DNA of 64,000 nt from Candidatus Levyibacteriota bacterium (GCA_003152105.1 PLZJ01000002.1:311761-375760); one strand, 5' to 3'; positions 1 to 64,000 are shown, counted from the stretch's first letter. Numbers and translations: made by a program. Notes: generated by a model from the letters alone, not told the origin.

Positions 1-2708
1 CATCTGATTTAAATGATTTATACAGAAGAGTTATAAATAGAAATAACAGATTAAGACATTTACTTTCCCTGGGAGCACCTGAAATTATACTTAGAAATGA
101 AAAAAGAATGCTTCAGGAAGCAGTTGATGCATTAATTGATGTATCTCAAAGAGGAACTCAAATTGCTTCTCCTCTTAGATCTCTTTCAGATATGCTTCGA
201 GGTAAACAAGGACGCTTTAGACAAAACTTACTTGGGAAAAGAGTAGATTACTCAGGAAGATCAGTCATCGTAGTTGGACCAGAACTTAAACTTACTGAAT
301 GTGGATTGCCAAAAGAAATGGCACTTGAAATGTTTAAACCATTTGTACTGCGTGAAGTTATAGTAAGAGGATACGCTCCAAATATTAAAAGTGCAAAAAG
401 ATATATTGAAAAAAGACCACCAGAAGTATTCGATATCTTAGAAGAGATTACAAAGAATCATCCAGTTCTTCTAAACCGTGCACCAACATTACATAAACTT
501 GGTATACAGGCATTTTTCCCTGTATTAATTGAAGGAGCAGCAATTGCTCTTCATCCTTGTGTTTGCGCTGGTTATAATGCTGACTTTGATGGTGACCAAA
601 TGGCAGTACATATTCCACTTTCTCAAAAAGCTCAGGAAGAAGCCATTGAACTCATGATGCCAAATAACAATTTATTGAAACCAGCAGATGGTTCTCCTAT
701 TACATTACCAAATAAAGAAATGGCACTTGGTATTTATTATTTAACGTCGATAAATAAATTAGCAGCAAAAGATAATGTTCCTACATTTTCAAATGAAGTT
801 GAAGCATTATTAGCTTGCCAGTTAGATAAAATCACTCTTAGAGAACCAGTAAATGTAAGATTAAGTATTGAAAGCAAAGAAATAGTTGAAACTTCTGTTG
901 GCCGTATTATGTTTAATGAACGATTACCAGAAAAAATGAGATTTATCAATTCTGCTATAAAATTCTCAAATATAAAACAAATTATTATGGATGCTATCAA
1001 AAAATTCTCTCCAGATGAAGTAACTATTCTCATTGACAACATTAAGTCGCTTGGATTCTATGGGGCAACATTATCTGGAGTTTCTGTATCAGTTTTTGAT
1101 AACAAAATTATCCCAGAAAAAGATACGTTACTTGCAAAAGCTGAAGAGCAAATAGTTAACATAGAAAATGAATATCAGACAGGACTTATAACAGATGAAG
1201 AAAGAAAGCGTCTTGAAAACGACGTGTGGCTCAAGACAACTGATACAATAGCTGATTTAACATGGGAATCGCTAGATGAAACAAATGTTGTACGAACAAT
1301 AATTGATTCAGGTGGAGCTCGTGCCGGGAAAGAACAATTAAAGCAATTGAGTGCAATTAGAGGTCTTATTTTGGATCCTCTTGGTAAAATTGTTGAACTT
1401 CCAATTAAATCTAATTTTAGACAAGGGCTTTCGATATTTGAATATGTTGCATCTGCAAGAGGGTCGAGAAAAGGACTTACCGACTCAGCATTAAAGACAG
1501 CAAATGCAGGATACTTAACGCGAAGGTTAGTCGATGCTTCTCATGATGTTATAGTTCTTTCTGAAGATTGTGAAACTACTGATGGAATTACTGTTTATGC
1601 TGAAGATAAGGATCGTGATTCATCGTTTACAGATAGAATTATCGGAAGATATCTAGCAATAGAGTTAAGTGGTAAAGGCAAGAAAGTACTTGGTAAAGCT
1701 GGCGAAGAAATTACTGAAGAACTAGCTAAAATTATCACAGAAAGCGGAGTTACTGAAGTACTTGTAAGATCTTCGTTGACGTGTAAATTATCATACGGTG
1801 TTTGCGCAAAATGTTATGGTTGGGATTTTTCAACAAAACAAAAAGTACAACAAGGAGTACCTGTTGGCGTAATGGCAGCTCAATCGATTGGAGAACCAGG
1901 AACACAGCTTACTATGCGAGTACGACATTTTGGGGGGGTTGTTATGAGTGACGTAACACAAGGATTACCTCGGGTGGAGGAGTTATTTGAAATGAGAACG
2001 CCTAAGAATCTTTCCCCAATTTCCGATATTACTGGTAAAGTAAAAATTGAGACTACAGAAGAAGGATATAAAATTCATATTAAAAATACTAAAATTAAAC
2101 CAATTGAAGAACGAGAATACTTTGTTCCATTAGCTGCAATGTTACGTGTAAAAGATGGCGATGAAATAGCTGCTGGATCTCCTCTTGCTGAGGGATACTT
2201 GGATCCAAAAGAAGTTCTTAAGGTCGGAGGACTACAAATGTCTCAAAGATACATAATCAATGAAGTCCAAAAAGTATATGAGTCACAAGGAATTGCTATT
2301 AACGATAAGCATTTTGAAGTAATAACTAAGAAAATGTCAGACAAAGTGTTAATTGAAACAATTGGTGATACGTCATTAATTCCAGGAGATTTTGTCACTA
2401 AAACCAAATTTGAAGAAATTAATGCAGAAGCATTATCTCAAGGCGGAGAACCTGCTACTGGAAGACAAGTTATCCTTGGTATTACTAAAACAGCTTTATT
2501 TTCAGATTCTTGGCTTAGCGCTTCATCATTCCAAGAAACAACTAAAGTACTTACTGAAGCAGCACTTGAAGGGAGGGAGGATAAGCTCATTGGTTTGAAG
2601 GAAAATGTTATTATTGGTCGACTTATTCCTGTAGATGGGAAAACCAGTGAGGTAATAGTTGAGGAATCTACGATGGCTGAATCTCCTGCTGTTGAGCTAG
2701 TAAATTAG
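1..2708 (+). CDS. rpoC: DNA-directed RNA polymerase subunit beta' (C-terminal about 900 aa; 5' end lies upstream of the window)
   Basis: The reading frame is open from position 3 and translates as [16 protein letters not shown]...[22 protein letters not shown]...[12 protein letters not shown], a classic beta' motif set. The track ORF 108..2708 is only the part after an internal Met. Stop TAG at 2706-2708. Confidence 0.95.
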
Positions 2709-2737
2709 CTCTATTCCTTCTTTTAAGCACAAAACTG

Positions 2738-2746
2738 TGCTATAAT
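2738..2746 (+). promoter_or_regulatory. extended -10 (TGcTATAAT) in front of rpsL, just after a 6-bp hairpin (AGCACA-aaac-TGTGCT, 2726-2741) that follows the rpoC stop
   Basis: The sequence tgtgctataat lies 20 nt upstream of the rpsL ATG. The hairpin has no U-tract, so it is likely a processing or partial termination site. Confidence 0.4.
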
Positions 2747-2765
2747 ACCAAAACATTTAGTTACT

Positions 2766-3191
2766 ATGCCAACTTTATCACAATTAGCCAAACGAGGAAG
2801 AAGTAGAAAAATTAAAAAAACAAGGTCGCTTGCAATGCGTCGTTTATTTAATGCTAAAGATAGAACATATACTAACGTAACAGCACCACAAAAAAGAGGT
2901 GTGGTAACGTTAGTTAAGACAATGACTCCAAAAAAGCCAAATTCAGCGCTCCGAAAAGTTGCTCGCGTAAAATTATCCAACAGAATGGAAGTTACCGCTT
3001 ATATTCAAGGAGTTGGTCATTCTTTATCTGAACACGGAATTGTGTTAGTTAGAGGTGGTAGAGTAAAGGATTTACCTGGAGTTAAATATCATATTGTCCG
3101 GGGTAAATACGACTTAGCAGGCGTAGAAAATAGGAAATCGTCAAGAAGTAAATATGGTACAAAAAAGCCAGGCGATTCCAAATCAGCATAA
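2766..3191 (+). CDS. rpsL: 30S ribosomal protein S12
   Basis: [35 protein letters not shown] signature. About 15 extra N-terminal residues compared with E. coli. Confidence 0.95.
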
Positions 3192-3194
3192 TAT

Positions 3195-3668
3195 ATGAGA
3201 CATAAAAAGGTAATTAAAAGACAAGTAGATGCAGATGAGATATATAATAGTGTTCTTGTCACAAAATTTATTAATAATTTAATGCGTCATGGTAAAAAAA
3301 CCGTCGCACAAAGCGTTGTGTATGGTGCATTCGATATTTTAAAAGAAAAAGGGCATGAACCATTAGAGACATTTGAAAAAGCTCTTCAAAATGTTGCTCC
3401 TAAACAGGAAGTAATTGCAAGACGAGTTGGAGGTGCTTCATATCAAGTGCCACAACCAGTTAAAGCAGAAAGAAGAATCTCTCTTTCGATGCGTTGGATA
3501 CTAGACGCAGCCAAAAAGCGACCCAGCAAAGAACACCATACTTTTAAAGAAAAATTAGCAACTGAATTTTTAGCCGCATTAAACAATGAAGGTGAAGCAG
3601 TAAGAAAGAAAGATATAATGCATAAGCAGGCAGAAGCTAACCGTGCATTCACTCATTTTAGATTTTAA
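3195..3668 (+). CDS. rpsG: 30S ribosomal protein S7
   Basis: Has ...LMRHGKK..A..VY.A.D.. and ARRVGGASYQVP motifs. Lies 4 nt after rpsL. Confidence 0.95.
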   Translation: MRHKKVIKRQVDADEIYNSVLVTKFINNLMRHGKKTVAQSVVYGAFDILKEKGHEPLETFEKALQNVAPKQEVIARRVGGASYQVPQPVKAERRISLSMRWILDAAKKRPSKEHHTFKEKLATEFLAALNNEGEAVRKKDIMHKQAEANRAFTHFRF

Positions 3669-3690
3669 TTCCTTTTGATATACTTATACT

Positions 3691-3888
3691 ATGGCTGATT
3701 CTAATAAAGCTGTCCCTAGTGGACCAGCTGTTAAAACATCTGCTAAAGATCAACTATATATGTTGGTTGCTGCAATCTTTGGGTTACTTTTTATCGTTAT
3801 TGTGTTGTATGTATTTGGTGGTAAAATCGTACAAAGTCATATTGGAACTCTACTTAAAAATTCTTTCACCTTTCCCCGCTTACACTAA
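3691..3888 (+). CDS. small hydrophobic protein (65 aa, one predicted TM helix); it sits where fusA would be expected
   Basis: ORF with a hydrophobic core LYMLVAAIFGLLFIVIVLYVFGG, directly downstream of rpsG. No recognisable family. Confidence 0.3.
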   Translation: MADSNKAVPSGPAVKTSAKDQLYMLVAAIFGLLFIVIVLYVFGGKIVQSHIGTLLKNSFTFPRLH

Positions 3889-3903
3889 ATTTTCTTATAT
3901 TTG

Positions 3904-4563
3904 TTATTGTATTTGGATGTTTTCTATTTTATCTCCTACTTGAATCTTGTTCACAACATCCATGCCTTGGGTTACAATTCCATAATTAGTATATTTACCA
4001 TCTAGCCAATCAGCATTTTGTTTAACTATAAAAAATTGGTCATCATTTTGATATTTCCCATCACCTAAGCTTGCTTGACCAAGTGATCCCACAACAAATG
4101 GTTTAGTATTAAATTCAACTGGCATGTTCGTATCTCCACCTGTGCCATCGCCCTTAGGGTCACCGCCTTGTATTACCCAGTCTTCAACTCTATGGAAAGT
4201 TAACCCATTATAGAAACCACTTAGTGATTTATTGATAAAGTTTACTACGGTATTTGGCGCATCTTGTTTGTCAAGTTGGATAACAATGATGCCTTTGCTT
4301 GTGGTAATTGTTGCAATGCCTTGTATGTCGTTTAATGTTAATTGTTTAGGAGTTGGTGAAGGGCTTGCTTGCTGTGATTGTAATTGAGATGGGTTTGAGT
4401 TAGTTTGAGTTGGAGATAAAAAGCTAATTCCCGGAGTTGGTGATGGAGTTAAAATACTCGAAAAATTGCTTGAAGAAGGAGAGCTATGATTGTTTTCTAC
4501 AAATATTATTCCAATTGCAAGTAATAATGCAATAAATAAAATGTAAAAAATATTTTTACTCAT
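3904..4563 (-). CDS. secreted cyclophilin-type peptidyl-prolyl cis-trans isomerase with an S/P/T/Q-rich linker
   Basis: Cyclophilin motifs FHRV..W.IQGGDP.GDGTGG ... FF. N-terminal hydrophobic signal/anchor followed by a low-complexity SPSPTP linker. Confidence 0.8.
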   Translation of the reverse strand: MSKNIFYILFIALLLAIGIIFVENNHSSPSSSNFSSILTPSPTPGISFLSPTQTNSNPSQLQSQQASPSPTPKQLTLNDIQGIATITTSKGIIVIQLDKQDAPNTVVNFINKSLSGFYNGLTFHRVEDWVIQGGDPKGDGTGGDTNMPVEFNTKPFVVGSLGQASLGDGKYQNDDQFFIVKQNADWLDGKYTNYGIVTQGMDVVNKIQVGDKIENIQIQ

Positions 4564-4568
4564 AGGTT

Positions 4569-5630
4569 ATGTTAAGTTATTTTACCAGTTTAGCCTTACA
4601 AGTCAAGAATAGATTCTCATGGTATAATAGCTTCATGTTTCAAACACTGCTCATACTTTTGTTACTGTGCATACCAACAATCCTTCTTATCTTACTTTAT
4701 AGAAAGATTTCCCAATTAAAGCAATCTGAGAACGATAAAACTTTATTTGAATGGCTCAAATCAATGCAGCAGTCAATGGATATTACTTCATCGTCAATGG
4801 TAAAAACGCTACAAGAGAATTCAAGGCAATTAAACGAAAGACTCGAAAAAGCTGCTGAAGCGATGTCGAACGTTGGAAAAGAAGTTGGTCAAATGAACGA
4901 AATTGGTAGAAACATGAGGGAACTTCAAGAATTTCTTAAAAGTCCAAAATTACGAGGCAATATAGGAGAGCAAGTGTTAAAAGATTTAATTTCTCAAATA
5001 TTTCCTAAAAACAGTTTCTATTTACAATATCAGTTTAAATCAGGTGAACGCGTAGATGCAGCCATAAAGACAGATGCCGGCATTTTATGTATTGACTCGA
5101 AATTTCCTATGGAAAACTTTCAAAAATTATCAAAATCAAAAAACGAACTAGAAAAAACTCAATATCAAAAAGAATTTGTCCGAGATATCAAAGTACACAT
5201 AGACTCAATTGCAAAAAAATATATTTTACCTATTGAAGGAACTATGGATTTTGCCCTTATGTATGTGCCTAGTGAATCAGTATATTATGAAATAATAAAT
5301 ATTTCTGAAATTATGGAATTCGCAAAACAAAAAAGAATTTATATAGTATCCCCAAGTACATTATATGCGCATCTACAAGTTATATTACTTTCTTTTGAAG
5401 GGAAAAAGATTGAACAACAATCTAAGGAAGTGTTTATCTTATTAAGAGCACTGCAAATTGATTACTCAAAAGTTAACGACTCCTTAGATATTATGGGTAA
5501 GCATTTAAGAAATGCTAATGAACAATTTACAAATGTTAAAGCAAATCATGCATCACTTGGTAGTAAGCTGAGTTCTATTCATCATCTGGAGTCAACTATT
5601 GAAAAAAAGGCAATAGATGAGAAAAAGTAA
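4569..5630 (+). CDS. rmuC: DNA recombination protein RmuC family (likely true start ATG 4635; N-terminal TM helix)
   Basis: N-terminal TM, coiled coil, then the RmuC C-terminal region (IDSKFPMENF..., MYVPSESVYYE). TGGTATAAT at 4619-4627 sits 7 nt before ATG 4635, which suggests a leaderless mRNA. Confidence 0.75.
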   Translation: MLSYFTSLALQVKNRFSWYNSFMFQTLLILLLLCIPTILLILLYRKISQLKQSENDKTLFEWLKSMQQSMDITSSSMVKTLQENSRQLNERLEKAAEAMSNVGKEVGQMNEIGRNMRELQEFLKSPKLRGNIGEQVLKDLISQIFPKNSFYLQYQFKSGERVDAAIKTDAGILCIDSKFPMENFQKLSKSKNELEKTQYQKEFVRDIKVHIDSIAKKYILPIEGTMDFALMYVPSESVYYEIINISEIMEFAKQKRIYIVSPSTLYAHLQVILLSFEGKKIEQQSKEVFILLRALQIDYSKVNDSLDIMGKHLRNANEQFTNVKANHASLGSKLSSIHHLESTIEKKAIDEKK

Positions 5631-6329
5631 TTAATATCCACTAAAAACTTCAATTTGAACATTGTCATTTTTCAAATCTAGTGTGCTTACTAACTCTTCC
5701 ATTGCAATAGTCATTTTAAGTGGTCCAACAATCATTATTTTATCAATTTGTTTAACATCGAGATATTTATTTATTAGATTTGTGGTGATTCTACCTCTTT
5801 CTCCGTCCCATGATTTGTCTTCTGATTGATTAGTAATTGTATAAATTATTTTTATATTACTATGTCGTTTAGCTATATTCTGCAGTACATCAAAATATAC
5901 AACTTCATTGCTCTCTGTAAAGGATACAAATAAATATAAATTATTAGATAGTTTTTTATTAGCAGCATAAGTTATCATGCTGTGGAATGGGGTAACTCCA
6001 ATTCCTCCAGCTAAGAATAACTGATTGGCTGCATTTGTATCTAATGTAAACTCTCCGAAGGGTCCTTTATAAGAAATTTTCTCATTTGCAGAAAGCTTAA
6101 AAAGCCTATTTTTAAATGGACTCTTATTATTTACTTTTGTAGTTATCGTAATATATTTTTTTTCACTAGGTGAGGAGCTAATTGTAAATGAGTAAGTTGG
6201 AAGTGTGATAGTCTTTTCCTTTAAATGTAGCGAAATATATTGACCAGGTTTATACAAAAAAAAACTTTCTCTTTTAAAATAAAACTCAAAAGTATCATGA
6301 GAAAGTTTAACCTTTTTTACAAATTGCAA
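5631..6329 (-). CDS. FNR-type oxidoreductase (FAD-binding plus NAD(P)-binding domains; PyrK / ferredoxin-reductase-like)
   Basis: PGQYISLHL ... TYSFTISS (R/PxYS-type FAD motif) and LAGGIGVTPFHSMI (NAD-binding glycine motif). Confidence 0.6.
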   Translation of the reverse strand: MQFVKKVKLSHDTFEFYFKRESFFLYKPGQYISLHLKEKTITLPTYSFTISSSPSEKKYITITTKVNNKSPFKNRLFKLSANEKISYKGPFGEFTLDTNAANQLFLAGGIGVTPFHSMITYAANKKLSNNLYLFVSFTESNEVVYFDVLQNIAKRHSNIKIIYTITNQSEDKSWDGERGRITTNLINKYLDVKQIDKIMIVGPLKMTIAMEELVSTLDLKNDNVQIEVFSGY

Positions 6330-6505
6330 ATATAAGTTATCAGTTTTAGTTTTAATAAATGATAGTATAACAAAGTTATCTTATCCAATAATGACTAATA
6401 TTACTTGTAGGGATGAATTAGAATATGTTACACTAGTTTACCAAGAATACGCTTCTCTAGAATGAGTTTATTCAAGATAAAGATACACATACAGCATGTT
6501 GTAAT

Positions 6506-9412
6506 ATGAATGAGGATAGTATTGTTTTAAATTCCGCGCAAATTAGTGCAATTACTCATGGTGAAGGACCATTACTTATCATAGCTGGAGCTGGGACCGG
6601 TAAGACTACTGTAATTACTGAAAGAATAAAATATTTAGTATTAGAGAAAAATATATTGCCAAAAAATATCTTGGCATTGACCTTTACTGAAAAATCAGCA
6701 GTAGAAATGACAGAGCGTATTGATAGCGTAATGCCGTACGGGTATACGCAAATGGCAATTTCCACATTCCATTCCTTTTGTGACCAAGTATTAAGAGCAG
6801 AAGCAATTCATATAGGTTTAAATCCAGATTATAGATTGGTTAGCGAGGCGGAATTAGTGTTATTTCTACAAAAAAACATAATTAAATTACAACTAGATTA
6901 CTTTATGCCACTTGGAAATCCTACCAAATTCTTGCAGAGCCTACTCCAGCACTTTAGTAGACTAAGAGACGAAGATATTTCGCCAAATGATTACTTGGAG
7001 TACGCTTCAAAAATTTCTAAAGAAAAAACTCTTGAAGTGGATGAGATAAGAAAGATACACGAATTGGCCAGAGCTTACGATGAGTTCGAAAAGTTGAAAA
7101 TTAAAGAAAGCATTATGGATTTTTCAAACTTGATATCTTCAACGCTACTTCTATTTAGAACAAGGAAAAACGTGCTTAAAAAATATCAAGAACTACATAC
7201 ATATATCTTAGTTGATGAATATCAAGATACGAACTACGCACAGAATCAACTTGCGTTGTTGCTTGCAGGAAAAAGAAAAAATATAACAGTGGTTGGAGAC
7301 GATGATCAGGCTATTTATAGATGGAGAGGGGCGGCTATAGCAAATATGCTAGCTTTTAGAAAAACATATCCAGAAGCTAAGGTAATATCATTAATTGAAA
7401 ACTATCGTAGTAGCAAAGAAATTCTTAATGCGGCTTATTCGTTAATTCAAAATAATAACCCAAATAGGTTAGAAGTGAGAGAAAATATCAATAAGAAACT
7501 AGTAGCGGCGAATAAACTAGCTGCTGAGAAGGTAACATTAATATTTGAAGAAAATAATGAAGACGAGGCAGATGCTGTAGCAAAGACTATATTAGACCTG
7601 GTGTCTAAAAAGAAATATTCATTTATAGATATTGCTCTATTAGTTCGCGCAAATGATCATGCTATTGCATTTACAAGATCTTTTGAAAGATTGGGAATAC
7701 CTTATCAATTTTTAGGTCCTACCCAGCTATTTCTGCAAGATGAAATAAGAGATTTGATAGCATATCTACAATTACTACACGATTTTGAAGATTCGATTGC
7801 CGTATATAGAGTATTAACGATGCCACAATTTTCAATATTACCAAAAGATATAGCCTTGCTGTTAAATTATGCTAAAAGAAATAATTATTCTCTGTTTGAA
7901 ACCTTAGAGCATATATCTGAACTCTCCTTAACGCAGTCGTCTAAGGATAAAATACAAGAATTATTGGATAATATTAAAAAGCATTTATCATTAGTTCCAA
8001 AAGAAACGGCGGGTCAAATATTATATAAATTTTTAGTATCAAGTGGATTATTACAATCTTTTGCTAGCCAAAGTTCTCAAGTCGATGAAGTGAAAGTCAA
8101 AAATATTGCTACCTTTTTTGATAAGTTAAAACATTTTGAAACTGAATTTAATGACGCTTCGGTTCATGGGGTTGTAAACTACATTTCTTTATTAGCAGAG
8201 TTGGGAGATAATACATCAACTGAAAATAATTTAGAGCAAAACATGGGAGTTTCAATTTTAACAGTCCATGCTAGTAAAGGATTAGAGTTTCCCGTTGTTT
8301 TTTTGGTTAATTTAGTATCAGAGCGATTTCCTACAAGGCAACGTAGTGAAACTATTCCAATTCCTCAAGAATTTATTAAAGAAGAATTACCTGAGGGGGA
8401 TTATCACTTACAAGAAGAACGCAGACTTTTTTATGTCGGGATGACAAGAGCAAAAAATAAATTATATTTAACTGGGGCAAAATACTATGGACAAGGTAAG
8501 CGTGAAAAAAAACTCTCACCGTATGTTTATGAAGTTTTAAGTAAGAGTGATATCGACGAGGCAATGTTAAAAAATGACAAAAATGATGATCAATTATCGC
8601 TTTTTAATTGGAGTAATATAAGTAGCAAAAATGAGTTGAATGTATCTCAGACTTATCAAAAGTTTCCGATAACATATTTATCATATTCACAAATACAAAC
8701 ATATGATATGTGCCCTTTGCATTATAAGTTGAAATACATATTAAAAATTCCTGTAATTAAATTATTTCCAGCTCCCAGTTTCGGAACTAGCATTCATGAG
8801 ACATTAAGGAAATTTTACCAAGCTGTTCTTGATGGGGAAGAAGGCAGTGTCGAACTAGCACTTTCAATACTTGAAAAGTCTTGGAGTCATCTTGGATATG
8901 AAAGTCGCGACCATGAAAAAAAAGCGTACGAAAGAGCAGTACATGTTATTAAACAATATGTAATAAATAACTTTGACGAGAATAATCTTCCTTTAAGTCT
9001 AGAAACACCCTTTATTTTTGGTGTTAAGGGATTGAAAATAGGTGGTCGTATCGATAGAGTTGATAAGACATCAGACGGGAAAATTGAAATTATTGATTAT
9101 AAGACAGGAAATAATATTCCAACACAAAGTGCGGTAGACAACAATTTACAACTAACAATTTACGCCTTAGCTGCAACAAAATTAAAAGATGCGCTTTTTA
9201 ATAAATCGTCAAGTGATATTGTATTAACGTTGCATTTCGTTGAACAAGACATAAAATTAACAACTACTAGAACGCAAACGGCGTTGGATGAAGCAGAAAA
9301 AATTCTCCAGGAAAAAGCAATTGAAATTGCAAAAAGTGATTTCCAGTGTTCCAAAAGCATATTTTGTAAATCATGTGAATATTCTTTACTCTGTTTTTCT
9401 CAAAGCACCTAA
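6506..9412 (+). CDS. single-polypeptide ATP-dependent helicase-nuclease: UvrD/PcrA-type SF1 helicase fused to a C-terminal PD-(D/E)xK Cas4/AddB-like nuclease with four Cys (likely Fe-S)
   Basis: N-terminal SAQISAI...AGAGTGKTTVITERI (Walker A, UvrD motif I), DEYQDTN (II), VGDDDQAIYRWRGA, HASKGLEFPVVF, YVGMTRAK (VI). C-terminal IDRVDK...IEIIDYKTG (nuclease motifs II-III) plus Cys at MCPLHYK and C-x6-C-x2-C-x5-C at the extreme C-terminus. Confidence 0.85.
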   Translation: MNEDSIVLNSAQISAITHGEGPLLIIAGAGTGKTTVITERIKYLVLEKNILPKNILALTFTEKSAVEMTERIDSVMPYGYTQMAISTFHSFCDQVLRAEAIHIGLNPDYRLVSEAELVLFLQKNIIKLQLDYFMPLGNPTKFLQSLLQHFSRLRDEDISPNDYLEYASKISKEKTLEVDEIRKIHELARAYDEFEKLKIKESIMDFSNLISSTLLLFRTRKNVLKKYQELHTYILVDEYQDTNYAQNQLALLLAGKRKNITVVGDDDQAIYRWRGAAIANMLAFRKTYPEAKVISLIENYRSSKEILNAAYSLIQNNNPNRLEVRENINKKLVAANKLAAEKVTLIFEENNEDEADAVAKTILDLVSKKKYSFIDIALLVRANDHAIAFTRSFERLGIPYQFLGPTQLFLQDEIRDLIAYLQLLHDFEDSIAVYRVLTMPQFSILPKDIALLLNYAKRNNYSLFETLEHISELSLTQSSKDKIQELLDNIKKHLSLVPKETAGQILYKFLVSSGLLQSFASQSSQVDEVKVKNIATFFDKLKHFETEFNDASVHGVVNYISLLAELGDNTSTENNLEQNMGVSILTVHASKGLEFPVVFLVNLVSERFPTRQRSETIPIPQEFIKEELPEGDYHLQEERRLFYVGMTRAKNKLYLTGAKYYGQGKREKKLSPYVYEVLSKSDIDEAMLKNDKNDDQLSLFNWSNISSKNELNVSQTYQKFPITYLSYSQIQTYDMCPLHYKLKYILKIPVIKLFPAPSFGTSIHETLRKFYQAVLDGEEGSVELALSILEKSWSHLGYESRDHEKKAYERAVHVIKQYVINNFDENNLPLSLETPFIFGVKGLKIGGRIDRVDKTSDGKIEIIDYKTGNNIPTQSAVDNNLQLTIYALAATKLKDALFNKSSSDIVLTLHFVEQDIKLTTTRTQTALDEAEKILQEKAIEIAKSDFQCSKSIFCKSCEYSLLCFSQST

Positions 9413-9413
9413 A

Positions 9414-9442
9414 TTGACTTATAGTTATTTGCATGTTATACT
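9414..9442 (+). promoter_or_regulatory. sigma70-type promoter for the RNase P RNA (TTGACT-17 nt-TATACT)
   Basis: TTGACT at 9414-9419, a 17-nt spacer, then TATACT at 9437-9442. The predicted transcript start (about 9450) coincides with the 5' strand of the RNase P P1 helix. Confidence 0.5.
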
Positions 9443-9450
9443 TATTTTGA

Positions 9451-9803
9451 TCCTAGGAGATAGTTTCGCTACGGTTAACTTCATGTTAATCGAGGAAAGT
9501 CCAGACAGGTGTAAGGCTAGGGATGGAGCAAACGCTCTGACTAGTAATAGCTGGTGTTTAAGTTCTTTACCCACATGTGGAACTTAGAACAGATTGTGAA
9601 TTGACACAATTTGAGAGCAACAGAGACGAGTGGGTGTGAAACGGGCAATCCTACCTACTGCAACCTCCGATTAGTACGTTATTATTTGCTTTACAAGAGT
9701 ACTAAGGTTCGAGGGCAACCGCTTAAAGGCGGTCAGGATGATATAAATAGCATCGTGAGATAGATTGCGATTAAAACAGAATCTGGCTTACTCATTTCCT
9801 AGG
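9451..9803 (+). ncRNA. rnpB: RNase P RNA, bacterial type A-like (about 350 nt)
   Basis: Universal P4 sequences are present: GAGGAAAGTCCAGAC (about 9482) and ACAGAATCTGGCTTA (about 9776). The CCAGA/TCTGG change from the E. coli CCGGG/CCCGG is compensatory. GCAACAGAGACGAG matches GCAACAGAGAGCAA of M1 RNA. The P1 helix pairs tcctaggagat (9451-) with atttcctagga (-9803) and is followed by a T-run. An upstream promoter is present. No ORF of 60 aa or more is credible here. Confidence 0.82.
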
Positions 9804-10874
9804 ATTTTTCTTATCATTGTCATTTACAATATCCAAAGAATATTCGAGAAGTATTCTGATAGTTGCAGCAATTGGAACTGCAAGAATTAATCCTACAACA
9901 CCAAACATGTGTCCTCCGGCAAGAACTGAAAAAAGTATTATTATAGATGGAAGTTTTGTTATTTTGCCCATTATTATTGGGGTAATAAAATAATCTTGTA
10001 ATTGTCTAACTAAAAAGTAAATTAATCCAACAACTATCACTCCTTGAATAGGAGCTAGTCCAAAATTATTATTTCCTGTAATAAGAATTACTAAAGCAGC
10101 AACTACACCAGCTGTAATTGGTCCAATAATAGGAACTATTTCTGCAAACCCTGAAAAAATTGAAAGAATAAGTGAAAATCTTTCTCCTAAAATCGAAAGA
10201 CATATAAACAATAAGCAAGATACAATAATAATTAATAATAGCTGACCTCTCAAGTATCCACCCATTACTGCATTTATTCTACGTATTAATATTTCTACAT
10301 CTACCTTATATTTATTAGGGATTTGATGAATAAATCTATCTGTAATTGCTCTTCCTTCTTTTAAGAAATAGAAGCCTGAAAATAGGAAAATAATGAAGCT
10401 TAATATATGTGTAAATATTTGTGGAAATAAGCTAAAAAGAGATGTCGAAGTAAGCAGTTTTGATTTTTGTATTGAATTCAATGCATCAAAAATAAATCCT
10501 TGCGCAAAGTCAGGGAGCGAATGTATTTGTATTTTCGTATGAATTACTAGATGTGTTATATAACCTCTAAGCTCCGAGGATTCTTCAATAGTGCGTTTTG
10601 TCAATATATAACTGGCAATAACTATTATTGCCATTATAATGATATATATTAACGCAACAGAAAGCGTACGTGGCATCCTAAGTTTATTTGATAGAAAGTT
10701 TACTAAGGGGTTAAATATATATGCAAATACCGCAGCTAGAACAAATGGAGTTAATATACCGCGAACTGAATAGAGGAATAAGAAAAGTATACATACTAGA
10801 ATAAAGAAGAATATAAACTTATAACGAATTGACATTGTTAAATTTATTATATCAGAGGCATGATATGCTTGCAC
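9792..10874 (-). CDS. AI-2E family (UPF0118 / PF01594-like) multi-pass membrane transporter
   Basis: Eight or more hydrophobic helices with ...LTPFVLAAVFAYIFNPLVNFL... The track start is a GTG (cac at 10872-10874). An internal ATG (MSIRYKF) is an alternative start. The 3' end abuts or overlaps the RNase P RNA 3' end. Confidence 0.7.
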   Translation of the reverse strand: MQAYHASDIINLTMSIRYKFIFFFILVCILFLFLYSVRGILTPFVLAAVFAYIFNPLVNFLSNKLRMPRTLSVALIYIIIMAIIVIASYILTKRTIEESSELRGYITHLVIHTKIQIHSLPDFAQGFIFDALNSIQKSKLLTSTSLFSLFPQIFTHILSFIIFLFSGFYFLKEGRAITDRFIHQIPNKYKVDVEILIRRINAVMGGYLRGQLLLIIIVSCLLFICLSILGERFSLILSIFSGFAEIVPIIGPITAGVVAALVILITGNNNFGLAPIQGVIVVGLIYFLVRQLQDYFITPIIMGKITKLPSIIILFSVLAGGHMFGVVGLILAVPIAATIRILLEYSLDIVNDNDKKNPRK

Positions 10875-10952
10875 TCGAGCTATTTTGTGTCATTTTATAA
10901 TCACACTATGCTTTTCTGAATTATCAGGTTAAAGTAAAAATAAATATCAATC

Positions 10953-11234
10953 TTAACGAACAGCTTTTTTAAGTGTTTTTCCGGGAGTAAAACCTGGTGC
11001 TTTTCTTGCTGCTATGTTCATTTTTTCTCCAGTTTTCGGATTTCTACCAACTCGTGATTGCCTTTTTCTAATACTAAATGTTCCAAATCCGGTAATAACA
11101 ACTTTTTCACCTCTTTTTAGTGAATCTCTTATCGTATTTAGCATAACTTGCATTGCATCTCTAGATGCCTTGTTGGTAAGATTGGCTTTTTTTGAAATTA
11201 CTTCTATTAAATCTTTTTTAGTCACACAATTCAC
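10953..11234 (-). CDS. hup: DNA-binding protein HU
   Basis: 93 aa. ...GEKVVITGFGTFSIRKRQSRVGRNPKTGEKMNIAARKAPGFTPGKTLK is the HU/IHF arm motif. Confidence 0.85.
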   Translation of the reverse strand: MNCVTKKDLIEVISKKANLTNKASRDAMQVMLNTIRDSLKRGEKVVITGFGTFSIRKRQSRVGRNPKTGEKMNIAARKAPGFTPGKTLKKAVR

Positions 11235-11320
11235 CTCCTTCCATAATGTAAGTTGAAATCGCCGTTTAGACTAACAATATAGGAAAAACGTATTATTGTC
11301 AATATGATCAACTATATCAG

Positions 11321-12580
11321 TTAAGAGGCGATAGAGCGGAATTCTCTTATTGCGGTAACTTTAACTTCACCAGGTACAATCAATGATTTATCGATTTCTT
11401 CTTTTATTTTTTGTGCAGTTATAACGGTTTGAGCATCGTCCAGTTTTCCAGCATTTATTATTACTCGAAGTTCTCGACCTGCCTCAAATGCATATGCGTC
11501 TTCAATTCCTTCATGTCTTTTCGCAATATCTTCCATTTGAGTAAGTCTTTTTGCATAATCTTCATAATCTTCATAGCGAGCCCCAGGTCTAGAACCGGAA
11601 ATAGCATCTCCGATATGTACGATTACGGATTCTATTGATGAAAATGGCTTATCTTCATGATGTTCTGCAACACAATTAATAATAGGTTCTGGTAGATTAT
11701 ATCTTTTAAGAAGCTCAACGCCAAGTTTAACATGAGAGCCTTCTCCTTCTACTACTTTTCCAATGTCATGTAGCATAGCGCCAAGTTTAACTACGTTTAC
11801 ATCAGCTCCTATTTCTTCTGCAATGTGTGCTGCTATTTTAGTAGCTTCTAGAGTATGTACGATTAAGTTTTGTCCATATGATGTTCTGAATTTAAATCTA
11901 CCGAGGACAGACATTAATTCGACAGGCAAATTATATACCCCAACTTCATGAGTTAATTTTTGGCCTTCTTCTATTAAAATTTTATCTACCTCTTCTTGTG
12001 TTTGCTTTACAATTTCTTCTATTCGAAATGGTTGAATACGGGTATCTTTCAATAATTTTTCTAAAGCACGTCTTGCAATTTCTCTTCTTACCTGGTCAAA
12101 GCTTGAGAGTCTAATTATTCCTTCTTCATCCAGGTCAACATCAACTCCAGTAGCCTGTTCAAAGGCACGAATATTTCTGCCTTCTTTCCCAATAATTCTG
12201 CCTTTCATTTCTTCGTCTGGAACTTTTACTACAGAAACAGTATATTCTGGGACATAACTTATTGCTCCGTGTCTCATGCTTTCAACTAAAATTTCCCTAG
12301 CCTTTTTTTCTGACGTTTGCTTTGCCTCTTCTTCAGATTCTTTAATTAATTTAGCTACAGCATGTCTTTGTTGATTTTCTACTTCTGTTAGGAGTTCTTG
12401 CTTTGCCTCTTCTTCAGTAAGACTCGTAATATTTTGTAGTTTTTTACGATATTCGTCTCGCTTTTTTTCGATTTCTAATTTTTCTTTTTCTAATCGATCT
12501 CGATCTATTTCTACTTTTTCTTGTTTTTCAAGTAGTCGTTTTTCGAGTGCAATTAGATCTGATTGTGTAGTATCTGCCAT
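11321..12580 (-). CDS. rny: ribonuclease Y (KH plus HD domains), short form that appears to lack the usual N-terminal membrane anchor
   Basis: GRIIGKEGRNIRAFEQATGVDV (KH), then HTLEATKIAAHIAEEIGADVNVVKLGAMLHDIGK...HHE (HD). The coiled-coil N-terminus begins at MADTTQ with no hydrophobic segment. Confidence 0.85.
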   Translation of the reverse strand: MADTTQSDLIALEKRLLEKQEKVEIDRDRLEKEKLEIEKKRDEYRKKLQNITSLTEEEAKQELLTEVENQQRHAVAKLIKESEEEAKQTSEKKAREILVESMRHGAISYVPEYTVSVVKVPDEEMKGRIIGKEGRNIRAFEQATGVDVDLDEEGIIRLSSFDQVRREIARRALEKLLKDTRIQPFRIEEIVKQTQEEVDKILIEEGQKLTHEVGVYNLPVELMSVLGRFKFRTSYGQNLIVHTLEATKIAAHIAEEIGADVNVVKLGAMLHDIGKVVEGEGSHVKLGVELLKRYNLPEPIINCVAEHHEDKPFSSIESVIVHIGDAISGSRPGARYEDYEDYAKRLTQMEDIAKRHEGIEDAYAFEAGRELRVIINAGKLDDAQTVITAQKIKEEIDKSLIVPGEVKVTAIREFRSIAS

Positions 12581-12719
12581 AAATTGCAGACAATAGCATG
12601 AAGTTGCTTAATAATTTATTTCACTGTGGTTTTAGTTGCAATATGTATCATAATTCACTAAAACGAACAACTACTATTGTCCTTGGACGTATTATACTAC
12701 ACATTCTGTTTTCTGGTCA

Positions 12720-13103
12720 ATGTTCCTAAAATTTTGTATACTAATAAAGATGTTTATTATTTTTATTAATTGGTTGATATCAGCTCTTGTTATTATTGCT
12801 GCATCATATTTATTACCAGGGGTACATGTTCAGTCATTTTTAACTGCGCTGGTAGTTGCAATAGTGCTTGGCATATTGAATGCAGTTATAAAACCAATAT
12901 TATTTTTACTCACGTTGCCTCTTACTATAATAACTCTTGGATTATTCACTTTTATTTTAAACGCATTTATGATTCTTCTAGCAAGTAAAATAGTGCCTGG
13001 ATTTCATGTTGATAATTTTTGGTGGGCATTGTTATTCGGTATAATCTTGTCTATTTTTAACTCTTTTCTTCAGAACTCCAAAAAAGAGCAAAAGCTTAAG
13101 TAA
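12720..13103 (+). CDS. DUF360 / phage-holin-4-like small membrane protein (4 TM)
   Basis: Entirely hydrophobic 127-aa ORF with WLISALVIIAASYLLPGVHV and ...KIVPGFHVDNFWWALLFGIIL, typical of the YvlD/DUF360 family. Confidence 0.5.
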   Translation: MFLKFCILIKMFIIFINWLISALVIIAASYLLPGVHVQSFLTALVVAIVLGILNAVIKPILFLLTLPLTIITLGLFTFILNAFMILLASKIVPGFHVDNFWWALLFGIILSIFNSFLQNSKKEQKLK

Positions 13104-13120
13104 TATTTATTTTTAATGAT

Positions 13121-13588
13121 TTATGTATAATGCGCCAACACTTTTTTAATCGTTTCCCAATTGAAGCCTCTTCTTCCGAGTTGTCCAACAAGTTTTTCAT
13201 ACAATTGATCTCTCGATAAGTTTTTATAACTTGTAATTTTTTTCTCTACAATTTTTTTAGCTAAATCCTCGTCTGAAATATATGTTTCTTGATCACCAAG
13301 AACATCTTCTATAATTTCCTTTGAGATACCTTTTTTGGAAAGCTCAATGCTAATGAGTCTTTTACTTTTTGGTTTGCTATAAACTCTACTTGAAAACCAA
13401 GCCTTTGCAAACATTTTATCATCAATTAGACGTTCATTTTTTAAAAGTTCTATAACCAAAGCTATATCAGTATCATTTGCTTTTTTTCTTACTAAGTAAT
13501 CTTTTATTTCTTTTTCTGATCGCTGTCTGTATGAAAGAAATTTTATGGTTTTCGCATGTAGAGAAGCAACAGATATCGAATGAGTCAT
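13121..13588 (-). CDS. recX: recombination regulator RecX
   Basis: Immediately downstream of recA on the same strand. Three-repeat pattern: LSYRQRSEKEIKDYL / IDDKMFAKAWFSSR / ISIELSKKGIS / LVGQLGRRGF, paralleling E. coli RecX. Confidence 0.8.
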   Translation of the reverse strand: MTHSISVASLHAKTIKFLSYRQRSEKEIKDYLVRKKANDTDIALVIELLKNERLIDDKMFAKAWFSSRVYSKPKSKRLISIELSKKGISKEIIEDVLGDQETYISDEDLAKKIVEKKITSYKNLSRDQLYEKLVGQLGRRGFNWETIKKVLAHYT

Positions 13589-13600
13589 TTAGGAGTATTA

Positions 13601-14701
13601 TTACACATTTACTTCATCAATGGTATCTTTGGTATCTTCAATACCAACAGTTACTGAAGTTGGACGTGATTGAGTAAGTTCTTTAATTTTATCTACTATT
13701 TCTTTTGTTTGAGTAGGATTATTTTTAAGCCATTCCTTGGTATTTTCTTTTCCTTGCCCGATGACTTCATCGTTATATCTAAAGAATGCTCCGGCTTTTT
13801 TAATAACATTCATTTCTACTCCAACATCTAAAACTCCACCTTCTCGTGAAATACCATCTGTAGTCATAACATCAAATTCTGCAATTCTAAACGGCACTGC
13901 TACTTTATTTTTTACAATTTTGGCTCTGTGTCTTGATCCAATTGGTTTATCGCCATCTTTGAGAGATTCAATTTTTCTTACATCAATACGTACAGATGCA
14001 TAAAACTTAAGAGCAAGTCCTCCAGGAGTAGTTTCGGGATTGCCAAACATTATCCCTATTTTTTGTCGTAATTGATTGGTAAAGATAACTACTGTTTTTG
14101 ATTTAGAAATAACACCTGTTAACTTTCTTAGAGCTTGAGACATTAATCTGGCTTGTAATCCAATCATAGCATCTCCCATCTCTCCTTCTATTTCTGCTCT
14201 TGGAACAAGCGCGGCAACTGAATCAATAACAAGAACATCAATTCCTCCAGAACGAATTAATGATTCTGCGATTTCTAATGCTTGTTCACCTGTATCGGGT
14301 TGTGAGATTAGCAATTCTTCAAGTTTTATTCCAATTTTTTCCGCCCATAATGGATCAAGTGCGTGTTCTGCGTCTATAAAAGCTGCAACTCCTCCATGTT
14401 TCTGTGCTTGTGCTATTACAGATAATGAAAGTGTAGTTTTTCCTGATGCTTCGGGTCCATAAATTTCAATGATTCTTCCTCTTGGCAATCCTCCTACTCC
14501 TAATGCTAAATCAACAGGGAGAGAGCCTGTTGAAATAGTTGAAATATCTAACTTATTGCCAATTTCACCAAAACGCATTATGGCACCACGACCATACTGC
14601 TTTTCGATTTGTTCCATAGCCAGTCGAACTGCTTCTAGTTTTGGGGATAAGTGTCCATTTGTTGGTGGAGTTGCTTTTGTAGATCCTGCCTGTTTAGCCA
14701 T
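13601..14701 (-). CDS. recA: recombinase RecA
   Basis: Canonical RecA: [17 protein letters not shown] (Walker A), [23 protein letters not shown]. Confidence 0.95.
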
Positions 14702-14786
14702 CGCAGCACTATTGTAACACGCTTATGTTATAATGCAATAGGCAAAAAACAACAGTTTAACAATCTAATCTCTTTATATAGACTAG

Positions 14787-14814
14787 TAATTAGATTGGTA
14801 TAGTAATCTAATTA
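14787..14814. promoter_or_regulatory. perfect inverted repeat TAATTAGATT-N8-AATCTAATTA about 90 bp upstream of recA (candidate SOS/LexA-like operator). A third half-site-like copy AATCTAATC lies at 14762-14770
   Basis: Arms of 10/10 complementary bases at 14787-14796 and 14805-14814, in the recA / tRNA-Pro intergenic region. A putative recA promoter lies closer to the gene: TTGCAT-16-TACAAT, with the -10 ending about 9 nt before the ATG. Confidence 0.4.
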
Positions 14815-14831
14815 TAGTAATAATTTTTTAT

Positions 14832-14902
14832 CGGGGTATAGTTTAACGGTAGAATTTGCGGATGGGGTCCGTAGGGCAGAGGTTCAATTCCTCTTACCCC
14901 GA
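14832..14902 (+). tRNA. tRNA-Pro (anticodon GGG), hand-folded
   Basis: Acceptor CGGGGTA/TACCCCG, T-arm AGAGG-TTCAATT-CCTCT, anticodon stem TGCGG/CCGTA with loop ATGGGGT (anticodon GGG at 14864-14866), discriminator A. No encoded CCA. Confidence 0.7.
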
Positions 14903-15046
14903 CATAAAATGTGCTAGATTCTTTTTCGAACAAAAATATTTTTTTAATGAATTATTTAGTAAATGATCAACTTGTGCTCAAAAGTATTATGTGATTAACT
15001 TGAAGTGGATTTATAAAACCATTGATACTTATTACGTAGAAGGGAG

Positions 15047-15253
15047 GTGAATAAGATGTTTAAAAAAAGAATAGCGCGTTATGATTTTTGGGACATAGGA
15101 TTGATAAAATTAACAAGTTTTACGGTTGCCTTATTATTTGTTTCATTTTTTAATGGGTTTGCCGCTTGGGTTCAGTCGATAAATCCATTTTACTTATTAT
15201 TACTAGTAATTCTATTTGCAGCAAGACCTGGATATAAATTCTTCAAAAAATAG
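15047..15253 (+). CDS. small membrane protein (likely start ATG 15056, preceded by GGGAGGTG SD)
   Basis: Strong Shine-Dalgarno sequence 6 nt upstream of ATG 15056. Two hydrophobic helices. No family recognised. Confidence 0.4.
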   Translation: MNKMFKKRIARYDFWDIGLIKLTSFTVALLFVSFFNGFAAWVQSINPFYLLLLVILFAARPGYKFFKK

Positions 15254-15262
15254 ATTATAGGA

Positions 15263-15730
15263 TTATTTATTTAATTTCCAAATAGTACCATTGAGTACTG
15301 TTGCGAAGCTTACCCAAAATAGATAAGGCAAAAGAATTAGGCTCGCAATATGATTTAATGGCCAAAAACTTATTGCAGTTAATATAATAAAAAATAGCAT
15401 GAAAAGAATTTCTATAAACGCAATAAATATTTTCTTCCAATAGAAAAAAATAAAAGACCAAACTCCATTTAAAATAAGTTGTATTATAAAATATGTAAGT
15501 GCAGTTACTTTATTTCCCGTATTTATCAGTATTAAATAAAAGGATATCCCCATAAGCGCATATAAAGTAGTCCAAACAGGACCAAAAATATATGACGGAG
15601 GATTAAATGATGGTTTTTTAAGTTTGACATACCAGGTTTTAATGGAACGCATTGTGATTGGTGTTGCACATAAACCGACAATCTCACAAACTAAAATACA
15701 AGTAATAAAAAGTAATGCAGTTGGATTCAT
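15263..15730 (-). CDS. tspO: TspO/MBR family tryptophan-rich sensory protein
   Basis: WYVKLKKPSFNPPSYIFGPVWTTLYALMGISFY and ...PYLFWVSFATVLNGTIWKLN match the TspO signature (WY..L.KP...PP...F..VW..LY..MG). Confidence 0.75.
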   Translation of the reverse strand: MNPTALLFITCILVCEIVGLCATPITMRSIKTWYVKLKKPSFNPPSYIFGPVWTTLYALMGISFYLILINTGNKVTALTYFIIQLILNGVWSFIFFYWKKIFIAFIEILFMLFFIILTAISFWPLNHIASLILLPYLFWVSFATVLNGTIWKLNK

Positions 15731-15750
15731 ATTAGTATGATAACACCTTT

Positions 15751-16467
15751 TTGTGCGTTAAGAAACAATCTTTCTTGAACTTCAATAAAATTGAAGTGTT
15801 ATGGACAAAATATCGTAATAGTTGTATTATAAGCAAAATGATAATCTCCAAATATCTTCATTCTTGTTTATTGGTAGAGGAAAACAATAAAGTAGTTTTA
15901 ATAGATCCTGGAGTGTTTAGTTATCAAGAAAAAGTACTTGTTCCAAAAATGCTTACTGCATTGGACTATATACTTGTGACGCATAATCATTTTGACCACA
16001 TGAGCACCCCAATGATTAAAGATTTTGTGAGTAAATTTCCAGATGTTACCATAATTTCAAACGAAGAAGTAGTAAATGAATTAGTAAAAGAAGGACTGAA
16101 AGCATCAACAAAAGGTGATGAAAATATTACCATAATTCCACTTTCTCATGAGAAGATGTTTGGAGGTCAAAAAATGTCTGAGAACTCTCTGTTTGACATT
16201 TTTGGAAAACTTACTCATCCAGGAGATTCTCTGAGTTTAGATCATACAAAAGATATACTAGCCCTACCTTTAGACGCCCCCTGGGGTAGTACAACTTGGG
16301 CTTTGGAAGTTGCTCTTAAACTAAAGCCAAAAATTGTAATTCCAATTCATGATTACTTATGGAAAGATGCTATTAGAAAAATGTTTTCGGAGAGAATTGC
16401 TGAATATTTAAAAGAAAAAAATATTGATTTTAAACTTCTTGATACAGGACAGAAAATAGAAGTATAA
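15751..16467 (+). CDS. MBL-fold metallo-hydrolase
   Basis: LIDPG...LDYILVTHNHFDHM (HxHxDH zinc motif) with later His/Asp residues. The start is probably the internal ATG (MIISKYL...). Confidence 0.6.
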   Translation: MCVKKQSFLNFNKIEVLWTKYRNSCIISKMIISKYLHSCLLVEENNKVVLIDPGVFSYQEKVLVPKMLTALDYILVTHNHFDHMSTPMIKDFVSKFPDVTIISNEEVVNELVKEGLKASTKGDENITIIPLSHEKMFGGQKMSENSLFDIFGKLTHPGDSLSLDHTKDILALPLDAPWGSTTWALEVALKLKPKIVIPIHDYLWKDAIRKMFSERIAEYLKEKNIDFKLLDTGQKIEV

Positions 16468-16561
16468 ATTGATTCTTTTTATTAGATTTCTTTTGTACTA
16501 ATTTAGTTCCCAAAATACTTTAGAAATAATAGGATTACTAGTTGTTATGAAATAAAAATTT

Positions 16562-17056
16562 ATGTATAGTAATACAATGACAAGTTCAGACGATCTTCAA
16601 AACACAGAGATTCAAGAAGCTGAAATAATAGAGCCACAGAGTGAGCAGTCAAGTGGAGGAGTAGAAATACTTTTGAGTCTTGAAAATATGATTAAGAATC
16701 ATATTGTAAGTTTGGAGAGATTACAGGAAGAAATTAGAAAACATAGAGAAATGGTTGATAGTGCTTTTGAAAATTCAGAAACGTTTAAAACTCATAATGA
16801 AACAGCAAAAGAGGCATTAAAAGTAAAAAATACAACTAAACAAGAAATTTTGAAACAACCTGCTACGATGCAATTAAATATGAAACTAAAATCTATGCAA
16901 TCTGAATATAAAGAAAGAATGCAAGAGCTATCGGATTTGTTGCCAGAATATCAGAGGCTATCTGGTGCAAATATTATTCAAACTGATGATGGTCAGGAAC
17001 GTGAAATTGTAACGTCTGCAAAACTTGTTAAAAGAAGTACTGGGAAGAAAAAATAA
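16562..17056 (+). CDS. hypothetical coiled-coil protein
   Basis: 164-aa hydrophilic, heptad-rich ORF with a lysine-rich end. No recognisable domain. Confidence 0.35.
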   Translation: MYSNTMTSSDDLQNTEIQEAEIIEPQSEQSSGGVEILLSLENMIKNHIVSLERLQEEIRKHREMVDSAFENSETFKTHNETAKEALKVKNTTKQEILKQPATMQLNMKLKSMQSEYKERMQELSDLLPEYQRLSGANIIQTDDGQEREIVTSAKLVKRSTGKKK

Positions 17057-17059
17057 TAT

Positions 17060-17575
17060 TTATCGTTTTGGTGATTGTTTCTTTCTTCGAGCTTTTCCAC
17101 CCATACCAACTTTTCTTCTCTCTCGTGCCCTAGCATCTCTTGTTAGTAAATTGTGTTTTTTTAGTAATGAGTGGAAATCTTCATTGCCTGTTTTATCTAG
17201 CGCTCTTGCAATTCCGTGGACCATAGCATCTAATTGTCCAGATGAACCACCACCCATAACTTTAACGGTTATAACATATTTATCGATAGTGTTTGTAAGT
17301 CTAAGTGGTAGAAGAAATTTATTTTTTGAGACTGGGCCGGAAAAATATTCTTCAATAGGTAAATTGTTAACATAAATATCACCTTTTTTAAGTATTTTAT
17401 CTTCCCAGAAAATATTAGTTGGAGGGTTTGCGTAGAGTCTTACTCTAGCCACTGCCTCACGACGTCTTCCTACTGTGCTAATATAGGTTACTTTTGATTG
17501 TTTTGTAGTATCTTTTGCCATATTATTTTGTTGTAAATTTCTCTGCGTATGGATGGTTGTTATCTGAGTATACAC
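17060..17575 (-). CDS. rpsI: 30S ribosomal protein S9
   Basis: ...GGG.SGQ..A..HGIARAL.......LLTRDAR..ERKK.G..KARR..Q.SKR C-terminal signature. Confidence 0.9.
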   Translation of the reverse strand: MYTQITTIHTQRNLQQNNMAKDTTKQSKVTYISTVGRRREAVARVRLYANPPTNIFWEDKILKKGDIYVNNLPIEEYFSGPVSKNKFLLPLRLTNTIDKYVITVKVMGGGSSGQLDAMVHGIARALDKTGNEDFHSLLKKHNLLTRDARARERRKVGMGGKARRKKQSPKR

Positions 17576-17951
17576 GAAGTCGCTTTAGCATTTCAGCTTG
17601 TAATTTATTTTTCGGTAACATTCCTTTAACAGCATGTTGAATAACTCTTTCAGGATGATCTTTTCTAAGTTCAGCAAGTGTTTCTTTTCTAAATCCTCCA
17701 GGGTAACCTGAATGACGATAATAATTCTTTTGTTCTTCTTTATTTCCAGTTACCTTAACTTCTTTGGCATTAACTACTACGACATAATCTCCACAATCTA
17801 AATTTTTAGAAAAATATGGTTTTGATTTGCCCATTAAAAGTTTCGCTATTTCTGTTGAAATTCTACCTAGAATCTTTTCGTTAGCATCGATTAAATGCCA
17901 TGTTCTTTTTATTTGATCAGTAGTTGTTGGTGCTGTTATTTTATTTTTCAT
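17523..17951 (-). CDS. rplM: 50S ribosomal protein L13
   Basis: W.LIDA....GR..T.IA..L.GK.KP.F motif. Overlaps rplQ by 11 nt. Confidence 0.9.
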   Translation of the reverse strand: MKNKITAPTTTDQIKRTWHLIDANEKILGRISTEIAKLLMGKSKPYFSKNLDCGDYVVVVNAKEVKVTGNKEEQKNYYRHSGYPGGFRKETLAELRKDHPERVIQHAVKGMLPKNKLQAEMLKRLRVYSDNNHPYAEKFTTK

Positions 17952-18450
17952 TTTTAGTTTTAGTATTTTTAGTTACTTTTTTAACTGTTTTTTTTACGGT
18001 TGTCGTCTTTTTACTAATTGTTTTGATAGGTTTTTTTACTACTGCTTTTTTGTCTGAACTTACAGGTATTGACACTTCAGTCCACTCGATAATTGCAAGC
18101 GATGCGCCGTCTGATTTTCTGCTACCTGTTTTTATAATTCTCGTGTAACCACCATTTCGGTTTTGAAATCTTGGTGCGACGTCATTAATGAATTTTTCAA
18201 GAGTTTTACCAGCAAGCTGTTTTTGAATATGCACAACTGCATTATCGCCACTTTTTAGTGCCTTGGTAACTAATTTTTCAACTTGAGGACGGATTGCTTT
18301 TGCTTTTTCCTCAGTAGTTTGAATTCTATCATTGAGAATAAGAGCCGAAATCAAGCTCTTAAAAAGTGCTTGACGCTCGTTCCTATCTCTTTTAAATTTT
18401 CTGCCAAATACCTTTTTTCTCATAAAAAAAATCTCAAAACTCAATTGCAA
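17941..18450 (-). CDS. rplQ: 50S ribosomal protein L17 with a Lys-rich C-terminal extension
   Basis: FGRKFKRD...RQALFKSL....RI.TT..KAK..RP.VEKL.T plus a KK-rich tail of about 45 aa. Confidence 0.9.
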   Translation of the reverse strand: MQLSFEIFFMRKKVFGRKFKRDRNERQALFKSLISALILNDRIQTTEEKAKAIRPQVEKLVTKALKSGDNAVVHIQKQLAGKTLEKFINDVAPRFQNRNGGYTRIIKTGSRKSDGASLAIIEWTEVSIPVSSDKKAVVKKPIKTISKKTTTVKKTVKKVTKNTKTKNEK

Positions 18451-18543
18451 AATTCAAATCGTATTTCAAAATCCAAAAACTAAAGCAGGTCAGATTTGAG
18501 ATTTTTAGTTATCGATTCGAGATTTGCGATTTGAACCTTGAGA

Positions 18544-19467
18544 TTACGCTGACAGCGAAATCCCTTTTTCTTGTAATTTCTCTTCAATAATTGCAATAGA
18601 TTTACCGCCCATATTTCTCATTGAGACTAAATTTTTGCGAGGCGTATCGAGTAATTGACCTAATGTTTCGATGCCGCCATTTCGTAAGCTATTGTATATG
18701 CGAGTAGGTAAGTCTAATTCATCAATCGTCAACCTTAAAACTTCTTCAGGAATATTTGATGATATTTGTGTTTTTTCAGCAGGAGTAGAAATTTGTGGAG
18801 CATAGATTTGTGAGAAATAGGAGGCTAAATTCATGGCTGCTTGATCTAATGCTGCTCGTGGAGAAATTGTTCCATTTGTCCACACTTTCAAAGTTAGACG
18901 ATCTAAATTTGTTTGTCTTCCTACGCGTGTTGGATCAATTGAGTATGAAACTCGTTTTACCGGAGAGAATACTGCATCTGTAGCAATAAGTCCTACTGTG
19001 TTAACGTCTTGTTCTTCAGCTAAGTTATAGCCATAGCCTTTACTAATTGTAAGTTCCATTTCAAATTTATTTTTATTAGATGAAGCATGTCCTATGTATT
19101 GTGTTTTGTCAGCGATTTCAACACCATCAGGAAGGTCTAAATCAGCAGCTGTAACGTCTTTTGGTCCTTTTACTGATAATTTTACAGTAGCAGTAGCTTT
19201 ACTGTCTGAGAGACGAAAATTTAACTGTTTAATATTAAGAATTAAGTCAATTACGTTTTCTTTAACTCCTGGAATTGTTGAGAATCTGTGTTTAACTCCA
19301 GTTATTTTAATTGAAGTTACTGCTGCTCCAAGAATTGATGACAACATTACACGACGAATTGAGTGGCCTAACGTAGCCCCATAGCCAGTTTCTAGAGGCT
19401 CAATTACAAATTCCCCGTAATCATCGGTAAGATTCTGTTCTTTAATTTTAAAAGTTGGTTCCTTCAT
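18544..19467 (-). CDS. rpoA: DNA-directed RNA polymerase subunit alpha
   Basis: N-terminal-domain GYG.TLG..LRR.LLS and C-terminal-domain ...LDLPTRIYNSLRNGGIETLGQL... (HhH). Confidence 0.9.
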   Translation of the reverse strand: MKEPTFKIKEQNLTDDYGEFVIEPLETGYGATLGHSIRRVMLSSILGAAVTSIKITGVKHRFSTIPGVKENVIDLILNIKQLNFRLSDSKATATVKLSVKGPKDVTAADLDLPDGVEIADKTQYIGHASSNKNKFEMELTISKGYGYNLAEEQDVNTVGLIATDAVFSPVKRVSYSIDPTRVGRQTNLDRLTLKVWTNGTISPRAALDQAAMNLASYFSQIYAPQISTPAEKTQISSNIPEEVLRLTIDELDLPTRIYNSLRNGGIETLGQLLDTPRKNLVSMRNMGGKSIAIIEEKLQEKGISLSA

Positions 19468-19488
19468 ATTAAGAGTACTATTATAACA

Positions 19489-20088
19489 TTATCTTGAATA
19501 ATATTCAATAATCTGTTGCGTACTAAAGGGTACTTCGATATCTTCGCGTTTTGGCATTCTTAGTAATTTTCCAGAAAGGCCTTCTCTTGTTAGAAAAGGT
19601 AGAATTTGTGATTCTTGTTCCTGCTGTAAAATACTTGGATTTGTTTGGAATTTTACTGAAAGAGTTATTATATCGTTTTCTTTTACATGATAGGATGGTA
19701 TGTTAATTTTTTGATCATTAACTCTAACGTGTCCATGTACAACCATTTGTCTTGCCATTGCACGTGAGTTAGCAAATCCAAGACGATATACCACATTATC
19801 AAGTCTTGTTTCTAAGTAAGCAATTAATAATTCTCCAGTTTCGCCTTTCTTTTTCTGCATATTCTTTACTAGATTGCTGAACTGTTTTTCTAAGAGACCA
19901 TAAGATCTTTTTGCTTTTTGTTTTTCTCGAAGTTGTGTCCCATATTCAGAAAGTTTTTTAGTTCGTTTTTTTCCATGTACTCCTGGTGGGACATTTAATC
20001 TTCTCGCAAGAGAATTAGAAGTTTTATTTAGTATATTTACTCCTTCTCTTCTAGCTAATTTATGTTTGGGTCCTGTATATCTTGCCAT
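19489..20088 (-). CDS. rpsD: 30S ribosomal protein S4
   Basis: MARYTGPK.KL.RREG and the S4 domain ...RQMV.HGHV.VN. Confidence 0.9.
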   Translation of the reverse strand: MARYTGPKHKLARREGVNILNKTSNSLARRLNVPPGVHGKKRTKKLSEYGTQLREKQKAKRSYGLLEKQFSNLVKNMQKKKGETGELLIAYLETRLDNVVYRLGFANSRAMARQMVVHGHVRVNDQKINIPSYHVKENDIITLSVKFQTNPSILQQEQESQILPFLTREGLSGKLLRMPKREDIEVPFSTQQIIEYYSR

Positions 20089-20093
20089 AATTT

Positions 20094-20495
20094 TTAAACT
20101 CTCCTTTTTTTAGATGGTCTTGGTCCATTATGTGGTATCGGTGTAATATCTGAAATAGCAGCAATTGATAATCCTGCACTTTTAATTGCTCGAAGAGCAG
20201 CATCTCTTCCTGATCCTGGACCTTTAATATAAATCTCAACTGATTTTAATCCTTTTTCAATTGCTCTTTTAGCAGCATCTTCTACTGCTAAAGTTGCAGC
20301 ATATGGAGTTGAACGTCTGGTTCCTTTAAAACCTCTTGCTCCCGATGAGCTCCAAGTAATTGTTTCTCCTTTGTCGTTTGTAATAGTAACCAGTGTATTA
20401 TTAAATGTTGCTGTAACATAAATTTTACCAGTTTGTGTGGCTGAAGCATTAACTTTCTTTTTCTTAGTAGTTTTAGTAATTTTTTTTGTAGCCAT
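20094..20495 (-). CDS. rpsK: 30S ribosomal protein S11
   Basis: ...N.TLVTITD..G..I.WSS.G..GFKG.RRSTP.AA motif. Confidence 0.9.
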   Translation of the reverse strand: MATKKITKTTKKKKVNASATQTGKIYVTATFNNTLVTITNDKGETITWSSSGARGFKGTRRSTPYAATLAVEDAAKRAIEKGLKSVEIYIKGPGSGRDAALRAIKSAGLSIAAISDITPIPHNGPRPSKKRRV

Positions 20496-20498
20496 AGT

Positions 20499-20900
20499 TT
20501 ATTTTTTAGTTTTAGCTGATTCTATTTTTGCTGCAAGTTCTTTTTTAATTGCGCCAATTGTTGTTCTTTTTCCTCTTTTTGTACGCGCATTAGACTTTGT
20601 TCTTTGTCCACGCGCAGGTAAGTTATGACTATGTCTCATGCCACGGTAGCTGCCAATTTCTTTTAACCTTTTGATGTTATTTTGTACTTCTGCTCGTAAA
20701 TCTCCTTCAACTTTTATGCCGTCAATTATTTTTTGAATTCTTTTTTGTTCATCTTCGGTTAATGTTTTAACTCGTTTTGATGCATCGATATCAGCTTGTT
20801 TTAATACACCAACAACATTTTTTCTCCCAATTCCATATAAGTAGGTAAGTGCAATATCAACTCTTTTTTCGTCTAGTAAATTAATTCCTGCGATTCTCAT
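20499..20900 (-). CDS. rpsM: 30S ribosomal protein S13
   Basis: MRIAGINL..K......L..IYGIG... and ...YRG.RH...LP.RGQRT..NART. Confidence 0.9.
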   Translation of the reverse strand: MRIAGINLLDEKRVDIALTYLYGIGRKNVVGVLKQADIDASKRVKTLTEDEQKRIQKIIDGIKVEGDLRAEVQNNIKRLKEIGSYRGMRHSHNLPARGQRTKSNARTKRGKRTTIGAIKKELAAKIESAKTKK

Positions 20901-20902
20901 AA

Positions 20903-21016
20903 TTATCCTTGTCTTTGTTTGTGTCTTGGATTTTCACAAACTACACGAAGAACTCCTCGTCTTTTAATTATTTTACATTTTATACATCTTTTTTTAATGC
21001 TTGCTTGTACTTTCAT
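20903..21016 (-). CDS. rpmJ: 50S ribosomal protein L36 (37 aa; not in the ORF track)
   Basis: Hand translation of the minus strand gives [37 protein letters not shown], the Zn-ribbon L36 consensus (C-x2-C...C...H). Confidence 0.85.
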
Positions 21017-21018
21017 AA

Positions 21019-21237
21019 TTACCTCACTCTATATATTATTCTTCCTTTTGCTTTGTCATATGGTGTCATTTCAATTCTAACCTTATCTCCCGGCAGAATC
21101 TTAATAAAATTCATTCTCATTTTTCCAGATAAATGACAAAGAACTAAAACTCCATTTGGCAATTCAACTCGAAATAATGTGTTAGGAAGTGATTCTTTAA
21201 CTACACCTTCTATTTCAAACGAACCTTGATGTGCCAT
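21019..21237 (-). CDS. infA: translation initiation factor IF-1
   Basis: ...G.V.E.LPN..F.VEL.NG......SGKMR...I.IL.GD.V..E..PYD...GRI..R. Confidence 0.9.
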
Positions 21238-21293
21238 TTATAAAAAACGCCAACCTTGAACAAGTTGAGCTTATCAATTTTACCAAATTTTAG

Positions 21294-22046
21294 CTACGGC
21301 GTCAACATTACAGGTTTATTATTAGTTATTGCTATGCTTCTTTCAAATACTCCAGACAAACTGTGATCTTTTGTTTTAATTGTCCATCCATCATTTCCAA
21401 AATAATAGACATCGGGCTTACCCATATTATAGATAACTTCAACTGCAATAGTCATGCCTGGTTTTAGAGGAGGTGTGTTCGTTATTTTTTCAAATAGTAC
21501 ACCTGGAATTTCTGGGTCTTCATGAAGTTGTTTCCCAACTCCATGTCCAATAAGATTTCTCACTACACTAAATCCAGCACCTTCAACAATACTTTGAATT
21601 GTTTGAGAAATGTTTCCAATTCTATTACCCGCATGAGCTTCTTCAATCGCATTAAATAAAGCTAATTTGCCTACTTCTAAAAATTTCTCCACCTCTGGTT
21701 TTATTTTGCCAACACCAACAGTTTCAGACATATCAGTATTTAAGCCTTTAAAAAAGACACCGCAATCAATACCAATAATATCTCCTTCTTTTAACGTATA
21801 TTTACCTGGAATTCCATGAACTACAACGTCGTTTGTTGAAGCGCAGATTGAATGCTTATATCCTTTTACTCTCATAAATCCAGGTTCCCCACCATATTTT
21901 CTAATTTGTCGATTTGCTAGTTCGTCGAGTTCGATTTCATTTACTCCAGGTTTAACATGTTCAACTACTTGTGACAGAACATCTGAAAGAATTTTTCCTC
22001 CTTCTTGCATTGCTCTTATTTCAGATTGTGATTTATAGTGAATCAT
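21294..22046 (-). CDS. map: type I methionine aminopeptidase
   Basis: ...HGIP......GDI..ID......G...D...T..VG... and HG.G...HE.P. Confidence 0.9.
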   Translation of the reverse strand: MIHYKSQSEIRAMQEGGKILSDVLSQVVEHVKPGVNEIELDELANRQIRKYGGEPGFMRVKGYKHSICASTNDVVVHGIPGKYTLKEGDIIGIDCGVFFKGLNTDMSETVGVGKIKPEVEKFLEVGKLALFNAIEEAHAGNRIGNISQTIQSIVEGAGFSVVRNLIGHGVGKQLHEDPEIPGVLFEKITNTPPLKPGMTIAVEVIYNMGKPDVYYFGNDGWTIKTKDHSLSGVFERSIAITNNKPVMLTP

Positions 22047-22591
22047 GTTTGTAGCGTTTTTGTAATAATTTCTTGAATATCTTCTACGCTTTGTTCGCCA
22101 TTTATTTCAGTAAGTAAATTAATATGTTTGAAATATTCAATTACAGGTTTTCTGTCTTCATCTTGATTTAGTCTTCTTTTATCAATTATTTCAATAATAT
22201 CATCCTTTCGTCCTCTGTTGAGAATTCTATTATTCATTTCATCTATAGAAATTGATAAATAAAATACTCTGTGAATCGAAAGATGTGATTCTCTCAAATA
22301 ATCCAGTAATGTATCTAAATCTTCTTGCGTAGCAGGATAATTGTCTAATATAAAACCTGATTGTGCTTTATCCATTTCGTTTTTAAGCAGTTCAAATTTA
22401 AGGCTATTTGGGACATGTAGTCCTTTTAAACTATATTCTTCTAATCCTTTAATTGCTTTATGATGTCCAACACTCGATGCTTCTCTAATGAGATGACCCA
22501 TGCCAAATATAGGAATTTGTAACTTTTGTCCAAGTAATTTAGACTGAGTATCTTTTCCTGCAAAAGGTGGACCAATAAAAATTATTATCAT
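22043..22591 (-). CDS. adenylate-kinase-family paralog #3, divergent: P-loop GPPFAGKDT, NMP motif MGHLIRE, GFILDNYPA. The catalytic Arg of G-F-P-R is replaced by Ala
   Basis: Collinear with Adk motifs throughout, including an RGRKDD LID-like segment, but key residues are substituted. 4-nt overlap with the neighbouring genes. Confidence 0.55.
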   Translation of the reverse strand: MIIIFIGPPFAGKDTQSKLLGQKLQIPIFGMGHLIREASSVGHHKAIKGLEEYSLKGLHVPNSLKFELLKNEMDKAQSGFILDNYPATQEDLDTLLDYLRESHLSIHRVFYLSISIDEMNNRILNRGRKDDIIEIIDKRRLNQDEDRKPVIEYFKHINLLTEINGEQSVEDIQEIITKTLQT

Positions 22592-23130
22592 ATTTTTTTA
22601 ATAAATTCTTCTAATTTCTCTTTGAAAACTTCTATGTTTTCATTGTTTTCTATATACACATCAGCAATTGCTGTACAAAAAGCTACTTGAAGTCCAGTGC
22701 TTTTTTCATTTAAACCTAAGTCTCGATAATCAAGTTTATTAAACAACTCCCATGTCAATTTTTCGCGTTTTTTATGATTTTTAATTCTATTAAAACGAAT
22801 AGCCCTATCAGAAATAACAGCAACGAGTATGAAATTTTTACTTTTTCTAAGTTCTTCAACTTCGCCAATATTTCGAATGCCATCTATAACAATTAGTTTG
22901 TGATTTTTTGTATTTTCAATCGCTTTCTTAGCGAGAATACCACTACCATAATCTTTTCTCCATTCATTTCCAATATCTTGTAACACTTTTCGAGTATTGG
23001 GGAGATTTCGATTTTGTACTTCTTCTTCTAGAAAGGAAGATAACGTAATAAGTTTATATTTCTTTGATACAAAAAATGATGCCGCTGTGGATTTTCCACT
23101 GCCAAATGCTCCAGTAATGCCAATTACCAT
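22588..23130 (-). CDS. P-loop nucleoside/nucleotide kinase family protein (paralog #2; CoaE/dNK-like, exact specificity unknown)
   Basis: MVIGITGAFGSGKST Walker A at residue 5-17, then ...LIVIDGIRN..EVEEL... No DAD motif of canonical dephospho-CoA kinase. Confidence 0.5.
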   Translation of the reverse strand: MVIGITGAFGSGKSTAASFFVSKKYKLITLSSFLEEEVQNRNLPNTRKVLQDIGNEWRKDYGSGILAKKAIENTKNHKLIVIDGIRNIGEVEELRKSKNFILVAVISDRAIRFNRIKNHKKREKLTWELFNKLDYRDLGLNEKSTGLQVAFCTAIADVYIENNENIEVFKEKLEEFIKKI

Positions 23131-23132
23131 GT

Positions 23133-23678
23133 TTATATTTTGACTCCAAGTTTACCTAATATTTCTTGGAATATGTCCTTAATTGGTTTTTCACCATCAA
23201 CTTCAATTAATTCCCCTTTTTTTCTATAAAAATCTAAAACCGGCTCAGTAAATTTATGAAAGCTCTCAATTCGTTTTCTCAGTGCAGCAAGTGTTTCATC
23301 TTCTCTGCTATCTGTATTTCGAAAGCTCAGTCTCCATAGTGCCTCTTTGTCAGAAACGTTTAAGTAAATGACTTTATCTATGCCGTTTTTAAAACTTTTT
23401 GATTGCGTTAATGTTCTTGGATAACCATCCATAATATAACCCTTTTCATATTCTGGTCGTGAAAGGTATTCGCTTACTATTTCATTTGTCTTATCATCGG
23501 GTATAAGATATCCAGCGTTCATTATCTCCTTAATATATCTACCCATTGCTGTTTTTTCTTTGGCAATTTCTCTAAATATGTGACCTGTAGATAAGTAAGG
23601 AATAGCTAGTTTTTTAGACAACAAGTTTCCTTGCGTAGATTTTCCTGCTCCTTGTATTCCTATTAATATAAGTTTCAT
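23133..23678 (-). CDS. adk: adenylate kinase (short-LID type), the canonical copy
   Basis: ILIGIQGAGKSTQ, STGHIFRE, GYIMDGYPRT (catalytic Arg retained), ...VDGEKPI..I...I. Confidence 0.85.
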   Translation of the reverse strand: MKLILIGIQGAGKSTQGNLLSKKLAIPYLSTGHIFREIAKEKTAMGRYIKEIMNAGYLIPDDKTNEIVSEYLSRPEYEKGYIMDGYPRTLTQSKSFKNGIDKVIYLNVSDKEALWRLSFRNTDSREDETLAALRKRIESFHKFTEPVLDFYRKKGELIEVDGEKPIKDIFQEILGKLGVKI

Positions 23679-23683
23679 ATAAT

Positions 23684-24970
23684 TTATTTTCTAAAACCTT
23701 CGTAGCTTCTCATGACGAGTTGAGCTTCAATTTGTTTAATTGTATCCAGCACGACGCTAACTACAATTAAAATACCAGTTCCTCCTAGCAATAAATTTTG
23801 GACGCCAGTTGCTGTTCTTGCTATTGTCGGAAAGATAGCTATTAAACCGAGAAAGATAGCGCCTGCTAGTGTAATACGAGTTAATATATAATTCAAGTAT
23901 TTTGCAGTTGGGGTACCAGGTCTAATTCCTGGTATAAATCCTCCATATTTTTGTATTTCTTCGGCAATTTTCTTTGGATTAAAAATTACTGCAGTATAAA
24001 AATAAGTAAATCCAATGACAAGAACAAAATATAAGATATTATAAAGCCAGCCATTTGGATCAAACCATACGGTTAAATTCGTACCAAGCGCATGAAGCGC
24101 AGGATTTTTTACAGCAGAGAAATAATTCGCTAGTAATGTAGGAAGTAGCACTAGTGAAACAGCAAAAATAATAGGAATAACACCTGCTTGATTAAGTCGA
24201 AGGGGCAAATGAGTGGATTGTCCACCTGAAATATTATTACCGCGAACTGATCTCGCGTAATAAACCGTGATTTGTCTTGTTGCTTCATTGATTATAACTA
24301 TTCCTCCAATAACTACCAGACCCATAACAAGAAATGTTAATATGCTTCCAAAATTAGTACCTGTTGTCGTAGTAGCAGTTTGCGTAAATGCAACAGGGAG
24401 TCTGCCTACAATGCCAGCAAAAATAAGAACTGAAATACCATTTCCTACGCCACGTTCAGATATTAATTCCCCTAGCCACACAAGTAGCATAGTTCCAGCT
24501 GTCATAGTTATCACAAAAGAAAGTAGTCCAAGGGGAGTAAGTACTGAAATTATATCTTGGCTTTTTAAGAGAGCATACATTCCTATTGATTGTACTGCAG
24601 CAAGTGGAACAGTAAGCATTCTAGTATATTGATTTATTTTTTGTCTTCCCTGCTCTCCTTCTTTTGATAATTCCTCAAGTTTAGGAAACACCATAGTCAA
24701 TAATTGGAGAATAATCGAAGCATTAATATAAGGATTTAGTCCAAGAGCCATGATAGAAAATGAAGCGAGTGTGCCGCCAGAAAAAATATCTAAAAGTCCA
24801 AGAAATTGATTTTGTGCAAATAGGACTTTAAGTTTTGTGATATCTACTCCAGCTACTGGGATGTGAGCAAAGAGTCTAAATACGATAAAAATAAGTGCAG
24901 TAAATAATAGTTTTTTCCGTACTTCTTCTGCTTTAAAACTGTTGCGAAATAAACTTAATAAGTTATTCAT
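23684..24970 (-). CDS. secY: preprotein translocase subunit SecY
   Basis: Ten-TM protein with ...[16 protein letters not shown]... and ...[14 protein letters not shown]... Confidence 0.95.
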
Positions 24971-25443
24971 GAGTCAGTAGAAAGACCCTGTTTATTAATT
25001 TCTTTTTCTTCAACACTTCCCCCAGCTTTTTCGATTTTTATTTTCGCTGAATTTGATACTGGGAGTAAAACGGTTATTGGATTTTGTAATTCGCCGTCTC
25101 CGAGTATTTTTACTCCAAATTCTAAAGCATCTTGTGCGTTAACTATTTTGTGTTTTATTAATAATTCTAGTGTTACCTTACTGTTTTTTGGAACTAAATT
25201 TAAATATTTTATATTAACGGTAATTGGTCGTTTTTTAAATGACTTATTTCTTCCTTTCCCTCGTAAAAAAGGTAGGCGTTTTTTTAGTGGTAATGCACCA
25301 CCTTCAAAATATTGTGGAATTGATCGTTTTGCTTTTTGACCTTTAGTACCTCTTCCAGAAGTTTTGCCACGACCAGTTCCATGTCCCTGGCCACCTCTTT
25401 TTTTCGCTTTTGTAGTTGTTTTTATAAGTTTATGTAGTTCCAT
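24967..25443 (-). CDS. rplO: 50S ribosomal protein L15
   Basis: Gly/Arg-rich N-terminus ...[22 protein letters not shown]. It sits directly after S5, with no L30 gene between. Confidence 0.9.
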
Positions 25444-25936
25444 GTTTTTCTCCCTTCATTGATTTGCTTGTTCTTTTCTTAATATTATTATATCTAATAG
25501 AAAGTAATTTAAGCGCCTCGATGGTTGCATATACATTACTTGCTTGATTATCACTTCCAAGTACTTTAGATGAGATATTTTTAATTCCTGCAGCTGATAC
25601 TACTGATCGTACCGCTCCTCCTGCGATTACTCCTGATCCTTGTGGTGCTGGTTTTAGCATTATTCTTGCTCCGCCTCTTTTTATGAGTATTTCAATTGGG
25701 ATAGTGTCTCGAATTATCGGAACTTTAACCATATGTTTTCTGGCCAAACTACTGCCTTTTCTAATAGCAAAAGATACGTCAGGAGCTTTTCCAAGTCCTA
25801 CCCCAACGTGACCATTTTTGTCACCAACGACTATAAGGGCTGAAAAACCTATTTTATTTCCTCCTTTAGTTTTTTTAGAAACTCTGTTAATTTGAACAAT
25901 TTGTTCAATAAACTCATCTTGTCTATTTGGTTCCAT
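25430..25936 (-). CDS. rpsE: 30S ribosomal protein S5
   Basis: ...V..I.RV.KV.KGG....F.AL.VVGD..G.VG.G.GKA..V..AI.KG...A... Confidence 0.9.
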   Translation of the reverse strand: MEPNRQDEFIEQIVQINRVSKKTKGGNKIGFSALIVVGDKNGHVGVGLGKAPDVSFAIRKGSSLARKHMVKVPIIRDTIPIEILIKRGGARIMLKPAPQGSGVIAGGAVRSVVSAAGIKNISSKVLGSDNQASNVYATIEALKLLSIRYNNIKKRTSKSMKGEKHGTT

Positions 25937-26277
25937 TAAAATTGTAATCCCTCCATTCTTGCCCCTTCAGCAACTTGTTTTACTCTGCCATGATACGCAT
26001 AGCTACCTTTATCAAAAACTACTTTTTTAATTTTTTGCTCAAGAGCTTTTTTTGCTATCTGTTTACCAAGTTCTAATGCTTTTTCGGACTTTGTGCCTTT
26101 GGCTGATATATTTTTTTCTGATATACCACATAAAGATTTCCCCGAAACATCATCGATTAGCTGGGCATATATATACTTATTAGATCGATAGATCGTAAGT
26201 CTTGGTATTGACTTATTACCTTCGATTTTTCCTCTTACTCGCTTTGTTCTTCTTAGTTTTGCTGATATTTTCTGCAT
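25936..26277 (-). CDS. rplR: 50S ribosomal protein L18
   Basis: ...RL.I.RS.K.IYAQ.IDD... and FD.G.Y.YHGRV. Confidence 0.9.
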   Translation of the reverse strand: MQKISAKLRRTKRVRGKIEGNKSIPRLTIYRSNKYIYAQLIDDVSGKSLCGISEKNISAKGTKSEKALELGKQIAKKALEQKIKKVVFDKGSYAYHGRVKQVAEGARMEGLQF

Positions 26278-26882
26278 TATTTACCTCCAACAGCTTTTGC
26301 TGCTTTTCCTGCCTTTCTTCTAACTTTTTCTCCCATATATTTTATTCCCTTTCCTTTGTAGGGTTCAGGTGGACGAACTGATCGAATTTTTGCTGCCATT
26401 TCACCTACTAAAATTTTATCTGCTCCTAAAACTGATATTGTATTATCTTTTACCATATATGTAATGCCTTCTTTAGCAGGAATTATTACTTGATGAGAAA
26501 AACCTACGGATAGTGCAAGACTAGTTCCTTGTAAGGTTGCACGATATCCAACACCAGTAAGTTCCAGTTTTTTTTCAAAACCCTCACTAACACCAGTCAC
26601 TAGGTTTGCTAAATTTGCTCTTGTTAATCCGAATAAGGCTTTTGAAGCATCATCATTAGTAATTTTTTGAGATACAATGATTTGATTATCTTTTACTTCA
26701 ACTTTAATAGGGTTTGGAACTGTATATGAAAAATTTCCCTTCGTTCCATTGATTGTTATTTTATTATCATCAATATTTACCGTTACACCCGACACGATAT
26801 TGATTGGTAGTCTTCCAATTTTACTCATATTACCAAATGCGGAATAATAGTTCTCCGCCGACTCCTTTCTTTTCTGCCTCAC
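26277..26882 (-). CDS. rplF: 50S ribosomal protein L6 (probable true start MSKIGRLPI at about 26828)
   Basis: MSKIGRLPI..V.GV.V......I...G.KG. The upstream part of the track ORF overlaps rpsH and is probably not translated. Confidence 0.9.
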   Translation of the reverse strand: MRQKRKESAENYYSAFGNMSKIGRLPINIVSGVTVNIDDNKITINGTKGNFSYTVPNPIKVEVKDNQIIVSQKITNDDASKALFGLTRANLANLVTGVSEGFEKKLELTGVGYRATLQGTSLALSVGFSHQVIIPAKEGITYMVKDNTISVLGADKILVGEMAAKIRSVRPPEPYKGKGIKYMGEKVRRKAGKAAKAVGGK

Positions 26883-27222
26883 GAGTTGTCATAACGCCTT
26901 TGCTTGTTGTGATAATAGATACAGTCATTCCCTTTTTTTCCATAGGTGTAATTTTATGTATTGGTTGATAGATTCTCAAAGACGGTTTAGAAATAATAGT
27001 AACGTCTGTGATGACTGGGTTTCGACTATCATATGCTATTTCTGCAATAAGCATTGTTTTATTTCCATCTTTTTGTTCTTTAATACTTGTTAAAAATCCT
27101 TCTTTTACAAGAGTAAGACCTATTGCTTTATTAAGCTTTGAATAGGGAAGTAGAGTATCTTTTTTTCGAGCTCTACTTGCATTTTTAAGTCTAATTACAA
27201 AGTCTGATACTAAATGATTCAT
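26830..27222 (-). CDS. rpsH: 30S ribosomal protein S8
   Basis: ...D.I.RL.NA..A.K. and ...TS.G.MT...A...GG.LL...W. Confidence 0.9.
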   Translation of the reverse strand: MNHLVSDFVIRLKNASRARKKDTLLPYSKLNKAIGLTLVKEGFLTSIKEQKDGNKTMLIAEIAYDSRNPVITDVTIISKPSLRIYQPIHKITPMEKKGMTVSIITTSKGVMTTREAEKKGVGGELLFRIW

Positions 27223-27232
27223 ATTTTTTGTT

Positions 27233-27418
27233 CTACCATGATGCCTTTACAACACCTGGAAGTTCTCCTTTACTTGCGAGCATTCTAAAACAATTTCTAC
27301 AAAGTCCAAATTTTCGCATATAGCTTCGTGCTCTTCCACAAATTTGACAACGGTTTCTGTCTCGAACCTCAAATTTTTGTTTTCTTTTAAATTTAACTAT
27401 ATCTGATACTTTTGCCAT
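27233..27418 (-). CDS. rpsZ: 30S ribosomal protein S14 type Z (zinc-binding, 61 aa)
   Basis: ...[23 protein letters not shown]... (C-x2-C...C-x2-C). Confidence 0.9.
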
Positions 27419-27421
27419 ATA

Positions 27422-27973
27422 TTATTTAGTTTTTTGAAAAGGCATTTGCATTGCTTCTAGAAGCGCAAATCCTTCTTCGTTAGTTGCTGCTGTTGTTATT
27501 ATTGATATTTCTAAGCCTTGTATTCGATCTGTTTTACCTGGGTCAATTTCAGGAAAAACAGTATGTTCTGGAAATCCTAACGTATAATTTCCATGTCCAT
27601 CAAAGCTTTCTCTAGGTACTCCATGGAAGTCTCGAATACGAGGAAGCACTATTGTAACAAGTTTGTCATAGAAATCATACATGCGTTTTCCACGTAGGGT
27701 TACCATAAGTCCAACAGGATCTCCTTCTCGTAATTTAAAGCTAGCAATTGATTTTTTTGCTTTTGTCGTTTTTGGTAGTTGACCTGCAATCTGAACAAGC
27801 GCCTCACGTGAACGATCAATATTCTTTTTATCAGCGAGTGAATCTTTTACGCCCATATTAATAACAATCTTTTTAATTTGTGGCGTTGCCATAACATGCT
27901 TCGCATGCATTTTATCTTGTAATTGTTTTTTCATCTCAATTATTTGTTCTTTTTTCATAATTCTGCACCACAC
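27422..27973 (-). CDS. rplE: 50S ribosomal protein L5
   Basis: ...N.M..P.I.KIVINMGV... and ...RDF.G........G.Y..G..E...FPE. Confidence 0.9.
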   Translation of the reverse strand: MWCRIMKKEQIIEMKKQLQDKMHAKHVMATPQIKKIVINMGVKDSLADKKNIDRSREALVQIAGQLPKTTKAKKSIASFKLREGDPVGLMVTLRGKRMYDFYDKLVTIVLPRIRDFHGVPRESFDGHGNYTLGFPEHTVFPEIDPGKTDRIQGLEISIITTAATNEEGFALLEAMQMPFQKTK

Positions 27974-28260
27974 TTTCTACATATTCTTACCTTTTCTTTA
28001 TTGGTAAGTTTGTATCCTACGCGTGTTTGTTGTTTACATTTAGGACAAAGTAACGCAACGTTTGAAACTGGTAATGGTTTTGTTAGCGTAATAATCTCAG
28101 ATTTCTGATTTTGCGTTCGCGCTTTTACATGTCTTTTATATGTATTTATATCAGGTAATAAAACTTTATTTAGTTTAGGAAAAATTTGTTCAATTTTACC
28201 GGTTTTACCTTTATCTTTACCAATTACTACTTTTACGTTATCACCTTTTTTTAATTTCAT
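27955..28260 (-). CDS. rplX: 50S ribosomal protein L24 with a C-terminal Cys4 zinc-ribbon (CPKC...CRKC)
   Basis: KOW motif [23 protein letters not shown]. The C-terminus is ...VSNVALLCPKCKQQTRVGYK...VRICRKCGAEL. Confidence 0.9.
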   Translation of the reverse strand: MKLKKGDNVKVVIGKDKGKTGKIEQIFPKLNKVLLPDINTYKRHVKARTQNQKSEIITLTKPLPVSNVALLCPKCKQQTRVGYKLTNKEKVRICRKCGAEL

Positions 28261-28634
28261 TACAATACCTCCGGTGCCATACTGGCAATTTTTGCAAATC
28301 CTTTTTCTCTAATTTCTCGTGGGATCGGGCCAAATATGCGAGTTCCACGTGGATTTTTATCTTTGATCGTATCAATTACAACTCCTGCATTTTCTGAAAA
28401 ACGAATATATGATCCATCTTTTCTTTTAATTTCCTTTTTGCTTCTTACTAATACTACTTTAACCATCTCGCTATCTTTGACTTGTCCATTTGGATTGGCT
28501 TCTCTGACGACACAATTTAAAATATCTCCAATATACCCAAATTTATGTCGAGAACCTCCATAAATATGCATAACAACAAGTGCTTTCGCTCCTGAATTAT
28601 CTGCAACTTTTAATATTGATCTAAGTTGAATCAT
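28260..28634 (-). CDS. rplN: 50S ribosomal protein L14
   Basis: [13 protein letters not shown]... Confidence 0.9.
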
Positions 28635-28900
28635 TATTTCTTCACCTTTCCATTTTTGCCATTTTGCACATCTAGTATTTTTTCAATTTTAAAATATTTA
28701 TCTTTAGATACTTTTTTTGTTTCACTAATTTGCACATTTTGCCCTTTTTCGACTACATTGCCATTTAAAGCTACTTTAAATTTTTTACTTCGTTTCATCA
28801 ATTTTTTATATAATGGATGAGCTACTCGTCTAGTTACTTCAACGATGGCTGTGTTTTGCATTTTTGTTGAAACTACTGTTCCTATTAAATTTCTTGCCAT
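28634..28900 (-). CDS. rpsQ: 30S ribosomal protein S17
   Basis: ...G.VVS.KM.NT..V.V.R...HP.Y.K... Confidence 0.9.
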
Positions 28901-28903
28901 AGA

Positions 28904-29137
28904 TTATTTAGAATTAACTTCTCCTCCTTTTGTAAGTTGTAAAGATTGTTGTTCTTTAAGTGCTGTTAAAATTTGCGCAATATCTCTTCGTTTGGTACCA
29001 AGTGCACTTGTGTTTTTTAATTTATTTCTTGATAAATCCATAGTTAAGGTAAACAAGTCTTTTTTACCTGCTTGTAGCATGCTTTTTAGTTCAGCTGTTG
29101 ATTTAGTTTTTAGTTCTTTCTGATCTTTATTTTTCAT
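28904..29137 (-). CDS. rpmC: 50S ribosomal protein L29
   Basis: 77-aa coiled-coil protein in the conserved position (...[27 protein letters not shown]...). Confidence 0.85.
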
Positions 29138-29139
29138 AT

Positions 29140-29544
29140 TTATTTTAAAACTACTCGTGTTTTAATAGGTAATTTATGCGCTGCTAGTCGAAGAGCCTCT
29201 CTTGCTACTTCGTCAGTAACTCCACTCATTTCAAAAAGAATTCTCCCTGGTTTAACTCGAGCAACATATTCAAAAATATCACCTTTTCCTCCACCCATTC
29301 TTACTTCTGGTGGTTTTTTAGTAATTGGTTTATCTGGAAATATACGAATCCAAAGCTTTCCTCCGCGTGCGGTATAGTGAGTAATAGCACGTCTTGCCGC
29401 TTCTATTTGTCTGCTAGAAACCCAAGAAGTACCTTCTGACATTAATCCAAAAGTACCAAAATTTACACGCGTTCCTCGCGTGGCATTTCCAGGCATTTTT
29501 CTTCTCATTTGTTTTCGATATTTAACTCTTCTTGGTAATAACAT
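29140..29544 (-). CDS. rplP: 50S ribosomal protein L16
   Basis: [14 protein letters not shown]...G.A..G..V.FG.FGL. Confidence 0.9.
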
Positions 29545-29547
29545 ATT

Positions 29548-30198
29548 TTATTCCTTATCTTCTGGTTTATTGATCCATACTTTTACTCCGATATATCCTT
29601 TTTGTGTTAATGCTGGTGAACTTGCATAGGTAACATGTTCGCGAATAGTTGAAAGGGGAACAGTCCCTTTTTGAATTTTTTCTCTTCTCCCAATTTCTGC
29701 TCCTGCAATACGTCCTGATAATAGAATTCGGACACCTTTCGCTCCAGATCCCATAACTCTTTCTGCAGATTGAGCAATAACTCTTTTATATGGCATACGT
29801 CTGATTAATTGATCAGATATATTTTTTGCAACAAGATATGCGTCAAGATTTGGTTCCTTTACTGGTTCAATGAGAAGATCCAATTTTGGTGTATTTTTGG
29901 TTCTACTACTATCTTTTAATAATTTTTGTAAAAATTTCTTTATTTCTTCTGCTCCTGCACCGCCTCTACCAATTACCATACCTGGTCGAGAAACATATGT
30001 TATTACTTTAATGCTATTAATTGATCTCTCAATTTCAACCCGAGCGATCCCTGCATTTTTTAACTTATCCATAAGAACTTTTCGAAGCATATAGTCTTCT
30101 AGAAGTACTTCTTTGTACTGTTTATCATCAAACCATCTACTAGTCCAGTTGTATAATGGACCGGTTCGAAGCAGCATTGGATTAATTTTTTGTCCCAT
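29548..30198 (-). CDS. rpsC: 30S ribosomal protein S3
   Basis: MGQKINP...R and a KH domain (...GMVIGRGGAGAEEIKK...). Confidence 0.9.
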   Translation of the reverse strand: MGQKINPMLLRTGPLYNWTSRWFDDKQYKEVLLEDYMLRKVLMDKLKNAGIARVEIERSINSIKVITYVSRPGMVIGRGGAGAEEIKKFLQKLLKDSSRTKNTPKLDLLIEPVKEPNLDAYLVAKNISDQLIRRMPYKRVIAQSAERVMGSGAKGVRILLSGRIAGAEIGRREKIQKGTVPLSTIREHVTYASSPALTQKGYIGVKVWINKPEDKE

Positions 30199-30204
30199 AG
30201 GTTA

Positions 30205-30567
30205 CTATTCGCTCGCAGCGACTATTTCTCCTTTCTTTTCTTTACCTTTTAATATTATTTTAATATGACTTGTACGTTTTTTGTATGGATGCACTCTACC
30301 TCTTGAAGAAGGATGAAAGCGTTTTAATGCAGGTCCTTCATTAACTTCAACGCGATAAACATATAAACTATCTTGTGCAATGTTTTTAACACTTGCATTA
30401 GCAATTGCACTTTGTAGTGTTTTATATAAATCTGTTGCTGCTCGTTTGTTGGTTAACATAAGAACATCCAATGCTTTATAAATAGGCACGTTACGTATAA
30501 GCTCAGCAATTAAGCGAGCTTTTCGTGGACTTATTTTTGCTCCTTTAGATTGTGCTATTATTTCCAT
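30205..30567 (-). CDS. rplV: 50S ribosomal protein L22
   Basis: ...ISPRKARL.A..IR......A...L..... and RF.P.S.GR...Y.KRTSHI. Confidence 0.9.
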   Translation of the reverse strand: MEIIAQSKGAKISPRKARLIAELIRNVPIYKALDVLMLTNKRAATDLYKTLQSAIANASVKNIAQDSLYVYRVEVNEGPALKRFHPSSRGRVHPYKKRTSHIKIILKGKEKKGEIVAASE

Positions 30568-30572
30568 AATTG

Positions 30573-30857
30573 TTAGGTTTTAGATATCTCTCTTGCGACA
30601 ACTCTACCATGACTTCTAAAAGTACGTGTTGGTGAAAATTCACCCAATCTATGTCCAACCATGCCCTCAACTACGAGAACATTTACATGTATTCTTCCAT
30701 TGTGTACACCAATAGTGTGTCCAACAAATTCAGGTGGGATCTGTGATGCTCTTGCCCATGTTTTAATAGGCGACTTATCGCCACCGGATTTTTGAGCCAT
30801 CACTTTTTTTAATAGTTTTGGGTCAATAAATGGTCCTTTTTTTGTACTTCTACTCAT
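30573..30857 (-). CDS. rpsS: 30S ribosomal protein S19
   Basis: MSRS.KKGPFID..L.KK and ...HNG....V.V...MVGH.LGEF.PTRTF..H. Confidence 0.9.
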
Positions 30858-30860
30858 ATA

Positions 30861-31616
30861 TTATTTACTCTTTCTTTTACTTTTTCTTCTACTTAAAATT
30901 AGACTATTGCTATACTTTTTTCGATTTCTTGTTTTTCCAACCGCTTTTCGTCCAGCATATGTTTTAGGACTTTTCATACCAATTCCTGATCTTCCTTCTC
31001 CTCCGCCATGGGGATGAGATCTTGGATTTTGTGCGACTCCTCGAACAGTTGGACGAATACCTAAATGGCGTTTTGCTCCAGCTTTACCAAGTACTCTATT
31101 CTTCCAATCAATATTTCCAAGTTGTCCGATAGTTGCCATTCCATCTGCTCGAACTTTTCTAACTTCACCTGAGGGCATACGTAAATGAACAAATGCTCCT
31201 TCCTTAGCTGCAACTGTAGCTGATGTACCTGCGCTTCTTGCAAGTTGTCCGCCTCTACCCGGAGTAAGTTCTACATTATGAACTGTAGTGCCAATAGGTA
31301 GAGATTTTAATTGATGTGCATGTCCCGCTTTCAAATCTGCGTCTTTACCTGAGTTAATTGTATCATTTAGATTAAGTCCTTCAGGTCGTAATATATATCT
31401 TTTTTCTCCATCATGATAGTGAATCAAAGCAATATCAGATGATCTATTTGGATCATATTCTATGGAAACTACTTTCCCAACTACTCCGTCTTTATTTCGT
31501 TTAAAATCAATTTCACGTAAGAACCTTTTATGTTGTCCACCTTGATGTCGAACAACTACATGTCCTTTTTGATCTCTTCCCGAATGTTTTTTCTTAATGT
31601 GCTTTAAGTTTTTCAT
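30861..31616 (-). CDS. rplB: 50S ribosomal protein L2
   Basis: ...GRD..G...VRH.GGG.KR..R.IDF.R.KDG... and ...RNP..HPHGGGEG. Confidence 0.9.
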   Translation of the reverse strand: MKNLKHIKKKHSGRDQKGHVVVRHQGGQHKRFLREIDFKRNKDGVVGKVVSIEYDPNRSSDIALIHYHDGEKRYILRPEGLNLNDTINSGKDADLKAGHAHQLKSLPIGTTVHNVELTPGRGGQLARSAGTSATVAAKEGAFVHLRMPSGEVRKVRADGMATIGQLGNIDWKNRVLGKAGAKRHLGIRPTVRGVAQNPRSHPHGGGEGRSGIGMKSPKTYAGRKAVGKTRNRKKYSNSLILSRRKSKRKSK

Positions 31617-31617
31617 T

Positions 31618-31911
31618 TTAAGCTCCTAGATCGAATAAGTCAATTTTTTGTCCTTTTTCAAGCCTAACAATTGCTTTTTTAGTTGGTGATTTCTTAATTT
31701 CAGTTCTTTTAGCTCCTACCCGTTGTGTTTGGCCTTTTGTAATTTGTGTTGTAATACTAAGCACAGTGACGCCATACATTTTTTCAACTGCCTTTTTAAC
31801 GTCATACTTACTTGCAGAAAGACCTACCAAAAAAGTAAATTTATCATTGGTCACATCTTTCATAGATTTTTCAGTAATGAGTGGTTTGAGTAAAACATTA
31901 TGTGCATCCAT
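31618..31911 (-). CDS. rplW: 50S ribosomal protein L23
   Basis: ...L..P.ITEKS......N.F.F.V...A.K.....AVE..Y.V.V. Confidence 0.9.
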   Translation of the reverse strand: MDAHNVLLKPLITEKSMKDVTNDKFTFLVGLSASKYDVKKAVEKMYGVTVLSITTQITKGQTQRVGAKRTEIKKSPTKKAIVRLEKGQKIDLFDLGA

Positions 31912-31913
31912 AT

Positions 31914-32636
31914 TTATAGTTCACCCTTTCTTAAAAAATGAGTACTTAAGCTTTCTACTGCATTTTTAGTAAATAATACGATTTTACTATTTACTATTTC
32001 ATACGTATTAATTCTGTCTGCATGAAGTAGAGTTATGCCTGGCAAATTTTTAGTTGCTTGTTTGATGTTTTTTAGATTTTCTGCTCCATCCTTTTTAGGT
32101 AATACAAATAAAACTTTTCGTTTTTTACTTTCAAGTGATAAGTCTTTAAACGCTTGTGCCATTATTTTTGTTTTAGGTTCTGTTATTTCAGTTGCAGAAA
32201 GAAAAGTAATATGACCTTCTTGCAATTTTGAAGTTAGCGCACTAAAAAGTGCTGCTTTCTTCATCTTTTTCGAAAGCTTTAAACTATAATCAGTTGGTTT
32301 AGGTCCATGAGCAATACCTCCATGAACAAAAATTGGTGCTCGTGCGCCACCATGTCGTGCTCTTCCAGTCCCTTTTTGTTTATAAATCTTTCTAGTTGAT
32401 CCTTGCACTTGACCTCTGGTTTTTGTTGAAGCATTTCCCTGACGTTGATTAGCAAGATATACTCTAATAGCTTGAGCCATTAACGTCGGATTAATTTTTG
32501 CACCAAAAATTTCCGTTGGTAAAGACAGTAAGCCTGCATTTTTTCCTTTGAGATCTTTCATCTCAATTTCTATGCCTTTTGCTTTAATTACAGCTGTTGT
32601 TTTTTTAGGTAACGGGGCTGTTTTTTTAACTGGCAT
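31914..32636 (-). CDS. rplD: 50S ribosomal protein L4 (N-terminal extension in the track ORF; the true start may be the internal MKDLKG...)
   Basis: ...Q...V...LAN.RQG.ASTKTRG.V.GS.RK...QKGTGRAR.G..R.P. Confidence 0.9.
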   Translation of the reverse strand: MPVKKTAPLPKKTTAVIKAKGIEIEMKDLKGKNAGLLSLPTEIFGAKINPTLMAQAIRVYLANQRQGNASTKTRGQVQGSTRKIYKQKGTGRARHGGARAPIFVHGGIAHGPKPTDYSLKLSKKMKKAALFSALTSKLQEGHITFLSATEITEPKTKIMAQAFKDLSLESKKRKVLFVLPKKDGAENLKNIKQATKNLPGITLLHADRINTYEIVNSKIVLFTKNAVESLSTHFLRKGEL

Positions 32637-33561
32637 TTGCTTCCTCCTTTACGTTTTCAGTAGGTGCTTCAGTTTCTGTTTCAGTTATCTGTATATCAGT
32701 TTTTTGTTCATCGTTTGTTATATTTTCTTTAGTTTCTTGATCATTTTTTTCTTCAGTTGGAATTTCTTTTGGTGTTTCTTGCGATTCTGGTAGAGTGGTT
32801 GGGGTTGGTTCAGTTTGTTCGATTGTTTCTTCTTGTTTTTGTTCTTCAGTGGAGTAGAGGGGGATATGTTTTTTGTTTTCTCCGGTTTTTGAAACTATTA
32901 CGAGTCCATTTTTGCTTCCGGGGATAAGTCCCTTTAGCCAAAGTTCAGAATCAGTTACTTGTAATACTTCCAAATTTTGAACAGTAACTTTCTCATTACC
33001 CATTCTACCTGCCATTCTTTTACCTTTATATACTCTTCCTGGAGTTGTGGTTTGTCCTATTGATCCTGGTGCTCGTTCACGATCTGATTGTCCGTGAGTT
33101 CTTGGGCCACCTTTAAAATGATATCTTTTAACTCCTCCTGCAAATCCTTTTCCTTTTGAAGTGCCAGAAACTGCTACAAAGTCTCCTGCGCTTAAAACTT
33201 GTGTTGGGGTAATTACATCTCCGACTTTTGGTAGTGATTCTGCTTGCATGGTTTCTTCAGATACTCGTGCTTCTTTAATGAATTTTGGTGTAATATTGTC
33301 TTTGTGCGAGTGTTTAGAGTGGCCTAGGAGGGATTTTTTGGAGTTCTTGCGGCTACCTACTCCAATTTGAATTGAATTATAGCCATTTGCATCTTGTTTT
33401 TTAATTTGCATGACAATATTTCCAGATACGTTAATTTGGGTAACTGGTACTCGTTGCCCATTTTGTAAAAATTTTTGTGACTGATTAATTTTAATTCCAA
33501 GTAATGTTTGCATAATCATTAAAAAAGCGGCCATTGGGCCGCAATTACGGTATAATCGCAA
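32626..33561 (-). CDS. rplC: 50S ribosomal protein L3 with an acidic T/E/P-rich C-terminal extension of about 100 aa. The likely start is one of the ATGs at 33519 or 33513, not the track start
   Basis: MQTLLGIKI..S.......G..VPVT.I...GN.V..IK... and ...F..G..V.V.G.SKGKGFAG..KR. The tail EEQKQEETIEQTEPTPTT...TETETEAPTENVKEEANAS is not part of the conserved L3 core. Confidence 0.85.
   Translation of the reverse strand: MRLYRNCGPMAAFLMIMQTLLGIKINQSQKFLQNGQRVPVTQINVSGNIVMQIKKQDANGYNSIQIGVGSRKNSKKSLLGHSKHSHKDNITPKFIKEARVSEETMQAESLPKVGDVITPTQVLSAGDFVAVSGTSKGKGFAGGVKRYHFKGGPRTHGQSDRERAPGSIGQTTTPGRVYKGKRMAGRMGNEKVTVQNLEVLQVTDSELWLKGLIPGSKNGLVIVSKTGENKKHIPLYSTEEQKQEETIEQTEPTPTTLPESQETPKEIPTEEKNDQETKENITNDEQKTDIQITETETEAPTENVKEEANAS
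33527..33542 (-). terminator. GC hairpin plus U-tract (GCGGCC-CAAU-GGCCGC UUUUUU on the minus strand) 1-7 nt upstream of the L3 start codons. A candidate attenuator/terminator inside the 190-nt S10-L3 spacer
   Basis: A perfect 6-bp GC stem with a 4-nt loop at 33527-33542, followed on the minus strand by six U (33526-33521), then AAUGAUUAUG. Confidence 0.5.
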
Positions 33562-33717
33562 TTAGCTGCTCACTTTATGTGCCCGTTTGTCGCATTCCGT
33601 TTTCCACGAACATAAATTTATATAGTATTGTAGCAAAAGTTTAAAGCTAATGCAACGGAGAAATTTAAAAATTAGGCTAGAAAACCATTGTTGACATGCT
33701 GTTTTCTTTGAGGCTTG

Positions 33718-34026
33718 TTATATTTTAATTTCAATGTCGACACCTGCGGGTAATTCTAGATGAGTTAGAGAGTCTATTGTCTTTTCGGTTGGTTGCATAA
33801 TGTCGATTAAGCGTTTATGTACTTTTAGTTCAAAATGATCTCTGGCATCTTTATCGATAAAAGGGGATTTATTAACGGTATACACTGTTCTATTTGTAGG
33901 CAAAGGAATAGGGCCAATAACTTTAGCTCCGGTACGTATTGCCGTATCTAAAATTTGTTGACAACAAGCGTCTATTACGCGTGCATCATAGCTTTTTAAA
34001 CGAACTCTAATTCTACCTTTTGGCAT
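33718..34026 (-). CDS. rpsJ: 30S ribosomal protein S10
   Basis: IRV.LK..D...ID.....I......G..V.GP.PLPT... and ...VHKRLIDI...T..T...L..L.LPAGVD..IK. Confidence 0.9.
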   Translation of the reverse strand: MPKGRIRVRLKSYDARVIDACCQQILDTAIRTGAKVIGPIPLPTNRTVYTVNKSPFIDKDARDHFELKVHKRLIDIMQPTEKTIDSLTHLELPAGVDIEIKI

Positions 34027-34055
34027 ATGATTTCCTTTTTCCTTTTAATGTGCTG

Positions 34056-34064
34056 ATTTTACCA
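34056..34064 (-). promoter_or_regulatory. extended -10 element TGGTAAAAT (minus strand) upstream of rpsJ, followed by an AAGGAAAAAGGAAA Shine-Dalgarno region
   Basis: Read on the minus strand: ...ttttatggtaaaatcagcacattaaaaggaaaaaggaaatcaATG. Confidence 0.45.
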
Positions 34065-34074
34065 TAAAACTGGG

Positions 34075-34097
34075 CATAAAAAAAGACGCATCAGCGT
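34075..34097 (-). terminator. intrinsic terminator after tuf (GACGC-UGAU-GCGUC + U7 on the minus strand)
   Basis: Hairpin at 34084-34097, then a T-run (A-run on plus, 34075-34083) immediately downstream of the tuf stop in the transcript direction. Confidence 0.6.
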
Positions 34098-34118
34098 CAT
34101 TTCTTATATCCATAGATT

Positions 34119-35303
34119 TTAAGCAATGACTTTTGTTACAACTCCTGCACCAACTGTTCTCCCACCTTCTCGGATTGCAAATCGCATTCCGTCTTCCATT
34201 GCAACAGGTACAATGAGTTTAACTGTCATTTTCGTGCTATCACCAGGCATTACCATTTCAACTCCTTGTGGAAGAGATACATTTCCTGTTACATCAGTAG
34301 TTCTAACATAGAATTGAGGTCGATATCCAGTAAAGAATGGAGTATGTCTACCGCCCTCTTCTTTAGTTAAGATATATGCTTCTGCTTCAAATTCAGTGTG
34401 AGGAGTAATTGATCCGATTTTTGCAATAACTTGCCCGCGCTCTACATCACTTTTTTCAATTCCTCGAAGTAATAATCCAACGTTATCTCCTGCTTGTCCT
34501 TCATCGAGCAATTTTTTGAACATTTCAACTCCAGTAACAACTGTGGTTTTTGTTGGACGTATTCCTACAATTTCAACAGTATCATTTATCTTGACTTGAC
34601 CTCGTTCAATTCTCCCAGTTACAACTGTGCCTCTTCCTTTAATTGAGAAAACGTCTTCAATAGGCATTAATAATGGTTTATCAATTTCACGAACTGGTGT
34701 AGGGATATATTCGTCTACTTTATCCATTAATTCTTCGATTGCTTTTACTGCTTCTGGATCTCCTTCAATAGCTTTTAACGCTGAACCTCGAACAATAGGA
34801 GTATCATCTCCAGGATATTGATATTTAGTGAGAAGTTCTCGAACTTCCATTTCAACTAAATCCAATAATTCCGGATCTTGAACCATATCAGTTTTGTTCA
34901 TAAATACGACGATTGCAGGTACGCCTACTTGTCTTGCAAGAAGGATATGTTCTCGAGTTTGAGGCATTGGTCCGTCTGGTGCAGAAACAACAAGTATTGC
35001 ACCGTCCATTTGTGCAGCTCCGGTAATCATGTTTTTGATATAGTCAGCATGACCAGGAGCATCAATATGAGCATAGTGTCTTTTTTCAGTTTCGTACTCA
35101 TTGTGGGAAATATTAATTGTGACGCCACGTGCTCTTTCTTCTGGAGCATTATCAATATCCTCATATTTTTTGGCTTGAGCCATTCCTTTTTTAGCAAGAA
35201 CTGTAGTAATTGCTGAGGTTAATGTCGTTTTTCCATGGTCGACGTGACCAATGGTTCCGATATTTAAATGTGGTTTATTGCGTATAAATTTATTGTCCGC
35301 CAT
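34119..35303 (-). CDS. tuf: elongation factor Tu
   Basis: ...[19 protein letters not shown]... and [38 protein letters not shown]. Confidence 0.95.
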
Positions 35304-35605
35304 ATGTATTTTTTAAAAAAAGAAACTTCAAAAAGAAGTCTATATGCACTATACATTACTTTTGCTTTTTCGTCAATACCTTTTTTTTTAGAACCAAAGG
35401 CTTGTTATTTTTCTATTGCTGAGGCTTTAGATTGTTGAATAAGCGTCGACGGAGAATATGATTTTTTTTGAAACTGACTAAGAAAGAAAGCAAAAACTAT
35501 GATAAATAGCGCTAATATAAAGGGAACAAAAAGTTTTCCCATACAGAGCTACCTTAATTATATGCATCATTTGCATATTGTCAAGTTCATGTATATAAAT
35601 TTAAT

Positions 35606-36694
35606 TTAATAATATGAATAGGCCCAATACCCGCTGCCATTTATGCCGTTGTCGTTTGCAAATTGTTGTTTTTGACTTGCAGATTTTTGATCTTCAAACC
35701 AGATAATATGGTTAATCCCAGAGGAGTCTGTATAGGTAATTTCTGTTTCTTTAGATATCGGATCTTGTTTAATCTTGCAATTTTTTTCTGAACAAGAAGT
35801 TGCATAGGTGTTTTGTATTTGTTTAAGCGTTAAAGATTTAGCTTGTGAATTCGAAATATTATTTTTATCTACGCTCCAGTCGTAGCCAAATAGTCCATAT
35901 ATTATTGAAAGTTTTTGCTTCGGTACAGAAGCAATATAATCATTTATCATAGTTTGAAAATCGTATCCATATAGTTGCTTATCAGAAAAGGGAAAATTAG
36001 GACCTGGATTTGCACCATCTGCTTTTGAAAAATCATAGGTCATTACATAAATTCTATCTACTTTTCCTCCAATAGTTTTGACATCAAAGGGGCGTGCACG
36101 ATAAAAAGTATCACCATATAAAGCAATGCCGAATTGTAGGTTATTTTGTTTTGCGTCAGTTGTAAATTTTGATACAAATGAATTTATTTGTGTTACTAAG
36201 CTGTTGAATGATATTGCTGAAATTTCAAAATCTAATACGACTCCATCAAAATTATATTTTTTTGCTATTTGATCGCTTTGCGTAATAACGCCATTTTCTG
36301 CAACTTGCGAAGAAAGAATTGATAAATTCTGGTCAGAATTTATCATGCGAACCACTAAGAGTTTTTTTTGACTAGCGTCTGCATCTTGGATAAAAAGTGG
36401 AATTGTTTTATATCCAATCTCATCGGTATCTATTCCGTTTGCTGTTGGGGTAATTCCAAAATATATCAGCTCATCGCTATTTGATTGTATTTTTTGATTG
36501 GATAGTGCCCAGTATGGAACAAAAAGTGACGTTATCTTAGGCGACGTTGTTGAGGTAATAGTTGATCCAAGAGTTACTGAGGGTTGGTTTTGAGAAATCG
36601 GGGAGAGGGTTTGTTCTTTAGAATTAAAAATGACCAGATAAGATAAAAATAACAATATTACAAGTAATAATAGCCAGGCGCTAAATTTTTTCAT
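35606..36694 (-). CDS. secreted GH18 (chitinase-like) family protein with a non-canonical catalytic motif (DGVVLDFE instead of DGxDxDWE)
   Basis: Signal-peptide-like N-terminus. Has ...FVPYWAL..., ...NFDGVVLDFEIS..., ...VMTYDF... and a C-terminal ...GSGYWAY pattern typical of the GH18 TIM barrel. The middle Asp of the catalytic triad is Val. Confidence 0.5.
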   Translation of the reverse strand: MKKFSAWLLLLVILLFLSYLVIFNSKEQTLSPISQNQPSVTLGSTITSTTSPKITSLFVPYWALSNQKIQSNSDELIYFGITPTANGIDTDEIGYKTIPLFIQDADASQKKLLVVRMINSDQNLSILSSQVAENGVITQSDQIAKKYNFDGVVLDFEISAISFNSLVTQINSFVSKFTTDAKQNNLQFGIALYGDTFYRARPFDVKTIGGKVDRIYVMTYDFSKADGANPGPNFPFSDKQLYGYDFQTMINDYIASVPKQKLSIIYGLFGYDWSVDKNNISNSQAKSLTLKQIQNTYATSCSEKNCKIKQDPISKETEITYTDSSGINHIIWFEDQKSASQKQQFANDNGINGSGYWAYSYY

Positions 36695-36782
36695 TGTCTC
36701 ATTATATAGTATGTGGAAAGTGGAATAGTTGCTAAGAAGTATTAACGAATATAAGGCTTAGAAAACATATATCTTTTACTGA

Positions 36783-37460
36783 TTATTTTTGTTGTGATTT
36801 TTTTATGACGAGGAAATATTCTTCTTTTGGAAAAGTATTAATCTCTTTTATCGCATAGTTTATGTCTGCTTGTTGAGACTTATGTGAAGAAATAGCTTCA
36901 ATGACTTTTGGAAATACGTCAGAAATTGTGATAATCTTATTGACTTTAATTCTTTCATATCCTCGAGGTACGTATACAAACTCTGAGTAATATTTTCTCA
37001 CACTTTTTGATCTTTCTTCAAGAAAGCATGCTTGCCAAAGTTCGTTTGTAGAACGGGATTTTTCAAATACGAAAGAGGCAATATGTGAAATTGCTATATG
37101 GTCTAAGTGGCCAGTAATACCATTTGGGGCAATAGTAATTAGTATCTTAGGCGATAGTGTATCTAAAATTTTCAATATGGCACTTGTAATGTCTCCATAT
37201 ATGCTATTTGAAAGATAGCCATCCTCGAAGCCTAGAAAATAGACATTCTTTACTCCTAAGATTTTCGCAGATTTTTTTAGCTCATCTACCCGGCGTGTGG
37301 CAAGTGTATTTTTTTCATCTAAGCTATCCTCTCCAGCTTGTCCATTTGTGGCACAAATTAAATATACATTATTGTTCTTGCAGAGCTTAGCTAAAGTTCC
37401 TGCCATAAAGAATGCTTCATCATCTGGGTGCGCAATAATACCTACGATTGTTTTTTTCAT
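36783..37460 (-). CDS. PIG-L/LmbE family N-acetylglucosaminyl deacetylase
   Basis: ...IVGIIAHPDDEAFFMAGTL... (AHPDDE zinc-binding motif), ...GITGHLDHIAISHIASF... Confidence 0.75.
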   Translation of the reverse strand: MKKTIVGIIAHPDDEAFFMAGTLAKLCKNNNVYLICATNGQAGEDSLDEKNTLATRRVDELKKSAKILGVKNVYFLGFEDGYLSNSIYGDITSAILKILDTLSPKILITIAPNGITGHLDHIAISHIASFVFEKSRSTNELWQACFLEERSKSVRKYYSEFVYVPRGYERIKVNKIITISDVFPKVIEAISSHKSQQADINYAIKEINTFPKEEYFLVIKKSQQK

Positions 37461-37506
37461 CCTATATATAATTGCATTTTATCATACTGACTCGTATGAT
37501 ATTTTT

Positions 37507-38115
37507 ATGTTTGAAAAAGCATTAGTACATTTTAAAAAGGTTGATAAAGTGCTATACCTGGTTGCACAAAATAGCAAACCGATAAGGTTACAGACTTCAA
37601 ATGATTTATTTGATAGTATTTGCAGAGAAATAATCGGCCAACAATTATCTGGTAAAGTTGCAGATACTATATATAAGAGATTTATTGAATTATTTCCACA
37701 TCAAAAACCAACGCCTACTGCAATTAGCTTATTGAGTGCTGATCAACTACGAAATGTCGGAATGTCTTGGGCTAAAGTGCGTTCATTATTAGACTTAACA
37801 GATAAAATTACTACTTATAAGTTAAATATAAATTCTCTCGAGAATTTAGATAATGAGTCAATAGTTTTGGAACTTACAAAGATAAAAGGAATAGGGCCCT
37901 GGACCGCAGAAATGTTTCTCATGTTTGCATTAGCCAGAGAAGACGTATTTTCACCAGGAGACGTAGGATTAAAAAATGCAATAACCAAACTTTATAAGTT
38001 AAAAGAAAAACCTGATGAAAATAAATTGCTTGCTATATCGAGAAAATGGATTCCTTATAGAACGTATGCGTCAATAATATTATGGAACTTTTTAGATAAT
38101 AACCTCCAAAAATAA
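37507..38115 (+). CDS. HhH-GPD superfamily DNA glycosylase (AlkA / 3-methyladenine glycosylase II-like). The true start is ATG 37507, not the track start 37297
   Basis: ...LTKIKGIGPWTAEMFLMFALAREDVFSPGDVGLKNAI... (helix-hairpin-helix plus Gly/Pro loop plus catalytic Asp). The upstream part of the track ORF overlaps the LmbE gene on the other strand. Confidence 0.75.
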   Translation: MFEKALVHFKKVDKVLYLVAQNSKPIRLQTSNDLFDSICREIIGQQLSGKVADTIYKRFIELFPHQKPTPTAISLLSADQLRNVGMSWAKVRSLLDLTDKITTYKLNINSLENLDNESIVLELTKIKGIGPWTAEMFLMFALAREDVFSPGDVGLKNAITKLYKLKEKPDENKLLAISRKWIPYRTYASIILWNFLDNNLQK

Positions 38116-38137
38116 TTTTAAATCCAAAATAATTAAC

Positions 38138-38752
38138 TTATGAGAGTGCTAAAAATGTATTAGCTTGAAGCGGAATTTTTGGTGTAGGTTTTTTTCTCAA
38201 GTGTAGTGTGTCTTTGTTTCCAGATGCTCCACCCAATAGCCGCACAATCATTATCGCAGGGTCTTTTCCTGAAAAGCCTTGATGATATATTTCGGGCTCG
38301 ATTTCGTGTGTGTTTCCTGGTAGTAGTAATGTGCTACCCAAAGATATTAGTTGATGATCCCTCATTCTATACTGCGCAATCTCTAATGGGCCGGATTTTT
38401 CTCCGGGAATTATGTAATACAATTCATCCGGTTGATTGGCTGGTTTTTCATTAAAGGCATGGTTGTGTAATGAAGTGTTAGCATAGGAAGGAAGACCAAG
38501 AACATAGATTCTATCCTTACCGCTAATTTCTCCGTCAATAACATAAAATGCATCAGACCCTTCATGTCTTATAAATTGCGTAAATGTGGAAAAATGTTCA
38601 TCCAATTCTTTTTTTGAAAAAACATTTTGTAAAACGAGCTCATTGATAAGCGTTTGCTTCCATTCAAGACCTAACCCCTCTCTAAATGGATTTACTATTA
38701 GTGAAGTACCCATGTGTTCGCCCATATGTTGCTTGTCATTTTCTGCCTTCAT
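38138..38752 (-). CDS. hypothetical protein (possibly cupin-like)
   Basis: 204-aa soluble ORF with His-rich patches (HNHAFNE, HEIEPEIYHQG). No confident family assignment. Confidence 0.35.
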   Translation of the reverse strand: MKAENDKQHMGEHMGTSLIVNPFREGLGLEWKQTLINELVLQNVFSKKELDEHFSTFTQFIRHEGSDAFYVIDGEISGKDRIYVLGLPSYANTSLHNHAFNEKPANQPDELYYIIPGEKSGPLEIAQYRMRDHQLISLGSTLLLPGNTHEIEPEIYHQGFSGKDPAIMIVRLLGGASGNKDTLHLRKKPTPKIPLQANTFLALS

Positions 38753-38844
38753 GAAAAATTATTCTATCATTTACGTTTTTAGTATACAATTTATCATAAA
38801 ATGTATAAACAAAGTGCTTTACAATCCAAAAATTATGTGTTATT

Positions 38845-39354
38845 TTGTACTTCATAATGATCAAGAACGTTGCAATCGGCGTATTATTAATTGTAGTAAT
38901 AATTGAATCTGGCTTGTTACTTAAGCATTCGAGTTCACCTTCTCAGTTAGCAATGACACCACAGGCTTCGAATAAATCTACTTTACCTCCAGCAGGTCCA
39001 AATGCACTACGAAGAGGTGGGCCTCCGGTAATAATGAGTAAAGGTATGAATTTACTAACATCTCCACTTTTTAAATATGCATATCAAATTGCTCCCGGAG
39101 CTGTATCTACAGATTCACAGAAAGCACTCACGGGATGGTCCGTTGATTCAAAAACCGCCGCAGATGGATCAGTTGTTGTTTCATTAACACCTAAAGATTC
39201 TGATGACCAAAGTCAAACATATACGATAAAATCAGGAGAGAAATTATACTTTATTGAACAAACGCCAGCTGATGATAAAGTAGATCAAGATAAGGATTTA
39301 AATTATAGAGATGATTACGGAATAATAGTAGATCAGTCAGGCATCATTCAGTAG
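38845..39354 (+). CDS. hypothetical membrane-anchored / secreted protein
   Basis: N-terminal hydrophobic helix, then a Ser/Pro linker and a small hydrophilic domain. Confidence 0.35.
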   Translation: MYFIMIKNVAIGVLLIVVIIESGLLLKHSSSPSQLAMTPQASNKSTLPPAGPNALRRGGPPVIMSKGMNLLTSPLFKYAYQIAPGAVSTDSQKALTGWSVDSKTAADGSVVVSLTPKDSDDQSQTYTIKSGEKLYFIEQTPADDKVDQDKDLNYRDDYGIIVDQSGIIQ

Positions 39355-39372
39355 GAGTAAGTAGGTACCTAT

Positions 39373-40407
39373 TTATGAATGAACAATTTCCACTTCTGGT
39401 TCAGGCATAAAACCAAATGTTTCTTGATATTTTTTTTGTATAGTTCTAATAATTGCTTCAACATCTGCTGCTGTTGCCTTTCCTCTATTGAGAATAAAAT
39501 TTGTATGAAGTGGTGAGACTTGTGCTTCACCGATATGATATCCAGAAAAACCTAAACGATTATTAATATAACCTACTGATACTTTCCCATACCATTTAGT
39601 TGCTACTAAATGTGCTATATCTGGCCAAACAGTCAAAATTTTATCTATGTCTTCTTTTTCTTTAATGTTCTTAAATGTTGAACCTGTATTTGGATAAGTG
39701 TATGGATCTGGATGGTGTTGCTTTCGATAGAATATATTATTGTTGTAAACAAGCTTAGCTTTTTCAATTTCACTATTCGTACCGTCTTTTAGTTGAAATG
39801 TTGCAGACAAAACAATAAGACTCCTATCTTTTTTAACAACACTACTTCTGTACGAGAATGCAAGGTTGGATGATGGTACTTGCGTTTCGTTATACGAATT
39901 ATCAATAATTCGAAGTAAATTTGCTTCTTTTGTAACATCTTTAATTTCTCCACCGAATGCGCCAACATTACCTCGAATAGCTGCTCCGATTGTACTTGGT
40001 AAACCTCCCGCCCATTCAAGTCCCATGAGATTGTTTGAAAAGCCAGTTTGTATTACTGAATCTAGCGTTATCCCAGCGAATGCGCTAATACAATCACCTT
40101 TAACATTAATGTCAGATTGAGATGAGGTGGTTATCTCAGTATGTTGATTCCCGAACATGAAATCTGATGTATTGTCTTGAATTGGTGAAGAAGTAATATG
40201 GATTACGGCACCATCAAAATAATTATCCGTAAATAATAAATTCGCACCCATTCCAAAAATAAAATAGTTTTTTATATTGTGTTGGAATATAAAATCAAAA
40301 GCGTCTTTTACGTCTTGTTCAGAGGTGGCTTCAATAAAATATTTTGTAATTCCCCCAATTTTGTACCAAAGAATTTCAGATAAATCAAACTCTTTATAAA
40401 CTTGCAT
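39373..40407 (-). CDS. murB: UDP-N-acetylenolpyruvoylglucosamine reductase
   Basis: FAD-binding PCMH-type N-terminus (...IGGITKYFIEA...FIFGMGANLLFTD...), ...AGGLPSTIGAAIRGNVGAFGGEIKDV..., and a MurB C-terminal domain. Confidence 0.8.
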   Translation of the reverse strand: MQVYKEFDLSEILWYKIGGITKYFIEATSEQDVKDAFDFIFQHNIKNYFIFGMGANLLFTDNYFDGAVIHITSSPIQDNTSDFMFGNQHTEITTSSQSDINVKGDCISAFAGITLDSVIQTGFSNNLMGLEWAGGLPSTIGAAIRGNVGAFGGEIKDVTKEANLLRIIDNSYNETQVPSSNLAFSYRSSVVKKDRSLIVLSATFQLKDGTNSEIEKAKLVYNNNIFYRKQHHPDPYTYPNTGSTFKNIKEKEDIDKILTVWPDIAHLVATKWYGKVSVGYINNRLGFSGYHIGEAQVSPLHTNFILNRGKATAADVEAIIRTIQKKYQETFGFMPEPEVEIVHS

Positions 40408-40455
40408 AATTTTACGTATAGTATATCAGAAGTAAGTAGCTAAGAAGTGAAATTA

Positions 40456-42585
40456 TTATTCAACCCGACCAGTAAATGTTGATTTTGCGAGCATATCTTT
40501 AACAATGTTTTGTGGCACATCTTCATAATGTGATGGTTCCATGTAGTAACTTGCTCGTCCTTGAGACATTGATCTGAGTGTTGTCGCATAACCTGATAAT
40601 TCTGCAAGTGGCACCATTGCTTTTACGATAGTTGCGCGTGCACGTTCTTCCGTTCCAAGAATTTGTGCTCTTTTTGATGAAAGATCTCCGATAATGTCGC
40701 CCATAAATTCTGATGGAGTAGTGACCTCCACTTTCATTATAGGTTCAAGTAATGATAAATTAGCTTTTCTTGTTGCTGCCTGAAGTGCTTGAGAAGCTGC
40801 AATTTTAAAGGCAACTTCTGAAGAGTCTACATCGTGATAAGAACCATCATAGCAAGTAACTTTCATATCAACCATTGGATAGCCAAGCAGAATTCCATTA
40901 TCCATGGTTTCAATGACGCCTTTTTCAACTGCCTTAACATATTCAGCTGGTATCGCTCCTCCTTTAATTGCATTCACGAATTCGTATCCTTCTCCTCGTC
41001 CCGTAGGTTCAACTCGCAGGAAACAGTGGCCGTATTGACCTCTTCCTCCTGATTGCTTAATATATTTTCCTTCAGCTTCTGCTTGATTAGAAATGGTTTC
41101 CTTATATGCAACTTGAGGAGCTCCTACATTTGCCTCAACATTAAATTCACGTTTCATACGATCTACCATTACTTCAAGTTGTAATTCACCAATTCCTGAA
41201 ATAATAGTTTGGCCTGTTTCGTGGTTTGTTTTAACAGTAAATGTAGGATCTTCTTCGGTTAATCTTTTTAATGCATAGCCAAGTTTTTCTTGATCAGATT
41301 TGGTTTTTGGTTCGATTGCTAATGAAATGACAGGTTCAGGGAATGTAATTTGTTCTAAAATAATTTGATTTTGTTGTTCACAAAGTGTGTCTCCAGTACC
41401 GGTTTCTTTTAGTCCAACGATTGCTACAATTTCTCCGGCCCTTGCTTCTTTAAGTTCTTCTCTGGTATTTGCGTGCATAAGTAACAGTCTCCCAATTCTT
41501 TCTTGTGTATTTTTTGTGCTATTAAACGCGTATGAGCCTGATGCTATTTTTCCTGAGTAGACTCTAAAATATGTCAATTTACCAACGTGTGGATCGATTT
41601 GAATTTTGAAGGCAAGGCCAGCAAAGGGTTGATTATCATCAGCTATTCGTTCTGTCTCTTCTCCGGTTTTTGGATTAATTCCTTTCGCAGGCAATATATC
41701 TGCTGGAGATGGAAGGTAATCTACTACTGCATCAAGTAATGGTTGTACGCCTTTATTTCTAAGAGAAGTGCCAGCATAGATAGGCACCAGTTTATATGCT
41801 ATAACTGCTGCACGTAAAGCCTTTTTAAGTTCTTCAACACTTGGTTCTTCACCATTTAAATATTTTTCTAAAAGAGCATCGTCTGTTTCAGCAATTTTTT
41901 CAATAAGTTTATGACGATATTCTTCGACCTGAGACTTCATTTCTTCTGGGATATCATCAGATGTTTCATACTTTGCTCCAAGTTCATCTGAACCCCATAT
42001 AAGCGACTTTTTAGATAAAAGATCAACATTGCCTTTATATGTTTGTTCTGCTCCTATTGGAAGAACCATTATTGCTGGATTTGCACCTAATCTATCTTCA
42101 ATTGATTTTACTGTTGCTAAAAAATCTGCACCAAGTTTATCCATTTTGTTTACAAAACAAATACGAGGAACGTTATATTTATCTGCTTGTCTCCAAACTG
42201 TTTCAGATTGTGATTGTACCCCTTCTTCAGCATCTAGAACTGTTATGCCACCATCTAATACGCGAAGAGATCGTTCAACTTCTGCAGTAAAATCTACGTG
42301 ACCTGGAGTATCAATAATATTTATTCTACAATCTTGCCAAAAAGTAGTTGTTGCAGCAGATACTATAGTTATCCCTCTTTCTTTTTCTTGTTCCATCCAG
42401 TCCATTTGCGTATTGCCTTCATCAATATCTCCTATTTTATAGGTGCGGCCAGTATAAAAGAGTATTCGTTCTGTTGTTGTCGTTTTTCCTGCGTCAATAT
42501 GAGCAATAATACCTATGTTTCTTACTTTATCGAGAGAAAATTCTTTTTGTGGTTTTGGTTCAGCCATAATTATAAAAAATCCCAA
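40456..42585 (-). CDS. fusA: elongation factor G
   Basis: ...[21 protein letters not shown]..., [25 protein letters not shown]... Full-length, 709 aa. Confidence 0.95.
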
Positions 42586-42636
42586 TCAAGGGATGAATTT
42601 AGTATACCATAGTATGTGGTGATAATCTAGAACAAG

Positions 42637-43668
42637 TTAGTCAAAATATAACTGAGGGTTTGCTTGAACATTCTCCCACAATTGTTGTACTGGATTATAA
42701 AATGCTGCTGCCCCTATCATTGCTGCGTTATCAGTGCATAACTGCGCAGGAGGAACGGATAATTGAATAGGTAACTCTAGTGCACTGATGTGTTCTTGTA
42801 GTATTTTAATAAGTTTTTTATTTGCCGCAACGCCACCCCCAAGTAATATTGTTTTAGCTTGATATAGCTCAGCTGCACTAACTGTTTTTTTTACAAGTAC
42901 GTCAATTATCGCTTTTTGCATAGATGCAGCGATGTCAGCAATTAACTTTTCATCAAGAGCGTTATGTAGTTTTATTTCTCTAAGAACTGCAGTTTTTAAT
43001 CCTGAAAAGGAGAAGTCAAAATTATTAGATGCAAGTAATGCCCTTGGGAACCGAAATGCTTTTTCATTTCCTTTCTCGGCGATTTTTTCAATTGCAGGTC
43101 CACCCGGATATGTAAGCTTCAGAACTCTTCCGATTTTATCTAACGCTTCGCCAGCAGCATCATCTAGCGTTCCTCCAAGCCATGTTACATCTCCATGTTT
43201 TTTTAACAAGACCAAGTCTGTATGACCGCCTGACACTATCAATGCAAGAGCGGGGAAAGCAATATTTTTACTCTGAGGAGTTTCAATAAAATTTGCGTAT
43301 ATATGACCGTATAAATGATTAACTGGTATGAGTGGTTTATTCCATACAAAAGAAAGAGTTTTTGCCGTTTCAACCCCAACAAGTAGTGAGCCTATTAGTC
43401 CTGGACCATACGTAACAGCAACCGCGTCGATAGAAGGATTCGTTGAAGATATGTTAGCATCATGGAGTGTTTTAGTAATAACAGGGAGAATATAGGCAAC
43501 TTGATTTCTAGCAGCGTGTTCTGGAATAATACCGCCAGTTTTTGCGTGAATTTCCATAGAAGTTGCGATTGTTTGTGATATAAGTTTAATTGCTGCATTG
43601 CCTTTTCTACCTTCAACAATAGCGGCAGCAGTTTCATCGCAACTGGTTTCAATTGAGAGGATTTTCAT
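42637..43668 (-). CDS. tsaD: tRNA N6-adenosine threonylcarbamoyltransferase TsaD (Kae1/Gcp family)
   Basis: MKILSIETSCDETAAAIVEG..., ...HL.GH......., ...GGGVAAN..L. Confidence 0.9.
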   Translation of the reverse strand: MKILSIETSCDETAAAIVEGRKGNAAIKLISQTIATSMEIHAKTGGIIPEHAARNQVAYILPVITKTLHDANISSTNPSIDAVAVTYGPGLIGSLLVGVETAKTLSFVWNKPLIPVNHLYGHIYANFIETPQSKNIAFPALALIVSGGHTDLVLLKKHGDVTWLGGTLDDAAGEALDKIGRVLKLTYPGGPAIEKIAEKGNEKAFRFPRALLASNNFDFSFSGLKTAVLREIKLHNALDEKLIADIAASMQKAIIDVLVKKTVSAAELYQAKTILLGGGVAANKKLIKILQEHISALELPIQLSVPPAQLCTDNAAMIGAAAFYNPVQQLWENVQANPQLYFD

Positions 43669-43715
43669 TGTAGTGTTAGTATATATGTTTTGAAAACAAT
43701 GTAAATAAAGGCAAG

Positions 43716-44186
43716 CTATAAATTACTAAAGGTGACAGTATCTCCAACTTTAAATTTGTCTTTTTGTGAAAGTCCTGCATTAATTTCCAGTACTTTATCA
43801 GCTTTTTGAGAAGGTGTGATTACCGGAATTTGAGTATCTTGATAATAAGATGGGGCTATTGGTTGATTCGAAAAAATCTGTACTATTTTTCCGTTGTAGA
43901 CATAAATAATATCGAGTGGAAATTTCATATTTTTCATCCAAAACGCATACGTATCAGGTTTGTCAAACAAAAATAACATCCCTTGATTCGTATTTAGACT
44001 GGTTCTTCCTGATAAGCCTGTTTGTCTATCTTTTTCTGTTTTTGCTTCGATAAGCGTAAAGGAAACACTATTAATCTTTGCAGTTGGCGTACCAAATCCT
44101 AGTCCTCCGAATAACAAAGCTTTACTATAGGTTCCAATAATAATAATGAGTAATAAAACACCAAATAATCCAAGTATTAATTTCAT
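43716..44186 (-). CDS. DUF192 family protein
   Basis: N-terminal TM helix then ...TGLSGRTSLNTNQGMLFLFDKPDTYAFWMKNMKFPLDIIYV..., characteristic of DUF192 (COG1430). Confidence 0.6.
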   Translation of the reverse strand: MKLILGLFGVLLLIIIIGTYSKALLFGGLGFGTPTAKINSVSFTLIEAKTEKDRQTGLSGRTSLNTNQGMLFLFDKPDTYAFWMKNMKFPLDIIYVYNGKIVQIFSNQPIAPSYYQDTQIPVITPSQKADKVLEINAGLSQKDKFKVGDTVTFSNL

Positions 44187-44671
44187 AATGTATTTTTCTT
44201 TGCAAGCAATGTGGCAATATTACTTGTAGACGAATCTTTAATTTTTTTAATTTGTATAACCTGTGCGCCCGTTAATTTTGCTTGACGTATTTTGTGATGT
44301 AAATACGGATCGCCAAAGGTAGCAGCAATTATAGCAGGTTTTATTTTTTTTACCAGCGTATCGTAAGATGTATCATTTTCCATTTTTCCAAGAAGCAATA
44401 CAATATCAACACTGCGAAGCTCAGATAGTACTTTTGCTCTGTCTTTTTGTATATAAATTGGTCTACTTACTCCTTTGCTTCCCATAATGGTTTTGTCATC
44501 TTCCAAAAGGACAATTACCAAATCTCCTAGGCTTTTGGCGCGTTGTAAAAAATAAATATGCCCAATATGTAGAATATCAAAACATCCTCCGACAACAACA
44601 ATTTTTTTCTTTTGATCGTGCAATTTGTTAATTGTTTTTGATACATCGCGAGCAGATATAATAGTATTCAT
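44183..44671 (-). CDS. cytidylyltransferase-like nucleotidyltransferase (HxGH family)
   Basis: ...VVVGGCFDILHIGHIYFLQRAK... (the (T/H)xGH nucleotide-binding motif of RfaE-II / TagD / CoaD-like enzymes). Confidence 0.65.
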   Translation of the reverse strand: MNTIISARDVSKTINKLHDQKKKIVVVGGCFDILHIGHIYFLQRAKSLGDLVIVLLEDDKTIMGSKGVSRPIYIQKDRAKVLSELRSVDIVLLLGKMENDTSYDTLVKKIKPAIIAATFGDPYLHHKIRQAKLTGAQVIQIKKIKDSSTSNIATLLAKKNTL

Positions 44672-44724
44672 ACGACCGGATGTTATCAGTTTTACGGTAA
44701 ATGGTCAACGTATTATGCGCGGGT

Positions 44725-46197
44725 TTAACCTGTTCCTACTTCGAAAACAGCTTGCCAAGGTTGATAATTACTGGTAAATGTTTCATTGATTAAAACTACT
44801 CCGTTTCTAACAACTTTTCTTGTAAAGTAAACATTTGCTCCATTTGCAGAAAAATCTGTTTGTTTAACTGTGCCTTTTGGTAGCGAAGGGTCATTTTGAT
44901 ACAGCGCCGGTGGTGCAGGAGTTTGAGAAGTGATAACTGGTGTAGAAACTGTTGCTATTCTACCATCGCTCGTTCCGTAAAATGATACCGTTAATTTCAA
45001 GTTAACTGGGTCGATTGCAGTTTGAATTAAGATATAGTGACCAGTATCATTTTTAAACTTTAAGTCAACTGTGGGAACATAAATAGTAGCATCTATGCCT
45101 GGGGGAGAGTCTTCCTCATAGTATTCTACCCGATAAGCGTGAGCATGTCTTTCAACAACAGGTAATCCAGAGTTTAATATTGCTCTAAATACTGTAGTTG
45201 AAACCTGACATACGCCGCCACCATCTCCTAGCACTGTTTTTCCGTTTTGAATTACATATGCTTGTTTATAACCAGTAAACGAAGTTACATCACCTAGCGT
45301 TTGATCAAAAGAAAATGTGTCACCAGGCGCAACGAGTGCTCCATTGATACGAGAAGCAGCAAGTTCAATATTATAGATACGTGAATCTATTGATCCTTGA
45401 AATTGTGATTCTCCTTGACCGAGTAAATCAGTAATACCTAAATTGTTAACCTTATCTGTCGTAAGCTTGGGCTTTAGTGTTGAGACAGTTATGGGAATTG
45501 TATAATTGTTACTAGTGCTTGATCCAATAAGATAGGTAATTTTATTGGCTATTTCTTGTTTTATTTTTGCCTCATCAATTTGTTGTCCGTCAGCAGAAGG
45601 CCTAAATGCGCTAACTCTGCCGTTTGCAAACGTAAATATGGCGTCTACAGGAGCAAGGTAAACCTCCTTCTCAACAGGCAGAAGAATGGCGTGAATTTTT
45701 TCGTCATTATATGTTTTTTGTGAATTGAAAGTTACTCCATTAACATATGCTTGAAGAATAATGCTTAAGTTCGATAAAGGGTCTTTTGATCTTCCTATAC
45801 TATATGCGCCTACAGCAAGTAAATTAGCGTCATAACCAATGTTTAATGATTTTGCTGAAATAGTGGCTGTAGTGTCATTGTAGGTAAGTGTAAATTTATT
45901 TTTCCACATTACTGCGTTTTTTTCATTAAAATAATTTCTTACTTCATTTTGTGTTTTGCCACCAAAATTTACACCGTTTATCATGACACCAGGATAAATA
46001 CGGTTAGTATACAATTGTTGGAAAAGTATGTAGATGATGCTTGTTACCAGTAAAATCCCAAGAATCGCTCCAACAGAAAACCAAAAAATAATTTTTGCAC
46101 TTAAGGTAAAGATATTATGCTTTTTTTTGATAATTTGCTGCGAATTATCCTGAGGAATTACGTCTTGCGTTTTATTTTTTTTCCTAATGATACTCAT
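44725..46197 (-). CDS. VanW-domain protein (membrane-anchored)
   Basis: N-terminal TM helix. The C-terminal ...GYKQAYVIQNGKTVLGDGGGVCQVSTTVFRAILNSGLPVVERHAHAY... matches the VanW domain signature. Confidence 0.7.
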   Translation of the reverse strand: MSIIRKKNKTQDVIPQDNSQQIIKKKHNIFTLSAKIIFWFSVGAILGILLVTSIIYILFQQLYTNRIYPGVMINGVNFGGKTQNEVRNYFNEKNAVMWKNKFTLTYNDTTATISAKSLNIGYDANLLAVGAYSIGRSKDPLSNLSIILQAYVNGVTFNSQKTYNDEKIHAILLPVEKEVYLAPVDAIFTFANGRVSAFRPSADGQQIDEAKIKQEIANKITYLIGSSTSNNYTIPITVSTLKPKLTTDKVNNLGITDLLGQGESQFQGSIDSRIYNIELAASRINGALVAPGDTFSFDQTLGDVTSFTGYKQAYVIQNGKTVLGDGGGVCQVSTTVFRAILNSGLPVVERHAHAYRVEYYEEDSPPGIDATIYVPTVDLKFKNDTGHYILIQTAIDPVNLKLTVSFYGTSDGRIATVSTPVITSQTPAPPALYQNDPSLPKGTVKQTDFSANGANVYFTRKVVRNGVVLINETFTSNYQPWQAVFEVGTG

Positions 46198-46216
46198 ATA
46201 GGCAGAATTGGAATGA

Positions 46217-47857
46217 TTGCTCCATAGCTTCTTCTCGTATTATACTATATGTATGGACGAAACTACGCTTTTTAATTCAGCTCAAAATCAATCATCAGAA
46301 AAAGAAGCAAATGAAGTGAATGCTTTAGATAATCAAGATAAAAATATCACAGAAGGTAGTCAAGCACAAGTAACCCAAGAGCCAGTGATTCCAAAGGAAC
46401 CAATCGTTAATCCGCTTACAAATCCAAGCCCACTACCTACTTTTGACTCACCTTTATACCAGTCGCCAACATATGAAGAAAAAACACCTGGAGATATTCC
46501 TCCTCCGATAACGCAGTCTCGCAGACCCATACCGCTTGGCACTGTAATTAGGTTCTTGTTAGGGTTTGCAGTCTTTGTCGTAATTGCTATTGTGATATTT
46601 ATATTTGCAAAAAGTAATTTTGGAACGAAGCCTAAAATTACACTGACCTATTGGGGGCTATGGGAAGATCAGAATACTATGAATAGCATTATTTCTGATT
46701 TTGAAAAAAAGAACCCAAATATAATAATAAATTATCAAAAACAAGACATTGCGCAATATGAACAGCGTCTGCAGACAAGAATTCAAGAAAACGCAAGTGA
46801 CGCACCGGATATTTACCGATTTCATAATACATGGACGAGCTCACTTAGGAACTATTTAGCACCTGTGCCATCTACTACCATGACAACCGATATGTTTCAA
46901 AAAACATTTTACCCAGTGGCATCAGATGATTTGATTAAAAACAATGTGTTATATGGGATTCCACTTGAAATTGATACGCTCTCCCTGTTTATTAATACTG
47001 ATGCTTTCTCAGCAAGTGGTCAAAAAGCACCTACTGATTTAATTTCTGACTTTCCAAGAGTCGCAACACTATTAACTTCAGTGCAAAGCAATGGAGATAT
47101 AAATAAATCAGGTGTTGCGTTAGGAACCTATGATTATATTAATCATGCTCCTGATATTATTTCGTATCTTCTTGCGATTGAAGGAGTAGACTTAAAAAAT
47201 CTATCTTCAGATCAAAATCAAAAATATACAGCAGAAGCTCTCGATTATTACACCAAATACGCACTTTCTACCGATACACATCCAGCGCTTTGGAGTGATA
47301 AGCTAGGCAATTCACTTGATGCTTTTGCGCAGGGAAATGTTGCAATGTATTTTGGTTATTCATGGGATGTTAGTTTAATACAGGCTGAAAATAAAAATCT
47401 TCATTTTGCAGTTGTTCCTGTGCCTCAACTACCTCCAAACAAGACTACTATAGCAAGTTATTGGGCTGAGGGAGTATCCTCCAAAACGAAACACTTAAAA
47501 GAAGCAATGTTGTTTTTGAATTTTTTAGCACAAAAGCAAACAGAAGAAGAGTTCTATCAAGCAGCTGCGAAAGAAAGAGGGTATGGAGAACCATATGCGA
47601 GAGTTGATTTGGCTTCTACTTTGCAAAGTAATCCGTTAATATATCCTTTTGTAGAACAAGCAAGCTATGCAACCTCTTCGTACTTTGCAGGAGACACAGG
47701 TGACGATCCTGGGGTTGGGTTAAATGGTGTTATGGATCAATATTTATCAGGAGCAATTAATTCAATTCTGTCCACTTCAAATCCTACGAGTCCTCAAACC
47801 GCGGCTCAAACGCTAGGAACTCAAGTACAGCAGTCACTTCCGCAATATGGATATTGA
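46217..47857 (+). CDS. extracellular solute-binding protein (ABC-transporter family-1 SBP-like) with a Pro-rich N-terminal region and a TM anchor. No cognate permease/ATPase genes nearby
   Basis: ...LTYWGLWEDQNTMNSIISDFEKKNPNIIINYQKQ... and ...MYFGYSWDV... are typical of sugar-type SBPs. The start is possibly ATG 46253. Confidence 0.65.
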   Translation: MLHSFFSYYTICMDETTLFNSAQNQSSEKEANEVNALDNQDKNITEGSQAQVTQEPVIPKEPIVNPLTNPSPLPTFDSPLYQSPTYEEKTPGDIPPPITQSRRPIPLGTVIRFLLGFAVFVVIAIVIFIFAKSNFGTKPKITLTYWGLWEDQNTMNSIISDFEKKNPNIIINYQKQDIAQYEQRLQTRIQENASDAPDIYRFHNTWTSSLRNYLAPVPSTTMTTDMFQKTFYPVASDDLIKNNVLYGIPLEIDTLSLFINTDAFSASGQKAPTDLISDFPRVATLLTSVQSNGDINKSGVALGTYDYINHAPDIISYLLAIEGVDLKNLSSDQNQKYTAEALDYYTKYALSTDTHPALWSDKLGNSLDAFAQGNVAMYFGYSWDVSLIQAENKNLHFAVVPVPQLPPNKTTIASYWAEGVSSKTKHLKEAMLFLNFLAQKQTEEEFYQAAAKERGYGEPYARVDLASTLQSNPLIYPFVEQASYATSSYFAGDTGDDPGVGLNGVMDQYLSGAINSILSTSNPTSPQTAAQTLGTQVQQSLPQYGY

Positions 47858-48707
47858 GAAGGCAATACTTTATACGCTTTCCTATAGTGATATTTTTAAT
47901 TACCCACTTACATTAGAGCAAATTTGGTTTTATTTAATTTACCAAGTCCCCGTCTCAATAGGTGAAGTTGAAAGAGTAGTTAAAAAAAGTAAAAAAATTA
48001 GTCGAAATAATGAGCTACATTGCTTAAAAGGAAGAGAGGAAATTTTTGCAATGAGAAATAGTAGGAAAAGCAATAATAAAGAGAAAGTGCAAATTGCAAA
48101 ATACGCTTCGAAAATACTAGCATTTATACCAACTATTACTTTTATTGGTATAAGCGGTGCTGTAGCAATGGGAAATGCAAAAGAGGAAGATGATATAGAT
48201 TTTGTAATACTTGTTCAAAAAAATTCTCTGTGGATAACAAGATTGTTATGTATTGCATTGCTAGATACATTGCAGCTTAGAAGAAAAAGAAAAATAAGAA
48301 AGGTTGCAAATAAAATTTGTCTTAATTTATTTATATCTTCAGATTATGTATTCGGCAACTCAATGCAAAATATTTATACGGCACATGAGGTGGTTCAAAT
48401 AATGCCATTGTTAAATAGAAATAATTCGTACCTTTCTTTTCTAAAAAACAACAATTGGACAAAAAAACTATTACCAAACAGTTTTGAAAGAGAGGGGAAT
48501 TATGTAACTAACAATAAACCAGTGTTTAAAAATCTTGTCCCAGTATTAATTATGTTGGAGCCGATAGCAAAGTATTTACAACTCCTTATTATGAAAAAAC
48601 ACATAACAAGCGAAGTTTTGACCTCTAATATATTGGCATTTCACCCATACAATTATAACCAAAAAATAGTTAATGGATATCTTAGAAAGATTAAGAAATT
48701 TTCTTAA
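47847..48707 (+). CDS. Pol-beta-superfamily nucleotidyltransferase domain protein
   Basis: ...GISGAVAMGNAKEEDDIDFVILV... (GS-x10-DDxD minimal NTase motif). The ATG overlaps the stop of the upstream SBP gene (ATGGATATTGA), which implies translational coupling. Confidence 0.5.
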   Translation: MDIEKAILYTLSYSDIFNYPLTLEQIWFYLIYQVPVSIGEVERVVKKSKKISRNNELHCLKGREEIFAMRNSRKSNNKEKVQIAKYASKILAFIPTITFIGISGAVAMGNAKEEDDIDFVILVQKNSLWITRLLCIALLDTLQLRRKRKIRKVANKICLNLFISSDYVFGNSMQNIYTAHEVVQIMPLLNRNNSYLSFLKNNNWTKKLLPNSFEREGNYVTNNKPVFKNLVPVLIMLEPIAKYLQLLIMKKHITSEVLTSNILAFHPYNYNQKIVNGYLRKIKKFS

Positions 48708-48750
48708 AAATAATGTGATAGAGGTATAGTAATTTAACTACTAGAGGTTC

Positions 48751-48780
48751 TTGACAAACCTTAATAAATACTGCTAATAT
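48751..48780 (+). promoter_or_regulatory. sigma70-type promoter upstream of greA (TTGACA-18-TAATAT). A 12-bp perfect palindrome AAGCAATTGCTT in the leader (48808-48819)
   Basis: Direct sequence reading. Confidence 0.4.
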
Positions 48781-48813
48781 GCCGAGTGATTATCATTATT
48801 CCTCAAGAAGCAA

Positions 48814-49317
48814 TTGCTTGGGGAATTTATTTTAAAAAGCCGTATGGATAAGAAAAAAATTTATTTAACAAAAGAACGACTAGAAGAACTAAAGCATGAA
48901 CTTTTGGAGCTTTCACAAGTTAAGCGTCCTCAAGTGCTTGAGAGAGTTTCTTCTGCGAGAAACATGGGAGATTTATCTGAAAATGCAGAATATGTTGCTG
49001 CTAGAGATGAATTATCATTTATCGATGGACGAATTGATGAACTCGAGCAAATTGTTAAGCAAGCAGTATTAATTGATAAGGTGGCCGCAAAAGGAGTACA
49101 TAAGGAAATCGAGATAGGCTCTACAGTGACGCTTCATATAAAAGGCAAAAAAGAAGATTATATGATTGTGGGAGAATGGGAAGCGAATCCAGCTGAAAAA
49201 AAGATTTCTCATGAATCACCTCTTGGTAAAGCGTTAATCGGGAAAAAAGCTGGAGAAAAAGTTGAAATAGAAGCACCAGCAGGTAAAGTACTCTATACAA
49301 TAGTTAGTATTGCGTAA
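48814..49317 (+). CDS. greA: transcription elongation factor GreA (likely start ATG 48844)
   Basis: ...YLTKERLEELKHEL..., ...ARNMGDLSENAEYVAARDELSFIDGRI.ELE..., C-terminal FKBP-like ...SPLGKALIGKKAGE.VE... Confidence 0.85.
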   Translation: MLGEFILKSRMDKKKIYLTKERLEELKHELLELSQVKRPQVLERVSSARNMGDLSENAEYVAARDELSFIDGRIDELEQIVKQAVLIDKVAAKGVHKEIEIGSTVTLHIKGKKEDYMIVGEWEANPAEKKISHESPLGKALIGKKAGEKVEIEAPAGKVLYTIVSIA

Positions 49318-49372
49318 AATAATTCGTATTATTGTAGCGTAGCATTCTTGACATTTTAAGTGCGTAGTATTA

Positions 49373-50413
49373 TTGTTAATACACTTTATATATATGGCAG
49401 ATACAATGCTTGCAGTAGTTAAAACCGCTAAAGCTCCAGGAGTTACTCTTTCACAAATTCCACTTCCCAAAGCTGCAAAAAATGAAGTTCTCATAAAAGT
49501 AAAAGGTGCATCAATTTGTGGAACAGATATTAGTATTTATGACTGGACTCCTTGGGCTGATGGACACATAAAAAATGTTCCATTAGTAATTGGACATGAA
49601 GTTGTCGGAGAAATTATTGATATAAATACTTCTGAGAATACACATTTAAAAAAGGGAGATTTAGTATCTTCAGAAACACATATTTTTGATAATACTTGTT
49701 ACCAGTGTCTAATTAATAATAGACACATATGTGAACATATGGAACTTTTTGGTATAGGGAGAAATGGTGGATTTGCAGAGTATGCAACGATCCCTTTAAG
49801 AACTACCTGGAAAAATACCGCTAAAATTCCCATAGAAGCAATGAGTGCTCAGGAGCCATTGGGTAATGCTGTTCACGTGTGTGAGAAAGCAAATGTTGCA
49901 GGTAAAACAGTAGCAGTTTTTGGACTTGGGCCTGTTGGGCTTTGCGCAGTTGCTGTAGCAAAAGCATATGGTGCTAAGAAAGTTATCGGTATTAATCGAG
50001 GCGAATATAGAAGGAATTTGGCAATAAAAATGGGAGCAGATGAGGTGTATAGTGAATTACCAAAAGAATACATAAATAAATGCGAAGTGGTACTTGAAAT
50101 GTCGGGAAATTCTGAGGTAATTGGTCAATCATTAGGAGCAGCACGTATAGCAGGAACGATTGTATTTTTTGGTATACCAAAAAAAGAAGCAGTGATAGAT
50201 ATTGGGAAATATTTTATTAATAAAGAACTTACTGCAAAAAGTGTGTTTGGGAGAAAAATATGGCAAACGTGGTATCAAACATCAGATTTATTGGATGAGG
50301 GTAAAGTAGATTTGTCAAAAATAGTAACCCACAAATTTAAATTAGAGGAATTTGAAAAAGCAATGGAAATAATGAAAAGTGGCGAGTGTGGAAAAATTGT
50401 ATTAATTCCATAA
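49373..50413 (+). CDS. tdh: L-threonine 3-dehydrogenase (zinc-dependent MDR family)
   Basis: ...GASICGTDISIYDWTPWA...VPLVIGHEVVGEIIDI..., a GxGxxG Rossmann motif (VFGLGPVGL). Adjacent to kbl. Confidence 0.8.
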   Translation: MLIHFIYMADTMLAVVKTAKAPGVTLSQIPLPKAAKNEVLIKVKGASICGTDISIYDWTPWADGHIKNVPLVIGHEVVGEIIDINTSENTHLKKGDLVSSETHIFDNTCYQCLINNRHICEHMELFGIGRNGGFAEYATIPLRTTWKNTAKIPIEAMSAQEPLGNAVHVCEKANVAGKTVAVFGLGPVGLCAVAVAKAYGAKKVIGINRGEYRRNLAIKMGADEVYSELPKEYINKCEVVLEMSGNSEVIGQSLGAARIAGTIVFFGIPKKEAVIDIGKYFINKELTAKSVFGRKIWQTWYQTSDLLDEGKVDLSKIVTHKFKLEEFEKAMEIMKSGECGKIVLIP

Positions 50414-50430
50414 TAGCTTTGTAAATATTT

Positions 50431-51627
50431 ATGACAAAAGACGCTTTTTATACGGAAATAGCTCAACTTGCAAAACTTGCAAATGAACCTCGAATAATAG
50501 GCTCTTCAGAAGGTGCATATCTGACTATTAATGGGAAGAAGGTATTAAACTTTTGCTCAAGTCACTATTTAGGATTTGCAACTGATGAGCGAATAATCAA
50601 AGCTGTACAACTTGCAGTAAAAGAGTATGGTATTGGTACTGGGTATAGGACACTTGCAGGTACTCATTTGCTTCACGTTGAGCTTGAGAAATCATTAGCA
50701 CGTTTCAAAAATGCCGAAGATGCCATAGTGCTTACTGGAGGATATATGGCAAATTTGACCGCGGTACAAACGATAATTGGAAAAGAAGACATAGTTATTT
50801 CAGATGCATTAAATCATGCTTCAATAATTGATGCTGTAAGGTTAAGCGGTGTAAAAAATAAACTAATTTATAAGCACTTAGACACTAATGATTTAGAAGA
50901 AAAATTGAAGGAAGCAAAGATAATCGCGCAAACGAAACGATCTGACGGAAAATTTCCACTTATATTAATTATTACTGATGGTGTATTCTCCATGGATGGT
51001 GATTTAGCCCCTCTCCCAGAAATAGTTAGTCTTGCAAATAAATATGAAGCACTAACTATGGTAGATGATGCACATGGTGAGGGGGTACTCGGAAAAGGTG
51101 GGAGAGGTATTGTAGATCATTTTAATCTCCATGGACAGGTTGATATAGAAGTCGGAACTCTTTCAAAGGCATTTTCAGTGATGGGTGGTTTTATCACTGC
51201 TAAAAAAGATTTAATAAAGGTATTTAAGCAAAAATCTCGTCAATTTCTATTTTCTAATGCTCTTACCATAGCAGATACTGCAGCCAATTTCGAAGCAGTT
51301 AAAATTCTTGAAGAATCCGATCAGCACGTGGTGAAACTTTGGGATAATACAAAATACCTAAAAGCGCAATTTAAACAGCTTGGTTTTGATATTGGTCAAA
51401 GCAAATCTCCTATTACCCCAATAATGCTAGGAGATGAACAACTTTCTAAAGAGTTTAGCGCAAAACTATTTGAATACGGAGTATTCGCAACGCCAATAGT
51501 ATTTCCAATGGTAGCTAAAGACGCTTCTCGAATAAGAGTAATTCCATCAGCTTCACATAGTAAAAATGATATAGATTTTGGTGTCTCACAATTTGAAAAA
51601 GTTGCAAAGGAGCTTAAGGTACTTTAA
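50431..51627 (+). CDS. kbl: 2-amino-3-ketobutyrate CoA ligase (glycine C-acetyltransferase); PLP-dependent
   Basis: ...[10 protein letters not shown]..., ...LTGGYMANL..., ...D.AHG.GV.G..GRG..., ...[13 protein letters not shown] (PLP-Lys). Pairing with tdh indicates a Thr-to-Gly pathway. Confidence 0.8.
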
Positions 51628-51690
51628 TTACTCCACTTTTATCATTCCCAAAGAGATTAGTGCTTGAAAATTAAAAATTAGAAAACTACA

Positions 51691-53220
51691 ATGAGAACTA
51701 TGTTTTGGGCAGATACTATAGCAATTGAACTGAAAAAAAGAAAGCTTCCTTTGGAGTGGGTTGATGATATGAAAACCCCTTCTGGAAAGATACATGTTGG
51801 CGCACTCCGAGGTGTGGTTGTCCACGACTTGGTCTATAAAGCGTTGCGAGATAGTGGGGTTAAGGCAACGTATACATATATTTTTGATGATCATGATCCA
51901 ATGGATGGTCTGCCTGTTTATTTACCAAAGGAATACGAAAAATATTTAGGCCTACCTCTTTTTAAAATTCCCTCTCCGGAAAAAGGATATAAAAGTTATG
52001 CAGAGTATTATGCAAAGGATTTTGAGAAGGTTTTTAACGATATAGGTTGTTTCCCAGAAATTAGTTGGGCAAGTCAGATGTATCTAAGTGGAAAGATGAA
52101 CGGCGTCATAAAAGAATGCTTAGATGCTGCCACAAAGATTAGAGAAATTTACGAAGACATTTATAAAAAAGAGGTAAGTAAAACTTGGTATCCTTTTAAA
52201 ATTTGTTGTCCGAAATGTGGCAAAATTGCAACTACCGATATTGACAATTGGAATGGGGAAACAGTACATGTAATATGTAGAGATTTAACATGGACAAAGG
52301 GATGTGGTTTTGAAGGCAACCTTACTCCGTTTAGCAACAAAAATCATTTCGCAGGAAAATTGCCTTGGAAAGTGGAATGGGCAGCAAAATGGAAAGTGAT
52401 AGGAGTTACCGTTGAAGGTGCAGGAAAAGATCATATGAGTAAAGGTGGATCACATGATCTTGCTTCGCTCATTTCAGAAAAAGTTCTAGCATATCCAGTT
52501 CCTTATCCAGTTTTTTACGAATGGTTTTTGATTGGAGGACGGAAAATGTCAACTTCAAAAGGAGTTGGAGTGACTGCTTCGGAAATGACAGAGATATTGC
52601 CACCAGAATTATTAAGATTTTTAATGGTTAAAACTAAAAAAGAACAACAGATTAATTTTGATCCGTCTGGTGAAACTATCCCATCATTATTTGACGCGTA
52701 CCAAGAGGCAGCAGAAGCATATTTTACAAAATCTAATTCAGATCTTGCTCGTATTTTTGAATTGTCCCAAGTTAACGATATTAAAAAACCACCAATGGTT
52801 CGTTTCTCACAACTTGCACAATGGGTGCAGTCTCCCAATATGCATGAAATGATTAAGAAAGAGAAAGCAGATGAATGGATACCTTATGTCAAAATATGGC
52901 TTGAACGTTTTGCGCCTGATGAAGTCAAATTTTCAGTGTTAGATAAGTCTCCAGATGTAAAAGTAAAATTAACCGAAGGACAAATACAATTCTTAAAAAA
53001 AATTCTTCTTGAATTGGAACATAAATGGGAACCGGAGGAATTACAGCAAATGCTCTTTGATTGGGCAAAAGAAAATAATATTTCTTCAAAAGATGGATTT
53101 AGTGCAATATATCTTTCATTAATTGGAAAAAGTTATGGCCCAAAAGCTGGTTGGTTGCTTTTAGAAAACAGTACAGTGGCAAAAAGTCGTTTTAAGGAAA
53201 TAATTGATATATCTGAATAA
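51691..53220 (+). CDS. lysK: lysine--tRNA ligase, class I (archaeal/LysK type)
   Basis: MFWADTIA...TPSGKIHVGALRG (HIGH-like), a zinc knuckle ICCPKCGK, KMSTSKG (KMSKS). About 510 aa. Collinear with class I LysRS (HWADY...TPSG.VHVGN.R). Confidence 0.8.
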   Translation: MRTMFWADTIAIELKKRKLPLEWVDDMKTPSGKIHVGALRGVVVHDLVYKALRDSGVKATYTYIFDDHDPMDGLPVYLPKEYEKYLGLPLFKIPSPEKGYKSYAEYYAKDFEKVFNDIGCFPEISWASQMYLSGKMNGVIKECLDAATKIREIYEDIYKKEVSKTWYPFKICCPKCGKIATTDIDNWNGETVHVICRDLTWTKGCGFEGNLTPFSNKNHFAGKLPWKVEWAAKWKVIGVTVEGAGKDHMSKGGSHDLASLISEKVLAYPVPYPVFYEWFLIGGRKMSTSKGVGVTASEMTEILPPELLRFLMVKTKKEQQINFDPSGETIPSLFDAYQEAAEAYFTKSNSDLARIFELSQVNDIKKPPMVRFSQLAQWVQSPNMHEMIKKEKADEWIPYVKIWLERFAPDEVKFSVLDKSPDVKVKLTEGQIQFLKKILLELEHKWEPEELQQMLFDWAKENNISSKDGFSAIYLSLIGKSYGPKAGWLLLENSTVAKSRFKEIIDISE

Positions 53221-53273
53221 ATTGCCCAGTCTTTTGGTAAAGAGTATAATCACAAATAGGATTATTTACTAAC

Positions 53274-54530
53274 ATGCTAGATATCTCATACATAAAAGAT
53301 AATACAGAAAAAGTAATAAAAGGCATTGAAAGCAAAAATGCCTCTGTTGACGTACATAAGATAATAGAACTCGATAATGCATTTCGAGAACTTTCAGTTG
53401 ATTTGCAAAGACTCAGAGAAAAAAGAAATACGAACACATCTGCAATTTCTGGTAAGCCTACCCAAGAACAGATTGATCAAGGCAAAAGCATAAAAGAGGC
53501 AATTGAAAAGATAGAATCTGCTCTCGAGAAAATAAAAAACGATCGAGATACGTTGCTTTTACAAGTTCCGAATATTCCAAAAGCGGATGTAAAAATTGGG
53601 AAAAATGAAGACGAAAACGAAATTGTTAAAACAGTAGGTAAGCCTACTATTTTTTCTTTTACGCCAAAAGACCATGTTGAGATCGGAAAATCGCTTGATA
53701 TTATAGATATTGAACGAGCCGCCAAAGTTTCAGGACCTCGATTCGGTTATTTAAAAAATGAAGGAGTGCTTTTAGAGTTTGCATTGAAAAGATTAGCTTT
53801 CGACACGCTGTTAAAAGAAGGATTTACTCCATTATTGCCACCAGTTCTAATTAAAGAAGAAATAATGAAAGGGCTTGGATACATGGAAAATGGTGAAGAT
53901 GAAAATATGTATATTTTAGACAAAGATAACATTGTTTTAGTTGGAACTGCTGAGCAGTCAATGGTGCCTTTTCATATGAACGAGGTGCTAAAAGAGTCAG
54001 ATTTACCCAAGCGATATGTGGGATTTTCAACTTCATTTAGAAGAGAAGCTGGTAGTTATGGCAAAGATACAAAAGGAATATTTAGAGTACATCAATTTGA
54101 TAAAGTAGAAATGGTATCTTTTGTAAAAGAAGGAGAAGATGACAAAGAACAAGAATATCTTCTTTCTCTTGAAGAGCAGTTTTTCAATTTACTAGAAATT
54201 CCTTATCAAGTGGTAAAAATGTGCACTGGCGACTTAGGATTCCCTGCAGCTAGGAAATATGACTTAGAAGCATGGATGCCCTCCCAAAATAAATACAGAG
54301 AAGTAACATCAGTTTCTACTGTTACAGATTTTCAATCTCGAAGGCTCAATATTAAATACCAAGTTGGTAACGAAAAGAAGTTTGTTAGCATATTAAATGG
54401 TACTGCATATTCAATGAACAGGCCAATCATTGCTATTTTAGAAAACAATCAACAGGCAGATGGCTCTGTTCATATTCCTAAAATTTTACAGCCTTATATA
54501 GGCAAAGAAAAAATTTCTATTAAACAATAA
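53274..54530 (+). CDS. serS: serine--tRNA ligase
   Basis: N-terminal coiled coil, then ...FRREAGSYGKDTKGIFRVHQFDKVE... (class II motifs 2 and 3). Confidence 0.9.
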   Translation: MLDISYIKDNTEKVIKGIESKNASVDVHKIIELDNAFRELSVDLQRLREKRNTNTSAISGKPTQEQIDQGKSIKEAIEKIESALEKIKNDRDTLLLQVPNIPKADVKIGKNEDENEIVKTVGKPTIFSFTPKDHVEIGKSLDIIDIERAAKVSGPRFGYLKNEGVLLEFALKRLAFDTLLKEGFTPLLPPVLIKEEIMKGLGYMENGEDENMYILDKDNIVLVGTAEQSMVPFHMNEVLKESDLPKRYVGFSTSFRREAGSYGKDTKGIFRVHQFDKVEMVSFVKEGEDDKEQEYLLSLEEQFFNLLEIPYQVVKMCTGDLGFPAARKYDLEAWMPSQNKYREVTSVSTVTDFQSRRLNIKYQVGNEKKFVSILNGTAYSMNRPIIAILENNQQADGSVHIPKILQPYIGKEKISIKQ

Positions 54531-54591
54531 ACTCCCTAAAATTATTAGCAAGACTATATTTCGAGGCTATTTTGTGATAAAATAAAGCAAC

Positions 54592-57306
54592 ATGATTCCA
54601 ATAATTTCTAAATTTTTTGATTCTAACGACAAAGAAGTGACCAAGCTTTTTCCTCTTATTGAAGAAATTAATTTACTTGAAGAAAAAACTAAAAAACTAA
54701 AAGACACAGATTTTCCAAAAAAGACAAATGAATTTAAAAAAAGAATTCAAGATGGAGAATCATTGGATGCAATACTTCCTGAAGCATTTGCACTCGTTAG
54801 AGAAGCAGCAAGAAGAACTACTGGTTTGCGTCATTTTGATGTGCAACTAATGGCAGCAGTGGCTTTATCAAGAGGTAAGATTGCAGAACAAAAAACTGGT
54901 GAAGGAAAAACATTATCAGCTGTGCCTGCATTATATCTCAATGCACTAAGTGGAAATTCTGTGCATTTGGTTACTGTTAACGATTATCTTGCTCGTCGAG
55001 ATGCGGGTTGGATGGGGCCAATTTTCAGTCTTTTGGGTATGAGCGTATCATCAATAATTGCCGAACAATCTTTTGTCTTTGACCCAAATTTTATTGACGA
55101 AAATGCACATGATGTCAGATTAACTCATCTGCGTCCGATAACAAGAAAAGAAGCATACAAGTGTGAGGTTGTATATGGTATAAATTCGGAATTTGGATTT
55201 GATTATCTCAGAGACAATATGGCCCAAGATCAAGAACAAATATCTCAAACAGGACATTTTTTTGCAGTTGTTGATGAAGTAGATTCAGTTCTGATAGATG
55301 AAGCAAGAACACCCCATATTATTTCTGCTCCGGATGCACAACCTACTCAAAAGTATTATGAATACGCCAGTTTAGTTGATAAATTAAGTTCTGAAACTGA
55401 TTATAAGATTGATGAAAAAATGCGTACTGCTCATTTGACCGATCATGGCATAGGCAAAGTTGAAAAGATTTTTGGTATAAAAGATATTTATGAAAAAGAT
55501 TTCGATACAGTTTACCATCTAGAAGCTGCTCTTAAGGCAAGGACGTTGTATCAAAAAGAAAAAGATTACATTGTAAAAGACAATCAAGTTATTTTAGTTG
55601 ATGAATTTACTGGTCGTCTCATGCAAGGGAGAAGGCTTTCTGAGGGACTTCACCAAGCATTAGAAGCAAAAGAAAATGTTCCTATACAGCGAGAGTCAAA
55701 AACACTAGCAACGGTATCGTTACAGAACTACTTTAGAATGTACGAAAAATTAGCTGGTATGACAGGTACTGCAGCAACAGAAGCTGAAGAATTCCATAAA
55801 ATATATGGAATTGACGTAATTACGATTCCAACTAACAACCCGATGAAACGCATTGATCATGCAGATGTGGTATATAAAACTACTCGAGCTAAATACTCGG
55901 CTGTTGCTCAAGACATTGAGGATGCATATAAAAAAGGACAACCAGTACTGGTTGGTACGACCTCAATTGATAAAAACGAGATTATCTCACAGCTCTTAAT
56001 AAGAAAGAAGATTCCTCATGAGGTATTAAATGCAAAAAATCATGAAAGAGAAGCTGAAATAATTTCAAAAGCTGGACAAATTGGAGCAGTTACTGTTGCA
56101 ACAAATATGGCAGGACGTGGAGTAGATATTATTTTGGGTGGAGAGCCGCCTACATCTGACGATGCTCCTGCAATGAAAAAATGGGAAAAAGAGCACGAGA
56201 AGGTTATTGATCTTGGTGGTTTATATGTTATTGGAACTGAACGACATGAGTCAAGAAGAATTGATAATCAGCTACGAGGCCGATCAGGAAGACAAGGAGA
56301 TCCTGGAGCATCAAGATTTTTTGTCGCTTTGGATGATGAGATAATGCGACTTTTTGGAGGAGATAAGATCGCGGGAATAATGAGTAAGTTTAATATGCCA
56401 GAAGATACGCCTCTATCTCATGGATTAGTTTCACGAGCAATAGAGCAAGCGCAAAGTAAGGTTGAGGGATTCTATTTCCAAAATAGAAAAAATACCGTTG
56501 AATACGATGACGTTTTAAATAAGCAAAGGGAAATAATTTATGGCAGACGGAGAGAAATACTAAAAGCTGGTGCAAACACTAAAGATACGATTTTAAAGGA
56601 TCAAATTAAGGAAAAGATTCAATTAAGTATTCGAGATATTGTAACTGCTGAAGCTCAAGCTGAGTTATTGCCAAGCGGAATTGAAAATGAATCTCGGCTT
56701 CTTAATATAAATGAACGTATTGTTGCACAACTTGTAACAATCATTAATTTTGATGAAGCTTCTCAAAAACAAATTTATACACAGTTAGAGCAACTTCATG
56801 GACAAGAAGAAAAAATAGATTTTTTAGTAAAGCTTTCGTCTGATCTATATGATAAACGTGAGGTTGAAGTCGGCTCAGAATTAATGCGATTTGTCGAAAA
56901 AGCAGTAATGTTGGAAGTTAGTGATAGATTATGGATGGATAATTTAGATGCTATGGAACATTTACGACAAGGAATTGGACTTAGGGGTTATGGGCAAAGA
57001 GATCCATTAGTTGAATATAAGAATGAAGGCTTTAGAATGTTTGAAAAACTTATAAGAACAATTGATGATGAATTAGTGCATAGAATATATCGAGTACAAA
57101 TTCAAAATCAGCCACTTGAGCAAAAAAATACTAATCAAAATAACATTGAACTAAATAGGCCTCAAAGCGAGATAAGTCAAAGCGGAAGAATTGCAAAACC
57201 GAAAGTTGCTAAGCCTATAAATGAAAATAAACTAGGTAGAAATGATCTTTGTTGGTGTGGTAGTGGGAAGAAATGGAAAAAATGCCACTGGCCTCAATTA
57301 GCTTGA
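54592..57306 (+). CDS. secA: preprotein translocase ATPase SecA
   Basis: ...LHDVQLMAAVALSRGKIAEQKTGEGKTL..., DEVDS.LIDEARTP.IIS, and the C-terminal zinc finger CWCGSGKKWKKCH. Confidence 0.95.
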   Translation: MIPIISKFFDSNDKEVTKLFPLIEEINLLEEKTKKLKDTDFPKKTNEFKKRIQDGESLDAILPEAFALVREAARRTTGLRHFDVQLMAAVALSRGKIAEQKTGEGKTLSAVPALYLNALSGNSVHLVTVNDYLARRDAGWMGPIFSLLGMSVSSIIAEQSFVFDPNFIDENAHDVRLTHLRPITRKEAYKCEVVYGINSEFGFDYLRDNMAQDQEQISQTGHFFAVVDEVDSVLIDEARTPHIISAPDAQPTQKYYEYASLVDKLSSETDYKIDEKMRTAHLTDHGIGKVEKIFGIKDIYEKDFDTVYHLEAALKARTLYQKEKDYIVKDNQVILVDEFTGRLMQGRRLSEGLHQALEAKENVPIQRESKTLATVSLQNYFRMYEKLAGMTGTAATEAEEFHKIYGIDVITIPTNNPMKRIDHADVVYKTTRAKYSAVAQDIEDAYKKGQPVLVGTTSIDKNEIISQLLIRKKIPHEVLNAKNHEREAEIISKAGQIGAVTVATNMAGRGVDIILGGEPPTSDDAPAMKKWEKEHEKVIDLGGLYVIGTERHESRRIDNQLRGRSGRQGDPGASRFFVALDDEIMRLFGGDKIAGIMSKFNMPEDTPLSHGLVSRAIEQAQSKVEGFYFQNRKNTVEYDDVLNKQREIIYGRRREILKAGANTKDTILKDQIKEKIQLSIRDIVTAEAQAELLPSGIENESRLLNINERIVAQLVTIINFDEASQKQIYTQLEQLHGQEEKIDFLVKLSSDLYDKREVEVGSELMRFVEKAVMLEVSDRLWMDNLDAMEHLRQGIGLRGYGQRDPLVEYKNEGFRMFEKLIRTIDDELVHRIYRVQIQNQPLEQKNTNQNNIELNRPQSEISQSGRIAKPKVAKPINENKLGRNDLCWCGSGKKWKKCHWPQLA
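57277..57302 (+). repeat. copy 1 of a 26-bp imperfect direct repeat (last 26 nt of secA: aaaaaatgccactggcctcaattagc). Copy 2 lies at 59467-59492
   Basis: 24 of 26 nt identical between the copies. They bracket the GC-rich TetR+SDR segment. Confidence 0.7.
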
Positions 57307-57385
57307 TTTAACAGACTAAAATAATATTATTGGAGTAATAAATATCAGTATATTAAATATAGTCAAATTATACCATAATAATGGA

Positions 57386-58069
57386 CTAAATGTGCTTGCC
57401 AAGAATCAGGGGCTCATAGCTTCGAGCGTCTTGTAGCAACTGTTCACGTGCAATACCGGCCTTAGCGCGAATTTTCAAACCCTGCACTAGGTCAACGAGC
57501 GCACGACTTCGCACCTTGGCAGAAGGTGTTCGAGTCAGACGACCTGCCTTTATCTCCTTTTCGAAACGTATCGCGAAAATATCAGCAGATTCATTGAGGG
57601 CTTTTGCGACAAATATACGTATCTCCGTTACACGCTCCGACTGTCCCAGCGTAGCGGAAAGCATCAGGCAACCGGCACGACCCTCACTCGAAGCGGTGTT
57701 GACAGTAGCCTCACAAAGGGCCGCTACAGCCTTATGGATATCCGGCTCCGCTCGAAAATCTGCCAGCATGGCTGCTCCATACGTTATTGCATAGCGCTCA
57801 ACCGCCTTGAGTAGTAGGGTTGACTTGTTTCCGAAGGCTCGGTAAATCGCGGGTTTGGTGACATTCACAGCCCGTGCGATCCGATTTACGTCAACTCCTT
57901 CATACCCATGTTCCCAAAACATCTCAACGGCACGATCGAGGGCTTCGTCAGGGATAAAGCTTTTTGGACGTCCTGGTGTTCGGTTTGTTGTATTAGTTAC
58001 CATAGAGTATGAAATTGGTCCTTGCATTACACTTTTTATTATTATACTCTTGAGTATGTAATACATCAA
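57386..58069 (-). CDS. TetR/AcrR family transcriptional regulator (GC-rich, foreign-looking composition)
   Basis: An N-terminal HTH ...LDRAVEMFWEHGYEGVDVNRIARAVNVTKPAIYRAFGNKSTLL... and an all-alpha C-terminal domain. Codon usage is GC3-rich, unlike the flanking genes. Confidence 0.8.
   Translation of the reverse strand: MMYYILKSIIIKSVMQGPISYSMVTNTTNRTPGRPKSFIPDEALDRAVEMFWEHGYEGVDVNRIARAVNVTKPAIYRAFGNKSTLLLKAVERYAITYGAAMLADFRAEPDIHKAVAALCEATVNTASSEGRAGCLMLSATLGQSERVTEIRIFVAKALNESADIFAIRFEKEIKAGRLTRTPSAKVRSRALVDLVQGLKIRAKAGIAREQLLQDARSYEPLILGKHI
58044..58057. promoter_or_regulatory. palindrome ATACTC-TT-GAGTAT overlapping a TATACT -10-like box in the 23-bp tetR/SDR divergent junction. Candidate TetR operator
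   Basis: A 6-2-6 perfect inverted repeat inside the AT-rich divergent promoter region between the tetR start (58069) and the SDR start (58093). Confidence 0.3.
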
Positions 58070-58092
58070 GTCAGTTAAACAAAGGAGACTAT

Positions 58093-59097
58093 ATGGATAC
58101 GATCAAAGAAAAAACAAGTCGACCCTCACTTTCTACAATGAAGAAATCTATCAAACATTCGATCGCACTCATCACCGGTGCCACCTCAGGGGTCGGTTAT
58201 GCGGCTGGCCGCATGCTCGCCATCGAGGGCTACCGTCAGATCATCGTTACCGGACGCAGTCTGGCCCAGATTCAAGAAACGGCCGCTCAGCTCGCGGCTG
58301 AGACCAAGATACAGGTCTTCACGCCGCTGGAACTGGAGCTGGATAGTGTATCCAGCGTTCAGTCCTTCCTCGCCGAGCACGTCAAGCGAGGTCAGCCGGT
58401 CGACTTCCTACTGCTCAATGCAGGAATCATGGGACGTAAGGAACTCAAGCTCACTGCGGCAGGAATAGAGATGTCTTCGGCTCCGCTCATCGGCCATCAT
58501 CAACTGACTGTCGGGTTGCTCCGCGCCAAGCTGTTGAGCCCGAATGCTCGAATTGTTATTGCCAGCTCGGAAGCTGCCCGAGGTGATGTACCCCTGTTCA
58601 GCTACACCGATGTAGCGGCCTTCGCGGCCAAATACTTCCAGGGTGACCGAACCGCTGCTGTGGAAGCCTTGTTGCATAGCGGACCGAATGTAAAATATCA
58701 GCCCAACCGGGCGTTCGCAGATGCGAAACTAATCGGTACTTTGTGGGTAGCTGCACTGGCTCGCCGGCTGCCCTCCGGCATGGCGATATATGCCGTTTCG
58801 CCTGGTGCCGCGCCTGCCACCAATGCGGTGCGAAACGCAGGTCTCCTTACGAGATTGGTGCTGATTCCACTGACGAAGCTTATCCCCGGCATGTCTCATA
58901 CTCCTGAGACCGCGGCCCGTCGGTATCTCAATGCATCGGAATTCGGAACCGACGTTTCGGGTCAATTCTTCGCATCGCCGCCCAAGAAGTTAACCGGCCC
59001 AATCGAGGCAATGCGCCAACCACACTTTCACGATCGAGCCAACCAGGAAGCCGCGTGGCAGGCCGTCGTCAAGGTTACGGGCGTCGATTTGTCTTAA
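58093..59097 (+). CDS. short-chain dehydrogenase/reductase (SDR) family oxidoreductase (GC-rich)
   Basis: ...IALITGATSGVGYAAGRML... (TGxxxGxG), ...LLLNAGIM... (NAG), and AAGGAG Shine-Dalgarno before ATG 58093. Divergent from the TetR gene. Confidence 0.8.
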   Translation: MDTIKEKTSRPSLSTMKKSIKHSIALITGATSGVGYAAGRMLAIEGYRQIIVTGRSLAQIQETAAQLAAETKIQVFTPLELELDSVSSVQSFLAEHVKRGQPVDFLLLNAGIMGRKELKLTAAGIEMSSAPLIGHHQLTVGLLRAKLLSPNARIVIASSEAARGDVPLFSYTDVAAFAAKYFQGDRTAAVEALLHSGPNVKYQPNRAFADAKLIGTLWVAALARRLPSGMAIYAVSPGAAPATNAVRNAGLLTRLVLIPLTKLIPGMSHTPETAARRYLNASEFGTDVSGQFFASPPKKLTGPIEAMRQPHFHDRANQEAAWQAVVKVTGVDLS

Positions 59098-59466
59098 CCA
59101 GCATCCTTGAGAGCGGTGTTCTGAAATTCTGAAATTAAATCACTGGTTTCTTTACGTATCCCAGCTTGTTGCTGTCTATTTTGCTCTATAGTTTACCCAA
59201 GTGGGCTTAATTAGTTGTGTTGAAACTAATGATCCAATTGGCGGCAAATTTTTGACGAGCTTTTCAATTAGCTAGGACACTCAAGTTCAGTATTATATAC
59301 TATAAGACTGTTAATGAGCCTGTAAGTCATGACTTATCAGTGTCTCATTTGTCTCACTAAGCCTGTATAAGAGACATCGCTATAATGATAATATGGGTTT
59401 AGACCGCTATACTCAGGGATTGCGGATTCGGCCGAAGCTATTTGGTACCTATTTAAATGACAGTTC

Positions 59467-59492
59467 AAAAAATGTCATTGGCCTCAATTAGC
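59467..59492 (+). repeat. copy 2 of the secA-terminus direct repeat (aaaaaatgtcattggcctcaattagc)
   Basis: See copy 1. It lies about 370 bp after the SDR stop and just before an AT-rich spacer. Confidence 0.7.
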
Positions 59493-59724
59493 CTAACTTT
59501 ACTTTTATACAATTATTGCCTTAATTACTATTTATGATTTTTTCCAAAAGAAAAAACCACCCTTTATTATTATCCGCTTACGCGGTCCCAAGAAGGGAAG
59601 GATGGTTTAGATATTCAATTGTAGATTTGTGCAGCCGAAGCTGGATTGATAACGGGATCATCCGTCTTGGTCGTCGAATTGACGCTCAAGCCCCATGGAG
59701 ACCATGAGTTTATGTGATATTCAG

Positions 59725-60645
59725 TTATTTGGTTGGCGTCGACGATCCGTTCCCGAGACTCCCCAAGTTGAAGAGATTGCCCGAGTTGTTCGGAAGGACG
59801 TAGACCTTCGCTTGTCCGTAGAGGCTCTGTACCGCCTGGATCGAGAGATATCTCAGCACCTGCGGTGAAAGCGACTTGGTCAAGAGGGAGTTAGCCTTTG
59901 ATTGGCCTTCTGCCTTGGCGATGGTAGCCCTACGAGCTCCTTCAGCTTGTGCAACGACTTGTTGCGCTTGAAGTTGAGCTGTTTGAACCTGCTGGGCCGC
60001 GATCTGTTTTGCCTCGATGCTCTGCTCGAACTGCTTGCTGTAGTTGAAGTTTGAGATAAGTAGATTGTCTACTATAATCCCATTCTTCCCAAGATCAGTC
60101 GTGAGAGCATTCTGGATTTTGACAGAAAGCTGAGCTCGATTCGGAGCGATCTCCACCGTGTGGTAGTGAGATACTTGCTCCTTCACGTCTTGCTGGACTT
60201 GGTTTGGTACCAAGACATCGAACCAGTCAACTCCAAAATCTCGGTAGAGATGTTGAAGTTTGGTCGGATCGAGATGGTAGTTCAGCTGGACATCAAACGT
60301 TAGAGTCTGAGACTCCTTCGAGAACGCGTTGATGTTGTTTTCCGTGAACTTCTGCGTCTTGACGTTGGCGGTGTGGACCGAATTCCAAGGTGCGACAAAG
60401 TGCGTTCCCGATTGAAGGGGAGACCCGCTAAGTACACCGGAATAGTTGTAGACCATACCGACTTGCCCGGTTCCGATGTTTTGGATCGATGCTATGAAGA
60501 AGATCACAAAATACAGAACCACTGTAGCTCCGGCGGCCGCCCATCCTGCACCTTTTTCGCCTGTTGTTTCACCGAAGAGACCGAATGCCAGTCCGAGAAA
60601 GATGATGATGAGTCCGACGACAGTTAAACCGATCCATAGTGCCAT
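59725..60645 (-). CDS. SPFH / band-7 (stomatin-prohibitin-HflK/C-like) membrane protein (GC-rich)
   Basis: N-terminal TM helices, then ...GQVGMVYNYSGVLSGSPLQSGTHFVAPW... and a long Ala/Gln coiled-coil tail (...AQQVQTAQLQAQQVVAQAEGARRATIAKAEG...), typical of SPFH domains. Confidence 0.8.
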   Translation of the reverse strand: MALWIGLTVVGLIIIFLGLAFGLFGETTGEKGAGWAAAGATVVLYFVIFFIASIQNIGTGQVGMVYNYSGVLSGSPLQSGTHFVAPWNSVHTANVKTQKFTENNINAFSKESQTLTFDVQLNYHLDPTKLQHLYRDFGVDWFDVLVPNQVQQDVKEQVSHYHTVEIAPNRAQLSVKIQNALTTDLGKNGIIVDNLLISNFNYSKQFEQSIEAKQIAAQQVQTAQLQAQQVVAQAEGARRATIAKAEGQSKANSLLTKSLSPQVLRYLSIQAVQSLYGQAKVYVLPNNSGNLFNLGSLGNGSSTPTK

Positions 60646-60887
60646 GTGCGTTCAACTCCTTGTTGTTATTTCGGCATTGATCGAACTACTTTTAGTGCTA
60701 CACGTTTCACCCTCCATTTTGTTATTTGTTGTCTTCTCATTTATGCCCATGATAGATTATGGATTAGTACAAATATTTATACTTTTGCATAAAAAAGAAG
60801 ACAACTTTTCTCAGCAATTGAGAGTTAATAAAGGATGTCCTACAATTAAATGTAAATGTGCTACTAAATTCCCTATAGGGTATTTAG

Positions 60888-60944
60888 TAATACAGGATTA
60901 TATACTGAAAACATGAAATTGTCAATATTATAGGATTAAAATTA
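60888..60944. repeat. AT-rich repeated motif, copy A: ..TACAGGATTATATACT.. AAATTGTCAATATTATAGGATTAAAATT. Copy B is at 61899-61927, and a third TACAGGATTAAT is at 63899-63912
   Basis: The shared core is AAATTGTCAA-N5-7-TA(c/t)AGGATTA(t/a)AT. The copies lie in the spacers that flank the GC-rich SHOCT gene patch. Confidence 0.5.
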
Positions 60945-61068
60945 TTGAAGCTAAAGGGAGTGCGCGGGGGTTGTTGTAGCTAGAGTAGCTAAGATCTGTA
61001 GCTTGAATCACAGATTGTCCAGATGGACCAACACCCCACACGCGGCGCACATCTTTGTTGCGGGTTAC

Positions 61069-61329
61069 TTACGCGCTTGAACTTGGTCGATGAACGACAT
61101 CTTTAACCTTTTGTTCATAGGTTGGGAAGTCCATCTCGCCTGCAACGTATTTGTCTTGAAGAGACTTGATCGTATCTTCTTCGGATCCGAGTTCCTGCTC
61201 CTTCGCTTGGAGAGTTTTCTCCTTAGCTTTCACCTTGGAACGTTGTTTCCTCAAGTACCCGATGAAGAAGATTCCTCCACTACCGAGTAAGAGCATGCCT
61301 ACCACGACATCAAGTAGATCTCTTAGCAT
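61069..61329 (-). CDS. SHOCT-domain small membrane protein (GC-rich)
   Basis: N-terminal TM (LLLGSGGIFFIGYL), then ...LQDKYVAGEMDFPTYEQKVKDV..., resembling the short C-terminal SHOCT domain. Confidence 0.5.
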   Translation of the reverse strand: MLRDLLDVVVGMLLLGSGGIFFIGYLRKQRSKVKAKEKTLQAKEQELGSEEDTIKSLQDKYVAGEMDFPTYEQKVKDVVHRPSSSA

Positions 61330-61898
61330 TGCGAATTCCTTTCAGTGTTTTGTTGAGTTTGAATATGTCTATTCGACGTTTTTGTCGCGTTTTGCCTCCT
61401 TCTTGTATGAAAGTATTGTTAAACGAAAATGACCGCGATTACCTTGACTACATCAAATACTCCTTCAAAGTTCACTTCTGTCCCTTCGTTGATTATGAGT
61501 CTACCGGAATATTCTAATCTCCATTTCAGAAGCAGCTTCGAAGAATAGAATCAGAGTAAAAGCTCCAAATAGAACAAAAAAGACTGTGTTAGAAACATCG
61601 TACTTATGATGTGATAAGTTAATGAGAGCTAATGAATATCCTGCTGTACTCAAATTAGCTATCATAGCTAGAACAAGTAGCAATGCTCTTATCAAGTAAC
61701 TCTATATTTTTCCTTAATGTTATTTCTATATACCTGGGAAAGAGAAAAGGTTATTACCATCTCTCTTCCCAAGGCAAAAGAATATAAGGAATGTTCCGCA
61801 ACTTGTGAATGTGCAATAAGTTAAAAAAGGCTTTAATTTAGACAGCTATAGTCTAATTTAGCTCTTTTTTAGCCATGGGAGTATAGCAATAAATAGTC

Positions 61899-61927
61899 AA
61901 ATTGTCAAATACTACAGGATTATATTT
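61899..61927. repeat. AT-rich repeated motif, copy B (CAAATTGTCAAATACTACAGGATTATATTTT)
   Basis: See copy A. Confidence 0.5.
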
Positions 61928-62146
61928 TCGGCTTGCTTAAGTACATAACTTCTATAGTTTCACAGGTATTTGAGGTTTAAACCAATTTATTTCAAAAAAA
62001 GGTCCACAAAATAATAATTAGATTGTATTTATTGGCCAGGTCAATTAATATTCATGGACTTTATTGGTGGTTAACTATTCTGTAAGCGTAACTATTTTAT
62101 TCCCGATCTTGGCCAAAATTTAAAAAAGAAGTGGTATAATTTAGGA

Positions 62147-62569
62147 GTGATCACGCTTCGTCCCTATAGCCCAAATGACCACAGACAAATACTGGCTATT
62201 TTAAAAGAGTCTGGAATGGGTCCTTATGAAAATTGGGATGACTTGGATAATTACGCATCTATAGTTAAACTAGATAATGAAAATATCCTAGTAGCTCAAG
62301 ATGATGCAGAAATTATAGGCGTAGTCTTACTTACTTTTTTTGGTAGTAAAGTAGCATGGATTTTTAGACTTGCGGTTAAGGAAGCGTATAGGGAAAAAGG
62401 CATTGGTTCAAAATTAATTGAAGAAGCAGAAAAGATTGTTAGGAAAAAAGGAGTTAAAGAATTAGGTTTATATGCAAATGCTTCAAATATGAAGCTCCAA
62501 AGTTTCTACAAAAAGAGAAAATACAAAACGTTTGGAAAAGAGTATATTTACATGTGGAAGCTTATGTAA
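62147..62569 (+). CDS. GNAT family N-acetyltransferase (GTG start in the track; TGGTATAAT extended -10 at 62130-62138)
   Basis: ...IIGVVLLTFFGSKVAWIFRLAVKEAYREKGIGSKLIEEAEKI... (acetyl-CoA-binding motif A: R/Q-x-x-G-x-G/A). Confidence 0.7.
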   Translation: MITLRPYSPNDHRQILAILKESGMGPYENWDDLDNYASIVKLDNENILVAQDDAEIIGVVLLTFFGSKVAWIFRLAVKEAYREKGIGSKLIEEAEKIVRKKGVKELGLYANASNMKLQSFYKKRKYKTFGKEYIYMWKLM

Positions 62570-62575
62570 GGTGAT

Positions 62576-63121
62576 ATGAATAAAAAGCAAGGACCATGGA
62601 CAATAACTGCTACAAAAACTATCTATAAAAATCCTTGGATACGAGTTCGAGAAGATTCAGTAATTAGGCCAGATAAAAAGACCGGAATATTTTCAGTAAT
62701 TGAAATGAAAGAAGGAGTAAGTGTGTTGCCAATTGATAAAGATAATAACGTATATATTACGAAAGAATTCAAATATGCGGTAAATAGAGAAATGATAGAA
62801 GCAAGTAGTGGTGGATTGGAAGATGGCGAAAGTGTGCTAGAAGCTGCAAAAAGAGAATTGAATGAAGAAATGGGCATTTCTGCTAAGGAATGGATTTATC
62901 TTGGCTATATTGATCCTTTTACTTCAATTGTTACTTCTCCTAATCATATGTATATTGCCAAAGACCTAGCTTTTACAAGCACCAATCCAGAGGGGACTGA
63001 ACTAATTTCACCGGTAAAGATCTCATTAAATGAGGCCATACAAATGGTTATGAAAAACAAAATAACTCACGGAGCAACAGTTGCGATTATATTAAAGACA
63101 AAAAACTATTTTAATCTTTAA
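62576..63121 (+). CDS. NUDIX hydrolase
   Basis: Nudix box ...GGLEDGESVLEAAKRELNEEMGI... (GX5EX7REUXEEXGU). Confidence 0.8.
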   Translation: MNKKQGPWTITATKTIYKNPWIRVREDSVIRPDKKTGIFSVIEMKEGVSVLPIDKDNNVYITKEFKYAVNREMIEASSGGLEDGESVLEAAKRELNEEMGISAKEWIYLGYIDPFTSIVTSPNHMYIAKDLAFTSTNPEGTELISPVKISLNEAIQMVMKNKITHGATVAIILKTKNYFNL

Positions 63122-63142
63122 TATTCGAAGCTAAGTATTATT

Positions 63143-63712
63143 TTATTTATACTCATCTTTTACATCATTTCCGTATTCTTTTAATAATTTTTGTATTTTG
63201 GGATTAATGACAAACGTACAGTATGGAGAAGACTGATTTTTTTCAGCAAAATTCATATGTTCTTCTTCAGCTGGATAAAAGGAGCTATATGGAACGATTT
63301 CGGTTACTATGGGGTCTTTAAAAGTACCTGAATTTTCAATTTCTTGTTTTGATTTTAGTGCTATATTTTTTTGTTTTTCAGAGTGATATAAAATCATTGA
63401 TCTATACTCAGTGCCAACGTCTGCGCCTTGTCCATCTTTGGTAGTGGGATTGTGTGTATGCCAAAATATATCAAGAATTTTTTCGTAAGGAATAATAGAT
63501 GGATCAAAGGTAAGTTGTATTGCTTCGCCATGTCCAGTAGTTCCAGTAACTACATCATAATAACTTGGGTTTTCCTTATTCCCTCCAGCGTAGCCAGGAG
63601 TAACAGTTGTCACTCCTTTTAATCGCCTAAAGATAGCTTCAGTACACCAAAAACAACCACCTGCTAATGTTGCTGTATCTATCATAATGTTAGTATACAT
63701 GACAGTTATCAC
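63143..63712 (-). CDS. msrA: peptide methionine-S-sulfoxide reductase
   Basis: ...ATLAGGCFWCTEAIF... (GCFWC active site). The start is probably the internal ATG (MIDTATLAGG...). Confidence 0.9.
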   Translation of the reverse strand: MITVMYTNIMIDTATLAGGCFWCTEAIFRRLKGVTTVTPGYAGGNKENPSYYDVVTGTTGHGEAIQLTFDPSIIPYEKILDIFWHTHNPTTKDGQGADVGTEYRSMILYHSEKQKNIALKSKQEIENSGTFKDPIVTEIVPYSSFYPAEEEHMNFAEKNQSSPYCTFVINPKIQKLLKEYGNDVKDEYK

Positions 63713-63751
63713 TCCAAGCTCTCGTAAATTAACTATAAGCCTAGATAAAGG

Positions 63752-63780
63752 TTGACTTTAGCGCAGGTTTATCCTATAAT
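63752..63780 (+). promoter_or_regulatory. near-consensus sigma70 promoter (TTGACT-17-TATAAT) driving a partial ORF that starts at 63857
   Basis: TTGACT at 63752-63757, TATAAT at 63775-63780. Confidence 0.5.
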
Positions 63781-63856
63781 AGGATACCTAAAACGTACAG
63801 GGACCTATCATTATTAGATCGATTTTGCTGTACAATTTAACTTTTAGGATAAATGT

Positions 63857-64000
63857 ATGTCTCTTGCAATAACAAAAATTAAAGTATTTTATAAATATAT
63901 TACAGGATTAATTAAAAAGAAAAGCTTTAAGCGTTTTTACGCAAAACAAGTAATTAGAATTCGAAAGCATCCACTACTCAGTTTTTGCTTAGTACTATTT
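63857..64000 (+). CDS. hypothetical protein, 5' fragment (runs off the window end)
   Basis: ATG at 63857 with an open frame to the window end (MSLAITKIKVFYKYITGLIKKK...). Confidence 0.25.
   Translation, partial: MSLAITKIKVFYKYITGLIKKKSFKRFYAKQVIRIRKHPLLSFCLVLF

Follow-up and report, generated by a model that had tools for sequence, protein, structure and literature searches.

A self-contained, probably foreign membrane-protein cassette with a prohibitin-like gene and its own predicted promoters and terminator in a Levybacteria-like Patescibacteria chromosome

We analysed a window of 64,000 nucleotides from Candidatus Levyibacteriota bacterium (GCA_003152105.1 PLZJ01000002.1:311761-375760), and propose, with a probability of about three in four, that positions 59538-61927 constitute one self-contained cassette of ~2.4 kb that runs from promoter to terminator, that is foreign to the surrounding Levybacteria-like Patescibacteria chromosome (~33% GC), and whose repeated motif of about 30 bp represents the cassette's own promoters. 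Two transcription units, both on the minus strand, would make up this block. Unit 1 would comprise a promoter (P1), a leader, small membrane-peptide ORFs, an 86-aa single-pass membrane/coiled-coil protein, and a closing GC-rich element of three hairpins; unit 2 would comprise a perfect-consensus promoter (P2), a 245-nt leader whose last helix might partly occlude the ribosome-binding site, a prohibitin-type SPFH gene, and an intrinsic terminator. The cassette would have been acquired horizontally as one piece, independently of the neighboring TetR/SDR genes.

The two principal genes depart clearly from the composition of the host. Against a background of 68 host genes (GC 34.0 ± 2.6%, maximum 38.7%; GC3 20.5 ± 3.6%), the SPFH gene (59725-60645, minus strand) had a GC content of 50.5% (z = 6.3) and a GC3 of 58.6% (z = 10.6), and the ORF of the 86-aa protein (61069-61329, minus strand) a GC content of 45.6% (z = 4.4) and a GC3 of 48.3% (z = 7.7). 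The GC-rich patches noticed in a previous sequence-only reading are hence compositional outliers (GC3 of 0.59 and 0.48 versus 0.205 ± 0.036), and the locus displays the atypical composition of a classical integrative genomic island. The spacers at 60646-60949 and 61501-61927, with 29.9 and 32.3% GC, respectively, are close to the host intergenic DNA (30.4%), so that the same reading was right in calling their composition host-like; they are not, however, host DNA between insertions, since they are conserved along with the genes in a second genome. One point that speaks against a single cassette is that a leader of 30% GC beside genes of 58% GC3 would be unusual for any single donor.

That second genome, JGI Ga0070741 (contigs L049/L050/L057 and L058), is likewise AT-rich and carries the same block collinearly with the window from 61927 to 59538—namely, the 86-aa gene, a spacer of 423 nt, the SPFH gene, and the terminator—which copy supports the earlier suggestion of a membrane-scaffold module (an SPFH protein plus a small partner) acquired en bloc. 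The flanks are unrelated to those of the window, with Nudix and GT87 genes on one side and, on the opposite one, a tRNA-Ser together with a 400-aa gene and others, all within DNA of 30-36% GC; and the homology ends at ~59538, just past the terminator. Between the two copies the non-coding identity was 84-86%, while that of the coding sequences was 77-79%, with 39-43% of the third codon positions differing and with the identity falling sharply at the SPFH start codon. The spacers are thus better conserved than the genes, and therefore constitute regulatory DNA of the cassette itself and not host DNA. The alternation of GC-rich and AT-rich segments was also present in the second genome, where the GC3 was higher (0.61/0.67 for the two genes as compared with 0.49/0.58 in the window copy); the changes toward A/T numbered 53 versus 28.

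The assembly of the region is well supported. Contigs obtained from Logan assemblies of five different runs and from a JGI assembly (L002, L003, L041, and L052-L056)—in summary, at least seven independent assemblies—cover positions 53237-57705 and 58966-62483, and all of them are 100% identical to the window save L003 (99.1%), whose differences are confined to 58974-59042, inside the SDR gene. The contigs over 58966-62483 span the junctions at ~59538 and ~61927 along with both internal GC/AT switches. At 59364-59376, a 13-nt match to the Tn5/Nextera mosaic end was considered as a possible adapter chimera and dismissed as a chance resemblance, because only 14 of 19 positions agree with the adapter and because the region is present in the independent assembly L003.

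With respect to the repeated motif, AAATTGTCAA occurs exactly in the window at only 60916 and 61899, and TAYAGGATTA exactly at 60891, 60929, 61913, 63901, and 15256; the full 25-nt motif with up to three mismatches and a fixed gap gave no match, as a 1-nt indel separates the two copies, and the halves were searched instead. The copy at 61899-61927, whose position was correctly given by the sequence-only reading and which is also the 5' limit of the homology to the second genome, corresponds on the other strand to the predicted promoter P1 (61880-61927, minus strand; 11/12 sigma-70 match with TG). P1 would consist of a -35 hexamer TTGACA (61908-61903), a 17-nt spacer with TG, and a -10 hexamer TATACT (61885-61880), preceded by the upstream element TAATCCTGTAGTAT at 61922-61909; its counterpart in the second genome is TTGACT-N17-TAAACT, with TCCTGTAGTAT at the homologous place. 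P2 (60897-60938, minus strand), whose 12/12 match is the best site within 57000-64000, would have its -35 TTGACA at 60925-60920, a 17-nt spacer, its -10 TATAAT at 60902-60897, and the upstream element TAATCCTATAATA at 60938-60926, both hexamers and the 17-nt spacing being identical in the second genome. P1 and P2 are the two best-scoring sigma-70 sites of the region and are both oriented toward the genes; in hexamers, spacers within 16-18 nt, orientation, and orthologous conservation alike the two conform, at the level of sequence, to sigma-70 promoters. Sites scoring at least 11/12 numbered six in 71 kb, three of these being correctly placed host promoters, and host genes share the consensus at 12720, 35584, and 63752. 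The motif accordingly reads as the opposite-strand view of P1 and P2, with its parts matching the putative -35 hexamer (TTGACAATTT), the -10 region (TATAAT), and a shared upstream CCTRTARTAT. Of the tandem duplication proposed at 60888-60944, the TAYAGGATTA core is indeed found twice, 38 nt apart, but the AAATTGTCAA half only once; and the third core copy proposed at 63899 exists, with its exact core at 63901, but is located inside the coding sequence of a membrane-fusion protein starting at 63857.

The leader of unit 1 (61700-61879, minus strand) contains a 21-mer, TTGCACATTCACAAGTTGCGG (61816-61796), that is identical in both genomes at 21 of 21 positions amid an identity of ~51%, together with a near-perfect hairpin at 61770-61736, whose position is kept in the second genome and to which two compensatory pairs lend weak support; comparison with Rfam gave sub-threshold hits of the miRNA type only. 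The ensuing variable segment (61501-61695, minus strand) includes orf64, a hydrophobic ORF of 64 aa and host-like GC (34%) that matched nothing in Pfam, NCBIfam, or the PHROGs; as its identity in the second genome is 38% (unaligned) and its GC is that of the host, we rejected orf64 as a gene of the module, of which it is probably not a conserved member. Next comes a truncated small transmembrane ORF (61419-61475, minus strand), read from the sequence as VNFEGVFDVVKVIAVIFV plus a stop, that resembles the N-terminus of the 86-aa protein and has an intact 35-aa version in the second genome (L049 2625-2732).

In the 86-aa protein itself, a transmembrane helix at the N-terminus is followed by a basic stretch and a coiled coil, with an LQDKYxAGExDFxTYEQ segment in the C-terminal part. 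Among 5.8 billion proteins a single homologue was found (P0012; 79% identity), which protein contains no Pfam domain. The C-terminal stretch LQDKYvAGEmDFpTYEQKVKDV looks SHOCT-like by eye only, resembling a SHOCT pattern that we take to be L..rYA.GEI..eEY, and we record that likeness as a lead. The SHOCT label that had been assigned to 61069-61329 was, however, confirmed neither by any HMM (no Pfam hit to PF09851 even at E ≤ 10) nor by an exhaustive profile search over 1.84 billion representatives, which returned crescentin-like coiled-coil noise and no SHOCT-bearing relative; nor did the protein belong to any family in Pfam, NCBIfam, PHROGs, PADLOC, or PDB. The label of an NfeD-like partner fared no better, there being no NfeD and no meaningful Pfam or NCBIfam match in either the 86-aa protein or orf64, and we dropped both names. 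The protein thus resembles SHOCT proteins in its N-terminal transmembrane helix and short C-terminal domain, but differs from them in lacking HMM support and a SHOCT-bearing homologue. Similarly, the locus recalls the SPFH-NfeD operons (PH1511/PH1510, YqiK/YqiJ, FloT/YuaF) in that, in both genomes, a gene for a small membrane protein accompanies the SPFH gene on its strand; but it departs from those operons in the absence of NfeD or any Pfam domain from the small protein and of an obvious cotranscription in the window, where the two genes are set apart by a structured element plus an additional perfect promoter. The 86-aa protein may interact with the SPFH protein, as is suggested solely by their linkage in two genomes.

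Directly 3' of the 86-aa stop lies a GC-rich element (60950-61068, minus strand; 52.9% GC, 86% identity to the second genome). The sequence-only reading had correctly noted some 120 GC-rich bp beside the gene, but had placed them upstream, whereas on the coding strand they are on the 3' side. This element is non-coding because its two copies differ by indels of 2, 1, and 2 nt. The predicted fold (-43.8 kcal/mol, z = -3.8) has a closing stem formed by 61050-61029 with 60976-60960, three hairpins within, and a subsequent UCCCUUU; in the comparison of the two copies all of its 34 pairs are kept, with none compensatory. The element probably terminates or insulates unit 1, and may act as a stabilizing or regulatory RNA.

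The structured 5' leader of the SPFH gene (60646-60890, minus strand; ~245 nt) begins with a palindrome or hairpin of 24 bp, CTAAATACCCTATAGGGAATTTAG (60887-60864), that is 100% conserved in the second genome, continues with a long hairpin (60805-60787 with 60746-60728) having a variable loop, and ends in a 3' helix that partly pairs the Shine-Dalgarno AAGGAG (60661-60656). The fold z was -7.2 in the window and -4.7 in the second genome; of the 62 pairs in the two copies none is broken, six show one-sided compatible changes, and one is compensatory, the identity being 84% overall and 90-95% in the stems, with an 11-nt indel in a loop. With just two diverged copies to compare, covariation backs this leader and the GC-rich element thinly. 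The sole Rfam 15 models returned for the leader and for the GC-rich element were those of miRNAs and sRNAs, and they scored 11-22 bits where the thresholds lie at 41-245. A coding origin of the conserved spacer was rejected in view of the indels of 2, 1, 2, and 11 nt and the absence of a conserved ORF preceded by a Shine-Dalgarno sequence; candidate 32-aa and antisense ORFs were likewise discarded, their changes being mostly non-synonymous. The leader would control SPFH translation or mRNA stability. We further advance, as a tentative idea to which we assign a low probability, that the leader and the GC-rich element are undescribed cis-regulatory RNAs—for example, a translational switch responding to a ligand, to temperature, or to membrane stress—of a recombinase-less, promoter-to-terminator cassette that would move between Patescibacteria with its GC-rich coding sequences kept.

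The SPFH gene encodes a protein of 306 aa, whose translation shows two N-terminal hydrophobic segments, the Band_7 domain, and, toward the C-terminus, a coiled coil rich in Q and A. The assignment to the SPFH/band-7 family was confirmed by Pfam, with PF01145 matching residues 57-229 over profile positions 3-174 of 176 at 109.9 bits (gathering cut-off 23.6; E = 1.9e-31). All eight PDB hits were prohibitins (prohibitin-1/2, E from 9e-20 to 1e-17), with prohibitin-2 8rrh_B at 9e-20 being the best, and the strongest profile match was to phrog_200, a phage prohibitin family (1.2e-52, residues 2-287). These relatives, together with an N-terminus that is hydrophobic and a C-terminal region rich in Q and A, place the protein in the prohibitin subfamily; the NCBIfam models for HflC and HflK, in contrast, scored 21.6 and 15.6 bits against cut-offs of 134.4 and 159.4. 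The nearest non-self homologues are 35-39% identical, the Ga0070741 fragments 81-88%, and the clade is sparse, with 10 hits among 5.8 billion proteins in a word-seeded search. An N-terminal membrane anchor combined with a C-terminal coiled coil typifies proteins that build membrane ring or cage scaffolds. The SPFH protein shares with the prohibitin/HflK-HflC branch the full Band_7 domain, the N-terminal membrane anchoring, and the C-terminal coiled coil, but has apparently two N-terminal hydrophobic segments and a low identity to any characterized member; furthermore, whereas HflK/HflC and PHB1/PHB2 are paired SPFH genes, the present locus contains a single one, without a pair of the hflK-hflC type. 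The protein would assemble into an oligomeric scaffold in the membrane, of the prohibitin/HflKC type, and the small membrane protein or proteins would be its partner; in favor of the cassette reading, a small transmembrane peptide recurs beside SPFH homologues in L043, L047, and L062. The defense-protein HMMs of PADLOC matched none of the SPFH, 86-aa, TetR, or SDR proteins.

The SPFH 3' UTR and a predicted intrinsic terminator occupy 59544-59724 (minus strand). A branched stem-loop (59608-59551) leads into U6CUUUU (to 59544), with a z of -3.9, as had been anticipated by the earlier observation of a GC hairpin plus U6 after the SPFH stop on that strand; relative to the second genome (L058), 18 pairs include three compensatory and one one-sided change with none broken, and the inner GNRA loop is kept (GUAA/GCAA). 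The sequence has the features of an intrinsic terminator, which a simple scan had missed because of the branched loop.

Beyond the terminator, outside the module, a second copy of the secA 3' end is found at 59467-59502 (plus strand; the last nine codons, KKCHWPQLA, and the stop), 83% identical over 36 nt to 57277-57312, with the four within-codon differences, as read from the sequence, being synonymous or stop-to-stop. Until the TetR/SDR segment entered, secA appears to have ended at this copy, in convergent orientation to the SPFH terminator. The duplication brackets TetR/SDR alone and not the SPFH module; a third degenerate copy at 62031-62047 that might have bracketed the module was not significant, 182 of 300 shuffles scoring as well. 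For the SDR, moreover, close homologues number in the thousands (up to 87% at the amino-acid level), against essentially one for the SPFH and 86-aa proteins; its nucleotide sequence is 84% identical to a genome of 64.5% GC, where the SDR likewise lies beside a divergent TetR. Because the module is present without TetR/SDR in the second genome, because the homology stops at 59538, and because the secA duplication encloses TetR/SDR alone and the pool of homologues is different, the joint acquisition with the TetR/SDR cassette that had been suggested is not supported. The neighboring TetR was also rejected as regulator of the module, since the palindrome at 58044-58057, its likely operator, bears no relation to that of the leader, and since TetR is absent from the second genome.

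We found no integrase or recombinase within 10 kb of the module, no clear target-site duplication, and no significant direct or inverted repeat at its ends in the window; the second genome has a weak direct repeat of 22 nt (3 of 300 shuffles). The integrase and flanking att repeats of a classical island are accordingly lacking. Between the terminator and the former 3' end of secA are 36-41 nt, and between its counterpart in L058 and the 3' terminus of a tRNA-Ser(GGA) ~190 nt; such an arrangement is suggestive, though seen in two cases only. In 36 secA loci of relatives (Levybacteria-like and others, at most 69% SecA identity), serS-secA is shared but nothing downstream, so that these loci define no empty site, and the SPFH and 86-aa genes are absent from all 36. 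Islands of horizontally transferred genes are reported as common in Patescibacteria, whose genomic islands have been catalogued (PMC12455944). The present module resembles the islets or morons of those genomes in its atypical composition, discrete boundaries, own promoter and terminator, differing flanks, and, in the two cases above, location next to a conserved gene's 3' terminus (secA, or tRNA-Ser in L058), but differs from them in having no integrase, clear att duplication, or phage context.

Three readings compete with that of a single foreign cassette. The mosaic that had been envisaged, of small foreign insertions made independently at a recurrent AT-rich motif serving as hotspot or attachment site, would account for the alternation of GC-rich and AT-rich segments, the host-like composition of the spacers, and the clustering of motif cores over the window's final 3 kb. 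We reject that reading as very unlikely, since the spacers travel with the genes: the same genes and spacers recur in the same order at ~80% identity in the second genome, the spacers being conserved above the genes; furthermore, the copies of the motif fall precisely on promoter hexamers that point toward the genes, the one at 63901 is part of a coding sequence, and no motif exists at the terminator-side boundary of homology (59538). Still less probable is an artefact of assembly or binning through which foreign GC-rich reads were stitched into an AT-rich Patescibacteria scaffold: the abrupt composition switches and the metagenomic source would fit such an event, but the five Logan runs and the JGI assembly match the window and the second genome repeats the GC/AT alternation, so that the misassembly about which the sequence-only reading was concerned may be considered excluded. 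Somewhat better placed, though still improbable, is a long-resident module inherited vertically from a common Patescibacteria ancestor, with the flanks rearranged and the GC content maintained by selection or dating from an old transfer. Both carriers are AT-rich genomes with small genes, and the lower GC3 of the window copy and its excess of changes toward A/T would fit an ongoing amelioration; against such inheritance, both flanks are wholly different with the breakpoints exactly at promoter and terminator, a third-position divergence of ~40% inside such hosts would lead one to expect a GC3 much nearer 0.20, and the genes are missing from the related secA loci, with only one homologue of the 86-aa protein among 5.8 billion proteins.

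Two other proposals are compatible with a single cassette. The elements TAATCCTRTA and CCTRTARTAT, together with the 24-bp leader palindrome, might be operators through which a dedicated regulator controls both units. CCTRTARTAT abuts the -35 of both P1 and P2, and the second genome retains it at both promoters save for one change; TAATCCTRTA occurs five times, always on the minus strand, with 22 matches observed at up to one mismatch versus 12.4 ± 3.5 expected, and the palindrome is fully conserved; but L049 does not preserve, downstream of TATAAT, the copy overlapping the -10 (60900-60891), the module contains no regulator gene and the nearby TetR has a different palindrome, an A/T-rich stretch upstream of the -35 can be a plain UP-like element, and the palindrome is equally explicable as a 5' RNA hairpin. 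We regard such operators as possible, though rather doubtful. The other proposal concerns the origin of the cassette, which could be a phage moron or a prophage remnant left in the chromosome. PHROG 200, whose phage proteins (Staphylococcus phage 6ec/SEP9, Brevibacillus phage Sundance, Fusobacterium phage Fnu1) are annotated as "lipoprotein" or "prohibitin family protein", gave the strongest profile match; SPFH homologues are carried by 228 phage records (27-29% identity to annotated phage genes by tblastn); and the nearest non-self homologues (35-38%) are in GC-rich, phage-like contigs (56-59% GC), often beside a tiny transmembrane peptide, one, L043, of 118 kb with dozens of small codirectional ORFs and a DUF6197, the other, L047, with a phage zinc-binding domain and a PIN domain. 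An own promoter plus an own terminator, moreover, is the classic layout of a moron. Unlike the PHROG 200 genes, nevertheless, the present gene is chromosomal, and the 10 kb to each side, in the window as in the second genome, contain no phage structural, integrase, or repressor gene; scans of IMG/VR gave no match for the conserved non-coding elements (as exact patterns) or the 86-aa protein and one hit of 30% for the SPFH protein; and one homologue (34%) comes from groundwater, in ordinary bacterial surroundings beside ribosomal protein S16, TrmD, and HtrA genes. A phage ancestry would consequently remain the less likely source, at roughly the standing of the operators.

Under the single-cassette reading that we favor, an apparent mosaic with a mysterious repeat becomes an ordinary, horizontally acquired, self-regulated membrane-scaffold cassette, which result removes a false lead to an insertion hotspot. 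Patescibacteria rely on host contact and membrane functions, and the cassette would offer a clean, bounded example of the entry of foreign membrane-protein genes into one of their streamlined genomes. The regulation and function of the bacterial SPFH/prohibitin family are still poorly understood; the conservation of the non-coding parts above that of the proteins provides a concrete candidate for a structured leader RNA that may control an SPFH/prohibitin gene, and that leader is the one new lead to come from this locus.

The window comes from a 1.14-Mb metagenomic scaffold (WOOD18-1_SAMN07125042 scaffold_5), whose SecA (gene at 54592–57306, upstream of the cassette stretch) is 64–69% identical to those of Levybacteria and other Patescibacteria MAGs, and whose background is AT-rich, with a GC content of 34.0±2.6% (maximum 38.7%) and a GC3 of 20.5±3.6% across 68 ORF-based background genes. 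The observation made in the sequence-only reading—GC-rich gene patches separated by AT-rich, host-like spacers—was largely real. The SPFH gene (59725–60645, minus strand; GC 50.5%, z=6.3; GC3 58.6%, z=10.6) and an 86-aa ORF (61069–61329, minus strand; GC 45.6%, z=4.4; GC3 48.3%, z=7.7) are both outliers relative to those 68 genes, and the spacers at 60646–60949 and 61501–61927 have 29.9% and 32.3% GC, respectively, with host intergenic DNA at 30.4%. The segment 60950–61068, which reaches 52.9% GC and which had been placed upstream of the small gene, actually lies 3′ to it on the coding strand. Misassembly is ruled out for the cassette region: Logan contigs from five runs plus one JGI contig reproduce 53237–57705 and 58966–62483 and cover every GC/AT switch considered here, all with a 100% match except contig L003 (99.1%), whose mismatches are confined to 58974–59042.

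The spacers had further been described as carrying a repeated motif of about 30 bp. The portion AAATTGTCAA occurs exactly at 60916 and 61899 only, and TAYAGGATTA at 60891, 60929, 61913, 63901, and 15256, the copy at 63901 falling inside the CDS of a membrane-fusion-protein gene. Both genes are encoded on the minus strand, and there the motif copies turn out to be the two best sigma-70-type promoter matches in 57000–64000: P2 (60925–60897; TTGACA-N17-TATAAT, 12/12), which precedes the SPFH start codon by 252 nt, and P1 (61908–61880; TTGACA-N17-TATACT with an upstream TG, 11/12), located upstream of the 86-aa unit. Reverse-complemented, AAATTGTCAA is the −35 hexamer plus ATTT, and TAYAGGATTATAT is TATAAT plus adjacent bases, so that the conspicuous repeat appears to be two ordinary promoters read from the wrong strand. 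Across the window and the 7 kb past its end (71 kb in total), only six sites score at least 11/12, namely P1, P2, three correctly placed host promoters (12720, 35584, 63752), and one antisense site within the SPFH gene, which is a chance match. Since three of the six are host promoters, the P1 and P2 hexamers represent a generic consensus that the organism also uses; the motif is thus essentially a general promoter element, an outcome that the sequence-only reading had itself set against its own interpretation. Common to P1 and P2 is an element abutting the −35 hexamer (TAATCCTGTAGTAT and TAATCCTATAATA), retained with one change at both promoters of a second genome, which element may be UP-like or a regulator site.

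The membrane-fusion-protein gene, starting at 63857, is the first of an RND efflux pair whose second member, AcrB-like, lies in a contig continuing about 0–7 kb past window position 64000 (L051, 471–7473), where a VirD4/TrwB-like ATPase gene (DUF87, TrwB_AAD_bind) and a UDG gene follow.

That second genome, found in JGI metagenome 3300005529, provided the decisive comparison. The sole homologue of the 86-aa protein is encoded there on a 3.9-kb contig (L049/L050/L057), and another contig from that metagenome, L058, has at its start the 3′ portion of an SPFH gene that is 88% identical; together these contigs align to the window from 61927 to 59538 and nowhere else. Their flanks, of 30–36% GC, are unrelated to the window (Nudix and GT87 genes at one end; tRNA-Ser(GGA), a 400-aa gene, and further genes at the opposite end), and the GC- and AT-rich stretches alternate in the same way. 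Identity between the copies is 79% for the 86-aa CDS and 77% for the SPFH CDS, with 39% and 43% of third codon positions differing in the two CDSs, as compared with 86% for the GC-rich element at 60950–61068 and 84% for the SPFH leader (60646–60889), where it rises to 90–95% in the stems and drops abruptly at the SPFH start codon. At its terminator end the homology stops just past the U-tract, and at its promoter end it extends to about 20 nt upstream of the P1 −35. Because the spacers are better conserved than the CDSs and the boundaries coincide with promoter and terminator, we regard those spacers as conserved regulatory parts of one promoter-to-terminator unit. The alternative, suggested by their host-like composition, was that they were host DNA left between separate insertions, which possibility is contradicted by their conservation along with the genes in the second genome; the proposed mosaic of small insertions at recurrent motif sites is accordingly wrong, the motif being promoters and the whole being a single shared unit.

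Several RNA elements are recognizable within that unit, and Rfam returned no family for any of them, whether leaders, GC-rich element, or terminator. The leader of unit 1 (P1 plus the 86-aa gene) is for the most part poorly conserved, at about 51% identity, but contains a 21-mer, TTGCACATTCACAAGTTGCGG (61816–61796; L049 2290–2310), that is 100% identical in both genomes and is followed by a long hairpin (61770–61736) whose position, though not its sequence, is kept. The GC-rich element that ends unit 1 (60950–61068, minus strand) folds as a long closing stem around three hairpins, followed by UCCCUUU (−43.8 kcal/mol, z=−3.8), with 34/34 pairs kept in L049; its indels of 2, 1, and 2 nt rule out that it is coding. 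In unit 2 (P2 plus the SPFH gene) the 245-nt leader folds far better than shuffled sequences (z=−7.2 and −4.7 for the window and L049, respectively) and retains all 62 consensus pairs, with six one-sided compatible changes, one compensatory pair, and an 11-nt indel confined to a loop; it starts at a perfectly conserved 24-nt palindrome (60887–60864) and ends in a helix partly pairing the Shine–Dalgarno sequence. After the 3′ UTR comes a branched terminator with a U6 tract (59608–59544, minus strand), in which all 18 pairs can still form in L058, 3 of them through compensatory changes. In the two sequences compared, the RNA structures of the leader and between the units are thus more conserved than the proteins, and would represent, from those two sequences, the one lead with some novelty.

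The small gene, for its part, had been labeled SHOCT, which label could not be sustained: the 86-aa protein, with a transmembrane segment and a coiled coil, had no SHOCT match even at E≤10. Its single true homologue among 5.8 billion proteins is the second-genome protein (P0012, 79%), and beyond it, searching 1.84 billion representatives exhaustively with a profile gave only crescentin-like coiled-coil noise; the SHOCT label was therefore an eyeball resemblance only. The variable segment of unit 1 holds in the window a nonconserved orf64 of host-like GC, at whose place L049 has an unrelated ORF of 33 aa (2396–2497) that is highly basic and has a good SD, and an 18-codon truncated transmembrane ORF (61475–61419, minus strand) is intact in L049 as a 35-aa version (2625–2732), which differences indicate that the small-ORF content of unit 1 varies between copies.

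Acquisition of the SPFH module en bloc with the neighboring TetR (57386–58069, minus strand) and SDR (58093–59097, plus strand) genes had also been contemplated. A 36-nt piece of the secA 3′ end, comprising the last nine codons and the stop (KKCHWPQLA*), is duplicated 2.19 kb apart (57277–57312 and 59467–59502) and brackets the TetR/SDR segment alone; that segment was therefore inserted separately from the SPFH module, whose terminator would once have lain about 40 nt from the secA end, in convergent orientation. None of the codon differences between the copies alters the peptide (TGC/TGT, CAC/CAT, GCT/GCC, and the stop change TGA/TAA), and at 3 of the 4 differing sites it is the distal copy that has the more host-like A/T-ending codon. 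The arrangement, found with no integrase, looks like an insertion into the 3′ end of a gene, for which the incoming DNA brought a replacement end. The SDR, moreover, has thousands of close homologues at 74–87% aa identity, one annotated as Ktedonobacterales, and its region (58093–59119) is 84% identical in nucleotides to L063 4568–5567, in a contig of 64.5% GC where a divergent TetR gene likewise adjoins it. Run SRR7151531 contains a variant SDR allele whose 18 differing positions all lie in 58974–59042, beyond which it is identical to the window, and the exact SDR protein was found in no Logan contig, which together suggests that the segment is polymorphic at the strain level. The divergent TetR and SDR genes stand 23 nt apart; the gap contains a perfect palindrome (ATACTC-TT-GAGTAT, 58044–58057), unrelated to that of the SPFH leader and likely a TetR operator. 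Farther along, TGTATAAGAGACA (59364–59376), within a TGTCTC...GAGACA inverted repeat, shares a 13-base stretch with the Tn5/Nextera mosaic end, although only 14/19 positions agree overall; an adapter origin was considered and the match judged a chance one, the independent assembly L003 reproducing the region.

With respect to the origin of the module, its two genes have a GC3 of 0.49 and 0.58 in the window as against 0.61 and 0.67 in the second genome, a difference of about 10 points; changes toward A/T are in excess (53 vs. 28), and the host value of 0.20 is far exceeded in both copies. These data fit a transfer from a GC-richer pool followed by partial amelioration rather than a long divergence inside AT-rich hosts. 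Neither an integrase nor a convincing att repeat accompanies the module. Its position beside the 3′ end of secA in the window and beside tRNA-Ser in L058 (783–871; 3′ end about 190 nt from the module terminator) is suggestive only. In the second genome the module is flanked by a weak direct repeat of 22 nt (L058 657–679, L049 2059–2081; 19/22, 3/300 shuffles). Horizontal islands have been reported as common in Patescibacteria (PMC12455944). The present object appears to belong to a kind already known, that of small membrane-protein cassettes acquired by horizontal transfer.

The SPFH/band-7 assignment proved secure (Band_7, E=1.9e-31). The closest solved structures are prohibitin-1/2 (9e-20) and among profiles phrog_200, a phage prohibitin family, ranks first (1.2e-52); the scores for the HflK and HflC equivalogs fall far under their cut-offs, and PADLOC found nothing. 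Beyond the near-identical copy, the nearest homologues have only 34–39% identity and reside in contigs of 48–59% GC, one of them in an ordinary groundwater bacterial context adjoining ribosomal protein S16, TrmD, and HtrA genes. In three contigs (35–39% identity; 48.7–59% GC) a 35–42-aa single-pass peptide with a charged tail adjoins the SPFH gene: L043 (5873–6001), L047 (811–918), and L062 (1323–1436). Two of these are phage-like: L043, 118 kb long, carries DUF6197 along with dozens of small co-directional ORFs, and L047 encodes a phage zinc-binding domain and a PIN domain. The pairing is recurrent and apparently undescribed; such micro-peptides echo the small transmembrane genes of the cassette. 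From what is established about the SPFH family, the cassette's SPFH protein would form an oligomeric membrane scaffold, possibly modulating a membrane protease or the local organization of the membrane, with the small transmembrane protein as its putative partner.
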